Assembly: GCA_964016885.1 (NCBI GenBank)
Contig: OZ024747.1
Span: 32,674,001-32,738,000 of the forward strand
DNA from: Eledone cirrhosa
Taxonomy: Eukaryota
Length of the DNA stretch: 64,000 bases
Direction of reading: 5' to 3'
The notes below the pieces were generated by a model, which saw only the letters and a program-made list of their open reading frames with translations, did not search any database and had not been told where the DNA came from. Both the position numbers and the translations under genes were made by a program. Shown here in pieces: positions 1 to 64,000 of this stretch; positions within the stretch are counted from its first letter, which is position 1; every line of letters starts with the position of its first letter.

Positions 1-1220
1 ACATTGCCAACATTATCATCATTAACAACATTACCAACATTATCATCATTACCAACATTACCAACATTATCATCATTACCAACATTACTAACATTATCAT
101 CATTAACAACATTACCAACACTATCATTATTACCAACATTATCTCATTACCATCATTATCATCATTACCAACATTATCATTATTACCATCATTATCATCA
201 TTACCAACATTATCAACATTATCATCATTAGCAACATTACCAATATTATTATCATTACCAACATTACCAACATTATAATCATTACCATCATTATCAACAT
301 TACCAACATTATCATCGTTACCATCATTATCATCATTACCAACATTATCAACATTACGACCATTACCAAGATTACCATCATTACCAACATTACCAACATT
401 ACCAACATTACCAACATTATCATCATTACCAAGATCATCATCATTACCATCATTACCAACATTATCATCATTACCATCATTACCAACATTACCAACATTA
501 CCAACATTACCAACATTACCAACATTACCATCATTATCATCATTACCATCATTATCACCATTATCAACATTATCATCATTACCAACATTACCAACATTAC
601 CATCATTACCAACATTACCAACATTATCATCATTACCAACATTATCATCATTACCATCATTACCAACATTATCATCATTACCATCATTACCAACATTACC
701 AACATTACCATCATTACCATCATTACCAACATTACTATCATTACCAACATTACCAACATTACCATCATTACCAACATTACAAACATTATCATCATTACCA
801 TCATTACCAACATTACCATCATTATCATCATTACCAACATTACTATCATTACCAACATTACCAACATTACCATCATTACCAACATTACAAACATTATCAT
901 CATTACCATCATTACTATCATTACCAACATTACCATCATTATCATCATTACCAACATTATCATTATTACCAATATTACCATCATTACCAATATTATCATC
1001 ATTACCATCAATATCATCATTACCAACATCACCATCATTACTAACATTACCAAGATTACCAACATTATCATCAATATCATCATTATCATCATTACCAACA
1101 TTATCATCATTACCAACATTATCATCATAACCAACATTATCATCATAACCAACATTATCATCATTACCAACATTACCATCATTATCATCATTACCAACAT
1201 TATCATCATTACCATCATTA

Positions 1221-4200
1221 CTACATTATCATCATTATCATCACTACCAACATTACCATAATGACCAACATTATCATCATTACCAACATTACCAACATTA
1301 CCAACATTATCATCATTACCAACATTATCATCATTATCAACATTACCAACATTATCATCATTACCAACATTACCATCATTATCATCATTACCAACATTAT
1401 CATCATTACCAACATTATCATCATTACCATCATTATCATCGTTACAATCATTACCATCATTACCATCATTACCAACATTACTATCATTACCAACATTACC
1501 AACATTATCATCATTACCAACATTATCATCATTATCAACATTACCAACATTATCATCATTACCATCATTACCAACATTACCAAAATTACCAACATTACCA
1601 ACATTACCAACATTATAATCATTACCAATATTACCATCATTACCAACATTATCATCATTAGCATCATTACCAACATTACCAATATTACCATCATTACCAA
1701 CATTACCAACATTACCATCATTACCATCATGAGCAACATTACCATCATTACCAACATTATCATCATCACCAACATTACCAACATTATTGTCATTATCAAT
1801 ATCAACATTATCATCATTACCAACATTACCATCATTACCAACATTATCATCATTATCATCATTACCAACATTATGATCATTACCAACATTACCATCATTA
1901 TCAATATCAACATTATCATCATTACCAACATTACCATCATTACCAACATTATCATCATTACCATCATTACCAACATTATCATCATTATCAACATTACCAT
2001 CATTATCAACATTATCATCATTACCAACATTACCAACATTACCATCATTACCATCATGATCAACATTACCATCATTACCAACATTATCATCATCACCAAC
2101 ATTACCAACATTATTGTCATTATTAACATGACCTACAGTATCATTATCAGCAACATTACCAACATTATCATCATTACTAACATTACCAACATTACCATCA
2201 TTACTATCATTACCAACATTACCAACATTACGATCATTACCAACATTACCAACATTATCATTATTACCATCATTAACAACATTATCATTATTACCATCAT
2301 TATCATCATTACCAACATCATCATCATGACCAACATTACCAACATTATCATCGTTACCATCATTACCATCATTATCATCATTACCAACATTATCATCATT
2401 ACTAACATTGCCAACATTATCATCATTAACAACATTACCAACATTATCATCATTACCAACATTACCAACATTATCATCATTACCAACATTACTAACATTA
2501 TCATCATTACCAACATTACCAACACTATCATTATTACCAACATTATCTCATTACCATCATTATCATCATTACCAACATTATCATTATTACCATCATTATC
2601 ATCATTACCAAAATTATCATCATTACCATCATTATCATCATTACCAACATTATCAACATTATCATCATTAGCAACATTACCAATATTATTATCATTACCA
2701 ACATTACCAACATTATAATCATTACCATCATTATCAATATTACCAACATTATCATCGTTACCATCATTATCATCATTACCAACATTATCAACATTACCAC
2801 CATTACCAAGATTACCATCATTACCAACATTACCAACATTAACATCATTACCAAGATCATCATCATTACCATCATTACCAACATTATCATCATTACCATC
2901 ATTACCAACATTACCAACATTACCAACATTACCAACATTACCAACATTACCATCATTATCATCATTACCATCATTATCACCATTATCAACATTATCATCA
3001 TTACCAACATTACCAACATTACCATCAATAGCAACATTACCAACATTATCATCATTACCAACATTATCATCATTACCATCATTACCAACATTATCATCAT
3101 TACCATCATTACCAACATTACTAACATTACCATCATTACCATCATTACCAACATTACTATCATTACCAACATTACCAACATTACCATCATTACCAACATT
3201 ACAAACATTATCATCATTACCATCATTACCAAACTTACCATCATTATCATCATTACCAACATTATCATTATTACCAACATTACCATCATTACCATCAATA
3301 TCATCATTACCAACATCACCATCATTACTAACATTACCAAGATTACCAACATTATCATCAATATCATCATTATCATCATTACCAACATTATCATCATAAC
3401 CAACATTATCCTCATTACCAACATTATCATCATTACCAACATTACCATCATTATCAATATCATCATTATCATCATTACCAACATTATCATCATAACCAAC
3501 ATTATCATTATAACCAACATTATCATCATTACCAACATTACCATCATTATCATCATTACCAACATTATCATCATTACCAACATTATCATCATTACCATCA
3601 TTATCATCGTTACAATCATTACCATCCTTATCATCATTAGCAACATTATCATCATTACAATCATTACTACATTATCACCATTATCATCACTACCAACATT
3701 ACCATCATGACCAACATCATCATCATTAACATCATTATCATAATTATCATCATTACCTACATTATCATCATTACCATAATTACTATCATTACCAACATTA
3801 TCATCATTATCATCATTACCAACATTATCATCATAACCAACATTATCATAATTACCAACGTCGTCATCATTACCATCATTACCATCATTACCAACATTAC
3901 CAACATTACCAACATTACCAACAATATCATCATTACCAACATTATCATCATTACCATCATTACCAACATTATCATCATTACCATCATTACCAACATTACC
4001 AACATTACCATCATTACCATCATTACCAACATTACTATCATTACCAACATTACCAACATTACCATCATTACCAACATTACAAACATTATCATCATTACCA
4101 TCATTACCATCATTACCAACATTACCATCATTATCATCATTACCAACATTATCATTATTACCAATATTACCATCATTACCAACATTATCATCATTACCAT

Positions 4201-7200
4201 CAATATCATCATTACCAACATCACCATCATTACTAACATTACCAAGATTACCAACATTATCATCAATATCATCATTATCATCATTACCAACATTATCATC
4301 ATTACCAACATTATCATCATAACCAACATTATCATCATAACCAACATTATCATCATTACCAACATTACCATCATTATCATCATTACCAACATTATCATCA
4401 TTTCCAACATTATCATCATTACCATCATTATCATCGTTACAATCATTACCATCCTTATCATCATTAGCAACATTATCATCATTACCATCATTACTACATT
4501 ATCATCATTATCATCACTACCAACATTACCATCATGACCAACATTATCATCATTAACATCATTATCATAATTATCATCGTTACCAACATTATCATCATTA
4601 CCATAATTACTATCATTACCAACATTATCATCATTAAAATCATTACCAACATTATCATCATAACCAACATTATCATAATTGACAACGTTGTCATCATTAC
4701 CAACATTACCATCATTATCACATTATCATCATTACCAACATTACCATCATTACCATCATTACCATCATTACCATCATTACCATCATTACCAACATTTTCA
4801 CCATTACCAACATTATCATCATTACAGTCATTATCATCATTACCAACATTATCATCATAACCAACATTACCATCATTACCAACATTATCATCATTACTAA
4901 CATTACCAACATTACCATCATTACCATCATTACCAACATTACCAACATTACGATCATTACCAACATTACCAACATTACCATCATTATCATCATGACAAAA
5001 ATTACCAACATTATCATCGTTACCATCATTGCCATCATTATCATCATTACCAACATTATCATCATTACAAACATTGCCAAAATTATCATCGTTAACAACA
5101 TTACCAACATTATCAACATTACCAACATTACCAATATTATTATCATTACCAACATTACCAACATTATGATCATTACCATCATTATCAACATTACCAACAT
5201 TATCATCGTTACCATCATTATCATCATTACCAACATTATCAACATTACCACCATTACCAACATTATCATCATTACCTACATTATCATCATTACCATCATT
5301 ACCAACATTACCAAAATTACCAACATTACCATCATTACCAACATTACTATCAATACCATCATTCTCATCATTACCAACATTACCAACATTACCACCATTA
5401 CCAACATTATCATCATTACCTACATTATCATCATTACCAACATTACCATCATTACCAACATTACCAACATGATCATCATTACCAACACTATCATTATTAC
5501 CAATATTACAATCATTACCAACATTATCATCATTACCATCAATATCATGATTACCAACATCACCATCATTACCAACATTACCAACATTACAAACATTACC
5601 AACATTATCATCATTACCAATATTACCATCATTATCATCAATACTATCATTAGCAACATTACCAACATTATCATTATTAACAAAATTAGCATCATTACCA
5701 ACATTATCATCATTATAATATTACCATCATTACCATCATTACTACATTATCATCATTATCATCACCAACATTATCATTACCAACATTATCATTATTACCA
5801 ACACTATTAACATTATCATCATTACCATCATATCATCATTACCAACATTACCACATTATCAACATTAACAAGATTACCATCATTACCAACATTACCATCA
5901 TTACCAATATTACCATCATTATCATCATTATCATCATTACCAACATTATCATCATTACCAAAATTATCATCATTACCATCATTACCATCATTACCATCAT
6001 TACCATCATTACCAACATTAACATTATCAACATTAACAAAATTATCATCATTACCATCATTACCAACATTACCAACATTATCATTATTACCAAAATTACC
6101 ATCTTTACCAACATTATCATCATTACCATCATTACCATCATTACCAACATTAACATTATCAACATTAACAACATTATCATCATTACCATCATTACCATCA
6201 TTATCATCATTTCCATCATTACCAACATTAACATTATCAACATTAACAACATTATCATCATTACCATCATTACCAACATTACCAACATTATCATCATCAG
6301 CAACATTATCATCATTACCAACATTACCAACATTATCATCATTAACAATATTACCATCATTACCAACATTACCAACATTACCAACATTATCATCATTACC
6401 AATATTTCCATCATTACCAACATTACCAACATTACCAACATTATCATCATTACCAACATTATCTTCATTACCAACATTACCATCATTACCATCATTACCA
6501 ACATTACCATCATTACCAACATTACCAACATTATCATCATTACCCTCATTACCATCATTACCAACATTACCAACAATATCACCATTACCAACATTACCAA
6601 CATTATCATCATTACCAACATTACCATCATTACCATCATTATCAACATTACCAACATTATCATCATTACAAACATTATCATCATTACCAACATTACCATC
6701 ATTACCATCATTACCAACATTACCAACATTACCAACATTATCATCATTACCAACATTACCAACATTACAAACATTATCATGATTACCATCATTACCATCA
6801 TTACCAACATTACCATCATTATCATCATTACCAACATTATCATTATTACCAATATTACCATCATTACCAACATTATCATCATTACCATCAATATCATCAT
6901 TACCAACATGACCATCATTACTAACATTACCAAGATTACCAACATTATCATCAATATCATCATTATCATCATTACCAACAATATCATCATAACCAACATT
7001 ATCATCATTACCAACATTACCATCATTATCATCATTACCAACATTATCATCATTACCATCATTACTACATTATCATCATTATCATCACTACCAACATTAC
7101 CATAATGACCAACATTATCATCATTACCAACATTACCAACATTACCAACATTATCATCATTACCAACATTATCATCATTATCAACATTACCAACATTATC

Positions 7201-10200
7201 ATCATTACCAACATTACCATCATTATCATCATTACCAACATTATCATCATTACCAACATTATCATCATTACCATCATTATCATCGTTACAATCATTACCA
7301 TCATTACCATCATTACCAACATTACTATCATTACCAACATTACCAACATTATCATCATTACCAACATTATCATCATTATCAACATTACCAACATTATCAT
7401 CATTACCATCATTACCAACATTACCAAAATTACCAACATTACCAACATTACCAACATTATAATCATTACCAATATTACCATCATTACCAACATTATCATC
7501 ATTAGCATCATTACCAACATTACCAATATTACCATCATTACCAACATTACCAACATTACCATCATTACCATCATGAGCAACATTACCATCATTACCAACA
7601 TTATCATCATCACCAACATTACCAACATTATTGTCATTATCAATATCAACATTATCATCATTACCAACATTACCATCATTACCAACATTATCATCATTAT
7701 CATCATTACCAACATTATGATCATTACCAACATTACCATCATTATCAATATCAACATTATCATCATTACCAACATTACCATCATTACCAACATTATCATC
7801 ATTACCATCATTACCAACATTATCATCATTACCAACATTACCATCATTATCAATATCAACATTACCAACATTACCAACATTACCATCATTACCATCATGA
7901 TCAACATTACCATCATTACCAACATTATCATCATCACCAACATTACCAACATTATTGTCATTATTAACATGACCTACAGTATCATTATCAGCAACATTAC
8001 CAACATTATCATCATTACTAACATTACCAACATTACCATCATTACTATCATTACCAACATTACCAACATTACGATCATTACCAACATTACCAACATTATC
8101 ATTATTACCATCATTAACAACATTATCATTATTACCATCATTATCATCATTACCAACATCATCATCATGACCAACATTACCAACATTATCATCGTTACCA
8201 TCATTACCATCATTATCATCATTACCAACATTATCATCATTACTAACATTGCCAACATTATCATCATTAACAACATTACCAACATTATCATCATTACCAA
8301 CATTACCAACATTATCATCATTACCAACATTACTAACATTATCATCATTACCAACATTACCAACACTATCATTATTACCAACATTATCTCATTACCATCA
8401 TTATCATCATTACCAACATTATCATTATTACCATCATTATCATCATTACCAAAATTATCATCATTACCATCATTATCATCATTACCAACATTATCAACAT
8501 TATCATCATTAGCAACATTACCAATATTATTATCATTACCAACATTACCAACATTATAATCATTACCATCATTATCAACATTACCAACATTATCATCGTT
8601 ATCATCATTACCAACATTATCAACATTACCACCATTACCAAGATTACCATCATTACCAACATTACCAACATTAACATCATTACCAAGATCATCATCATTA
8701 CCATCATTACCAACATTATCATCATTACCATCATTACCAACATTACCAACATTACCAACATTACCAACATTACCAACATTACCATCATTATCATCATTAC
8801 CATCATTATCACCATTATCAACATTATCATCATTACCAACATTACCAACATTACCATCAATAGCAACATTACCAACATTATCATCATTACCAACATTATC
8901 ATCATTACCATCATTACCAACATTATCATCATTACCATCATTACCAACATTACTAACACTACCATCATTACCATCATTACCAACATTACTATCATTACCA
9001 ACATTACCAACATTACCATCATTACCAACATTACAAACATTATCATCATTACCATCATTACCAAACTTACCATCATTATCATCATTACCAACATTATCAT
9101 TATTACCAACATTACCATCATTACCATCAATATCATCATTACCAACATCACCATCATTACTAACATTACCAAGATTACCAACATTATCATCAATATCATC
9201 ATTATCATCATTACCAACATTATCATCATAACCAACATTATCCTCATTACCAACATTATCATCATTACCAACATTACCATCATTATCAATATCATCATTA
9301 TCATCATTACCAACATTATCATCATAACCAACATTATCATTATAACCAACATTATCATCATTACCAACATTACCATCATTATCATCATTACCAACATTAT
9401 CATCATTACCAACATTATCATCATTACCATCATTATCATCGTTACAATCATTACCATCCTTATCATCATTAGCAACATTATCATCATTACAATCATTACT
9501 ACATTATCACCATTATCATCACTACCAACATTACCATCATGACCAACATCATCATCATTAACATCATTATCATAATTATCATCATTACCTACATTATCAT
9601 CATTACCATAATTACTATCATTACCAACATTATCATCATTATCATCATTACCAACATTATCATCATAACCAACATTATCATAATTACCAACGTCGTCATC
9701 ATTACCATCATTACCATCATTACCAACATTACCAACATTACCAACATTACCAACAATATCATCATTACCAACATTATCATCATTACCATCATTACCAACA
9801 TTATCATCATTACCATCATTACCAACATTACCAACATTACCATCATTACCATCATTACCAACATTACTATCATTACCAACATTACCAACATTACCATCAT
9901 TACCAACATTACAAACATTATCATCATTACCATCATTACCATCATTACCAACATTACCATCATTATCATCATTACCAACATTATCATTATTACCAATATT
10001 ACCATCATTACCAACATTATCATCATTACCATCAATATCATCATTACCAACATCACCATCATTACTAACATTACCAAGATTACCAACATTATCATCAATA
10101 TCATCATTATCATCATTACCAACATTATCATCATTACCAACATTATCATCATAACCAACATTATCATCATAACCAACATTATCATCATTACCAACATTAC

Positions 10201-12700
10201 CATCATTATCATCATTACCAACATTATCATCATTTCCAACATTATCATCATTACCATCATTATCATCGTTACAATCATTACCATCCTTATCATCATTAGC
10301 AACATTATCATCATTACCATCATTACTACATTATCATCATTATCATCACTACCAACATTACCATCATGACCAACATTATCATCATTAACATCATTATCAT
10401 AATTATCATCGTTACCAACATTATCATCATTACCATAATTACTATCATTACCAACATTATCATCATTAAAATCATTACCAACATTATCATCATAACCAAC
10501 ATTATCATAATTGACAACGTTGTCATCATTACCAACATTACCATCATTATCACATTATCATCATTACCAACATTACCATCATTACCATCATTACCATCAT
10601 TACCATCATTACCATCATTACCAACATTTTCACCATTACCAACATTATCATCATTACAGTCATTATCATCATTACCAACATTATCATCATAACCAACATT
10701 ACCATCATTACCAACATTATCATCATTACTAACATTACCAACATTACCATCATTACCATCATTACCAACATTACCAACATTACGATCATTACCAACATTA
10801 CCAACATTACCATCATTATCATCATGACAAAAATTACCAACATTATCATCGTTACCATCATTGCCATCATTATCATCATTACCAACATTATCATCATTAC
10901 AAACATTGCCAAAATTATCATCGTTAACAACATTACCAACATTATCAACATTACCAACATTACCAATATTATTATCATTACCAACATTACCAACATTATG
11001 ATCATTACCATCATTATCAACATTACCAACATTATCATCGTTACCATCATTATCATCATTACCAACATTATCAACATTACCACCATTACCAACATTATCA
11101 TCATTACCTACATTATCATCATTACCATCATTACCAACATTACCAAAATTACCAACATTACCATCATTACCAACATTACTATCAATACCATCATTCTCAT
11201 CATTACCAACATTACCAACATTACCACCATTACCAACATTATCATCATTACCTACATTATCATCATTACCAACATTACCATCATTACCAACATTACCAAC
11301 ATGATCATCATTACCAACACTATCATTATTACCAATATTACAATCATTACCAACATTATCATCATTACCATCAATATCATGATTACCAACATCACCATCA
11401 TTACCAACATTACCAACATTACAAACATTACCAACATTATCATCATTACCAATATTACCATCATTATCATCAATACTATCATTAGCAACATTACCAACAT
11501 TATCATTATTAACAAAATTAGCATCATTACCAACATTATCATCATTATAATATTACCATCATTACCATCATTACTACATTATCATCATTATCATCACCAA
11601 CATTATCATTACCAACATTATCATTATTACCAACACTATTAACATTATCATCATTACCATCATATCATCATTACCAACATTACCACATTATCAACATTAA
11701 CAAGATTACCATCATTACCAACATTACCATCATTACCAACATTAACAAAATTATCATCATTACCATCATTACCAACATTACCAACATTATCATTATTACC
11801 AAAATTACCATCTTTACCAACATTATCATCATTACCATCATTACCATCATTACCAACATTAACATTATCAACATTAACAACATTATCATCATTACCATCA
11901 TTACCATCATTATCATCATTTCCATCATTACCAACATTAACATTATCAACATTAACAACATTATCATCATTACCATCATTACCAACATTACCAACATTAT
12001 CATCATCAGCAACATTATCATCATTACCAACATTACCAACATTATCATCATTAACAATATTACCATCATTACCAACATTACCAACATTACCAACATTATC
12101 ATCATTACCAATATTTCCATCATTACCAACATTACCAACATTACCAACATTATCATCATTACCAACATTATCTTCATTACCAACATTACCATCATTACCA
12201 TCATTACCAACATTACCATCATTACCAACATTACCAACATTATCATCATTACCCTCATTACCATCATTACCAACATTACCAACAATATCACCATTACCAA
12301 CATTACCAACATTATCATCATTACCAACATTACCATCATTACCATCATTATCAACATTACCAACATTATCATCATTACAAACATTATCATCATTACCAAC
12401 ATTACCATCATTACCATCATTACCAACATTACCAACATTACCAACATTATCATCATTACCAACATTACCAACATTACAAACATTATCATGATTACCATCA
12501 TTACCATCATTACCAACATTACCATCATTATCATCATTACCAACATTATCATTATTACCAATATTACCATCATTACCAACATTATCATCATTACCATCAA
12601 TATCATCATTACCAACATGACCATCATTACTAACATTACCAAGATTACCAACTTTATCATCAATATCATCATTATCATCATTACCAACAATATCATCATA
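1221..12700. repeat. Higher-order tandem duplication, period ~5.83 kb
   Basis: Near-identical ORF-track pairs: 1261/7105 (5844), 2408/8249 (5841), 3707/9539, 4992/10824 and 5848/11680 (5832). Boundaries approximate. Confidence 0.9.
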
Positions 12701-15700
12701 ACCAACATTATCATCATTACCAATATTACCATCATTATCATCATTATCATCATTACCAACATTATCATTATTACCAATATTATCATCATTACCAACATTA
12801 TCATCATTACCATCATTATCATCGTTACAATCATTACCATCATTATCATCATTACCAACATTACCAACATTATCATCATTACCATCATTACCAACATTAT
12901 CATTATTACCAAAATTTCCATCATTACCAACATTATCATCATTACCATCATTACCAACATTACCAACATTACCAACATTACCAACATTATCATCATTACC
13001 AACATTATCATCATTACCATCATTACCATCATTACCAACATTACCATCATTACCAATATTACCAACATTACCAATATTACCATCATTACCAACATTACCA
13101 GCAATAACATCATTACCAACATTATCATCATTACCATCATTACCAACATTACCATCATTACCATCATTACCAACATTACCAACATTACCATCATTACCAT
13201 CATTACCAACATTACTATCATTACCAACATTACCAACATTATCATCATTATCAACATTACCAACATTATCATCATTACCAATATTACCATCATTACCAAC
13301 ATTACCAGCAATATCATCATTACCAACATTATCATCATTACCATCAATATCATCATTACCAACATCACCATCATTACTAACATTACCAAGATTACCAACA
13401 TTATCATCAATATCATCATTATCATCATTACCAACATTATCATCATTACCAACATTATCATCATAACCAACATTATCATCATAACCAACATTATCATCAT
13501 TACCAACATTACCATCATTATCATCATTACCAACATTATCATCATTACCAACATTATCATCATTACCATCATTATCATCGTTACAATCATTACCATCCTT
13601 ATCATCATTAGCAACATTATCATCATTACCATCATTACTACATTATCATCATTATCATCACTACCAACATTACCATCATGACCAACATTATCATCATTAC
13701 CAACATTACCAACATTACCAACATTATCATCATTACCAACATTATCATCATTATCAACATTACCAACATTATCATCATTACCAACATTACCATCATTATC
13801 ATCATTACCAACATTATCATCATTACCAACATTATCATCATTACCATCATTATCATCGTTACAATCATTACCATCATTACCATCATTACCAACATTACTA
13901 TCATTACCAACATTACCAACATTATCATCATTACCAACATTATCATCATTATCAACATTACCAACATTATCATCATTACCAATATTACCATCATTACCAA
14001 CATTACCAAAATTACCAACATTACCAACATTGCCAACATTATCATCATTACCAATATTACCATCATTACCAACATTATCATCATTAGCATCATTACCAAC
14101 ATTACCAATATTACCATCATTACCAACATTACCAACATTACCAACATTACCAACAATATCATCATTACCAACATTATCATCATTACCATCATTACCAACA
14201 TTATCATCATTACCATCATTACCAACATTACCAACATTACCATCATTACCATCATTACCAACATTACTATCATTATCAACATTACCAACATTACCATCAT
14301 TACCAACATTACAAACATTATCATCATTACCATCATTACCAACATTACCATCATTATCATCATTACCAACATTATCATTATTACCAATATTACCATCATT
14401 ACCAACATTATCATCATTACCAAGATTACCAACATTATCATCAATATCATCATTATCATCATTACCAACATTATCATCATTACCAACATTACCATCATTA
14501 TCAATATCAACATTATCATCATTACCAACACTACCATCATTACCAACATTATCATCATTACCATCATTACCATCATTACCATCATGATCAACATTACCAT
14601 CATTACCAACATTATCATCATCACCAACATTACCAACATTATTGTCATTATTAACATGACTTACAGTATCATTATCACCAATATTACCAACATTATCATC
14701 ATTACTAACATTACCAACATTACCATCATTACTATCATTACCAACATTACCAACATTACGATCATTACCAACATTACCAACATTATCATTATTACCATCA
14801 TTAACAACATTATCATTATTACCATCATTATCATCATTACCAACATCATCATCATGACCAACATTACCAACATTATCATCGTTACCATCATTACCATCAT
14901 TATCATCATTACCAACATTATCATCATTACTAACATTGCCAACATTATCATCATTAACAACATTACCAACATTATCATCATTACCAACATTACCAACATT
15001 ATCATCATTACCAACATTACTAACATTATCATCATTACCAACATTACCAACACTATCATTATTACCAACATTATCTCATTACCATCATTATCATCATTAC
15101 CAACATTATCATTATTACCATCATTATCATCATTACCAACATTATCAACATTATCATCATTAGCAACATTACCAATATTATTATCATTACCAACATTACC
15201 AACATTATAATCATTACCATCATTATCAACATTACCAACATTATCATCGTTACCATCATTATCATCATTACCAACATTATCAACATTACGACCATTACCA
15301 AGATTACCATCATTACCAACATTACCAACATTACCAACATTACCAACATTATCATCATTACCAAGATCATCATCATTACCATCATTACCAACATTATCAT
15401 CATTACCATCATTACCAACATTACCAACATTACCAACATTACCAACATTACCAACATTACCATCATTATCATCATTACCATCATTATCACCATTATCAAC
15501 ATTATCATCATTACCAACATTACCAACATTACCATCATTACCAACATTACCAACATTATCATCATTACCAACATTATCATCATTACCATCATTACCAACA
15601 TTATCATCATTACCATCATTACCAACATTACCAACATTACCATCATTACCATCATTACCAACATTACTATCATTACCAACATTACCAACATTACCATCAT

Positions 15701-18700
15701 TACCAACATTACAAACATTATCATCATTACCATCATTACCAACATTACCATCATTCTCATCATTACCAACATTACTATCATTACCACCATTACCAACATT
15801 ACCATCATTACCAACATTACAAACATTATCATCATTACCATCATTACCATCATTACCAACATTACCATCATTATCATCATTACCAACATTATCATTATTA
15901 CCAATATTACCATCATTACCAACATTATCATCATTACCATCAATATCATCATTACCAACATCACCATCATTACTAACATTACCAAGATTACCAACATTAT
16001 CATCAATATCATCATTATCATCATTACCAACATTATCATCATTACCAACATTATCATCATAACCAACATTATCATCATAACCAACATTATCATCATTACC
16101 AACATTACCATCATTATCATCATTACCAACATTATCATCATTACCATCATTACTACATTATCATCATTATCATCACTACCAACATTACCATCATGACCAA
16201 CATTATCATCATTACCAACATTACCAACATTACCAACATTATCATCATTACCAACATTATCATCATTATCAACATTACCAACATTATCATCATTACCAAC
16301 ATTACCATCATTATCATCATTACCAACATTATCATCATTACCAACATTATCATCATTACCATCATTATCATCGTTACAATCATTTCCATCATTACCATCA
16401 TTACCAACATTACTATCATTACCAACATTACCAACATTATCATCATTACCAACATTATCATCATTATCAACATTACCAACATTATCATCATTACCAATAT
16501 TACCATCATTACCAACATTACCAAAATTACCAACATTACCAACATTACCAACATTATCATCATTACCAATATTACCATCATTACCAACATTATCATCATT
16601 AGCATCATTACCAACATTACCAATATTACCATCATTACCAACATTACCAACATTACCATCATTACCATCATGATCAACATTACCATCATTACCAACATTA
16701 TCATCATCACCAACATTACCAACATTATTGTCATTATCAATATCAACATTATCATCATTACCAACATTACCATCATTACCAACATTATCATCATTATCAT
16801 CATTACCAACATTATCATCATTACCAACATTACCATCATTATCAATATCAACATTATCATCATTACCAACATTACCATCATTACCAACATTATCATCATT
16901 ACCATCATTACCAACATTATCATCATTATCAACATTACCATCATTATCAACATTATCATCATTACCAACATTACCAACATTACCATCATTACCATCATGA
17001 TCAACATTACCATCATTACCAACATTATCATCATCACCAACATTGCCAACATTATTGTCATTATTAACATGACCTACAGTATCATTATCACCAACATTAC
17101 CAACATTATCATCATTACTAACATTACCAACATTACCATCATTACTATCATTACCAACATTACCAACATTACGATCATTACCAACATTACCAACATTATC
17201 ATTATTACCATCATTAACATCATTATCATCATTACCAACATCATCATCATGACCAACATTACCAACATTATCATCGTTACCATCATTACCATCATTATCA
17301 TCATTACCAACATTATCATCATTACTAACATTGCCAACATTATCATCATTAACAACATTACCAACATAATCATCATTACCAACATTACCAACATTATCAT
17401 CATTACCAACATTACTAACATTATCATCATTACCAACATTACCAACACTATCATTATTACCAACATTATCTCATTACCATCATTATCATCATTACCAACA
17501 TTATCATTATTACCATCATTATAATCATTACCAAAATTATCATCATTACCATCATTATCATCATTACCAACATTATCAACATTATCATCATTAGCAACAT
17601 TACCAATATTATTATCATTACCAACATTACCAACATTATAATCATTACCATCATTATCAACATTACCAACATTATCATCGTTACCATCATTATCATCATT
17701 ACCAACATTATCAACATTACCACCATTACCAAGATTACCATCATTACCAACATTACGAACTTACCAACATTACCAACATTACCAACATTACCATCATTAT
17801 CATCATTACCATCATTATCACCATTATCAACATTATCATCATTACCAACATTACCAACATTACCATCAATACCAACATTACCAACATTATCATCATTACC
17901 AACATTATCATCATTACCATCATTACCAACATTATCATCATTACCATCATTACCAACATTACCAACATTACCATCATTACCATCATTACCAACATTACTA
18001 TCATTACCAACATTACCAACATTACCATCATTACCAACATTACAAACATTATCATCATTACCATCATTACCAAACTTACCATCATTATCATCATTACCAA
18101 CATTATCATTATTACCAACATTACCATCATTACCAACATTATCATCATTACCATCAATATCATCATTACCAACATCACCATCATTACTAACATTACCAAT
18201 ATTACCAACATTATCATCAATATCATCATTATCATCATTACCAACATTATCATCATAACCAACATTATCATCATTACCAACATTATCATCATTACCAACA
18301 TTACCATCATTATCAATATCATCATTATCATCATTACCAACATTATCATCATAACCAACATTATCATTATAACCAACATTATCATCATTACCAACATTAC
18401 CATCATTATCATCATTACCAACATTATCATCATTACCAACATTATCATCATTACCATCATTATCATCGTTACAATCATTACCATCCTTATCATCATTAGC
18501 AACATTATCATCATTACAATCATTACTACATTATCACCATTATCATCACTACCAACATTACCATCATGACCAACATTATCATCATTAACATCATTATCAT
18601 AATTATCATCATTACCTACATTATCATCATTACCATAATTACTATCACTACCAACATTATCATCATTATCATCATTACCAACATTACCAACATTATCATC

Positions 18701-20999
18701 ATTACCAACATTACCATCATTACCAACATTATCATCATTACCATCATTACCAACATTATCAACATTATCAACATTACCATCATTATCAACATTATCATCA
18801 TTACCAACATTACCAACATTACCATCATTACCATCATGATCAACATTACCATCATTACCAACATTATCATCATTACCATCATTACCAACATTATCATCAT
18901 TACCAACATTACCATCATTACCAACATTATCATCATTACCATCATTACCAACATTATCAACATTATCAACATTACCATCATTACCAACATTACCAACATT
19001 ACCAACATTACGATCATTACCAACATTACCAACACTATCATTATTACCATCATTAACAACATTATCATTATTACCATCATTATCATCATTACCAACATCA
19101 TCATCATGACCAACATTACCAACATTATCATCGTTACCAACATTACCATCATTATCATCATTACCAACATTATCATCATTACTAACATTGCCAACATTAT
19201 CATCATTAACAACATTACCAACATTATCATCATTACCAACATTACCATCATGACCAACATTATCATCATTAACATCATTATCATAATTATCATCGTTACC
19301 AACATTATCATCATTACCATAATTACTATCATTACCAACATTATCATCATTATCATCATTATCATCATAACCAACATTATCATAATTAACAACGTTGTCA
19401 TCATTACCAAAATTACCATCATTACCACATTATCATCATTACCAACATTACCATCATTACCATCATTACCAACATTTTCACCATTACCAACATTATCATC
19501 ATTACAGTCATTATCATCATTACCAACATTATCATCATAACCAACATTACCATCATTATCAACATTATCATCATTACCATCATTACCAACATTACCAACT
19601 TTACCAACATTACCAACATTACCAACATTACCACCATTACCAACATTATCATCACTACCAACATTACCAACATTATCATCATTACCAATATTACCATCAT
19701 TACCAACATTACCAACATTAACATTATCAACATTAACAACATTATCATCATTACCATCATTACCAACATTACCAACATTATCATCATCACCAACATTATC
19801 ATCATTACCAACATTACCAATATTATCATCATTACCAATATTACCAACATTACCAACATTACCAACTTTACCAACATTACCACCATTACCAACATTATCA
19901 TCATTACCAACATTACCAACATTATCATCATTACGATCATTACCAACATTAACATTATCAACATTAACAACATTATCATCATTACCATCATTACCAACAT
20001 TACCAACATTATCATCATCACCAACATTATCATCATTACCAACATTACCAACATTATCATCATAACCAATATTACCATCATTACCAACATTACCAACATT
20101 ATCATCATTATCAACATTACCATCATTATCATCATTACCAACATTATCAACATTATCATCATTAGCAACATTACCAATATTATTATCATTACCAACATTA
20201 CCAACATTATAATCATTACCATCATTATCAACATTACCAACATTATCATCGTTACCATCATTATCATCATTACCAACATTATCAACATTACCACCATTAC
20301 CAAGATTACCATCATTACCAACATTACCAACTTACCAACATTACCAACATTATCATCATTACCAAGATCATCATCATTACCATCATTACCAACATTATCA
20401 TCATTACCATCATTACCAACATTACCAACATTACCAACATTACCAACATTACCAACATTACCATCATTATCATCATTACCATCATTATCACCATTATCAA
20501 CATTATCATCATTACCAACATTACCAACATTACCATCATTAGCAACATTACCAACATTATCATCATTACCAACATTATCATCATTACCATCATTACCAAC
20601 ATTATCATCATTACCATCATTACCAACATTACTAACATTACCATCATTACCATCATTACCAACATTACTATCATTACCAACATTACCAACATTACCATCA
20701 TTACCAACATTACAAACATTATCATCATTACCATCATTACCAACATTACCATCATTATCATCATTACCAACATTATCATTATTACCAACATTACCATCAT
20801 ACCAACATTATCATCATTACCATCAATATCATCATTACCAACATCACCATCATTACTAACATTACCAAGATTACCAACATTATCATCAATATCATCATTA
20901 TCATCATTACCAACATTATCATCATAACCAACATTATCATCATTACCAACATTATCATCATTACCAACATTACCATCATTATCAATATCATCATTATCA

Positions 21000-23900
21000 T
21001 CATTACCAACATTATCATCATAACCAACATTATCATTATAACCAACATTATCATCATTACAAACATTACCATCATTATCATCATTACCAACATTATCATC
21101 ATTACCAACATTATCATCATTACCATCATTATCATCGTTACAATCATTACCATCCTTATCATCATTAGCAACATTATCATCATTACAATCATTACTACAT
21201 TATCATCATTATCATCACTACCAACATTACCATCATGACCAACATTATCATCATTAACATCATTATCATAATTATCATCATTACCTACATTATCATCATT
21301 ACCATAATTACTATCATTACCAACATTATCATCATTATCATCATTACCAACATTATCATCATAACCAACATTATCATAATTACCAACGTTGTCATCATTA
21401 CCATCATTACCATCATTACCAACATTATCATCATTACCAACATTATCATCATTACAATCATTATCATCATTACCAAAATTATCAACATTATCATCATTAC
21501 CAACATTACCATCATTACCAACATTATCATCATTACCATCATTACCAACATTATCATCAATATCAACATTACCATCATTATCAACATTATCATCATTACC
21601 AACATTACCAACATTACCATCATTACCATCATGATCAACATTACCATCATTACCAACATTAACATCATCACCAACTTTACCAATATTATTGTCATTATTA
21701 ACATGACCTACAGTATCATTATCACCAACATTAGCAACATTATCATCATTACTAACATTACCAACATTACCATCATTACCAACATTACCAACATTACCAA
21801 CATTACGATCATTACCAACATTACCAACACTATCATTATTACCATCATTAACAACATTATCATTATAACCATCATTATCATCATTACCAACATCATCATC
21901 ATGACCAACATTACCAACATTATCATCGTTACCATCATTACCATCATTATCATCATTACCAACATTATCATCATTACTAACATTGCCAACATTATCATCA
22001 TTAACAACATTACCAACATTATCATCATTACCAACATTACCATCATGACCAACATTATCATCATTAACATCATTATCATAATTATCATCGTTACCAACAT
22101 TATCATCATTACCATAATTACTATCATTACCAACATTATCATCATTATCATCATTATCATCATAACCAACATTATCATAATTAACAACGTTGTCATCATT
22201 ACCAACATTACCATCATTACCACATTATCATCATTACCAACATTACCATCATTACCATCATTACCAACATTTTCACCATTACCAACATTATCATCATTAC
22301 AGTCATTATCATCATTACCAACATTATCATCATAACCAACATTACCATCATTATCAACATTATCATCATTACCATCATTACCAACATTATCATCATTATC
22401 AACATTACCATCATTATCAACATTATCATCATTACCAACATTACCAACATTACCATCATTATCATCATGACCAACATTACCATCATTACCAACATTATCA
22501 TCATCACCAACATTACCAACATTATCGTTATTATTAACATTACCTACAGTATCATTATCACCAACATTACCAACATTATCATCATTACTAACATTACCAA
22601 CAATACCATCATTACCATCATTACCAACATTACCAACATTACGATCATTACCAACATTACCAACATTACCATCATTATCATCATTACCAACAGTGCCAAC
22701 ATTATCATCATGACCAAAATTACCAACATTATCATCGTTACCATCATTGCCATCATTATCATCATTACCAACATTATCATCATTACCAACATTGTCAACA
22801 TTATCATCGTTAACAACATTACCAACATTATCATCATTACCAACATTACCAATATTATTATCATTACCAACATTACCAACATTATGATCATTACCATCAT
22901 TATCAACATTACCAACATTATCATCGTTACCATCATTATCATCATTACCAACATTATCAACATTACCACCATTACCAACATTATCATCATTACCAATATT
23001 ACCAACATTACCAACATTACCAACATTACCAACATTATCATCATTACCTACATTATCATCATTACCATCATTACCAACATTACCAACATTACCAACATTA
23101 CCATCATTACCAACATTACCATCATTACCAACATTACCAACATGATCATCATTACCAACACTATCATTATTACCAATATTACCAACATTACCAACATTTT
23201 CATCATTACCATCAATATCATGATTACCAACATCACCATCATTACCAACATTACCAACATTACCAACATTATCATCATTACCAATATTACCATCATTATC
23301 ATCAATACTATCATTAGTAACATTAGCAACATTATCATTATTACCAAAATTAGCATCATTACCAACATTATCATCATTATAATATTACCATCATTACCAT
23401 CATTACTACATTATCATCATTATCATCACCAACATTATCATTACCAACATTATCATTATTACCAACACTATTAACATTATCATCATTACCATCATATCAT
23501 CATTAACAACATTACCACATTATCAACATTAACAAGATTACCATCATTACCAACATTACCATCATTACCAATATTACCATCATTATCATCATTATCACCA
23601 TTACCAACATTATCATCATTACCAAAATTATCATCATTACCATCATTACCATCATTATCATCATTACCATCATTACCAACATTAACATTATCAACATTAA
23701 CAACATTATCATCATTACCATCATTACCAACATTACCAACATTATCATCATTACCAAAATTACCATCTTTAACAACTTTATCATCATTATCATCATTACC
23801 AACATTAGCATCATTACCATCATTACCATCATTATCATCATTACCATCATTACCAACATTAACATTATCAACATTAACAACATTATCATCATTACCATCA

Positions 23901-26900
23901 TTACCAACATTACCAACATTATCATCATCACAAACATTATCATCATTACCAACATTACCAACATTATCATCATTACCAATATTACCATCATTACCAACAT
24001 TACCAACATTACCAACATTACCAACATTATCATCATTACCAACATTACCAACATTATCATCATTACCAATATTACCATCATTACCAACATTACCAACATT
24101 ACCAACATTATCATCATTACCAACATTATCATCATTACCAACATTACCATCATTACCATCATTACCAACATTACCAACAATATCATCATTACCAACATTA
24201 CCAACATTATCATCATTACCAACATTACCATCATTACCATCATTATCAACATTACCAACATTATCATCATTACCAACATTATCATCATTACCAACATTAC
24301 CATCATTACCAACATTACCATCATTACCAACATTACCAACATTACCAACATTATCATCATTACCAACATTACCAACATTACAAACATTATCATCATTACC
24401 ATCATTACCATCATTACCAACATTACCAACATTACCATCATTGCCAACATTATCATTATTACCAATATTACCAACACTATCATTATTACCAACATTATCT
24501 CATTACCATCATTACCAACATTATCATTATTACCATCATTATCATCATTACCAACATTATCAACATTATCATCATTAGCAACATTACCAATATTATTATC
24601 ATTACCAACATTACCAACATTATAATCATTACCATCATTATCAACATTACCAACATTATCATCGTTACCATCATTATCATCATTACCAACATTATCAACA
24701 TTACCACCATTACCAAGATTACCATCATTACCAACATTACCAACATTACCAACAGTACCAACATTATCATCATTACCAAGATCCTCATCATTACCATCAT
24801 TACCAACATTATCATCATTACCATCATTACCAACATTAGCAACATTACCAACATTACCAACATTACCAACATTACCATCATTATCATCATTACCATCATT
24901 ATCACCATTATCAACATTATCATCATTACCAACGTTACCAACATTACCATCATTACCAACATTACCAACATTATCATCATTACCAACATTATCATCATTA
25001 CCATCATTACCAACATTATCATCATTACCATCATTACCAACATTACCAACATTACCATCATTACCATCATTACCAACATTACTATCATTACCAACATTAC
25101 AAACATTATCATCATTACCATCATTACCAACATTACCATCATTATCATCATTACCAACATTATCATTATTACCAATATTACCATCATTACCAACATTATC
25201 ATCATTACCATCAATATCATCATTACCAACATCACCATCATTACTAACATTACCAAGATTACCAACATTATCATCAATATCATCATTATCATCATTACCA
25301 ACATTATCATCATAACCAACATTATCATCATTACCAACATTATCATCATTACCAACATTACCATCATTATCAATATCATCATTATCATCATTACCAACAT
25401 TATCATCATAACCAACATTATCATCATAACCAACATTATCATCATTACCAACATTACCATCATTATCATCATTACAAACATTATCATCATTACCAACATT
25501 ATCATCATTACCATCATTATCATCGTTACAATCATTACCATCCTTATCATCATTAGCAACATTATCATCATTACCATCATTACTACATTATCATCATTAT
25601 CATCACTACCAACATTACCATCATGACCAACATTATCATCATTAACATCATTATCATAATTATCATCATTACCAACATTATCATCATTACCATAATTACT
25701 ATCATTACCAACATTATCATCATTATCATCATTACCAACATTATCATCATAACCAACATTATCATAATTACCAACGTTGTCATCATTACCATCATTACCA
25801 TCATTACCAACATTATCATCATTACCAACATTATCATCATTACAATCATTATCATCATTACCAAAATTATCAACATTATCATCATTACCAACATTACCAT
25901 CATTACCAACATTATCATCATTACCATCATTACCAACATTATCATCATTATCAACATTACCATCATTATCAACATTATCATCATTACCAACATTACCAAC
26001 ATTACCATCATTACCATCATGATCAACATTACCATCATTACCAACATTATCATCATCACCAACATTACCAACATTATTGTCATTATTAACATGACCTACA
26101 GTATCATTATCACCAACATTACCAACATTATCATCATTACTAACATTACCAACATTACCATCATTACCAACATTACCAACATTACGATCATTACCAACAT
26201 TACCAACATTATCATTATTACCATCATTATCATCATTACCAACATCATCATCATGACCAACATTACCAACATTATCATCGTTACCATCATTACCATCATT
26301 ATCATCATTACCAACATTATCATCATTACTAACATTGCCAACATTATCATCATTAACAACAATACCAACATTATCATCATTACCAACATTACCATCATGA
26401 CCAACATTATCATCATTATCATCATTATCATAATTATCACCGTTACCAACATTATCATCATTACCATAATTACTATCATTACCAACATTATCATCATTAT
26501 CATCATTATCATCATAACCAACATTATCATAATTAACAACGTTGTCATCATTACCAACATTACCATCATTACTACATTATCATCATTACCAACATTACCA
26601 TCATTACCATCATTACCAACATTTTCACCATTACCAACATTATCATCATTACAGTCATTATCATCATTACCAACATTATCATCATAACCAACATTACCAT
26701 CATTACCAACATTACCATCATTACCAATATTACCATCATTATCATCATTATCATCATTACCAACATTATCATCATTACAATCATTATCATCATTACCAAA
26801 ATTATCAACATTATCATCATTACCAACATTACCATCATTACCAACATTATCATCATTACCATCATTACCAACATTATCATCATTATCAATATCATCATTA

Positions 26901-29900
26901 TCATCATTACCAACATTATCATCATAACCAACATTATCATTATAACCAACATTATCATCATTACCAACATTACCATCATTATCATCATTACCAACATTAT
27001 CATCATTACCAACATTATCATCATTACCATCATTATCATCGTTACAATCATTACCATCCTTATCATCATTAGCAACATTATCATCATTACAATCATTACT
27101 ACATTATCATCATTATCATCACTACCAACATTACCATCATGACCAACATTATCATCATTAACATCATTATCATAATTATCATCATTACCTACATTATCAT
27201 CATTACCATAATTACTATCATTACCAACATTATCATCATTATCATCATTACCAACATTATCATCATAACCAACATTATCATAATCACCAACGTTGTCATC
27301 ATTACCATCATTACCATCATTACCAACATTATCATCTTTACCAACATTATCATCATTACAATCATTATCATCATTACCAAAATTATCAACATTATCATCA
27401 TTACCAAGATTACCATCATTACCAACATTATCATCATTACCATCATTACCAACATTATCATCAATATCAACATTACCATCATTATCAACATTATCATCAT
27501 TACCAACATTACCAACATTACCATCATTACCATCATGATCAACATTACCATCATTACCAACATTAACATCATCACCAACATTACCAATATTATTGTCATT
27601 ATTAACATGACCTACAGTATCATTATCACCAACATTAGCAACATTATCATCATTACTAACATTACCAACATTACCATCATTACCAACATTACCAACATTA
27701 CCAACATTACGATCATTACCAACATTACCAACACTATCATTATTACCATCATTAACAACATTATCATTATAACCATCATTATCATCATTACCAACATCAT
27801 CATCATGACCAACATTACCAACATTATCATCGTTACCATCATTACCATCATTATCATCATTACCAACATTATCATCATTACTAACATTGCCAACATTATC
27901 ATCATTAACAACATTACCAACATTATCATCATTACCAACATTACCATCATGACCAACATTATCATCATTAACATCATTATCATAATTATCATCGTTACCA
28001 ACATTATCATCATTACCATAATTACTATCATTACCAACATTATCATCATTATCATCATTATCATCATAACCAACATTATCATAATTAACAACGTTGTCAT
28101 CATTACCAACATTACCATCATTACCACATTATCATCATTACCAACATTACCATCATTACCATCATTACCAACATTTTCACCATTACCAACATTATCATCA
28201 TTACAGTCATTATCATCATTACCAACATTATCATCATAACCAACATTACCATCATTATCAACATTATCATCATTACCATCATTACCAACATTATCATCAT
28301 TATCAACATTACCATCATTATCAACATTATCATCATTACCAACATTACCAACATTACCATCATTATCATCATGACCAACATTACCATCATTACCAACATT
28401 ATCATCATCACCAACATTACCAACATTATCGTTATTATTAACATTACCTACAGTATCATTATCACCAACATTACCAACATTATCATCATTACTAACATTA
28501 CCAACAATACCATCATTACCATCATTACCAACATTACCAACATTACGATCATTACCAACATTACCAACATTACCATCATTATCATCATTACCAACAGTGC
28601 CAACATTATCATCATGACCAAAATTACCAACATTATCATCGTTACCATCATTGCCATCATTATCATCATTACCAACATTATCATCATTACCAACATTGTC
28701 AACATTATCATCGTTAACAACATTACCAACATTATCATCATTACCAACATTACCAATATTATTATCATTACCAACATTACCAACATTATGATCATTACCA
28801 TCATTATCAACATTACCAACATTATCATCGTTACCATCATTATCATCATTACCAACATTATCAACATTACCACCATTACCAACATTATCATCATTACCAA
28901 CATTACCAACATTACCAACATTACCAACATTACCAACATTATCATCATTACCTACATTATCATCATTACCATCATTACCAACATTACCAACATTACCAAC
29001 ATTACCATCATTACCAACATTACCATCATTACCAACATTACCAACATGATCATCATTACCAACACTATCATTATTACCAATATTACCAACATTACCAACA
29101 TTTTCATCATTACCATCAATATCATGATTACCAACATCACCATCATTACCAACATTACCAACATTATCATCATTACCAATATTACCATCATTATCATCAA
29201 TACTATCATTAGTAACATTAGCAACATTATCATTATTACCAAAATTAGCATCATTACCAACATTATCATCATTATAATATTACCATCATTACCATCATTA
29301 CTACATTATCATCATTATCATCACCAACATTATCATTACCAACATTATCATTATTACCAACACTATTAACATTATCATCATTACCATCATATCATCATTA
29401 ACAACATTACCACATTATCAACATTAACAAGATTACCATCATTACCAACATTACCATCATTACCAATATTACCATCATTATCATCATTATCACCATTACC
29501 AACATTATCATCATTACCAAAATTATCATCGTTACCATCATTACCATCATTATCATCATTACCATCATTACCAACATTAACATTATCAACATTAACAACA
29601 TTATCATCATTACCATCATTACCAACATTACCAACATTATCATCATTACCAAAATTACCATCTTTAACAACTTTATCATCATTATCATCATTACCAACAT
29701 TAGCATCATTACCATCATTACCATCATTATCATCATTACCATCATTACCAACATTAACATTATCAACATTAACAACATTATCATCATTACCATCATTACC
29801 AACATTACCAACATTATCATCATCACAAACATTATCATCATTACCAACATTACCAACATTATCATCATTACCAATATTACCATCATTACCAACATTACCA

Positions 29901-31850
29901 ACATTACCAACATTACCAACATTATCATCATTACCAACATTACCAACATTATCATCATTACCAATATTACCATCATTACCAACATTACCAACATTACCAA
30001 CATTATCATCATTACCAACATTATCATCATTACCAACATTACCATCATTACCATCATTACCAACATTACCAACAATATCATCATTACCAACATTACCAAC
30101 ATTATCATCATTACCAACATTACCATCATTACCATCATTATCAACATTACCAACATTATCATCATTACCAACATTATCATCATTACCAACATTACCATCA
30201 TTACCAACATTACCATCATTACCAACATTACCAACATTACCAACATTATCATCATTACCAACATTACCAACATTACAAACATTATCATCATTACCATCAT
30301 TACCATCATTACCAACATTACCAGCATTATCATCATTGCCAACATTATCATTATTACCAATATTACCAACACTATCATTATTACCAACATTATCTCATTA
30401 CCATCATTACCAACATTATCATTATTACCATCATTATCATCATTACCAACATTATCAACATTATCATCATTAGCAACATTACCAATATTATTATCATTAC
30501 CAACATTACCAACATTATAATCATTACCATCATTATCAACATTACCAACATTATCATCGTTACCATCATTATCATCATTACCAACATTATCAACATTACC
30601 ACCATTACCAAGATTACCATCATTACCAACATTACCAACATTACCAACAGTACCAACATTATCATCATTACCAAGATCCTCATCATTACCATCATTACCA
30701 ACATTATCATCATTACCATCATTACCAACATTAGCAACATTACCAACATTACCAACATTACCAACATTACCATCATTATCATCATTACCATCATTATCAC
30801 CATTATCAACATTATCATCATTACCAACGTTACCAACATTACCATCATTACCAACATTACCAACATTATCATCATTACCAACATTATCATCATTACCATC
30901 ATTACCAACATTATCATCATTACCATCATTACCAACATTACCAACATTACCATCATTACCATCATTACCAACATTACTATCATTACCAACATTACAAACA
31001 TTATCATCATTACCATCATTACCAACATTACCATCATTATCATCATTACCAACATTATCATTATTACCAATATTACCATCATTACCAACATTATCATCAT
31101 TACCATCAATATCATCATTACCAACATCACCATCATTACTAACATTACCAAGATTACCAACATTATCATCAATATCATCATTATCATCATTACCAACATT
31201 ATCATCATAACCAACATTATCATCATTACCAACATTATCATCATTACCAACATTACCATCATTATCAATATCATCATTATCATCATTACCAACATTATCA
31301 TCATAACCAACATTATCATCATAACCAACATTATCATCATTACCAACATTACCATCATTATCATCATTACAAACATTATCATCATTACCAACATTATCAT
31401 CATTACCATCATTATCATCGTTACAATCATTACCATCCTTATCATCATTAGCAACATTATCATCATTACCATCATTACTACATTATCATCATTATCATCA
31501 CTACCAACATTACCATCATGACCAACATTATCATCATTAACATCATTATCATAATTATCATCATTACCAACATTATCATCATTACCATAATTACTATCAT
31601 TACCAACATTATCATCATTATCATCATTACCAACATTATCATCATAACCAACATTATCATAATTACCAACGTTGTCATCATTACCATCATTACCATCATT
31701 ACCAACATTATCATCATTACCAACATTATCATCATTACAATCATTATCATCATTACCAAAATTATCAACATTATCATCATTACCAACATTACCATCATTA
31801 CCAACATTATCATCATTACCATCATTACCAACATTATCATCATTATCAAC
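21000..31850. repeat. Higher-order tandem duplication, period ~5.90 kb
   Basis: ORF-track pairs 21235/27139 and 22467/28371 (5904); 23512/29407, 24495/30390 and 25583/31478 (5895). Boundaries approximate. Confidence 0.9.
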
Positions 31851-34800
31851 ATTACCATCATTACCAACATTACCAACATTATCATTATTACAAAAATTAC
31901 CATCTTTACCAACATTATCATCATTATCATCATTACCAACATTATCATCATTACCGACAATATCATCATTACCATCATTACCAACATTACCAACATTACC
32001 ACCATTACCAACATTATCATCATTACCAACATTACCAACATTATCATCATTACCAATATTACCATCATTACCAACATTACCAACATTACCACCATTACCA
32101 ACATTATCATCATTACCAACATTACCAACATTATCATCATTACGATCATTACCAACATTAACATTATCAACATTAACAACATTATCATCATTACCATCAT
32201 TACCAACATTACCAACATTATCATCATCACCAACATTATCATCATTACCAACATTACCAACATTATCATCATAACCAATATTACCAACATTACCAACATT
32301 ACCAACATTACCACCATTACCAACATTATCATCATTACCAACATTACCAACATTATCATCATTACCAATATTACCATCATTACCAACATTACCAACATTA
32401 CCAACATTATCATCATTACCAACATTATCATCATTACCATCATTATCATCATTACCATCATTACCAACATTAACATTATCAATATTAACAACATTATCAT
32501 CATTACCATCATCACCAACATTACCAACATTATCATCATTACCAAAATTACCATCTTTAACAACATTATGATCATTATCATCATTACCAACATTATCATC
32601 ATTACCAACATTATCATCATTACCATCATTACCATCATTATCATCATTACCATCATTACCAACATTAACATTATCAACATTAACAACATTATCATCATTA
32701 CCATCATTACCAACATTACCAACATTATCATCATCACCAACATTATCATCATTACCAACATTACCAACATTATCATCATTACCAATATTACCATCATTAC
32801 CAACATTACCAACATTACCAACATTACCACCATTACCAACATTATCATCATTACCAACATTACCAACATTATCATCATTACCAATATTACCATCATTACC
32901 AACATTACCAACATTACCAACATTATCACCATTACCACATTATCATCATTACCAACATTACCATCATTACCATCATTACCAACATTACCAACAATATAAT
33001 CATTACCAACATTACCAACATTATCATCATTACCAACATTACCATCATTACCATCATTATCAACATTACAATATTATCATCATTACCAACATTATGATCA
33101 TTACCAACATTACCATCATTACCATCATTACCAACATTGCCATCATTACCAACATTACCAACATTACCAACATTATCATCATTACCAACATTACCAACAT
33201 TACAAACATTATCATCATTACCATCAATATCATCATTATCATCATTACCAACATTATCATTATTACCAATATTACCATCATTACCAACATTATCATCATT
33301 ACCATCATTATCATCATTACCAACATGACCATCATTACTAACATTACCAAGATTACCAACATTATCATCAATATCATCATTATCATCATTACCAACATTA
33401 TCATCATGACCAACATTATCATCATTACCAATATTACCATCATTATCATCATTATCATCATTACCAACATTATCATTATTACCAATATTATCATCATTAC
33501 CAACATTATCATCATTACCATCATTATCATCGTTACAACCATTACCATCATTATCATCATTAACAACATTACCAACATTATCATCATTACCATCATTACC
33601 AACATTACCAACATTATCATTATTACCAAAATTACCATCATTACCAACATTATCATCATTACCAACATTAATATCATTACCAACATTACAAACATTATCA
33701 TCATTACCATCATTACCAACATTACCATCATTATCATCATTACCAACATTATCATTATTACCAATATTACCATCATTACCAACATTATCATCATTACCAT
33801 CAATATCATCATTACCAACATCACCATCATTACTAACATTACCAAGATTACCAACATTATCATCAATATCATCATTATCATCATTACCAACATTATCATC
33901 ATAACCAACATTATCATCATTACCAACATTATCATCATTACCAACATTACCATCATTATCAATATCATCATTATCATCATTACCAACATTATCATCATAA
34001 CCAACATTATCATCAAACCAACATTATCATCATTACCAACATTACCATCATTATCATCATTACAAACATTATCATCATTACCAACATTATCATCATTACC
34101 ATCATTATCATCGTTACAATCATTACCATCCTTATCATCATTAGCAACATTATCATCATTACCATCATTACTACATTATCATCATTATCATCACTACCAA
34201 CATTACCATCATGACCAACATTATCATCATTAACATCATTATCATAATTATCATCATTACCAACATTATCATCATTACCATAATTACTATCATTACCAAC
34301 ATTATCATCATTATCATCATTACCAACATTATCATCATAACCAACATTATCATAATTACCAACGTTGTCATCATTACCATCATTACCATCATTACCAACA
34401 TTATCATCATTACCAACATTATCATCATTACAATCATTATCATCATTACCAAAATTATCAACATTATCATCATTACTAACATTACCATCATTACCAACAT
34501 TATCATCATTACCATCATTACCAACATTATCATCATTATCAACATTACCATCATTACCAACATTACCAACATTATCATTATTACAAAAATTACCATCTTT
34601 ACCAACATTATCATCATTATCATCATTACCAACATTATCATCATTACCGACAATATCATCATTACCATCATTACCAACATTACCACGATTACCACCATTA
34701 CCAACATTATCATCATTACCAACATTACCAACATTATCATCATTACCAATATTACCATCATTACCAACATTACCAACATTACCAACATTACCACCATTAC

Positions 34801-36799
34801 CAACATTATCATCATTACCAACATTACCAACATTATCATCATTACCAATATTACCATCATTACCAACATTACCAACATTACCAACATTATCATCATTACC
34901 AACATTATCATCATTACCATCATTATCATCATTACCATCATTACCAACATTAACATTATCAACATTAACAACATTATCATCATTACCATCATCACCAACA
35001 TTACCAACATTATCATCATTACCAAAATTACCATCTTTAACAACATTATCATCATTATCATCATTACCAACATTATCATCATTACCAACATTATCATCAT
35101 TACCATCATTACCATCATTATCATCATTACCATCATTACCAACATTAACATTATCAACATTAACAACATTATCATCATTACCATCATTACCAACATCACC
35201 AACATTATCATCATCACCAACATTATCATCATTACCAACATTACCAACATTATCATCATTACCAATATTACCATCATTACCAACATTACCAACATTATCA
35301 TCATTACCAACATTACCAACATTATCATCATTACCAATATTACCATCATTACCAACATTACCAACATTACCAACATTATCACCATTACCAACATTATCAT
35401 CATTACCAACATTACCATCATTACCATCATTACCAACATTACCAACAATATAATCATTACCAACATTACCAACATTATCATCATTACCAACATTACCATC
35501 ATTACCATCATTATCAACATTACAACATTATCATCATTACCAACATTATGATCATTACCAACATTACCATCATTACCATCATTACCAACATTGCCATCAT
35601 TACCAACATTACCAACATTACCAACATTATCATCATTACCAACATTACCAACATTACAAACATTATCATCATTACCATCAATATCATCATTATCATCATT
35701 ACCAACATTATCATTATTACCAATATTACCATCATTACCAACATTATCATCATTACCATCATTATCATCATTACCAACATGACCATCATTACTAACATTA
35801 CCAAGATTACCAACATTATCATCAATATCATCATTATCATCATTACCAACATTATCATCATGACCAACATTATCATCATTACCAATATTACCATCATTAT
35901 CATCATTATCATCATTACCAACATTATCATTATTACCAATATTATCATCATTACCAACATTATCATCATTACCATCATTATCATCGTTACAACCATTACC
36001 ATCATTATCATCATTAACAACATTACCAACATTATCATCATTACCATCATTACCAACATTACCAACATTATCATTATTACCAAAATTACCATCATTACCA
36101 ACATTATCATCATTACCATCATTACCAACATTACCAACATTACCAACATTACCAACATTATCATCATTACCAACATTATCATCATTATCAACATTACCAA
36201 CATTATCATCATTACCAATATTACCATCATTACCAACATTATCATCATTATCAACATTACCAACATTATCATCATTACCAATATTACCATCATTACCAAC
36301 ATTACCAACATTACCAACATTACCAACATTATCATCATTACCAATATTACCATCATTACCAACATTATCATCATTACCATCATTACCAACATTACCAATA
36401 TTACCATCATTACCAACATTACCAACATTACCAACATTACCAACAATATCATCATTACCAACATTATCATCATTACCATCACTACCAACATTATCATCAT
36501 TAACATCATTACCAACATTACCAACATTACTATCATTACCAACATTACCAACATTACCATCATTACCAACATTACAAACATTATCATCATTACAATCATT
36601 ACCATCATTACCAACATTACCATCATTATCATCATTACCAACATTATCATTATTACCAATATTACCATCATTACCAACATTATCATCATTACCATCAATA
36701 TCATCATTACCAACATCACCATCATTACTAACATTACCAAGATTACCAACATTATCATCAATATCATCATTATCATCATTACCAACATTATCATCATAA

Positions 36800-39700
36800 C
36801 CAACATTATCATCATAACCAACATTATCATCATTACCAACATTACCATCATTATCATCATTACCATCATTATCATCGTTACAATCATTACCATCCTTATC
36901 ATCATTAGCAACATTATCATCATTACCATCAATACTACATTATCATCATTATCATCACTACCAACATTACCATCATGACCAACATTATCATCATTAACAT
37001 CATTATCATAATTATCATCATAACCAACATTATCATCATTACCAACATTACCATCATTATCATCATTACCATCATTATCATCGTTACAATCATTACCATC
37101 CTTATCATCATTAGCAACATTATCATCATTACCATCATTACTACATTATCATCATTATCATCACTACCAACATTACCATCATGACCAACATTATCATCAG
37201 TAACATCATTACCAACATTATCATCATTACCAACATTATCATCATTACCAACATTACCATCATTACCAACATTATCATCATTACCATCATTACCAACATT
37301 ATCATCATTATCAACATTACCATAATTATCAACATTATCATCATTACCAACATTACCAACATTACCATCATTACCATCATGATCAACATTACCATCATTA
37401 CCAACATTATCATCATCACCATTATTGTCATTATTAACATGACCTACAGTATCATTATCACCAACATTACCAACATTATAATCATTACTAACATTACCAA
37501 CATTACCATCATTACCATCATTACCAACATTACCAACATTACGATCATTACCAACATTACCAACATTATCATTATTACCATCATTAACAACATTATCATT
37601 ATTACCATCATTATCATCATTACCAACATCATCATCATGACCAACATTACCAACATTATCATCGTTACCATCATTACCATCATTATCATCATTACCAAAA
37701 TTATCATCATTACTAACATTGCCAACATTATCATCATTAACAACATTACCAACATTATCATCATTACCAACATTACCAACATTATCATCATTACCAACAT
37801 TACTAACATTATCATCATTACCAACATTACCAACATTATCATTATTACCAACATTATTTCATTACCATCATTATCATCATTACCAACATTATCATTATTA
37901 CCATCATTATCATCTTTACCAACATTATCAACATTATCATCATTACCATCATTATCATCATTACCAACATTATCCACATTATCATCATTATCATCATTAG
38001 CAACATTACCAATATTATTATCATTACCAACATTACCGACATTATAATCATTACCATCATTATCAACATTACCAACATTATCATCGTTACCATCATTATC
38101 ATCATTACCAACATTATCAACATTACCAAAATTATCAACATTATCATCATTACCAACATTACCATCATTACCAAGATTACCATCATTACCAACATTACCA
38201 ACATTACCAACATTACCAACATTATCATCATTACCATCATTACCAACATTACCAACATTACCAACATTACCATCATTATCAACATTACCATCATTACCAA
38301 AATTACCATCATTACCATCATTATCATCATTACCATCATTATCACCATTACCAACATTATCATCATTACCAACATTACCAACATTACCAACATTATCATC
38401 ATTACCATAATTACCATCATTACCAACATTATCATCATACCGTAATTACCATCATTACCAACATTATCATCATTACCATCATTACCAACATTATCATCAT
38501 AACCAACATTATCATAAGTACCAACATTGTCATCATTACCAACATTACCATCATTACCACATTATCATCATTACCAAGATTATCATCATTATCATCATTA
38601 TCATTATTACCAACATTATCATCATTACCAACATTATCATCATTACAGTCATTATCATCATTACCAACATTATCAATATAACCAACATTATCATAATTAC
38701 CAACATTATCATCATTACCATCATTACCAACATTATCATCATAACCAACATTATCATAATTACCAACATTATCATCATTACCATCATAACCAACATTATC
38801 ATCATTACCAACATTATCAACATTACCATCATTACCAACATGACAACATTATCATCATTACCATCATTATCATCATTACCATAATTACCATCATTACCAA
38901 CATTCTCATCATTACCATCATTATCTTTATTACCATCATTACCAACATTATCAACATTACCAACATTATCATCATTACCACCATTCTCATCATTACCAAC
39001 ATCATCATCATTACCAACATTACCAACATTATCATCATTACCATCATTATCATCAGAACTAACATTATCATCATTACCAATATTACCATCATTACCATCA
39101 TTATAATCATTACCAACATTATCATCATTACCAACATTACAAACATTATCATCATTACCAACATTATCATCATTAGCATAATTATTATCATCATTACCAA
39201 CATTACCAACATTACCATCATTACCAACATTATCATAATTACCATCATTATCATCATTATCATCATTACCAACATTATCATCATAACCAACATTATCATC
39301 ATAACCAACATTATCATCATTACCAACATTACCATCATTATCATCATTACCATCATTATCATCATTAGCAACATTATCATCATTACCATCATTACTACAT
39401 TATCATCATTATCATCACTACCAACATTACCATCATGACCAACATTATCATCATTAACATCATTATCATAATTATCATCATAACCAACATTATCATCATT
39501 ACCAACATTACCATCATTATCATCATTACCATCATTATCATCGTTACAATCATTACCATCCTTATCATCATTAGCAACATTATCATCATTACCATCATTA
39601 CTACATTATCATCATTATCATCACTACCAACATTACCATCATGACCAACATTATCATCAGTAACATCATTACCAACATTATCATCATTACCAACATTATC

Positions 39701-41600
39701 ATCATTACCAACATTACCATCATTACCAACATTATCATCATTACCATCATTACCAACATTATCATCATTATCAACATTACCATAATTATCAACATTATCA
39801 TCATTACCAACATTACCAACATTACCATCATTACCATCATGATCAACATTACCATCATTACCAACATTATCATCATCACCATTATTGTCATTATTAACAT
39901 GACCTACAGTATCATTATCACCAACATTACCAACATTATAATCATTACTAACATTACCAACATTACCATCAATACCATCATTACCAACATTACCAACATT
40001 ACGATCATTACCAACATTACCAACATTATCATTATTACCATCATTAACAACATTATCATTATTACCATCATTATCATCATTACCAACATCATCATCATGA
40101 CCAACATTACCAACATTATCATCGTTACCATCATTACCATCATTATCATCATTACCAAAATTATCATCATTACTAACATTGCCAACATTATCATCATTAA
40201 CAACATTACCAACATTATCATCATTACCAACATTACCAACATTATCATCATTACCAACATTACTAACATTATCATCATTACCAACATTACCAACATTATC
40301 ATTATTACCAACATTATTTCATTACCATCATTATCATCATTACCAACATTATCATTATTACCATCATTATCATCTTTACCAACATTATCAACATTATCAT
40401 CATTACCATCATTATCATCATTACCAACATTATCCACATTATCATCATTATCATCATTAGCAACATTACCAATATTATTATCATTACCAACATTACCGAC
40501 ATTATAATCATTACCATCATTATCATCATTACCAACATTATCAACATTACCAAAATTATCAACATTATCATCATTACCAACATTACCAACATTACCAACA
40601 TTACCAACATTACCAACATTAACATCATTACCAAGATCATCATCATTACCAAAATTACCATCATTACCAACATTACCATCATTATCAACATTACCATCAT
40701 TACCAAAATTACCATCATTACCATCATTATCATCATTACCATCATTATCACCATTACCAACATTATCATCATTACCAACATTACCAACATTACCAACATT
40801 ATCATCATTACCATAATTACCATCATTACCAACATTATCATCATACCGTAATTACCATCATTACCAACATTATCATCATTACCATCATTACCAACATTAT
40901 CATCATAACCAACATTATCATAAGTACCAACATTGTCATCATTACCAACATTACCATCATTACCACATTATCATCATTACCAAGATTATCATCATTATCA
41001 TCATTATCATCATTACCAACATTATCATCATTACCAACATTATCATCATTACAGTCATTATCATCATTACCAACATTATCATAATTACCAACATTATCAT
41101 AATTACCAACATTATCATCATTACCATCATTACCAACATTATCATCATAACCAACATTATCATAATTACCAACATTATCATCATTACCATCATAACCAAC
41201 ATTATCATCATTACCAACATTATCAACATTACCATCATTACCAACATGACAACATTATCATCATTACCATCATTATCATCATTACCATAATTACCATCAT
41301 TACCAACATTCTCATCATTACCATCATTATCTTTATTACCATCATTACCAACATTATCAACATTACCAACATTATCATCATTACCACCATTCTCATCATT
41401 ACCAACATCATCATCATTACCAACATTACCAACATTATCATCATTACCATCATTATCATCAGAACTAACATTATCATCATTACCAATATTACCATCATTA
41501 CCATCATTATAATCATTACCAACATTATCATCATTACCAACATTACAAACATTATCATCATTAGCATAATTATTATCATCATTACCAACATTACCAACAT
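36800..41600. repeat. Higher-order tandem duplication, period ~2.41-2.46 kb
   Basis: Pairs 36935/39395 and 37181/39641 (2460), and 38527/40933 (2406). Unique markers such as cataccgtaatt, ataagtacc and atcagaact each occur twice. Confidence 0.88.
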
Positions 41601-43846
41601 TACCATCATTACCAACATTATCATCATTACCAACATTACCAACATTACCATCATTACCAACATTATCATAATTACCACATTATCATCATAATCATCATTA
41701 CCATCATTACCAACATTATCATCATTACCAACATTACCAACATTACCAACATTATCATCATTACCATCATTACCACATTATCATCATTACCAACATTATC
41801 ATCATTACCATCATTATCATCATTATCATCATTACCATCATTACCACATTATCATCATTCTCATCATTACCATCATTACCATCATTACAATCATCATCAT
41901 CATTACCAACATTATCATCATCATCATGATTACCATGATTACCAACATTATCATCATACCATCATTCTCATCATTACCAACATCATCATCATTACCAACA
42001 TTACCAACATTATCATCATTACCACCATTACCAACATTACCATCATTAGCAACATTACCAACATTAACAACATTACCATCATTACCAATATTATCAATAT
42101 TACCAACATTATCATCATTACCATCATTATCAATATTACCAACATTATCATCATTACCATCATTATCATCATTACCATCATTACCAACATTATCATCATT
42201 ACCAACATTATCATAATTACCAACATTACCATCATTACCATCATTACCATCATTACCAGCATTTTCATCATTACCAACATTATCATCATTATCATCATTA
42301 CCAACATTATTATCATTACCAACATTATCATCATTACCAACATCACCAACATTTTCATCATTACCAACATTATCATCATTACCAACATTACCAACACCAT
42401 CATCATTAGCAACATTGTCATCATTACCATCATTATCAACATCCTTCTTCCCAGTTTTCCCTTTATTACAATAATCACCATTATTTTTCTTCCTAATCAT
42501 TATGATGATCATCACCATCATCACCATCGTCAGTATCACCACCAGTACCATCACCACCACAACCCACCACTATCACCATATCCTTCACCACCACTACCAC
42601 CATCACCACCACAACCACCACCATCATGATTACCATGATTACCAAAATTATCATCATTACCATCATTCTCATCATTACCAACATCATCATCATTACCAAC
42701 ATTACCAACATTATCATAATTACCATCATTATCATCATAACCAACATTATCATCATTACCAATATTACCATCATTACCATCATTATAATCATTACCAACA
42801 TTATCATCATTACCAACATTATCATCATTACCAACATTATCATCATTACCAACATTACAAACATTATCATCATTACCAACATTACCATCATTACCATCAT
42901 TACCATCATTACCAGCATTTTCATCATTACCAACATTATCATCATTATCATCATTACCAACATTATTATCATTACCAACATTATCATAATTACCACATTA
43001 TCATCATAATCATCATTACCAACATTACCAACATTATCATCATTACCATCATTACCACATTATCATCATTACCAACATTATCATCATTACCATCATTATC
43101 ATCATTATCATCATTACCATCATTAACACATTATCATCATTCTCATCATTACCATCATTACCATCATTATCAACATTATCATCATTACCAACATTATTAA
43201 CATTACCATCATTACCATCATTACAAGCATCATCATCATTACCAACATTATCATCATCATCATGATTACCATGATTACCAACATTATCATCATTACCATC
43301 ATTCTCATCATTACCAACATCATCATCATTACCAACATTACCAACATTATCATCATTACCATCATTACCAACATTACCATCATTAGCAACATTACCAACA
43401 TTAACAACATTACCATCATTACCAACATTATCAATATTACCAACATTATCATCATTACCATCATTATCAATATTACCAACATTATCATCATTACCATTAT
43501 TACCAACATTATCATCATTACCAACATTATTATCATTATTACCAACATTACCAACATTTTCATCATTACCAACATTATCATCATTACCAACATTACCAAC
43601 ATTACCAACACTATCATCATTAGCAACATTGTCATCATTACCATCATTATCAACATCCTCCTTCCCAGTTTTCCCTTTATTACAATAATCAACATTATTT
43701 TTCTTCCTAATCATTATGATGATCATCACCATCATCACCATCGTCAGTATCACCACCAGTACCATCACCACCACAACCCACCACTATCACCATATCCTTC
43801 ACCACCACTACCACCATCACCACCACAACCACCACCATCATCATAA
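41500..43846. repeat. Terminal ~1.2-kb duplication that includes non-satellite flank
   Basis: The non-satellite string cttcccagttttccctttattacaataatc...cgtcagtatcaccaccagtacc occurs at ~42445-42625 and ~43660-43840 (ORF pair 42502/43716, offset 1214). Confidence 0.9.
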
Positions 43847-44164
43847 TCACCATGATTATTATGCAGCAGTATCAAAGCTAGTTTCATTGATGATAACCAA
43901 TATCAGCAGCAACAGGAATTAGAAAGTTGATGTTGGAATAAATATGGTTAAAGCACAATGTTATCAAGATGGAACAAAACAAATATAAATATAAAAATAC
44001 AAATGTATAAAATACGCCCTGAAAAATAACAACATTTTCTTTTTCTTTCTATAAAAGCAGTAAAAACAAATTTAAGCAAAAACAAATCCTGAACTAGACA
44101 AAACTATAGTAAGAAACACATATAAGGTTACAGTAAAGTGATTAAGACATCAACAAATATGGTT

Positions 44165-44355
44165 AGACTAAAGTGATTAAGACATCAACAACAGCAGTGT
44201 CAACAACAACAATGACAGCAATGCTAACAACAAAAATGCTGATGATAACAAAACCAATACTTATAACAACAACAACAGTACTTCTAAGACTACTAACAAT
44301 GCAAACAACAGTAAAAACAGCAACAATAACGATGCAAATGCAACCACCATCAATA

Positions 44356-44405
<50 letters not shown>

Positions 44406-44520
44406 AGTAACAACAATTACTTCAACAACAATAATAACAAAAGCTACTACAATAACAACAAAAACAACTACAACAATACTAACCACACCAACTGCTACAA
44501 TAACAATACCAACAAATCGT
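44165..44520. repeat. Degenerate (ACA/ACT)n trinucleotide tract with pure (TAC)n core at ~44356-44405
   Basis: Direct inspection; produces spurious Thr-rich/Val-rich ORFs. Confidence 0.9.
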
Positions 44521-44559
44521 CAACACTCTTTAGTCACATGGGATTGCACCTAGAAATCC

Positions 44560-44835
44560 TGGACAATCTGTTCCTGTGGAAGACCAGCAGTCACCTATGC
44601 ACAAAAGTCTCCCCTCTTGATGCCACCAATGTTGTTCAAGGAAAAGGCAATGGCCAATACAGCTTGGTACCAGTGATGCTACAACTCATATTTTCCAGCT
44701 GAGTGAACTGGAGCAACAGGAAATAAAGTGTATTGTTGAAGGACACAACGTGCTACCCACCCAATTCAGGAATTGAAATTACAACCTTACAGTCTTGAGC
44801 CAAATACTCTAAGCAATAAGCCATGTACCTTCACT
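44560..44835 (-). mobile_element. Degenerate tRNA-derived SINE remnant
   Basis: gtgaactggagcaac...aaataaagtgtattgttgaaggacacaacg...ggaattgaa...aagccatgtaccttcac is the reverse complement of a tRNA-like head followed by a GTTGTGTCCTT-type central domain. Family recalled from memory of mollusc SINEs. Confidence 0.55.
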
Positions 44836-44883
44836 TAACAAATGCCATAGTGCTAAGAACAATGATGATTATAACAACACGAA

Positions 44884-45420
44884 AGGGTGGTAGATTGGCA
44901 GTATCAATAGAGCGTCACACAAACATGTTTTGCAGCATAATGTTATGGCAATTTATGTTCTACATTCAGATCCCAGCGAGCTTAACTTTACCATTCATCC
45001 TTACAGGGACGATAATATAAAGACAATTAATACACTGGAGTCAATTTAATCAACTTTCTCCTCATCAAAAATTGTTGGCCTTGTGCCTAAATCAGAAACC
45101 ATTATTCCAATCCCGCCGAGGTTAACTTTGCCTTTCATCCTTATGGGATCGATAAAATAAAGTACCAGTAATACACTGGGTAATTGCTGGTCTTGTGCCA
45201 AAAGTAGAAACAATTATTATTAATGCGGTAGATGACAGTATTGGTAGAGTGCCATACAGTTATAGCCTCTTTAGATTCAGCATTCAAATCAGCCAAAATT
45301 AGCTTTGCCCTTCTTCCTTACAGGGTTGATAAAATAAAGTACCAGTAATGCACTGCGGCAGATTCAATTGATTTTCACCTTCCCAAAGATTATTGTTTTT
45401 CTGCCTAAATCAGAAACCAT
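44884..45420 (+). mobile_element. Three adjacent degenerate copies of one SINE family
   Basis: Shared motif aatccc..gag.ttaactttgcctttcatcctta.ggg..gataaaataaagtaccagtaatacactgg...ttgtgcc.aaa..agaaac recurs at ~44965, ~45108 and ~45283. Confidence 0.7.
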
Positions 45421-45640
45421 TTTAACAATACCAATTGCAACGACAACAACTTCTACAACAACCATGACAACATCATCTTCATCTACTATGAAAATACTAA
45501 CAAAAACAAGTACCACAATATTAGAAACAACAAAAACAACTACAAAACTAATAACAACAATACATATAACAACAATACTTGCAACAGCAATATCAACAGC
45601 TAGTAGTACTGCAAGAATAACTAGAATACTAACAGTAAAT
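45420..45640. repeat. Degenerate (ACA)n low-complexity tract
   Basis: Direct inspection. Confidence 0.8.
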
Positions 45641-46083
45641 GAATGAGAGAAGGAAGAGGGGGGAGAAAGAGCGGATAGCAAAGAAGAAGAAAAATAATCG
45701 ATTGGATGAAAAAAATAAAGGAAAGCAAAAACAAGTGAAATGAAAGAAGAAAAGAATGAAGTAGAAAAAAGTTTTTAGTTTGTAATTATTTTTATGTTAA
45801 GTAAGAGATAAGAAGATCTAAAGCAGAAGAGTGCAGGGAAAGGGGAGGGGATAAGCAAACTTCTGAATTGACAATGTATTGCATTGTTTGGTGGGTTATT
45901 CAATAATGAAGAGAGCTTAGAGAGCTTCATTCATTACAAATGATTTATTAGAGATAAATTTGGCTTAAAAGGTGGTTTGGTAGTGAAGAAATGTAATTTA
46001 ACTCTCTTCTTTCTCTCTCTCTCACTCCCAAATAGAATGAGAAGGAAAGGAAGAAAAAAAAATAAAAAGAGAGACCAAAAAAT

Positions 46084-46490
46084 TATATATATATATATAG
46101 CTTATCCATGTTATTCTTCACTCCTTCATTACACACACGCACACACATATATATATATAAATAAATATATATATATATATACATACATATATATATATAT
46201 ACATACATATATATATACATGCATACATTTATATATACATACATATATGTATATATGTATATATATGTGTATATATATAAATAAATAAATAAATATATAT
46301 AGAGAGAGAGAGAGAGTAAGGGAGGGAGAAAGAGAGAGATGAGGGTATCAAGATATGGAGGTCTAAGCTGGGGGGGGGGGGTTCAATTGCCGTAATCTAC
46401 AAAAGAGATGAATGAATATGAGGGCTGTCTATAGAACTGTACTTTTGTATTATAGTTTTTATTGAAAGAAACAACAACAACAACAACAAC

Positions 46491-46549
<59 letters not shown>

Positions 46550-46713
46550 CAATAACAATGATAACAATAATAATATTAATGATGATGATGATAATCATAA
46601 GTAAATAAATAAATAAATGACAGAAAGTGGATTTTTTTTTTACTTCATTTTTATTTTTATTTTTTGGTCCAATTGATCTCAGAAAGAATAGAATAACAGA
46701 AACAAAAGAATAT

Positions 46714-46800
<87 letters not shown>
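46084..46800. repeat. Microsatellite cluster: (TA)n/(TACA)n, (AAC)n(AAT)n at ~46470-46600, (GA)n at ~46716-46799
   Basis: Direct inspection. Confidence 0.95.
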
Positions 46801-46804
<4 letters not shown>

Positions 46805-47169
46805 CACAATTGAAAAGAAAAAGCCAGAAGAGATGTTGGTGTCTTTAGATAATACATGCAACCATGTTTTCCAATTAGGGTGCTATTGTAGATATCATGG
46901 GTGAATGAAATTGCAATGCACTGCAACCATTAGAGGCCATTGTATCTAGTTCAATGTGAAATCAGGCTAAAATAATTCCAACTAAAACTCCCATGTAAGT
47001 ATTTGTTTGAAATATCCTTTTCTCTAATAAATGGAACTAGTTGAATGCTATACATTTATAAAACTGAAGCTGAAACTAGCTGTTCTTCAGTTCTTGCTTG
47101 TAGAGTAGAAATCATTGTACTGGTTACCTCTCTCAGTCTCATCTTTTTCTTTATGCATATGTGTGTGTA

Positions 47170-47223
<54 letters not shown>

Positions 47224-47365
47224 GTAAAATAACCGTGTATGAGCATAAATATATAATATCGATATATATATTTATATGTATGAAAAAAGTAAACAGAAAT
47301 AACAAAGCATGGCACAGTACAATGAAGAAATATATTCGTTTAACACTCGATAGAGAAGGAAAAGA

Positions 47366-47404
47366 GTCTTACTGTTTTGGATATTAGTCCTTCATCAGTA
47401 GTTA
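47366..47404 (-). ncRNA. Degenerate hammerhead-like core (probably inactive)
   Basis: Minus strand reads CTGATGA-A-GGA-ctaata-TCC-AAAA-CAGTAAG. Stem II pairs, but GAAA appears as AAAA and stems I/III are poor. Confidence 0.35.
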
Positions 47405-47499
47405 GAATGAGAAATAAAAATGAAATAAAAAGATAGAGTGTGAGAAAGGGACGCAATAATGGTTTTGAGAAAAAACATGTATGTATTCAGTCAATATAT

Positions 47500-47962
47500 A
47501 TATATTTGTTTTGCAAGGTTTTTGATATGAAATCGTGTGTCGAAACAAATATTGTTATACTTGGGGAGGGTCATATTGTTGTAATAATATTGCCAGAAAT
47601 AACAGAACACACTCACTGTTTGGTGAGTTTTCGCTTCTGCATCATATATATCTCCATAGTTAATTTATTTGGCAGTCAATGTTTATCATTGACTGACCAT
47701 CGGTTAAAAATACAGATATAATTATAGATATATAGTCTAACAAAGTTCTTTCGTTACACATCTGCAACATCATGTGCAAAGAAAGAACTTTGTTAGACTA
47801 TATATATATTTATATCTGTATTTTTAACCGATGGTCAATCAATGATAAACATTGACTGCCAAATAAATTAACTATGGAGATATAAAAGATGCAGAAGGGA
47901 AAACCAACCAAACAGTGAGTGTGTTCTGTTATTATTTCTGGCCATATTATTACAACAATATA
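47500..47962. mobile_element. Fold-back remnant of a Penelope-like pseudo-LTR (two inverted 3' ends, no ORF)
   Basis: Inverted arms ~47574-47753 and ~47781-47962. Both carry GAAAGAACTTTG, the HHR 3' half of the neighbouring PLE. The left arm extends through atattgttatacttggggagggtcat, homologous to 48026-48051. Confidence 0.75.
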
Positions 47963-48179
47963 TATATATTTCGTTTCTGAATTTGTTTAGCAAGATTCTT
48001 TATCTGAAAACGTGTGTTGAAACCGATATTGTTATACTTTGGGAGGGTCATGTTGCCAATAAGAAACACACGCACCAGTTGCTTTCACTTCAATTTATTA
48101 TAATAAATTTAGGAATTTAGGAATTTATAAATTTCTGGTTGGTTGGTTGGTTCCACAACCAGATAGTTGTTTATATATT

Positions 48180-48222
48180 GTCAAAGTTCTTTCGTCACAC
48201 ATTCTGTGACCTCTTCAGTGAC
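48180..48222 (-). ncRNA. Minimal type I hammerhead ribozyme (inverted pLTR copy)
   Basis: Minus strand: GTCA-CTGAAGA-G-GTCACA-gaatg-TGTGAC-GAAA-G-aa-C-TT-TGAC. Confidence 0.7.
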
Positions 48223-48239
48223 TGGGGATTCTTTTCTGG

Positions 48240-50125
48240 GGATTCTTCGAAAAGACCATAAAACGGGCAGTGACCCTGTCACGGGACCACCACACGGCCA
48301 GTCTGTGGAGCTAACATTGCTAGTAACTACAGACTGTCCCACTTCCTCTCCCTGATCATACGCCCCATCATTGAAATGTCCCCAGATGTATGTGACAGCA
48401 CGGAGGACCTCCTCAGCAGAATCGGCGAGAGTAACCGATCTAGGGACCTAACAAACTGCATAATAGGTAGTATGGATGTTGTGTTCCTGTATCCATCTAT
48501 TGATGTGGATTTTGCTGTAGAGAAATGCGTAGAAATGATCAGTGAGAGCAATGTTGAGTTCCGTGGGATTGATACCAGTGAGTTGGGATTCCTACTTAAA
48601 CTTACCTATAGTAATAATTACCTAGACACATATGACCTTAGCAACCTGTGCCCTACAAGACCAGCAAGAGGAAGACCACCTACCATTAAGTCGATGGCCA
48701 AGAAAACCCACACAGATAGATGGAACGGGTGGACCAGAGCCATACGGACACCCGAAAACCACGATGAACTGAAGAAAATGATTGCACATGCGGTAGGGGC
48801 CAGCATAAAACTAACCCTTAAGGAACATATGTTCAAATTTAATGGAAAAACATATGCCCAAGAGGAAGGAGCAGCCATTGGTGTTAGCATTGCAGGCGAC
48901 ATAGCTAACTTATTCATGGTATGGTGGGACAGTAGACTTAAACTTAAACTTAAAGAACAATTAGAAGACCCCTTAACCCTGATAATGTACTCCCGCTACG
49001 TTGATGATATAAACATCGTAGTTAAGACACCCCCACTAGAGAACAGTCAGGAACTAGAGAAAAACACAATGGAAAGCATCCTGCAAATAGCTAACTCCAT
49101 CCACCAGAGTATTAGAGTTACTATAGACTACCCAAGTAAACACCCCAACCATCGATTACCTGTACTAGACACAGAGCTCTGGTTAGATACCATTAATAAC
49201 AAAAAACAAATTCTCCATTCCCATTTTGCCAAACCCATGACTTCCAAACATCTGATCCACCGAAACTCAGCTGTTTCGGACCATACCAAAATCAACATAC
49301 TGATTGCGGATTTGGTACGGGTGATGAGAAACGTGTCCCGCATGTGCAACCCCGAAGAACTAGAGAGACACATACAACACTTCATCCACCGTATGCAGTT
49401 CTCTGGTTACAATCAGAGAGATAAAATCAGAGTGTATAGAGGAGCCAGAACCAAATGGGAAAAAATGGTAAATAATGACACAAATGGGACCTGCCCCTTG
49501 TATAGGAGCAAATTTTGGAATAGAATAGAAAGAACTAGGAATAAGACTAATAGAATAAACTCATGGTATGATAGCAATAAATACCAGAGTGTAATGTTCA
49601 TCGATACAACCCCTAGAGGTGAATTAGCTTACAAATTTAGAAGGGCCCTAGATAAACATAAACTCAATATTAAGATAGTAGAAAGACCAGGTACCTCCGT
49701 AAAAACACTTATTAGAAAGACATACCCTTTTCAAAGACCCCCATGTATAGATAAGAAATGTATAACCTGTAAAATAAGCCCCCATATTAACTGCAAAACT
49801 AGAAATGTAGGGTATAGCATAAGATGTACTGAAGGACAATGTAGAGACAGAAATATAGTGTACATAGGTGAGACAGCTCGTAGTGTAGGGGAACGGATAA
49901 GTGAACACTGGCGAGACCTTCAAGATAGTAAAGAATCATCTGTACTCTACCAACATGCTAAAATAGAACATAAGGGTAAATTAGAGAACATAGAAATAAA
50001 AATAGAATCTACACAGAAAAGACGCAATGTTTAGACAAATCACAGAGGCAATAAACATAAAAGAATTACAACCAACATTAAATAGAAAATATGAGTGGAA
50101 CAGCAACATCACAACTTATAATTAA
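48240..50125 (+). pseudogene. PLE reverse transcriptase + GIY-YIG endonuclease (main open segment 48376-50034; frameshifts at ~48290 and ~50018)
   Basis: RT motifs KDHK..P.RP, GSMDVVFLYPSI, GAAIGVSIAGDIANLFM, YSRYVDD, LPVLD. Linker CIDKKCITC (Cx4CxxC). Endonuclease NVGY...YIGET.RS..ER..EH...H...H. Removing one A at ~50018 continues DAMFRQITEAINIKELQPTLNRKYEW to TAA at 50123-50125. Confidence 0.9.
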
Positions 50126-50326
50126 GGACAAAATGAAAACACACACGCACATAGAACAAACAACCAACCGGTAACATGTAAATAAACAAATAAATAAACG
50201 AATATAAACACACACAGACACCCGGATGTGGCGCATGCGCAGACTGAGCATACAACCCACGCACAGAAACAAAATGGCGTAGGACAGAACAAAGGAGAGG
50301 CACAAAAACAAAGAAAAGAATCCCCA

Positions 50327-50369
50327 GTCACTGACGAGGTCACAGAATGTGTGACGAAAGAACTTTGAC
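50327..50369 (+). ncRNA. Minimal type I hammerhead ribozyme in PLE 3' pLTR
   Basis: Stem I GTCA/TGAC, core CTGACGA (50331-50337), extra G, 6-bp stem II GTCACA/TGTGAC, GAAA (50356-50359), minimal stem III, CUU triplet. Confidence 0.75.
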
Positions 50370-50537
50370 AATATATAAACAACTATCTGGTTGTGGAACC
50401 AACCAACCAACCAGAAATTTATAAATTCCTAAATTTATAAATTTATTATAATAAATTGAAGTGAAAGCAACAGGTGCGTGTGTTTCTTATTGGCAACATG
50501 ACCCTCCCAAAGTATAACAATATATATATATATATAT

Positions 50538-50573
<36 letters not shown>

Positions 50574-52785
50574 GTTTAACGTCTATCTTCCACGCTAGCA
50601 TGGGTTAGACGGGAGTTGTACCACTTGAGGCAAGACTGATCGGGTGACCATGTCTCGCTTGTATAGGACTATCTGGCAGGTTTTCTACGGCTCAACCACA
50701 TTTACAGTGTTACCTACACGACCACATTACAGCATCGACTGTGTGTTTTTTTGTCGTGACACCTACACGACTTAATTAGTTTGGACTGGATGCTGTGGTA
50801 CCAACATAACTTTATAGAGAAAGGGTTGGCGGGAGTGGAAGGATGTACTAGGGGTAGTGGGTTGGGATGTATGTTTGATCGGGAGGGGCTTACTGACTGT
50901 AGGTTTACTTTGCACATAGGGAACGCGGGGTTTTGTATTACTGTGTGGTGACAAATATCTCGATCCAGTGACATTATCTTAGAGAGGTGCAAGTGTGCAA
51001 GGTCGGAATTTATCCTGTCATCCGAAGTTTTTCTGGGTCTACCTACTCTGTAATCCATCAAATTTGATCGCACTGCTTTTTTTTATACAATTGTCGTCTT
51101 TCATGCGCATCACGTGACCATACCAACGTAATCTTCTCTCGAGTAAACAGCATCTGATTCCTCTTATTCCTAATTTATCCCTTAGTTTGTTTATGTTTTG
51201 CCGTTTGTGTATATTACTATTACACATCCAACGGAGCATGCATGCTTCGTTCCTTTCCAGTCTGCGCAGGTCCTCTGCACACAAAGCCCACGTTTCACTT
51301 GCATGTAACATTGCTGTTCATATACAAGCATCATACAGCCTGCCTTTCATTTTCAGAGAGAAACTCTTTGTGGCCAACAGCGGTATAATCTCTCTGAACC
51401 TTTTCCATCCCGTTCTAACTCTAGCTACTGTACTTTCAGAGCACCCTCCACCACTGCTGATTTTGTCACCCAGGTAACGGAAAGTGTCCACTATTTCTAT
51501 AGAACCATCTGGGCAGTAGAAGATCTAGTATCCTGTGGGCACTTGCTATTTATTGCACCTGAGCATCGGCCACATATATATAATCTATGTTCTTAGATAG
51601 CTTACTTGTGATCCCACTACATCTTTTATGTACCCATAGTTTGCATTTGGGACATAGCATGAAATTTCTACCTACTCCTTTCCTACACATTGAGCATGGT
51701 CATTATCTTTGATTGCCTTACTTATTATACTACCATTAACTTGCACAACTTATTTTTATTTCTGGATATTTTTGGATCGATTTGGGGCAGACTATCTTTT
51801 TCCCATTTATTCTCCTTATTTAGTAGTCTCTCGCAGTGACATTTCCAAGCTACCTTCTTATCAGTATCAGTGAGGGCAAGTACACCATCATCATTATGGA
51901 CACACTTCTCCCCGACAATATCCTTGACACATTGTCTTGCAATCCTGAACACCTCATATTTTTGGTCCTCACGTTGTAGAACATGCTTGAACTTTTTATT
52001 CTCTGCTTCCCTTCTTGCCTTGTCTCCTACCTTCTCTCCTCGCCACTTGATGGCGTTCTCTACTTCTCCCATCCCGCCATACTTTCCAAGCCTACATTTT
52101 AGCCTTGATTGTCTCCTCCACCTTATTGCTCCTCCACCAAGTTACTCTCCTTCTGCGTACAGGTCTGCTCCAGCCACAGATTTCATCTGTCGTCTTCAGC
52201 AGGTTAACTTTCAAGAATTGCCACTGTTCCTCTATACTGTATGTCTCTAATTGCTCTTCCTTACTTTCAAAAGCATCAAGTAATATACTTTTAAATTTGT
52301 TACTGGCTGTGAGGTCTTTAAACTTCCATATTCTTCTCCTCAGAGTAGTCCTCCTCTGTCGTCGTGTACGTCTAGTCCTGACTATGAGGTCACTAACTAC
52401 TAGGTTATGTTGGGAGATGCATTCTTCATGGGGGACGGACTTAATGTTTACAACAGACACGCTGTCACATCTTCTAGTAAGGATATAATATATCTGACTG
52501 GCATGCTCCCCTGATCTACAGGTGATCAAGTGATTGTCTCGCTTTTTGAAGTTCGTGTTACAGATAGTTAGGTTATTAGCGTCACAATATTCCAGGATCC
52601 TGAAGTTTTCCTCATTTCTAGTACCTAACCCATAGCCTCCATAGATTCTGTCATAGCCATCACAATGTTGTCCAACGTGACCATTAAGGTCACCAGCAAT
52701 AATTAATTAGTCATTGTCAGTTATTTGGGAGGTAGAGAACATTAGCAACTCATAGAACCTGTCTTTTATAACGTCAAGTAGGCAC
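50538..52785 (-). mobile_element. Degenerate RTE-clade LINE with (GAT)n tail; RT core deleted
   Basis: APE motifs IIAGDLNGHVG...YGLGTRNE...LTICNTNFKKR..HLIT. Cys cluster PCSMCRKGVGRN..LC..C.LWVHKRCSGI. C-terminal MLHASETW...LRWYGHVMRM...GRPRKT. (ATC)n at 50538-50573 is the 3' tail. Many stops and frameshifts. Confidence 0.85.
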
Positions 52786-52787
52786 AG

Positions 52788-52925
52788 TCATTAGAATATG
52801 GGATAGAATGCTTTGCAGTATTTGTTTTGGCTCTCTACTCTCTGAGTTCAAATCCCACTGAAGGCAACTTTGTCTTTCATCCATTTGAGGGAGTAAAATC
52901 ATACCAGTCTTGTACTGGGTTCGAT
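52788..52925 (+). mobile_element. SINE fragment, same family as 44884-45420
   Basis: tctgagttcaaatcccactgaaggcaactttgtctttcatcc...ataccagtcttgtactggg matches the shared motif. Confidence 0.65.
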
Positions 52926-52984
52926 TCTTCCTTCTTACCTCTTTTTCTCTTTCATTCTCTCACTCTATATCCTGTCCACTCTAT

Positions 52985-53288
52985 ATCCTGCTAACAAGCT
53001 CGTCTTTGCTTCAGTAACAGTTCCCAGCATATATTATCCTTCCTTTCCTAACAAAAGCTGATACATGTGGGATCTGTCCATATAGCTCTTCCTTCAAGAA
53101 TGTTGCTTCCAGGACCTATTCAGGACTATTCATAGCATTCAGGTGTATATCTCATCAAGCTTGTTCCCTAATCTGTGTGCCATTTTCCATGTTGAGGGGC
53201 CATACATGTCAGTTATAGCATGACATACATTCAACCTGATGTCATGTGCACTTTTACTATGGAATCTGATCTTGTACCTAAGTCAGAG
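52985..53288 (-). mobile_element. Ancient RTE-type LINE C-terminal fragment (second family)
   Basis: Hand translation of the minus strand: YGPSTWKMAHRLGNKLDEIYT*ML*IVLNRSWKQH...LYGQIP...YAGNCY*SKDELVS, resembling the post-RT region of RTE-group LINEs. Confidence 0.55.
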
Positions 53289-53309
53289 AACAATAGATAC
53301 GAGACATAT

Positions 53310-53428
53310 GAATGTATGCATGTATGTGTCTATGTATGTAATGTGCATGTATATAAGTGTGTATGTATGTATGTGTCTATGTATGTAATGTGCATGTATA
53401 TAAGTGTGTATGTATGTAAGTGTGTATG
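53310..53428. repeat. Two-copy ~47-bp minisatellite of TATG-type sequence
   Basis: gtgtctatgtatgtaatgtgcatgtatataagtgtgtatgtatgta occurs twice, 47 bp apart. Confidence 0.8.
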
Positions 53429-54069
53429 AGTGATTAACTTCATAGGACGGTATCATATAGCAATTTATACTGGTATCATTAATCACTATTTTGAAAATCA
53501 GTGTTTTTTCTAATTACTTTTTATTAATTATTAAACGAATATATATTGTTTTCATTTTGGTGTTGTTGTTTCGATCTGATGATGCCCTGCCATTCATTCT
53601 GGTCATTGTCATGGACACTCAACCATAGCTGTTTTATTTTCTGTTTTGTCAGTTTATACATTTTAATTTATTGTAATATTCTAGTCAAAATATAATGAAA
53701 TGAAATCGAAAATGTGAATTGCCAAAAAAAAATATCAATAATAAATAAAATAAAAATTAAAAATTAAAAAATAAATAAAATCAATGCATTGTGCATGTGA
53801 ATAGGAATTAGAAATATGAATGGAAGTAGTGTGTAGTGGTGTTGCAATGTATTTTATTAGCCAGATTTGGTGATCTGCCAGTGGTCTCAGCAGAATATTT
53901 TTGGTTTATTAGCAAACATATCTGTTTTATGGTGGCAGGTAAATATTAGTTCTATCTCTTTTTATTTAGAGTTGATGTTGGTGGATATAATACACGAAAT
54001 ATTTCAGGTAAATAAAGTTTTTGTTGTTGTCATGTGAAAGGGAACATACAAATATATACAAGTGTGCCT

Positions 54070-54550
54070 GAATGTGTATATATATGTTGTGATGTTGTGT
54101 GTCTCTTTCTCTCTCTATATGTATGAGTGTGTGTGTATATATATCTGTGTGTGTATGTGTATATAGATGTGTGTATATGTATATGTGTATGAGTATATAT
54201 GTACATGTATATGAATATGTGTATACATATGTGTGTATATGTGTGTCTCTCTATATGTGTATGTATATATGTGCGTGTATGTATATATATATGTGTATGA
54301 GTATATATATATATATATGTGTGTATATGAGTATATATATATATAAATATATATATATATTGTATATTTCTAGATTTGTTGGTTTCACAGAGTTAATCTG
54401 GTAATTCATCCACAGGATGAATTAGCCATGGGCTCATAATGAATATGATAAATAATAAATATGATTCTGCTACATGCATGGTGTCATCCCATATACAAAT
54501 GTTATTTTTAGACACATAAACCCAGCATTTATCATCTGTGTATATGTATG

Positions 54551-54617
<67 letters not shown>
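54070..54617. repeat. (TG/TA)n microsatellite tracts
   Basis: Direct inspection; pure (TA)n at ~54555-54617. Confidence 0.9.
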
Positions 54618-54621
<4 letters not shown>

Positions 54622-55245
54622 ATAAATTAACAGAGCCATAGACTCTCATTATTCCCTGTCAATAATGTGCTCAAAGGAAAAGGAATCCTGAGCTCTTTAA
54701 AATACAATATGTTGAAAAGGTAACACACTAGAGAGAGATAGTGCGCCATCAATAAAACGGGGAAAACCAAGTCTATGGCTTCGTTAATTTATTGTGATAT
54801 TTTGCTCCTTATAACAGTCTCTCCTCTTTCTCTGTTTGATTGGACACACTTCTATGAGTGGTTTTTGGGCTTCTCTTTCTAGCAGCTCGTCCTTTAGATA
54901 CCACTGGTTCACTGTCCTACGCACGCTGTCACATCTCTCTGCCGCGTGTAGCTGGATGGTCGCTTTAGATTCTTTTAGAGTTGTCTGGAATGTGTAGCCT
55001 TGCAAGCGCTGATGAACCATAGGCTATTCCATTTCAGTTAACAACCTCCTGGCGAAACAGATCTCTTTCGATTTGTACGCGTGTGTTATATAGTTATAGA
55101 GGTCGTATATACATTTTAATTTATATTTTTAATTATTGTGTGTCTACCCTGCCTTCCATAGATTATAGATTCCATGCACTGGTCGTTTTCCCTGTTCTAT
55201 TGATGGCGTACTATCTCTCTCTAGTGTGTTACCTTTTCAACATAT

Positions 55246-55246
<1 letters not shown>
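54614..55246 (+). mobile_element. Non-autonomous HHR-bearing element, family A (~538-nt circularly permuted monomer with inverted 5' arm)
   Basis: Minus-strand arm 54614-54767 plus + arm 54770-55246. 54706-54767 is the reverse complement of 55185-55246, and 54614-54644 is the reverse complement of 54770-54800. (TA)n on both sides; no credible ORF. Confidence 0.8.
54993..55090 (+). ncRNA. Full-size type I hammerhead ribozyme
   Basis: Stem I GCG/CGC with distal extension. Core CTGATGA (55009-55015). Stem II CCA-t-AGG...CCT-cc-TGG with an A.C mismatch at 10.1-11.1. GAAA (55054-55057). Stem III CAGATC/GATTTG. GUA triplet; predicted cut after 55077. Confidence 0.8.
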
Positions 55247-55279
<33 letters not shown>

Positions 55280-55334
55280 GTGAAAGATTGAAGAATAACA
55301 TGGTCGGCTGTACAACAAGGGGCTTTATTTCAAG

Positions 55335-55444
55335 TATTAACAATTGTTTCATTGATCAGGTGAGTCTAAAGGCCGCTAATCACTCGAAGTTGCGTCACTC
55401 AACCTTAAATACAGGATTTACCTCGGATCAAATCATCAGAATAT
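55335..55444 (-). ncRNA. Type I hammerhead ribozyme with palindromic stem III and long stem II
   Basis: Minus strand: TATT-CTGATGA-T-TTGATC-[~68 nt]-GATCAA-T-GAAA-CAATTG-TT-AATA; ACAATTGT is a perfect palindrome; GUU triplet. Confidence 0.75.
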
Positions 55445-56411
55445 GAGAGAACTCATATACAGCGTACAATCAAAACAACAACACCAATAATAAAATATAA
55501 TGATAAAGAGGTAAAGAAGTTACAGATGTAAAAAGTAAAAAAATAAAGAAATAAAAATAAGTAAAAAAGAAAGAAAATATATGTACAGAATATGATAGTT
55601 GATAATAGTGGTGGTGGTGGTGGTGAGTAAGTGTCTGTATAAGGATGTGGGGTGGAGGTAGTACTATCATGAAAAACAATATTAGATACATACTTACATA
55701 CGTGTAGAGAATGAGAGGTAGTAAATGAGAGATAAAAGATAAAATACAATCAATTAGAAATAAAGTGAGAGATACCAGGATGAGACATAAGGGATAGGGA
55801 TGGATGGGGAGGGGGGTGTGGTGATATGTATGTGGGTTAAATATTTAGCGTGCTGATTATCTTATCTTAATGGGGTTAATGTGGCTTCAGGGAGAGAGTG
55901 AAAGAAAGGTTAGGAGATTTATGATCTAGTGACCAGTCGGTCAGTTGACAGCTAATAACAGTGTGGTGGTATGTATTCCGTACATTAAATCCGGTGGTTC
56001 AGCTCGAATTTTGGGATTGCTGGGTCGAATCATATTGGTTTGAAATTTGAGAACTTGGTAGCTGCTTTGTGCCTACAGAAAATTGATATTTCTATTTTGC
56101 TGTTAAGCAGCATCTTATCGTACTTTAAAATATGGAATAGCTCTATATTGCGAAGTCCGCAGTGGGAGATTCCATTGTTGTAGGCCCTTGCTCCCGATAA
56201 TTTTGAACAGCTAATCCTATATTCCTGGTTTGTGTTCTTAAACTACCTAACTATGGAAAGATCTTGTTGAGTCAAACAACACCGTACGTTAAAACTATCC
56301 ACAATACAGAGTACTCACAGCCTCTAACTAGATTACCTATAACGATAACTTGTTATCCCATGTACCCAGCTCCCACTAGGTTGAGCAACAACCATAACGC
56401 ACGGATCTCAC

Positions 56412-57578
56412 ATGGAAAAGCACCACTTAGGCATGTCCTTCAAAAACATACCTATACCTACAAACAAGGACTATACACTCGGCATGATACAGCGTACTAA
56501 TGACTTCATCCGCCCAATCCGATGGAAGGTCTATCATTACGATAAAGGACACGCTAATAACAGGAATTTACTAGGGAAAAATACGGATTCAAATCCTGAA
56601 AAAATCCACCGAATAACCCCCAGCTATATGCCTTCGAACTCGACCTCATGAACATGATAAGTGGAACCAAATTAAAAAAAGGTATGGGTTACAACAAACT
56701 GCAAAACGACATCAATGCACTACTGAAGAAACTACGCAACACCAACGGAATTATAGTAAAAGCGGACAAAACATCAAACGTATACACTATGAGCCTTAAC
56801 ACATACATTAACTTTATACGCCGTGAACTACACAAAAAATACAGGGAAACTACAGAATCTACATTCACTAGCATTAATAAGGAAGGACTGACTGAAAATA
56901 TCTGATAGAACCGAGCCTCTAACCCTTTGTAACCCCAAGTTTAACCTAAAGGATCATAAAAATAATTTCGAAACAGACCCCATAATTAGATTAATATGCC
57001 CTTCGAAGTCGGATATAGGTAGAATTAGCAATTATATACTAGATAGAGTAATAGCACAAAATCAAGGACAAACTAGTAATTAAGCTTTTGGGTAACACTA
57101 ACGAAGTAATAGACTGGTTCAGAAAAATAGACAGTAGAGAAACCTCCAACTTCATACAGTTTGACATTAACGACTACTATTCCTCCATCTCCCAGTCACC
57201 CTAGATAAAAAACTAGCCTTTACCCAGAAAAACTCGGCCCTAACCTCTGTGGAAATTAGAATAATACTAGCTGCTAGGAGAACTATCATTAGATTCGAAA
57301 ATAGTTACTGGGAACGAAAAAACAGACAGAATAGCTTCGATATCACAATGGGATCAAGCAACTCAGCTCAGGTAACAGACATAGTCGGAATATATATTGC
57401 GCATAAGTTACATAGAGAATTTAATAACCTCCAAGGAGGAATGTATAGAGGCGACACACTCCTTTTAGCTAAGAACTTAAATAATCAAAACATGGAAAAA
57501 TTACGGAAAAACACCAGAGTCTTCTTCAATAGACTAGGCCTAGGTATCACTTTCAAACTTAACTCTAAAAAAGCAAAC
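56412..57578 (+). pseudogene. Fragmented Naiad-like PLE reverse transcriptase (N-terminus to motif C)
   Basis: SFKNIPIP...FIRPIRWK, VKADKTSNVY, LKDHK...IRLICPSKSDIGRIS, FIQFDINDYYSSI, FDITMGSSNSAQVTDIVG, GMYRGD (YRDD mutated); several frameshifts; truncated at ~57578. Confidence 0.85.
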
Positions 57579-57596
57579 TCGATCAGATCTTCGGAA

Positions 57597-58367
57597 ACAG
57601 CAGCCGAACCATTATTATGATCTATAGTAGCAGTTTTGGCAAATTTTTGCTCAACAAAATAATTTGGAGATAATTATAAAGAATTAGTATATCTACCAAC
57701 ATATATATACAGATGCATACCTATGCTAGCAAATATATAGGTTTTGTCTTAGTAACTTTGTGGTTCAATGCAAGGGGATGCAGAACAATTATATGAAAGA
57801 CGTAAGATAAGAAAATTATAAAAATTAACTTACTTACTAAAATTTCACTCCAACTAATTAGTTTCTGAAAGGGAATAAACAAAGTTACTAAGACACAACC
57901 TATATATTTGCTAGCATAGGTATGCATCTGTATATATATGTTGGTAGATATACTAATTCTTTATAATTATCTCCAAATTATTTTGTTGAGCAAAAATTTG
58001 CCAAAACTGCTACTATAGATTATAGTAATGGTTCGGCTGCTGTCTTCTTAACACCCCACTCCTCACTGATTAACCTCGATGTCACGTGATTGATTCTTTT
58101 GAATTTACCACCGACCAAGTAGGCAGTGATTTTTTCAATGTGTTGGAACTTAGTCCATGCTTTGCTTTTTTCCATCCACTGAATTATTTTTGTATAAGTT
58201 CCCTGTGTCCACGCATTGCCTGGGAACTTAGCTGAGAATAGACTTCCCTGATGACGAAAGGATTTCTCCATGTGTTGCTTCGGAAACCATGTTTATTCCC
58301 TTTCAGAAACTAATTAGTTGGAGTGAAATTTTAGTAAGTTAATTTTATAATTTTCTTATTTTACGTC

Positions 58368-58374
<7 letters not shown>
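57597..58374 (+). mobile_element. Non-autonomous HHR-core element, family B, copy 1 (inverted arm 57597-57880 + direct arm 57881-58374)
   Basis: 57597-57760 is the reverse complement of ~57880-58043, and ~57792-57880 is the reverse complement of 58291-58374. Homologous along its length to 63007-63531. Right end in (TA)n. Confidence 0.85.
58248..58296 (+). ncRNA. Hammerhead-like core in family B
   Basis: CTGATGA-CGAA...TTCG-GAAA-C-CATG-TTT; stem II present; proximal stem I not resolved by eye. Confidence 0.5.
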
Positions 58375-58429
<55 letters not shown>

Positions 58430-58438
58430 TAAAATAAC

Positions 58439-58510
58439 AGATTAAAGTTTAAGCAAAGAATCGCTGCTTTCACTCTTAACGGGATCTTCTGAAACTAACA
58501 AAGTCAATCT
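58439..58510 (-). ncRNA. Variant hammerhead (CAGAAGA core), 3' pLTR copy
   Basis: Minus strand: GTTT-CAGAAGA-T-CCC-gttaa-GAG-T-GAAA-GCA-gcgattctt-TGC-TT-AAAC, with distal stem I AGATTGA/TTAATCT. Confidence 0.6.
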
Positions 58511-59433
58511 GTAAACGCAGAAATGGATATTTCAAAAAACGTTACAACCGGAGGAAGACAGGAAGACGATGCCTTGGTTCGTGGAAACGTTCGCCGGCAA
58601 AGAACGGGAAAAAACAAATATAATACGTCATTAATAGGAGCGGTGAAACCAATTACGCGCAAAGACAGAACCACGTTTATGGTATAAAAGAGGTCGTAGA
58701 CTAATGTTCTCTTAGGTGGTTCATAGAGACGTTCTCTGGCAATGAACGAAAAAAACGAAGATAATACGTCATATGTGGAGCGTGGAGAACAATAGCACGC
58801 AAAGACAAAACCACGTAAATGGTATAGCAGAAGTCGTAGACTAAAATTCTTACTAGGATACCGAATGAATCTCCGCTTCAGAGTTAAGAACAAAGTAAAT
58901 AAATACAATACAGAAGTAAAAGAAATAAATAAATACATACACGCAAACAAATACGTACATACGCAAGCATACGCAAAACACTTACCATAGGTATACAAAA
59001 CCACGCACATATAAATATGTGTGTATGTGTATGTATGCGTGTATACAAATAAATAAATAATTATATAAACGTATATAAATAAATACGTATATAATAAGCC
59101 CACACACATACCTACATGTAAATACACGAATGTTCGGAGACGTAAGTCAACCAAAACATGAAGTACACATATACACACACCCTACATACGTATGAACCTG
59201 CATACTCACACAGACGCAAAACTCCCGTATACACATAGCCAAACCATATGTACCAGAATATATAAAATTATACGCCATAACATAAACAATCAAATATACG
59301 TACGAGAAGGTATCCGTACCTTCACAAAACATACGGGTAATATATACATACCTATGCCTAATAAGTAATGGTATAAACAAAACATATACTAAGCTCCCAC
59401 ATCAAGAGGTAAAATATCCACAAATAGATCGTA

Positions 59434-61575
59434 CTATCCGTTAGGGTATAACGTGGGGCTGTAATACAGGAAAGTTTTGTGCAATTTATGTTTACAAGCC
59501 GAAATTGCCTCCGATTTTTTGTTTAAGATGTGGTCTGTGGCATAGAGTATTTCCAGGGCCTCAGCGGCGCAGAGGTCACATGGTCTTTTATTTCCGTTAT
59601 ACGATCTAGCCCTAGCTAGGATCTCCCAGTTTAAATTATATTGGGTGTGGTTGTCTTTTAGACTCCAGATATAAGCTGAAAGTGACGTCATATTCCTTCT
59701 TAGAGGGTAACGAAAAGAATGGGTATGCAAGTAAAGACGCTGCTTGAATCTATTGGCGGTTAACCCTATGTAGGCCCTAAGGGACGTGGGTGTTACAACC
59801 TTACATTTATAGACAATGTTACTAGAGAGGCATTTCCCGGATAGGGGGCAATCGACCCGATTCCTACAATTACAGTTAGTACTAACTACAGGGTTGCACG
59901 TGTTCCTACGGCTAGGTAGTTTAGCTAAATTTGAAGCTGTGATGTTATGTGCAAGGTTAGGAGTCGTAGAGTAAGAAATTTTAATAGTATTTCTATTAAA
60001 AATTTTACTATATTTATGTGTAGGGGGAAAAATGCTTCGTAATAAGGGAAAGAAAGATCTTAGCTAATGGTGTGTCCACCTCCATATTATATGGTGGGTT
60101 ATACCAACAAATACCACGGGTTCTATTTCTTCTAGGTCTATTTTCGTACTCTGTATATGCTACCTTATCGACAACTCCACTTCGAGCAAGAGCTTCATTG
60201 TAATAAGTGGAATGGTCGTTGAAAATACGCTCGTTAGTGGAAAGACGGGAAAGCCTCAACGAAACGTTTCTTACCAGGTTCTTGGTTATGCTGGCAGGAT
60301 GGTTGGAATGCTTACTTATGTAATTAAGCGTATCATTCGGCTTTCTATACGGGTAATACAACCCATTCAATAAATTGAGGGTAACGTCGAGGTAATTAAC
60401 GACCGAGAGATTGGCCTCAACCTGTATAGAGAGGTTGAAGCCTTTAAAGAAGGCTGTGAGTTCTTTTCTGAACCTGTCGCAAGCACGAGGTCCGCACTTA
60501 GTCATGGTCAAAAGACCATCGTCACGGTACAAACCACCGCCCGCGTTGGGGAATTCGTCCTTGATAGAGAAAAGAAGGAAAAGGCCGATAAGATCAGTAA
60601 CCTCCGCAGAATCACTGGCGCCCATACTCACGTCGAATGGGGTACATTTGGATTTTTTAATCCAAATAGAGTCGTCGAAATTAATCACCGACTTTCGGGC
60701 ATTGAGGATGACATCAACTTCGAAATCCTTAACCACTGTGAGTGTTTTAGCGAAATTGATAGCTCTAAGGAGAAGTGGTAAAGTGATGGAGGAGTAGTAA
60801 TTGTTGATGTCGAATTGGATAAAACGGCAATGTTCTTTGTTACATATGCCGTTCAACCAATCAATCACCGCGAAAGAATTGTTCCACAGTGCAAGAGGGG
60901 CCAAACTTCTAATTTCAGGTATAATTCTATCAAGAATCGTTTTACTAAGTCTACCTAAATCGGACTTCGTAGGGTTAATAAGCCGAATAGAGGGGTTGTT
61001 CGGAAAATTGGATTTGTGATCCTTCAGGGTAAAGTGAGGAGAAATAGGGTCCAGAGGTTCGGTCCGGTCCAGGATTTTGAGATCAGATGTGATTTTAAAC
61101 CCAGCATCGTTGATTTCATTGATGACGCACCGATTAGTTTTACGGTAATCCTTAGTTACAGCATTATGTAGTAGTTGATGGTAAGTACTGCGCTCCACTT
61201 GATATCGGTTGCCAGTTTTGTCGGAATGGACATGCACGGCATTAGAATCCTTAATAGAACGAATTCTATTCTTCAGGTCTTGCTGGAAGGAACTTCTTCT
61301 ATTCCGAAATTTGATACTCCGAATGAGTTCCAAGACATCATTTTCGAAGGGTAGCAATGCTGGGTTACACGGGGGGGGGGGGGGGGGTTATTATAGGTTT
61401 TAAATCCAAATTTATCCTGTTTGTTGTCTGCTTTTCGCGGATTATCGAAATAAAAGGCACGCCAACGCAACCTTTTAATGAACGCGTCTGTTTTCTGTAT
61501 CAGGAGTTTTAGGTATGTTTTCCTGATTGGTACGGGTATGTTCTTTGTAGAAATATTCAGATGTTGTTTCTGCAT
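59434..61575 (-). CDS. PLE RT + GIY-YIG endonuclease (~710 aa reconstructed; two homopolymer frameshifts)
   Basis: N-terminus STKNIPVP...FIKRLRWRAF. RT HSDKTGN, LKDHK...IRLINPTKSDLG, FIQFDINNYYSSI, DVSMGASDSAEVTDLIG, GLYRDDG, VNYLDV. Linker CNCRNRVDCPLSGKC (CxCx5C). Endonuclease NIVY...YIGLT..RFKQR; CDLC...E...LN...CKH. Breaks only at the G17 run (61371-61387) and the A5 run near 60028-60032; I found no other in-frame stop. Confidence 0.88.
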
Positions 61576-61722
61576 GATGAATATAAGTCAGTAGAGTGCT
61601 CAACCGAGGGAGCCAAATAGTAATAATAATAAATTTGAAGACTAAAATCCAAAGAGGGCTCGATAAGGATAAATATATATCAAATATATAAGAACCGTAG
61701 AGCAAATATTTATTAAAATAAC

Positions 61723-61794
61723 AGATTAAAGTTTAAGCAAAGAATCGCTGCTTTCACCCTTAACGTGATCTTCTGAAACTAACAAAGTCAATCT
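61723..61794 (-). ncRNA. Variant hammerhead (CAGAAGA core), 5' pLTR copy
   Basis: Same fold; stem II reads CAC/GGG. Confidence 0.6.
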
Positions 61795-62473
61795 GTAAAC
61801 GCAGAAGTGGATATTTCAAAAAACATTACAACCGGAGGAAGACAGGAAGACGATACTTTGGTTCGTGGAAACGTTCGCTGGCAAAGAACGGGAAAAAACG
61901 AATATAATACGTCATTAATAGGAGCGGTGAAAACAATTACGCGCAAAGACAGAACCACGTTTATGGTATAAAAGAGGTCGTAGACTAATGTTCTCTTAGG
62001 TGGTTCATAGAGACGTTCTCTGGCAATGAACGAAAAAAACGAAGATAATACGTCATATGTGGAGCATTGAGAACAATAGCACGCAAAGACAAAACCACGT
62101 AAATGGTATACCAGAAGTTGTAGACTAAAATTCTAACTTGGAGACCGAATGAATCTCCGCTTCAGAGTTAAGAACAAAGTAGCAATAGAAATAAATACAC
62201 GCTCCACATATGATGTATTATCTTCGTTTTTTTCGTTCATTGCCAGAGAACGTCTCTATGAACCACCTAAGAGAACATTAGTCTACGACCTCTTTTATAC
62301 CATAAACGTTGTTCTGTCTTTGCGCGTAATTGTTTTTCACCGCTCCTATTAATGACGTATTATATTCGTTTTTTCCCGTTCTTTGCCAGCGAACGTTTCG
62401 ACGAACCAAAGTATCGTCTTCCTGTCTTCCTCCGGTTGTAACGTTTTTTTGAAATATCCACTTCTGCGTTTAC

Positions 62474-62545
62474 AGATTGACTTTGTTAGTTTCAGAAGAT
62501 CCCGTTAAGAGTGAAAGCAGCGATTCTTTGCTTAAACTTTAATCT
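62474..62545 (+). ncRNA. Variant hammerhead (CAGAAGA core), inverted pLTR copy
   Basis: CAGAAGA at 62493-62499, GAAA at 62513-62516, stem III GCA/TGC, CUU triplet, stem I GTTT/AAAC. Confidence 0.6.
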
Positions 62546-62645
62546 GTTATTTTAATAAATATTTGCTCTACGGTTCTTATATATTTGATATATATTTATC
62601 CTTATCGAGCCCTCTTTGGATTTTAGTCTTCAAATGTATTATTAT

Positions 62646-62727
<82 letters not shown>

Positions 62728-62780
62728 TTTATCTATTGCAAGCAGGGATAAGCGGACGTAAAATGATGATGATGATGATG

Positions 62781-62835
<55 letters not shown>

Positions 62836-62837
<2 letters not shown>

Positions 62838-63804
62838 CAGACGTAAAATAAGAAAATTATAAAATTAACTTACTTACTAAAAAATCACTTCCAACTAATT
62901 AGTTTCTCGAATGGAGTAAATATATTTTCCGAAGAAACACATAGAAAATCATTCCGTCATCAGGAAAGTCTTTTTCCGTATAGGTTTCCAGGCATAGCGA
63001 GGACACTGCCTGGAGACCTATACGGAAAAAGACTTTCCTGATGACGGAATGATTTTCTATGTGTTTCTTCGGAAAATATATTTACTCCATTCGAGAAACT
63101 AATTAGTTGGAAGTGATTTTTTAGTAAGTAAGTTAATTTTATAATTTTCTTATTTTACGTCTCTCATATTATTGTTCTGCAACCCCATGCATTGAACCAC
63201 ATTGTTAATAAGACAAAACCTATATATTTGCTAGCATTGATGTGCATCTGTGTGTATATAAATGTTACTAGATATAAATTCCTTATAATTATCTCCAATT
63301 CATTTGTCGAGCAATATTTGGCCATGACTGCTACTATGGTAGTAAGCTGGCCGCTGTCTTAATAACCACTCGCTTTCCACTGATTGACCTCGATGTCACG
63401 TGATTGATTCTTTTTGAATTTGCCACAGACGAGGAGGCAGTGATTTTCTCAATGGCTTGGAATCCAGTCCACGCTTTGCTATTTCCATTCCACTGAATTA
63501 TTTTTTTAATAAGTTTCCAGTGTCCTCGCTATGCCTGGAGACCTATACGGAAAAAGACTTTCCTGATGACGGAATGATTTCCATGTTTTTCTTCGGAAAA
63601 TATATTTACTCCATTCCAGAAACTAATTAGTTGGAAGTGATTTTTTAGTAAGTAAGTTAATTTTATGATTTTCTTATTTTACGTCTCTCATATTATTGTT
63701 CTGCAACCCCATGCATTGAACCACATTGTTAATAAGACAAAACCTATATATTTGCTAGCATTGATGTGCATCTGTGTGTATATAAATGTTACTAGATATA
63801 AATT

Positions 63805-63810
<6 letters not shown>
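62836..63810 (+). mobile_element. Non-autonomous HHR-core element, family B, copy 2: inverted arm (62836-63006) + ~1.5 tandem 525-bp monomers
   Basis: tgcctggagacctatacgg at 63007 and 63532 gives a 525-bp period. 62840-62994 is the reverse complement of 63007-63161. CTGATGA-CGGA...TTCG-GAAA-ATATAT-TT occurs three times. (TA)n on both sides. Confidence 0.88.
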
Positions 63811-63842
<32 letters not shown>

Positions 63843-64000
63843 GAAGTATTTCCGTCGGAAAGGTACAGGAAAAAAGAGTGATCTATGTAGGCTACAGAGC
63901 TTATTAGTTATCCGTCAGTTCTCCCCCTTGCTTCTGCTGGACACCACCAGAGGGCGTTAGCCCCGGTGTTTGCATAACTACGGCTTCCTAAACCCGTATC

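What the first reader, a model, noticed from the sequence alone, without database searches (positions are those of the whole stretch)
54614..55246. Second, unrelated ~538-nt element whose two arms close into a circle around a full hammerhead (family A)
Seen: the + arm runs 54770-55246. The inverted arm, read on the minus strand, repeats the last ~62 nt of the + arm, adds 61 new nt (54705 to 54645), then re-enters the first ~31 nt of the + arm. The template therefore closes on itself as a 477+61 = ~538-nt monomer with no ORF. It holds a full type I HHR (GUA, 6-bp stem III). Inference: a circular or tandem RNA template, i.e. a second retrozyme-like family of nearly the same size as family B with no evident sequence similarity to it.
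Basis: partly seen in the sequence, partly recalled or inferred. Interest (0 to 1): 0.82.

Follow-up and report, generated by a model that had tools for sequence, protein, structure and literature searches.

The report
Dispersed hammerhead retroelement with Penelope footprints
This is one copy of an abundant 539-base repeat with a hammerhead (self-cutting RNA) motif, inserted into TA runs as two mirror-image arms that end at two fixed sites, a pattern that likely comes from a Penelope-type jumping-gene enzyme copying a probably circular RNA from both sides of a DNA break.

Summary
The two arms close into a 538-nt unit (family majority 539 nt) that carries a type I hammerhead motif. It is a dispersed family in this 3-Gb genome: I examined 157 distinct loci, and 63 hold an arm longer than one unit.

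Arms end at two fixed sites 84-88 nt apart, abut (TA)n and are variably 5'-truncated. Of 67 head-to-head insertions with both ends at those sites, 66 use one of each. That is the known Penelope-like (PLE) inverted/'tail' footprint. No copy continues into a PLE ORF from a fixed point, so it is non-autonomous; its partner was not identified.

A circular template is inferred (about 55%): both passes within an arm share subfamily variants, and 5' ends ignore the ribozyme cut. No RNA data exist. Unlike described retrozymes it forms no tandem arrays (longest arm 911 nt, 1.7 units).

Corrections: A10.1 is the family state, not a lesion; the unit has a non-significant 104-codon ORF; this copy has one ribozyme and is likely a dead product. 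The scan noted the same footprint before in other families of this genome.

The parts
54541..54617 (.). (TA)n target tract, left flank
   Evidence: TRF period 2, 38.5 copies
54614..54769 (-). Inverted, 5'-truncated arm: unit positions 415-539 then 1-31; ends at the distal fixed site D (31)
   Evidence: 97.4% to family majority sequence; 126 of 288 family segments end at 23-35
54614..54701 (-).
   Evidence: P ends at 482/486, D end at 31
54769..54770 (.). Blunt head-to-head junction of the two arms' 5' ends
   Evidence: sequence; 68 of 81 two-segment junctions in the family lie within -5..+5 nt
54770..55246 (+). Main 5'-truncated arm: unit positions 1-478; ends at the proximal fixed site P (482/486, last bases merge with the TA run)
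   Evidence: 93.5% to family majority sequence; 99 of 288 segments end at 478-488
54980..55042 (+). Predicted 19-pair helix between the 5' flank (54980-55000) and loop II (55021-55042); a pseudoknot relative to stems I and II
   Evidence: in the MFE fold; 91.9% of cells paired in 31 copies
55001..55085 (+). Type I hammerhead motif: stem I 55001-08/55078-85 (this copy has a private C>A at 55005 that breaks one pair), core CTGATGA 55009-15, A10.1 (55016) facing C11.1 (55053), stem II 55017-19/55050-52, GAAA 55054-57, stem III 55057-63/55070-76, predicted cut after 55077
   Evidence: sequence, alignments, pair counts; cleavage untested
55242..55279 (.). (TA)n target tract, right flank
   Evidence: TRF period 2, 19.5 copies

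Best explanation
This is a non-coding 539-nt hammerhead-bearing repeat inserted in (TA)n as two head-to-head, 5'-truncated arms, likely made by an unidentified Penelope-like element (PLE) protein that cut both target strands and copied a probably circular RNA from two fixed start sites. Shown: the unit closes on itself; arms end at two sites 84-88 nt apart, one site per arm; 5' ends vary and join almost bluntly; arms run up to 1.7 units. Inferred: rare copies long enough to hold two hammerheads are transcribed, cut twice and ligated to a 539-nt circle. A PLE endonuclease/RT pair would then prime one cDNA at site P and one at site D, and the two cDNA ends would be joined by end-joining. The window copy has one ribozyme with a broken stem I pair, so it is likely a dead product and not a source.
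For: PLE footprint (confidence about 0.9): 225 of 288 segments end at D or P, and 193 of those 225 ends abut TA. Head-to-head clusters: 66 D+P, 1 P+P, 0 D+D, 31 with one or both ends elsewhere; P about 5e-19 against free choice. The P+P case (L065) has identical 30-nt flanks, i.e. a secondary inverted duplication. Subsets whose queries do not select the partner arm give 12 of 12 and 16 of 16 D+P. This matches the two RT start sites that define the PLE tail and the cutting and extension of both strands in vitro (PMC11167929), and the tail on one end with (TA)n bias (PMC8557442, PMC3846280). Same template for both arms and both passes: rare variants are shared at 0.61% (arms) and 0.40% (passes) of columns against 0.045% for shuffled partners; two passes of one arm give 79 minor/minor and 20 discordant of 316, against 34.5 and 109 if independent. 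The template is not a cut linear monomer: 181 of 288 segments cross the cut site, and 5 of 223 5' ends lie within 5 nt of it, about 4.6 expected. Six arms span two hammerhead positions, four with both cores matching the motif. Hammerhead helices are kept across subfamilies (93.8% of 1137 cells; one G-C/A-U compensatory change in stem I). The circular unit folds at z -4.0 against 40 shuffles.
Against: No tandem array was found in two searches aimed at long copies (longest arms 911, 886, 861 nt), and TRF reports no 480-600 period in 161 loci. A constant stopping rate fitted to 28 partner arms predicts about 2% of arms above 911 nt, so an endless template needs an added limit such as strand displacement after one turn. 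Three independent long arms start at 189-191 of the upstream turn, which would suit a linear RNA 5' end. The 20 discordant cells exceed the roughly 8 expected from background, 6 of them at column 535; D versus P arms were 68 same and 63 different on a noisier column set. The A10.1-C11.1 mismatch is family-wide, and the core's predicted minimum-energy fold is an inactive one. Only 1 of 9 predicted retrozymes cleaved in 10.64898/2026.07.22.740005, and cleavage was not needed for PLE insertion in vitro (PMC11167929). No homologous PLE terminal repeat was found.
Confidence: 0.58

Rival explanations
1. Same PLE-driven two-arm insertion, but the template is a linear RNA: a miniature 'repeat-spacer-repeat' transcript of about 900 nt starting near unit position 134-190, or linear monomers joined by template jumps. 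No covalent circle; the hammerhead is weak or vestigial.
For: Ceiling near 900 nt and no arrays; three arms begin at 189-191; a modest excess of discordance between passes; A-C mismatch at the base of stem II; uncleaved linear RNA is the PLE substrate in vitro (PMC11167929).
Against: Whole subfamily haplotypes are present in both passes, with no direction bias (10 versus 10); two independent repeats would not keep this without conversion or re-copying from one unit. L236 runs past 189 to 134. Indels at the cut site are not exceptional (rank 42 of 53 windows). If initiation needs RNA 3' of the start site, as for Anolis Poseidon (PMC11167929), genomic copies of at most 1.7 units cannot template arms longer than one unit (inference).
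Confidence: 0.32
2. The unit is simply the terminal repeat (pLTR) of an autonomous PLE, and these copies are its 5'-truncated fragments.
For: Ends, tail, TA targeting and a type I hammerhead are all pLTR features; an AUG-started frame begins in the hammerhead and runs across the tail region, as PLE ORF starts overlap pLTRs (PMC3846280, PMC11167929). Three loci have PLE ORF pieces directly 5' of an arm in the same sense (L068, L074, L227).
Against: Those three junctions fall at different unit positions (494, 121, 76) and in different PLE families or ORF positions; 96 segments read from D back into the same unit; the 104-codon frame stops before D, is not significant (22 of 300 shuffles) and has no longer homolog; the 150 listed translated hits show no frame above 338 codons.
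Confidence: 0.05
3. The inverted arm is a fold-back (self-primed) copy of the first arm, as proposed for rotifer Penelope (PMC3846280), or a local DNA duplication.
For: The arms share variants more than chance; one locus (L065) is a true inverted duplication with identical flanks.
Against: In the window each arm holds sequence that the other lacks; the same holds in 13 of 54 simple D+P insertions, and 5' ends differ by more than 20 nt in 47 of 54. A fold-back would not end at the other fixed site in 66 of 67 cases.
Confidence: 0.03

Closest known systems
Metazoan non-LTR retrozymes (Cervera and de la Pena 2020, PMC7229834, passages and parts 3-4 of 6 read; Li, Clavereau and Pollet 2026, 10.64898/2026.07.22.740005, parts 1-3 of 5 read, supplements not seen)
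   Same: Non-coding unit with a type I hammerhead, GC 41%, self-paired circular fold, head-to-tail run-through, co-occurring PLEs; axolotl HHR_Amex2 also has a mismatch at the base of helix II and still cleaves.
   Different: Dispersed insertions of at most 1.7 units and no tandem arrays, so a tandem-repeat-first pipeline would miss it; 539 nt against about 170-400 nt in PMC7229834 (inside the 51-972 range of the preprint); no homologous PLE pLTR found; expression, cleavage and circles not shown.
Endonuclease-positive Penelope-like elements (Craig et al. 2021, PMC8557442, passages; Arkhipova et al. 2013, PMC3846280, passages; Frangieh et al. 2024, PMC11167929, parts 1-2 of 4)
   Same: 5' truncation, partial tandem, inverted 5'-truncated partner arm, tail on one end, two fixed start sites, (TA)n target, hammerhead upstream of the ends.
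   Different: No RT or GIY-YIG ORF; tail 84-88 nt against 30-40 nt in those papers (other PLEs of this genome show about 60 and about 94 nt); a full stem III hammerhead with a long predicted pseudoknot, where the PLEs seen here carry minimal ones.
Non-autonomous PLE derivatives such as Chlamydomonas MRC1 (passage in PMC8557442)
   Same: Non-coding, PLE-type repeats formed on insertion, head-to-tail copies.
   Different: Those resemble their autonomous partner at the 3' end and belong to a clade described as lacking canonical hammerheads; here no partner similarity was found.

Membership tests
Non-LTR retrozyme | Type I hammerhead motif in the unit | tested here: met
   Core, three stems and GUA in sequence; 93.8% of 1137 cells paired (structure drawn from the majority sequence); Rfam models do not hit; A-C mismatch at 10.1-11.1
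Non-LTR retrozyme | No protein-coding capacity | tested here: met
   104-codon frame not significant (22 of 300 shuffles); no homolog among 183-2000 aa proteins (weak negative)
Non-LTR retrozyme | Organised as tandem repeats, dimers to multimers | tested here: not met
   Longest arm 911 nt = 1.7 units; TRF 0 of 161 loci; only the 40 best candidates per search were scored, so rare arrays are not excluded. Six arms span two hammerhead positions
Non-LTR retrozyme | Low GC (<45%), small self-paired unit | tested here: met
   GC 41%; circular MFE -149, 65% paired, z -4.0; larger than the 170-400 nt of PMC7229834
Non-LTR retrozyme | Self-cleavage and accumulation as circular RNA | not testable with these tools
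   No RNA holder listed; needs bench work or raw RNA reads
Non-LTR retrozyme | Homology to the pLTR of a PLE | tested here: inconclusive
   None to PLE families C (30 loci) or G (20 loci; the one hit is a separate family-A insertion) or the window's other PLE ends; the genome's other PLE families were not surveyed
Penelope-like element (insertion signature) | 5'-truncated arms with an inverted partner joined head to head | tested here: met
   98 head-to-head clusters against 67 single clusters in 157 loci
Penelope-like element (insertion signature) | Two fixed 3' ends, tail on one end | tested here: met
   66 of 67; tail 84-88 nt
Penelope-like element (insertion signature) | AT-rich or microsatellite target | tested here: met
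   193 of 225 D/P ends abut TA; both flanks TA in 50 of 66 D+P insertions
Penelope-like element (autonomous) | ORF with RT and GIY-YIG endonuclease | tested here: not met
   No recurrent ORF junction in 109 loci or in 56 free 5' flanks of 157 loci

The most novel reading that the evidence does not exclude
A PLE enzyme pair copies one 539-nt RNA circle from two fixed sites, one per target strand, and the family has been kept alive through several subfamilies by the few insertions just long enough to hold two hammerheads. It would stand for a hidden class of 'sub-dimer' retrozymes: thousands of dispersed copies that tandem-repeat surveys cannot see, whose insertions record both start sites and the enzyme's run length on a circle.
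Probability: 0.45. Interest if true: 0.68.

Novelty: new variant of a known kind. Interest (0 to 1): 0.45.

Why it matters
PLE mobilisation of animal retrozymes through circular RNA is proposed in PMC7229834 and 10.64898/2026.07.22.740005, but the insertion footprint is not shown in the parts I read; searches listed no paper that shows it. This family carries the PLE two-start-site signature on a non-coding hammerhead unit. It sharpens 'tail often on one end' to a near-strict rule (66 of 67) and names the few two-hammerhead loci to assay. It also shows that retrozyme-like families can escape tandem-based counts. The weight is reduced because each ingredient is known, the circle is only inferred, and this scan has already noted the same footprint in other families of this genome.

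Tried and rejected
Rfam: no hammerhead hit. RNA evidence: no RNA holder listed; the one listed run X1, of unknown kind and kept as contigs, covers the unit but not this copy's unique left flank and tells nothing on expression or on an empty site.

Partner search: family C PLE (window 48274-50520; 29,702 first-look candidates) shares no sequence with A. Family G PLE touches A in L067 and L227, but has its own hammerhead and a tail of about 94 nt; in L067 both arms end at their proximal sites, so it is not a D+P chimera. G remains only a weak candidate. The 104-aa frame as a PLE N-terminus: no longer homolog, no long frame.

RNA-editing scars: A>G and T>C rates are equal on the hammerhead strand (11.4 and 11.3 per 1000), so not supported. 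Linear monomer cut at the ribozyme as template: rejected. Negative correlation of arm lengths (rho -0.46, n=55) is not significant in the subset whose query does not select for length (rho -0.15, P 0.59, n=16). A direct count of two-hammerhead loci genome-wide was not obtained; the long-copy searches score only 40 candidates each and one search missed the diverged L235 and L236. No earlier scan finding matched this sequence or this place.

Full report
Observation. The window is G000:C7:32674001-32738000 of a 3.0-Gb genome. Between two (TA)n tracts (54541-54617 and 55242-55279) lie a minus arm (54769-54614) and a plus arm (54770-55246) that meet head to head. Against the family majority sequence (539 nt) the plus arm covers positions 1-478 at 93.5%, and the minus arm covers 415-539 and 1-31 at 97.4%. 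The hammerhead core, GAAA, stem III and GUA (predicted cut after 55077) are present, although Rfam reports nothing. Family B (period 525 nt) is unrelated (best E 0.34-0.47).

A dispersed family. DNA searches gave 1,381-3,551 first-look candidates; these are not copy numbers, and 40 were scored each time. Of 188 fetched loci, 157 are distinct places with 288 family segments; four more long copies came later. Identity to the majority sequence has a median of 95% (5th-95th percentile 87.8-97.8), with at least three subfamily groups. The unit closes in the genome itself: 96 segments read through position 31 into the same unit, and 63 exceed one unit (favour long copies).

Insertion footprint. On the hammerhead strand the 3' ends are fixed: 126 segments end at 23-35 (site D, 111 exactly at 31), 99 at 478-488 (site P, mostly 482 or 486) and 63 elsewhere. 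193 of the 225 D/P ends abut TA. 5' ends are scattered. Head-to-head clusters number 98: 66 D+P, 1 P+P, 0 D+D, 15 D+other, 12 P+other and 4 other+other; 67 clusters are single. The 31 clusters with an 'other' end were left out of the test; many of those ends lie just short of the complementary site. 66 of 67 gives P about 5e-19 against free choice. The exception, L065, has identical 30-nt flanks and is a secondary inverted duplication. Queries that do not select the partner arm give 12 of 12 and 16 of 16. Junctions are nearly blunt (68 of 81 within 5 nt).

This is the PLE signature. PMC8557442 (passages) describes 5' truncation, inverted partner copies, a tail often on one end only and (TA)n bias. 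PMC3846280 (passages) describes the optional tail on one inverted pLTR. PMC11167929 (parts 1-2 of 4) shows in vitro that a PLE protein cuts and extends both strands and starts at two internal RNA sites that bound the tail. Fold-back self-priming does not fit: each window arm has sequence the other lacks, as in 13 of 54 simple D+P insertions, and 5' ends differ by more than 20 nt in 47 of 54.

Non-autonomous. PLE ORFs are common near copies, but direct same-sense junctions fall at different unit positions and in different families (L068 at 494, L074 at 121, L227 at 76). The closed unit has a 104-codon frame from the core's AUG, intact in the majority sequence; 22 of 300 shuffles reach the same stop-free length, no longer homolog was found, and the 150 listed translated hits show no frame above 338 codons. 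PLE families C and G share no sequence with it. The partner is unidentified.

The ribozyme. In 31 copies chosen across subfamilies, 93.8% of 1,137 cells keep the 37 named pairs (stems I-III plus a 19-pair helix between the 5' flank and loop II); slid controls give 20-42%, and stem I has one G-C/A-U compensatory change. The structure was drawn from the majority sequence and the copies are related, so this is moderate support. Position 10.1 is A in 130 of 165 segments, C in 21, G in 13, and A in all subfamily groups: the A-C mismatch is the amplified state. An axolotl hammerhead with a U-U mismatch there still cleaved 22% in an hour (PMC7229834, part 3), but 8 of 9 predicted Xenopus retrozymes did not cleave (10.64898/2026.07.22.740005, part 3). 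Without the flank helix the core is predicted to prefer an inactive fold (-21.4 against -13.6 kcal/mol), and the circular MFE (-149, z -4.0) also blocks it. The window copy has one hammerhead and a private C>A at 55005 in stem I, so it is likely not a source.

Circle or linear tandem. For one unit read more than once: 181 segments cross the cut site, and only 5 of 223 5' ends lie within 5 nt of it. The two passes of one arm agree on subfamily state (217 major/major, 79 minor/minor, 20 discordant; 34.5 and 109 expected if independent). Rare variants are shared between passes (29 in 7,220 columns) and between arms (65 in 10,736) about ten times more often than between shuffled partners (0.045%). 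Six arms span two hammerhead positions, four with both cores matching; these could release a monomer. Against an endless template: the longest arms are 911, 886 and 861 nt, TRF finds no array in 161 loci, and a constant stopping rate predicts about 2% of arms above 911 nt. Three arms start at 189-191, discordance is above the roughly 8 expected, and a noisier D-versus-P comparison gave 68 same and 63 different. Concordance would also arise from a homogeneous tandem source or from template jumps. I put the circle at about 55-60% and a linear or jumping template at about 30%. No RNA run was listed, so expression is open.

Comparison and novelty. It works like a metazoan non-LTR retrozyme mobilised by a PLE, as proposed in PMC7229834 (Discussion) and the 2026 preprint (its supplements were not seen and may list related families). 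It fails the tandem-array feature, so I file it as a variant and not as a member. Searches listed no paper showing this footprint on a retrozyme. Earlier scan notes (unchecked) report the two-arm, two-site pattern in 310- and 422-nt families of this genome and a Penelope-driven 467-nt family, all with tandem arrays; my reading was stated before I saw them, and they are not independent evidence. What this family adds is the sub-dimer ceiling, the 66-of-67 rule and the two-pass test. Interest 0.45.

Noticed in passing
window:1-43850: About 43.6 kb satellite built on a 9-bp unit (TACCATCAT type) with GC skew near -0.93.
   Followed up: no
window:47970-50520: PLE family C: 586-codon RT plus GIY-YIG frame (48274-50034), minimal hammerhead at 50331, inverted arm with a tail of about 60 nt; 29,702 first-look candidates and open frames up to 1,257 codons elsewhere.
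   Followed up: partly
window:57624-58375 and 62783-63811: Family B: 525-nt hammerhead-like unit with the same two-arm, TA-flanked layout; unrelated in sequence to family A.
   Followed up: partly
window:55280-57620 and 58422-62650: Two further PLEs with inverted arms: one ends at the TA run directly right of family A and has a hammerhead-like motif on the minus strand near 55340-55440; the other has RT and GIY-YIG frames on the minus strand.
   Followed up: no
window:47504-47960: Long palindromic TA-flanked element that shares ends with family C but has no ORF; possibly a fold-back non-autonomous derivative.
   Followed up: no
L258:5675-7546 (same place as L227): A family-A arm continues, without TA and with a 6-nt overlap, into 1.2 kb of PLE family G in the same sense; the rest of G is not on the other side. 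Template switch or insertion with deletion.
   Followed up: partly
L100:1080-1590 and L091:1497-1935: A family-A D arm meets, head to head, an arm of another short TA-ending repeat family (no TA at the joint in L100); candidate mixed-template insertions.
   Followed up: partly
L121, L232, L235: Three independent long arms begin at unit position 189-191 of the upstream turn; start site or strong RT stop.
   Followed up: no
unit column 535 (window 54649 region): A/G state differs between the two passes of one arm in 6 of 37 arms against a 2.6% background.
   Followed up: partly

What the first reader, a model, noticed from the sequence alone, without database searches (positions are those of the whole stretch)
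62836..63810. ORF-less 525-nt hammerhead-core monomer in tandem plus inverted arm: candidate retrozyme/circRNA mobilised by Penelope machinery (family B)
Seen: a 525-bp non-coding unit repeated head-to-tail (~1.5 copies) and preceded by an inverted partial copy. Each copy carries CTGATGA...GAAA with stem II and a palindromic stem III (AATATATT), and the whole is inserted in (TA)n. Established: non-LTR retrozymes are tandem HHR-containing non-autonomous retroelements that make circular RNAs, and PLEs insert as partial tandems with inverted 5' ends. Inference: a non-autonomous self-cleaving RNA family copied by rolling reverse transcription using the PLE RT/GIY-YIG encoded next door. The PLE-type inverted arm is a structural link between this element and a PLE helper.
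Basis: partly seen in the sequence, partly recalled or inferred. Interest (0 to 1): 0.85.

Follow-up and report, generated by a model that had tools for sequence, protein, structure and literature searches.

The report
Ribozyme repeat hijacking Penelope enzymes
This is one young copy of a protein-less 525-base repeat with a hammerhead-ribozyme fold that occurs thousands of times in this genome; its paired insertion ends and a small predicted hairpin shared with Hydra-type Penelope retrotransposons suggest how their enzyme likely recognises and copies it, while self-cutting and RNA circles remain untested.

Summary
The repeat is real: 1.53 head-to-tail copies of an ORF-less 525-bp unit plus a 177-bp inverted arm, between (TA)n runs. 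The conserved core closes at GAAA 63095 with palindrome ACTAATTAGT, a ~50-nt covarying stem II and a GUU cut site. The family has 8,268 exact motif hits and at least 10 subfamilies, and no sampled arm is the terminal repeat of an RT gene. 211 of 230 arms end at two fixed sites 118 nt apart, and 68 of 70 classifiable two-armed insertions use one of each: the Penelope (PLE) 'tail' signature. A small hairpin lies 2-10 nt 3' of these sites in the repeat. It also follows the short end of all nine autonomous Hydra-clade PLE families examined (six strict, three variant), but only 2 of 5 testable long ends. This points to a Hydra-clade helper, not specifically the neighbour. Retrozymes as PLE parasites is already proposed in print. 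No RNA data were available, so cleavage and circles are unshown, and this copy's first ribozyme is damaged. Verdict: new variant of a known kind.

The parts
62832..63008 (-). Inverted arm (177 bp), ending at the short site S in (TA)n; 2-nt overlap with the direct arm at the junction
63007..63531 (+). Unit 1 (525 bp, ORF-less, 35% GC) of the direct arm
63532..63811 (+). Partial unit 2, ending at the long site L in (TA)n
63032..63114 (+). Type I hammerhead fold 1: stem I, CUGAUGA (63038), extra C, long stem II, extra A, GAAA (63095), palindromic stem III, predicted cut after 63108 (GUU). C11.1 is changed to G at 63093, breaking the conserved G-C pair
63557..63638 (+). Hammerhead fold 2, G10.1-C11.1 intact; predicted cut after 63632
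62887..62969 (-). Hammerhead fold in the inverted arm, sharing the damaging C-to-G change with unit 1
63166..63169 (+). Short start site S (read through here); 104 of 230 family arms end at this position
63174..63197 (+). Predicted bulged hairpin starting 6 nt 3' of S (second copy at 63698-63721); candidate RT docking site
63284..63287 (+). Long start site L (read through here); 107 of 230 family arms end at this position
63293..63311 (+). Predicted bulged hairpin starting 6 nt 3' of L; candidate RT docking site
62785..62835 (.). Left (TA)n target run
63812..63840 (.). Right (TA)n target run
57597..58376 (.). Older two-armed copy of a sister subfamily (80-85% identical) with compensatory stem II changes, interrupting Hydra-type PLE family D
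58422..62651 (-). Neighbouring autonomous-type Hydra-clade PLE, family A (this copy frameshifted). It has two ends 89 nt apart, each followed by the same hairpin type (61702-61659; 61612-61599). Candidate helper class, not shown to be the helper
56370..56385 (+). Same hairpin type after the long end of Hydra-type family D, upstream of its ORF

Best explanation
This is a protein-less, hammerhead-bearing tandem element with thousands of dispersed copies ending at two fixed sites in (TA)n, most likely copied by the reverse transcriptase-endonuclease of a Hydra-clade Penelope-like element that would dock on a small hairpin beside each site. Shown: family size, the two fixed ends, the one-short/one-long rule in two-armed insertions, read-through of the ribozyme site, and covariation of the ribozyme stems. 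Inferred: a more-than-unit RNA (uncut multimer, or a circle made by hammerhead cutting and ligation) carries two hairpins, one just 3' of each site. A PLE enzyme, perhaps a dimer, binds both and cuts both strands of a TA run. Each freed DNA end pairs with 3-5 nt of AU sequence at one site and primes reverse transcription. The two cDNAs stop at random lengths and join head-to-head by short homology. The hairpin after an arm's own start is not copied, so only copies longer than one unit carry both signals. Own estimates by step: PLE-mobilised 0.93; Hydra-clade helper 0.8; both ends primed on one RNA 0.65; hairpin is the docking signal 0.55; ribozyme cuts in vivo 0.6; circular template 0.5.
For: 8,268 exact ribozyme-pattern hits, control 0. 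211 of 230 arms end at two sites, 207 of these running straight into TA or TC repeats. 68 of 70 classifiable two-armed insertions are short+long (binomial p=4e-18); 58 of 83 junctions overlap by 0-7 nt. The same two ends show in unassembled contigs of three runs of one sample, possibly the assembly's own. 5' ends are scattered; 4 of 230 fall at the cut site against ~4 expected, and 90 of 230 arms span two or more cut sites. Both arms of an insertion share a haplotype: 36 of 47 common variants are in all overlapping units. Autonomous families A and D show the same two-end architecture and Hydra motifs. The hairpin follows S in 72 of 80 and L in 75 of 80 repeat units (overlapping loci counted more than once) and both ends of A and D. 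It also follows the short ends of four Hydra-type families examined after the descriptor was fixed (H, J, O, P). Background is 1.1-1.7%, and it is absent at the ends of families C, F and G. The ribozyme has the PLE-type marks listed in PMC4209133 (extra base after A9, G10.1-C11.1, palindromic helix III). PMC11167929 shows two internal RT starts, cutting of both strands and a needed RNA segment 3' of the starts in a purified PLE.
Against: No RNA evidence of any kind. No autonomous element homologous to the unit was found, so the helper is unnamed. The hairpin descriptor was drawn after seeing A, D and the repeat's relatives. Three later short ends (M, N, L302) pass only with a relaxed bulge and fold as plain hairpins. 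All 3 testable later long ends (M, N, O) fail, as does a diverged copy of A. Each hairpin alone is weak (z +0.3 to -1.7). The GUU triplet and core-flanking extra bases may give low activity (GUU being a weak site is recalled; one search lists it only as cleavable). 10 of 12 rare variants shared between arms follow mirror geometry, which fits conversion or fold-back copying after insertion as well as twin priming. PMC11167929 reports start sites not homologous to the cut DNA, unlike the short AU pairing inferred here.
Confidence: 0.72

Rival explanations
1. Same PLE-driven mobility, but with no circle and no needed cleavage. Uncut transcripts of tandem source loci are the templates; arrays are regrown by DNA-level duplication or template jumps; the ribozyme is weak or protein-assisted.
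For: No pile-up of 5' ends at the cut site. GUU in 288 of 292 motifs. Long arrays L145 and L146 show unit-to-unit sharing typical of local duplication or conversion. In the anole PLE, ribozyme mutants still insert in vitro. 8 of 9 Xenopus dimers did not cleave.
Against: Rare variants fixed across three or more units (11 cases) or two same-arm units (11 cases) need a one-unit bottleneck and regrowth. Ribozyme stems are kept by compensatory changes across subfamilies 72-92% alike. The circular monomer folds better than shuffles (z -3.6; antisense -0.7).
Confidence: 0.4
2. The inverted arm is made by fold-back or template switching on the first cDNA, with the endonuclease trimming the second end, rather than by a second priming on RNA.
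For: 10 of 12 cross-arm rare variants follow mirror register, including the C-to-G change here, which has only 3 hits genome-wide, two of them in this insertion. PMC8557442 attributes tails to endonuclease resolution.
Against: Either arm can be the longer (long-site arm longer in 30 of 68). Single-armed insertions use both sites equally (29 short, 30 long). Both sites carry the same RNA hairpin. A purified PLE starts at both tail boundaries.
Confidence: 0.2
3. The unit is only the terminal repeat of a rare autonomous PLE, or a satellite grown locally from such a repeat.
For: Only about 147 insertions plus 30 further loci of several thousand were read. bioRxiv 10.64898/2026.07.22.740005 proposes this route for vertebrate retrozymes.
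Against: Same-strand ribozyme spacings are one unit long. Of 321 arm records (duplicates included), 5 lay near a same-sense PLE gene with no TA run between. Three are the window's older copy inserted into D; one (L189) is an insertion at another family's own end; one (L086) has a mid-gene fragment beyond an abnormal end. Dispersed copies each have their own fixed ends and random 5' truncation.
Confidence: 0.07
4. A DNA transposon (MITE) whose inverted arms are terminal repeats.
For: Most insertions have inverted outer ends.
Against: Arms run from about 50 to 3,370 bp, the two ends differ by 118 nt, junctions vary, and many insertions have one arm only.
Confidence: 0.01

Closest known systems
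Metazoan non-LTR retrozymes (PMC7229834; bioRxiv 10.64898/2026.07.22.740005)
   Same: ORF-less head-to-tail units with one type I hammerhead each, GC under 50%, co-existing with PLEs; PLE mobilisation proposed there.
   Different: Unit 521-571 nt (170-400 nt for the expressed examples; 51-972 bp in the preprint's survey). The ribozyme is PLE-like and atypical (about 50-nt stem II, extra C and A beside the core, GUU). Insertions are mostly 1-2 units in two arms with fixed ends. No RNA evidence here.
Hydra-clade Penelope-like elements (PMC8557442, section 11)
   Same: (TA)n targets, hammerhead near the 3' end, partial tandems with inverted 5'-truncated arms, tail at one end; in this genome also the hairpin beside the start sites.
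   Different: No ORF; tail 118 nt against the 30-40 bp stated for PLEs; no sequence homology to the Hydra-type families examined.
Non-autonomous Chlamys elements such as MRC1 (PMC8557442, passage)
   Same: ORF-less PLE parasites with pLTRs and multicopy head-to-tail insertions.
   Different: Those resemble their helpers at the 3' end and most of that clade lacks hammerheads; here the resemblance is structural only.
Anole Poseidon element PAc (PMC11167929)
   Same: Two internal RT start sites that define the tail, both strands cut and extended, RNA needed 3' of the starts, uncut RNA as template.
   Different: PAc is autonomous, its starts lie close together in an AC-rich stem-loop inside the ORF and are reported as non-homologous to the target; here they are 118 nt apart, AU-rich, and each has its own hairpin.

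Membership tests
Non-LTR retrozyme | Short tandem units without protein coding, LTR, PBS or PPT | tested here: met
Non-LTR retrozyme | One type I hammerhead fold per unit | tested here: met
   atypical, no Rfam hit
Non-LTR retrozyme | Self-cleavage | not testable with these tools
   needs a transcription assay; unit 1 of this copy has a broken G10.1-C11.1 pair
Non-LTR retrozyme | Expressed as monomeric circular RNA | not testable with these tools
   no RNA holder listed
Non-LTR retrozyme | Highly self-paired monomer | tested here: inconclusive
   z -3.6, 60% paired for this subfamily; z about -2 to -6 for three others with a cruder shuffle, and their antisense strands also fold well
Penelope-like element (non-autonomous) | Partial tandems with inverted 5'-truncated arm | tested here: met
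   83 two-armed insertions among 230 arms
Penelope-like element (non-autonomous) | Optional tail at one end from two start sites | tested here: met
   68 of 70 short+long
Penelope-like element (non-autonomous) | Sequence similarity to an autonomous partner | tested here: not met
   blastn and nhmmer against flanks and UTRs of the Hydra-type families fetched found none; the sample is incomplete
Autonomous PLE | RT plus GIY-YIG ORF between the repeats | tested here: not met
Hydra clade (neighbouring family A) | RWK-like, DKT, CxCX5C, CxxC/CxH motifs, (TA)n target | tested here: met
   707-aa open frame of an intact relative against the definition in PMC8557442; no tree built
MITE | Fixed terminal inverted repeats and target duplication | tested here: not met
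   duplications cannot be read inside (TA)n

The most novel reading that the evidence does not exclude
Hydra-clade Penelope enzymes recognise their RNA by a small bulged hairpin just 3' of each reverse-transcription start. A superfamily of ribozyme RNA circles keeps two such hairpins and nothing else of its helper, so that a dimeric enzyme primes both ends of one DNA break on one circle and rolls out two tandem arms. This would be the first defined cis-signal for PLE reverse transcriptase and a direct link between retrozymes and one PLE clade.
Probability: 0.3. Interest if true: 0.8.

Novelty: new variant of a known kind. Interest (0 to 1): 0.55.

Why it matters
How PLE enzymes, the closest relatives of telomerase, choose their RNA and make tandem and inverted insertions is open (PMC8557442 and PMC11167929 say so), and which enzyme moves animal retrozymes is proposed but unshown (PMC7229834). 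This family offers a minimal 525-nt substrate with two mapped start sites, a candidate docking hairpin and intact Hydra-type helper ORFs in the same genome, so both questions become testable with a few RNA mutants. It also shows a class of long-stem hammerheads that Rfam misses although one family alone has over 8,000 copies.

Tried and rejected
Rfam scans found no hammerhead. No RNA holder was listed; this is not evidence either way. The three runs laid were contigs of one sample. Pfam did not name family A, and the homolog search gave mostly unnamed proteins.

Searches for an autonomous partner all failed: flank tblastn, a shorter-stem ribozyme pattern (56 hits; 29 of the 30 fetched were this family, 1 unrelated), nhmmer of a 10-subfamily profile, and follow-up of L056 and L189, both adjacent unrelated PLEs.

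A pile-up of 5' ends at the cut site was not seen, nor were matched 5' ends in the two arms (7 of 83 within 20 nt, 6.5 expected). Variant sharing could not separate circle from linear template. The first automatic end survey merged clusters and was replaced by per-family tests. Long ends of families H, J and P had no read-through copy in hand, so the hairpin is untested there. The output was cut and repeated in short form. No structure or complex prediction was run.

Full report
Observation. The window ends in a cluster of Penelope-like elements (PLEs) after a ~43-kb 9-bp satellite. The finding is a 525-bp unit (63007-63531), a 98%-identical partial unit (63532-63811) and an inverted arm (62832-63008), all between (TA)n runs. 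The unit is 35% GC, and its longest ATG-started frame is 53 codons. An older two-armed copy, 80-85% identical, lies at 57597-58376.

The ribozyme. The conserved fold runs: stem I, CUGAUGA, an extra C, a 6-bp stem II extended by an internal loop and a distal hairpin (about 50 nt in all), an extra A, GAAA, palindromic stem III, and a GUU cut site (after 63108 and 63632). This pattern has 8,268 exact matches in the 3.0-Gb genome, against 0 for the reversed control. Among 292 instances in fetched loci (overlapping loci counted more than once), 287 have the C/A extras, 273 the G10.1-C11.1 pair and 288 GUU. On 15 hand-picked diverse sequences, 97.6% of cells pair and 6 of 14 pairs show two-sided changes (0 of 500 shuffles; slid controls 30-50%); related sequences inflate that test. 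The extra base after A9, the G-C pair and the palindromic helix III are the marks given for PLE hammerheads in PMC4209133 (parts 1-2 of 4 read). Rfam misses the motif. In this copy, unit 1 and the inverted arm carry C11.1-to-G, a variant with 3 hits genome-wide, so only the second ribozyme is intact.

The family. The unit search gave 1,831 candidates; 39 were scored, with full-length hits 95-100% identical. Units between successive ribozymes are 521-571 nt in 10 clusters (80 spacings, filtered to 480-600), and representatives are 72-92% alike. From 153 loci I obtained 230 distinct arms, at most 147 insertions. Of these arms, 104 end at a short site (equivalent to 63169), 107 at a long site (63287) and 19 elsewhere. 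Of 83 two-armed insertions, 68 are short+long, 1 short+short, 1 long+long and 13 involve an 'other' end (p=4e-18 for 68 of 70). The 5' ends are scattered with no excess at the cut site (4 of 230), and 90 arms span two or more cut sites. Part of this sample was chosen for long arms, so lengths are biased. No arm was found to be the terminal repeat of an RT gene. The best candidate, L189, proved to be an insertion at another family's own end. Contigs of three runs of one sample show TA loose ends at both sites.

Template. Units and arms of one insertion share their haplotype (36 of 47 common variants in all overlapping units; within-insertion divergence 1.8%, between 2.7%). In short+long insertions there were 381 single-unit rare variants, 56 shared by all overlapping units (11 of them by three or more), 12 shared by one unit of each arm (10 in mirror register) and 29 other partial patterns, 23 of them in two long arrays. 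This shows one template per insertion and some later conversion or fold-back. It does not decide between circle and linear multimer. The circular monomer folds at z -3.6 (40 shuffles).

Link to a helper. The PLE next door (family A) has Hydra-clade motifs, many copies with 700+ aa open frames and two ends 89 nt apart, but no sequence similarity to the unit. A profile search turned up two distant ORF-less tandem ribozyme families (B', ~480 nt; B'', ~650 nt). Comparing them showed a hairpin just 3' of the ends: lower stem YUC/GAR, a two-base bulge on the 3' side, and an upper stem. It starts 6 nt after both ends of this family, 4-5 nt after both ends of A, 3-6 nt after both ends of D, 4-10 nt in B' and 2 nt after the one end sampled in B''. 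It is absent at the ends of families C, F and G, and background is 70 of 6,000. The descriptor was drawn after seeing these, so I wrote a prediction and tested new Hydra-type families. Short ends: H, J, O and P pass the strict form; M, N and L302 pass only with UA in place of the bulge (background 101 of 6,000). Long ends: M, N and O fail, a diverged copy of A fails, and H, J and P could not be tested. Several of these ends rest on few loci (O and L302 on 1-4). The signal is therefore firm at short ends and uneven at long ends. It points to the Hydra clade but names no single helper.

Mechanism. I commit to PLE-driven twin priming on a more-than-unit RNA, with the hairpins as docking sites (confidence 0.72 for the whole in outline; step estimates are in the best explanation). 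The ends, arms and covariation are shown. Priming, docking, cleavage and the circle are inferred.

Known. PMC7229834 (parts 2-4 of 6 read) defines animal non-LTR retrozymes and names PLEs as likely helpers. bioRxiv 10.64898/2026.07.22.740005 (parts 1-3 of 5 read; supplements closed and may list similar families) argues they derive from pLTRs. PMC8557442 (passages and section 11) describes tails at one end, inverted arms, the Hydra clade and non-autonomous Chlamys elements. PMC11167929 (parts 1-2 of 4) shows two internal starts in vitro. PMC3138052 was seen in passages only. Searches for a hairpin docking signal or twin priming in PLEs (listings only) returned nothing describing either, within an open-access library only. 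Earlier AI notes report the same two-arm geometry for other families; they are not independent support, and their short summaries do not mention the hairpin.

Verdict. A real, young, non-autonomous ribozyme retroelement of a known kind. The ribozyme needed correcting, the Penelope footprint is strong, and there is one new, testable lead. New variant of a known kind; interest 0.55.

Noticed in passing
window 1-~43500: A ~40-kb array of a 9-bp satellite with higher-order repeats; its many long open frames are a by-product of the repeat.
   Followed up: no
window 61740-61780 (-): Family A has a hammerhead-like fold with CAGAAGA in place of CUGANGA, a U-U next to the core and a U at the cut position; Hydra elements are said to carry canonical ribozymes.
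   Followed up: partly
window 55340-55445 (-); loci L081, L089, L117, L118, L131, L201, L210 and others: Many further hammerhead families with 30-95-nt stem II inserts and palindromic stem III, all missed by Rfam in the window.
   Followed up: partly
L201:600-1380, L114, L202, L108 (B'); L210:1880-3034 (B''): Two more ORF-less tandem ribozyme families (~480 and ~650 nt) distantly related to this one. B' has a GUA cut site and would be a better cleavage test. The long-end hairpin of B'' matches that of autonomous family D over 16 nt.
   Followed up: partly
long ends in L044, L095, L103, L132, L133 and family P (L359, L360): 14 of 107 long ends carry a (TC)n run, only in subfamilies with a UCUC template at the site (0 of 60 in the two largest clusters). 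This may be telomerase-like repeated copying at initiation.
   Followed up: partly
L145 (G000:C11:2869007-2872389): A six-unit arm whose rare variants repeat every three units: a trimer copied twice, or a block duplication.
   Followed up: partly
L056:1-620: A separate ~320-nt tandem retrozyme with a canonical short hammerhead and GUA site; its ends lack the Hydra-type hairpin.
   Followed up: partly
window 48026-50523: PLE family C (non-Hydra, near-complete 586-aa frame) with two ends 68 nt apart and its own short hammerhead; a related ORF-less palindrome lies at 47573-47961.
   Followed up: partly
G000:C1:319428456 and about 15 other places: A very young Hydra-type family (M) with many 714-aa open frames of equal score: a good source of active enzyme.
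   Followed up: partly
window 63395-63410 and 63116-63128: A GTCACGTGAT box and a GTAAGT word are conserved across subfamilies; possibly a promoter element and a splice donor (labels recalled).
   Followed up: no
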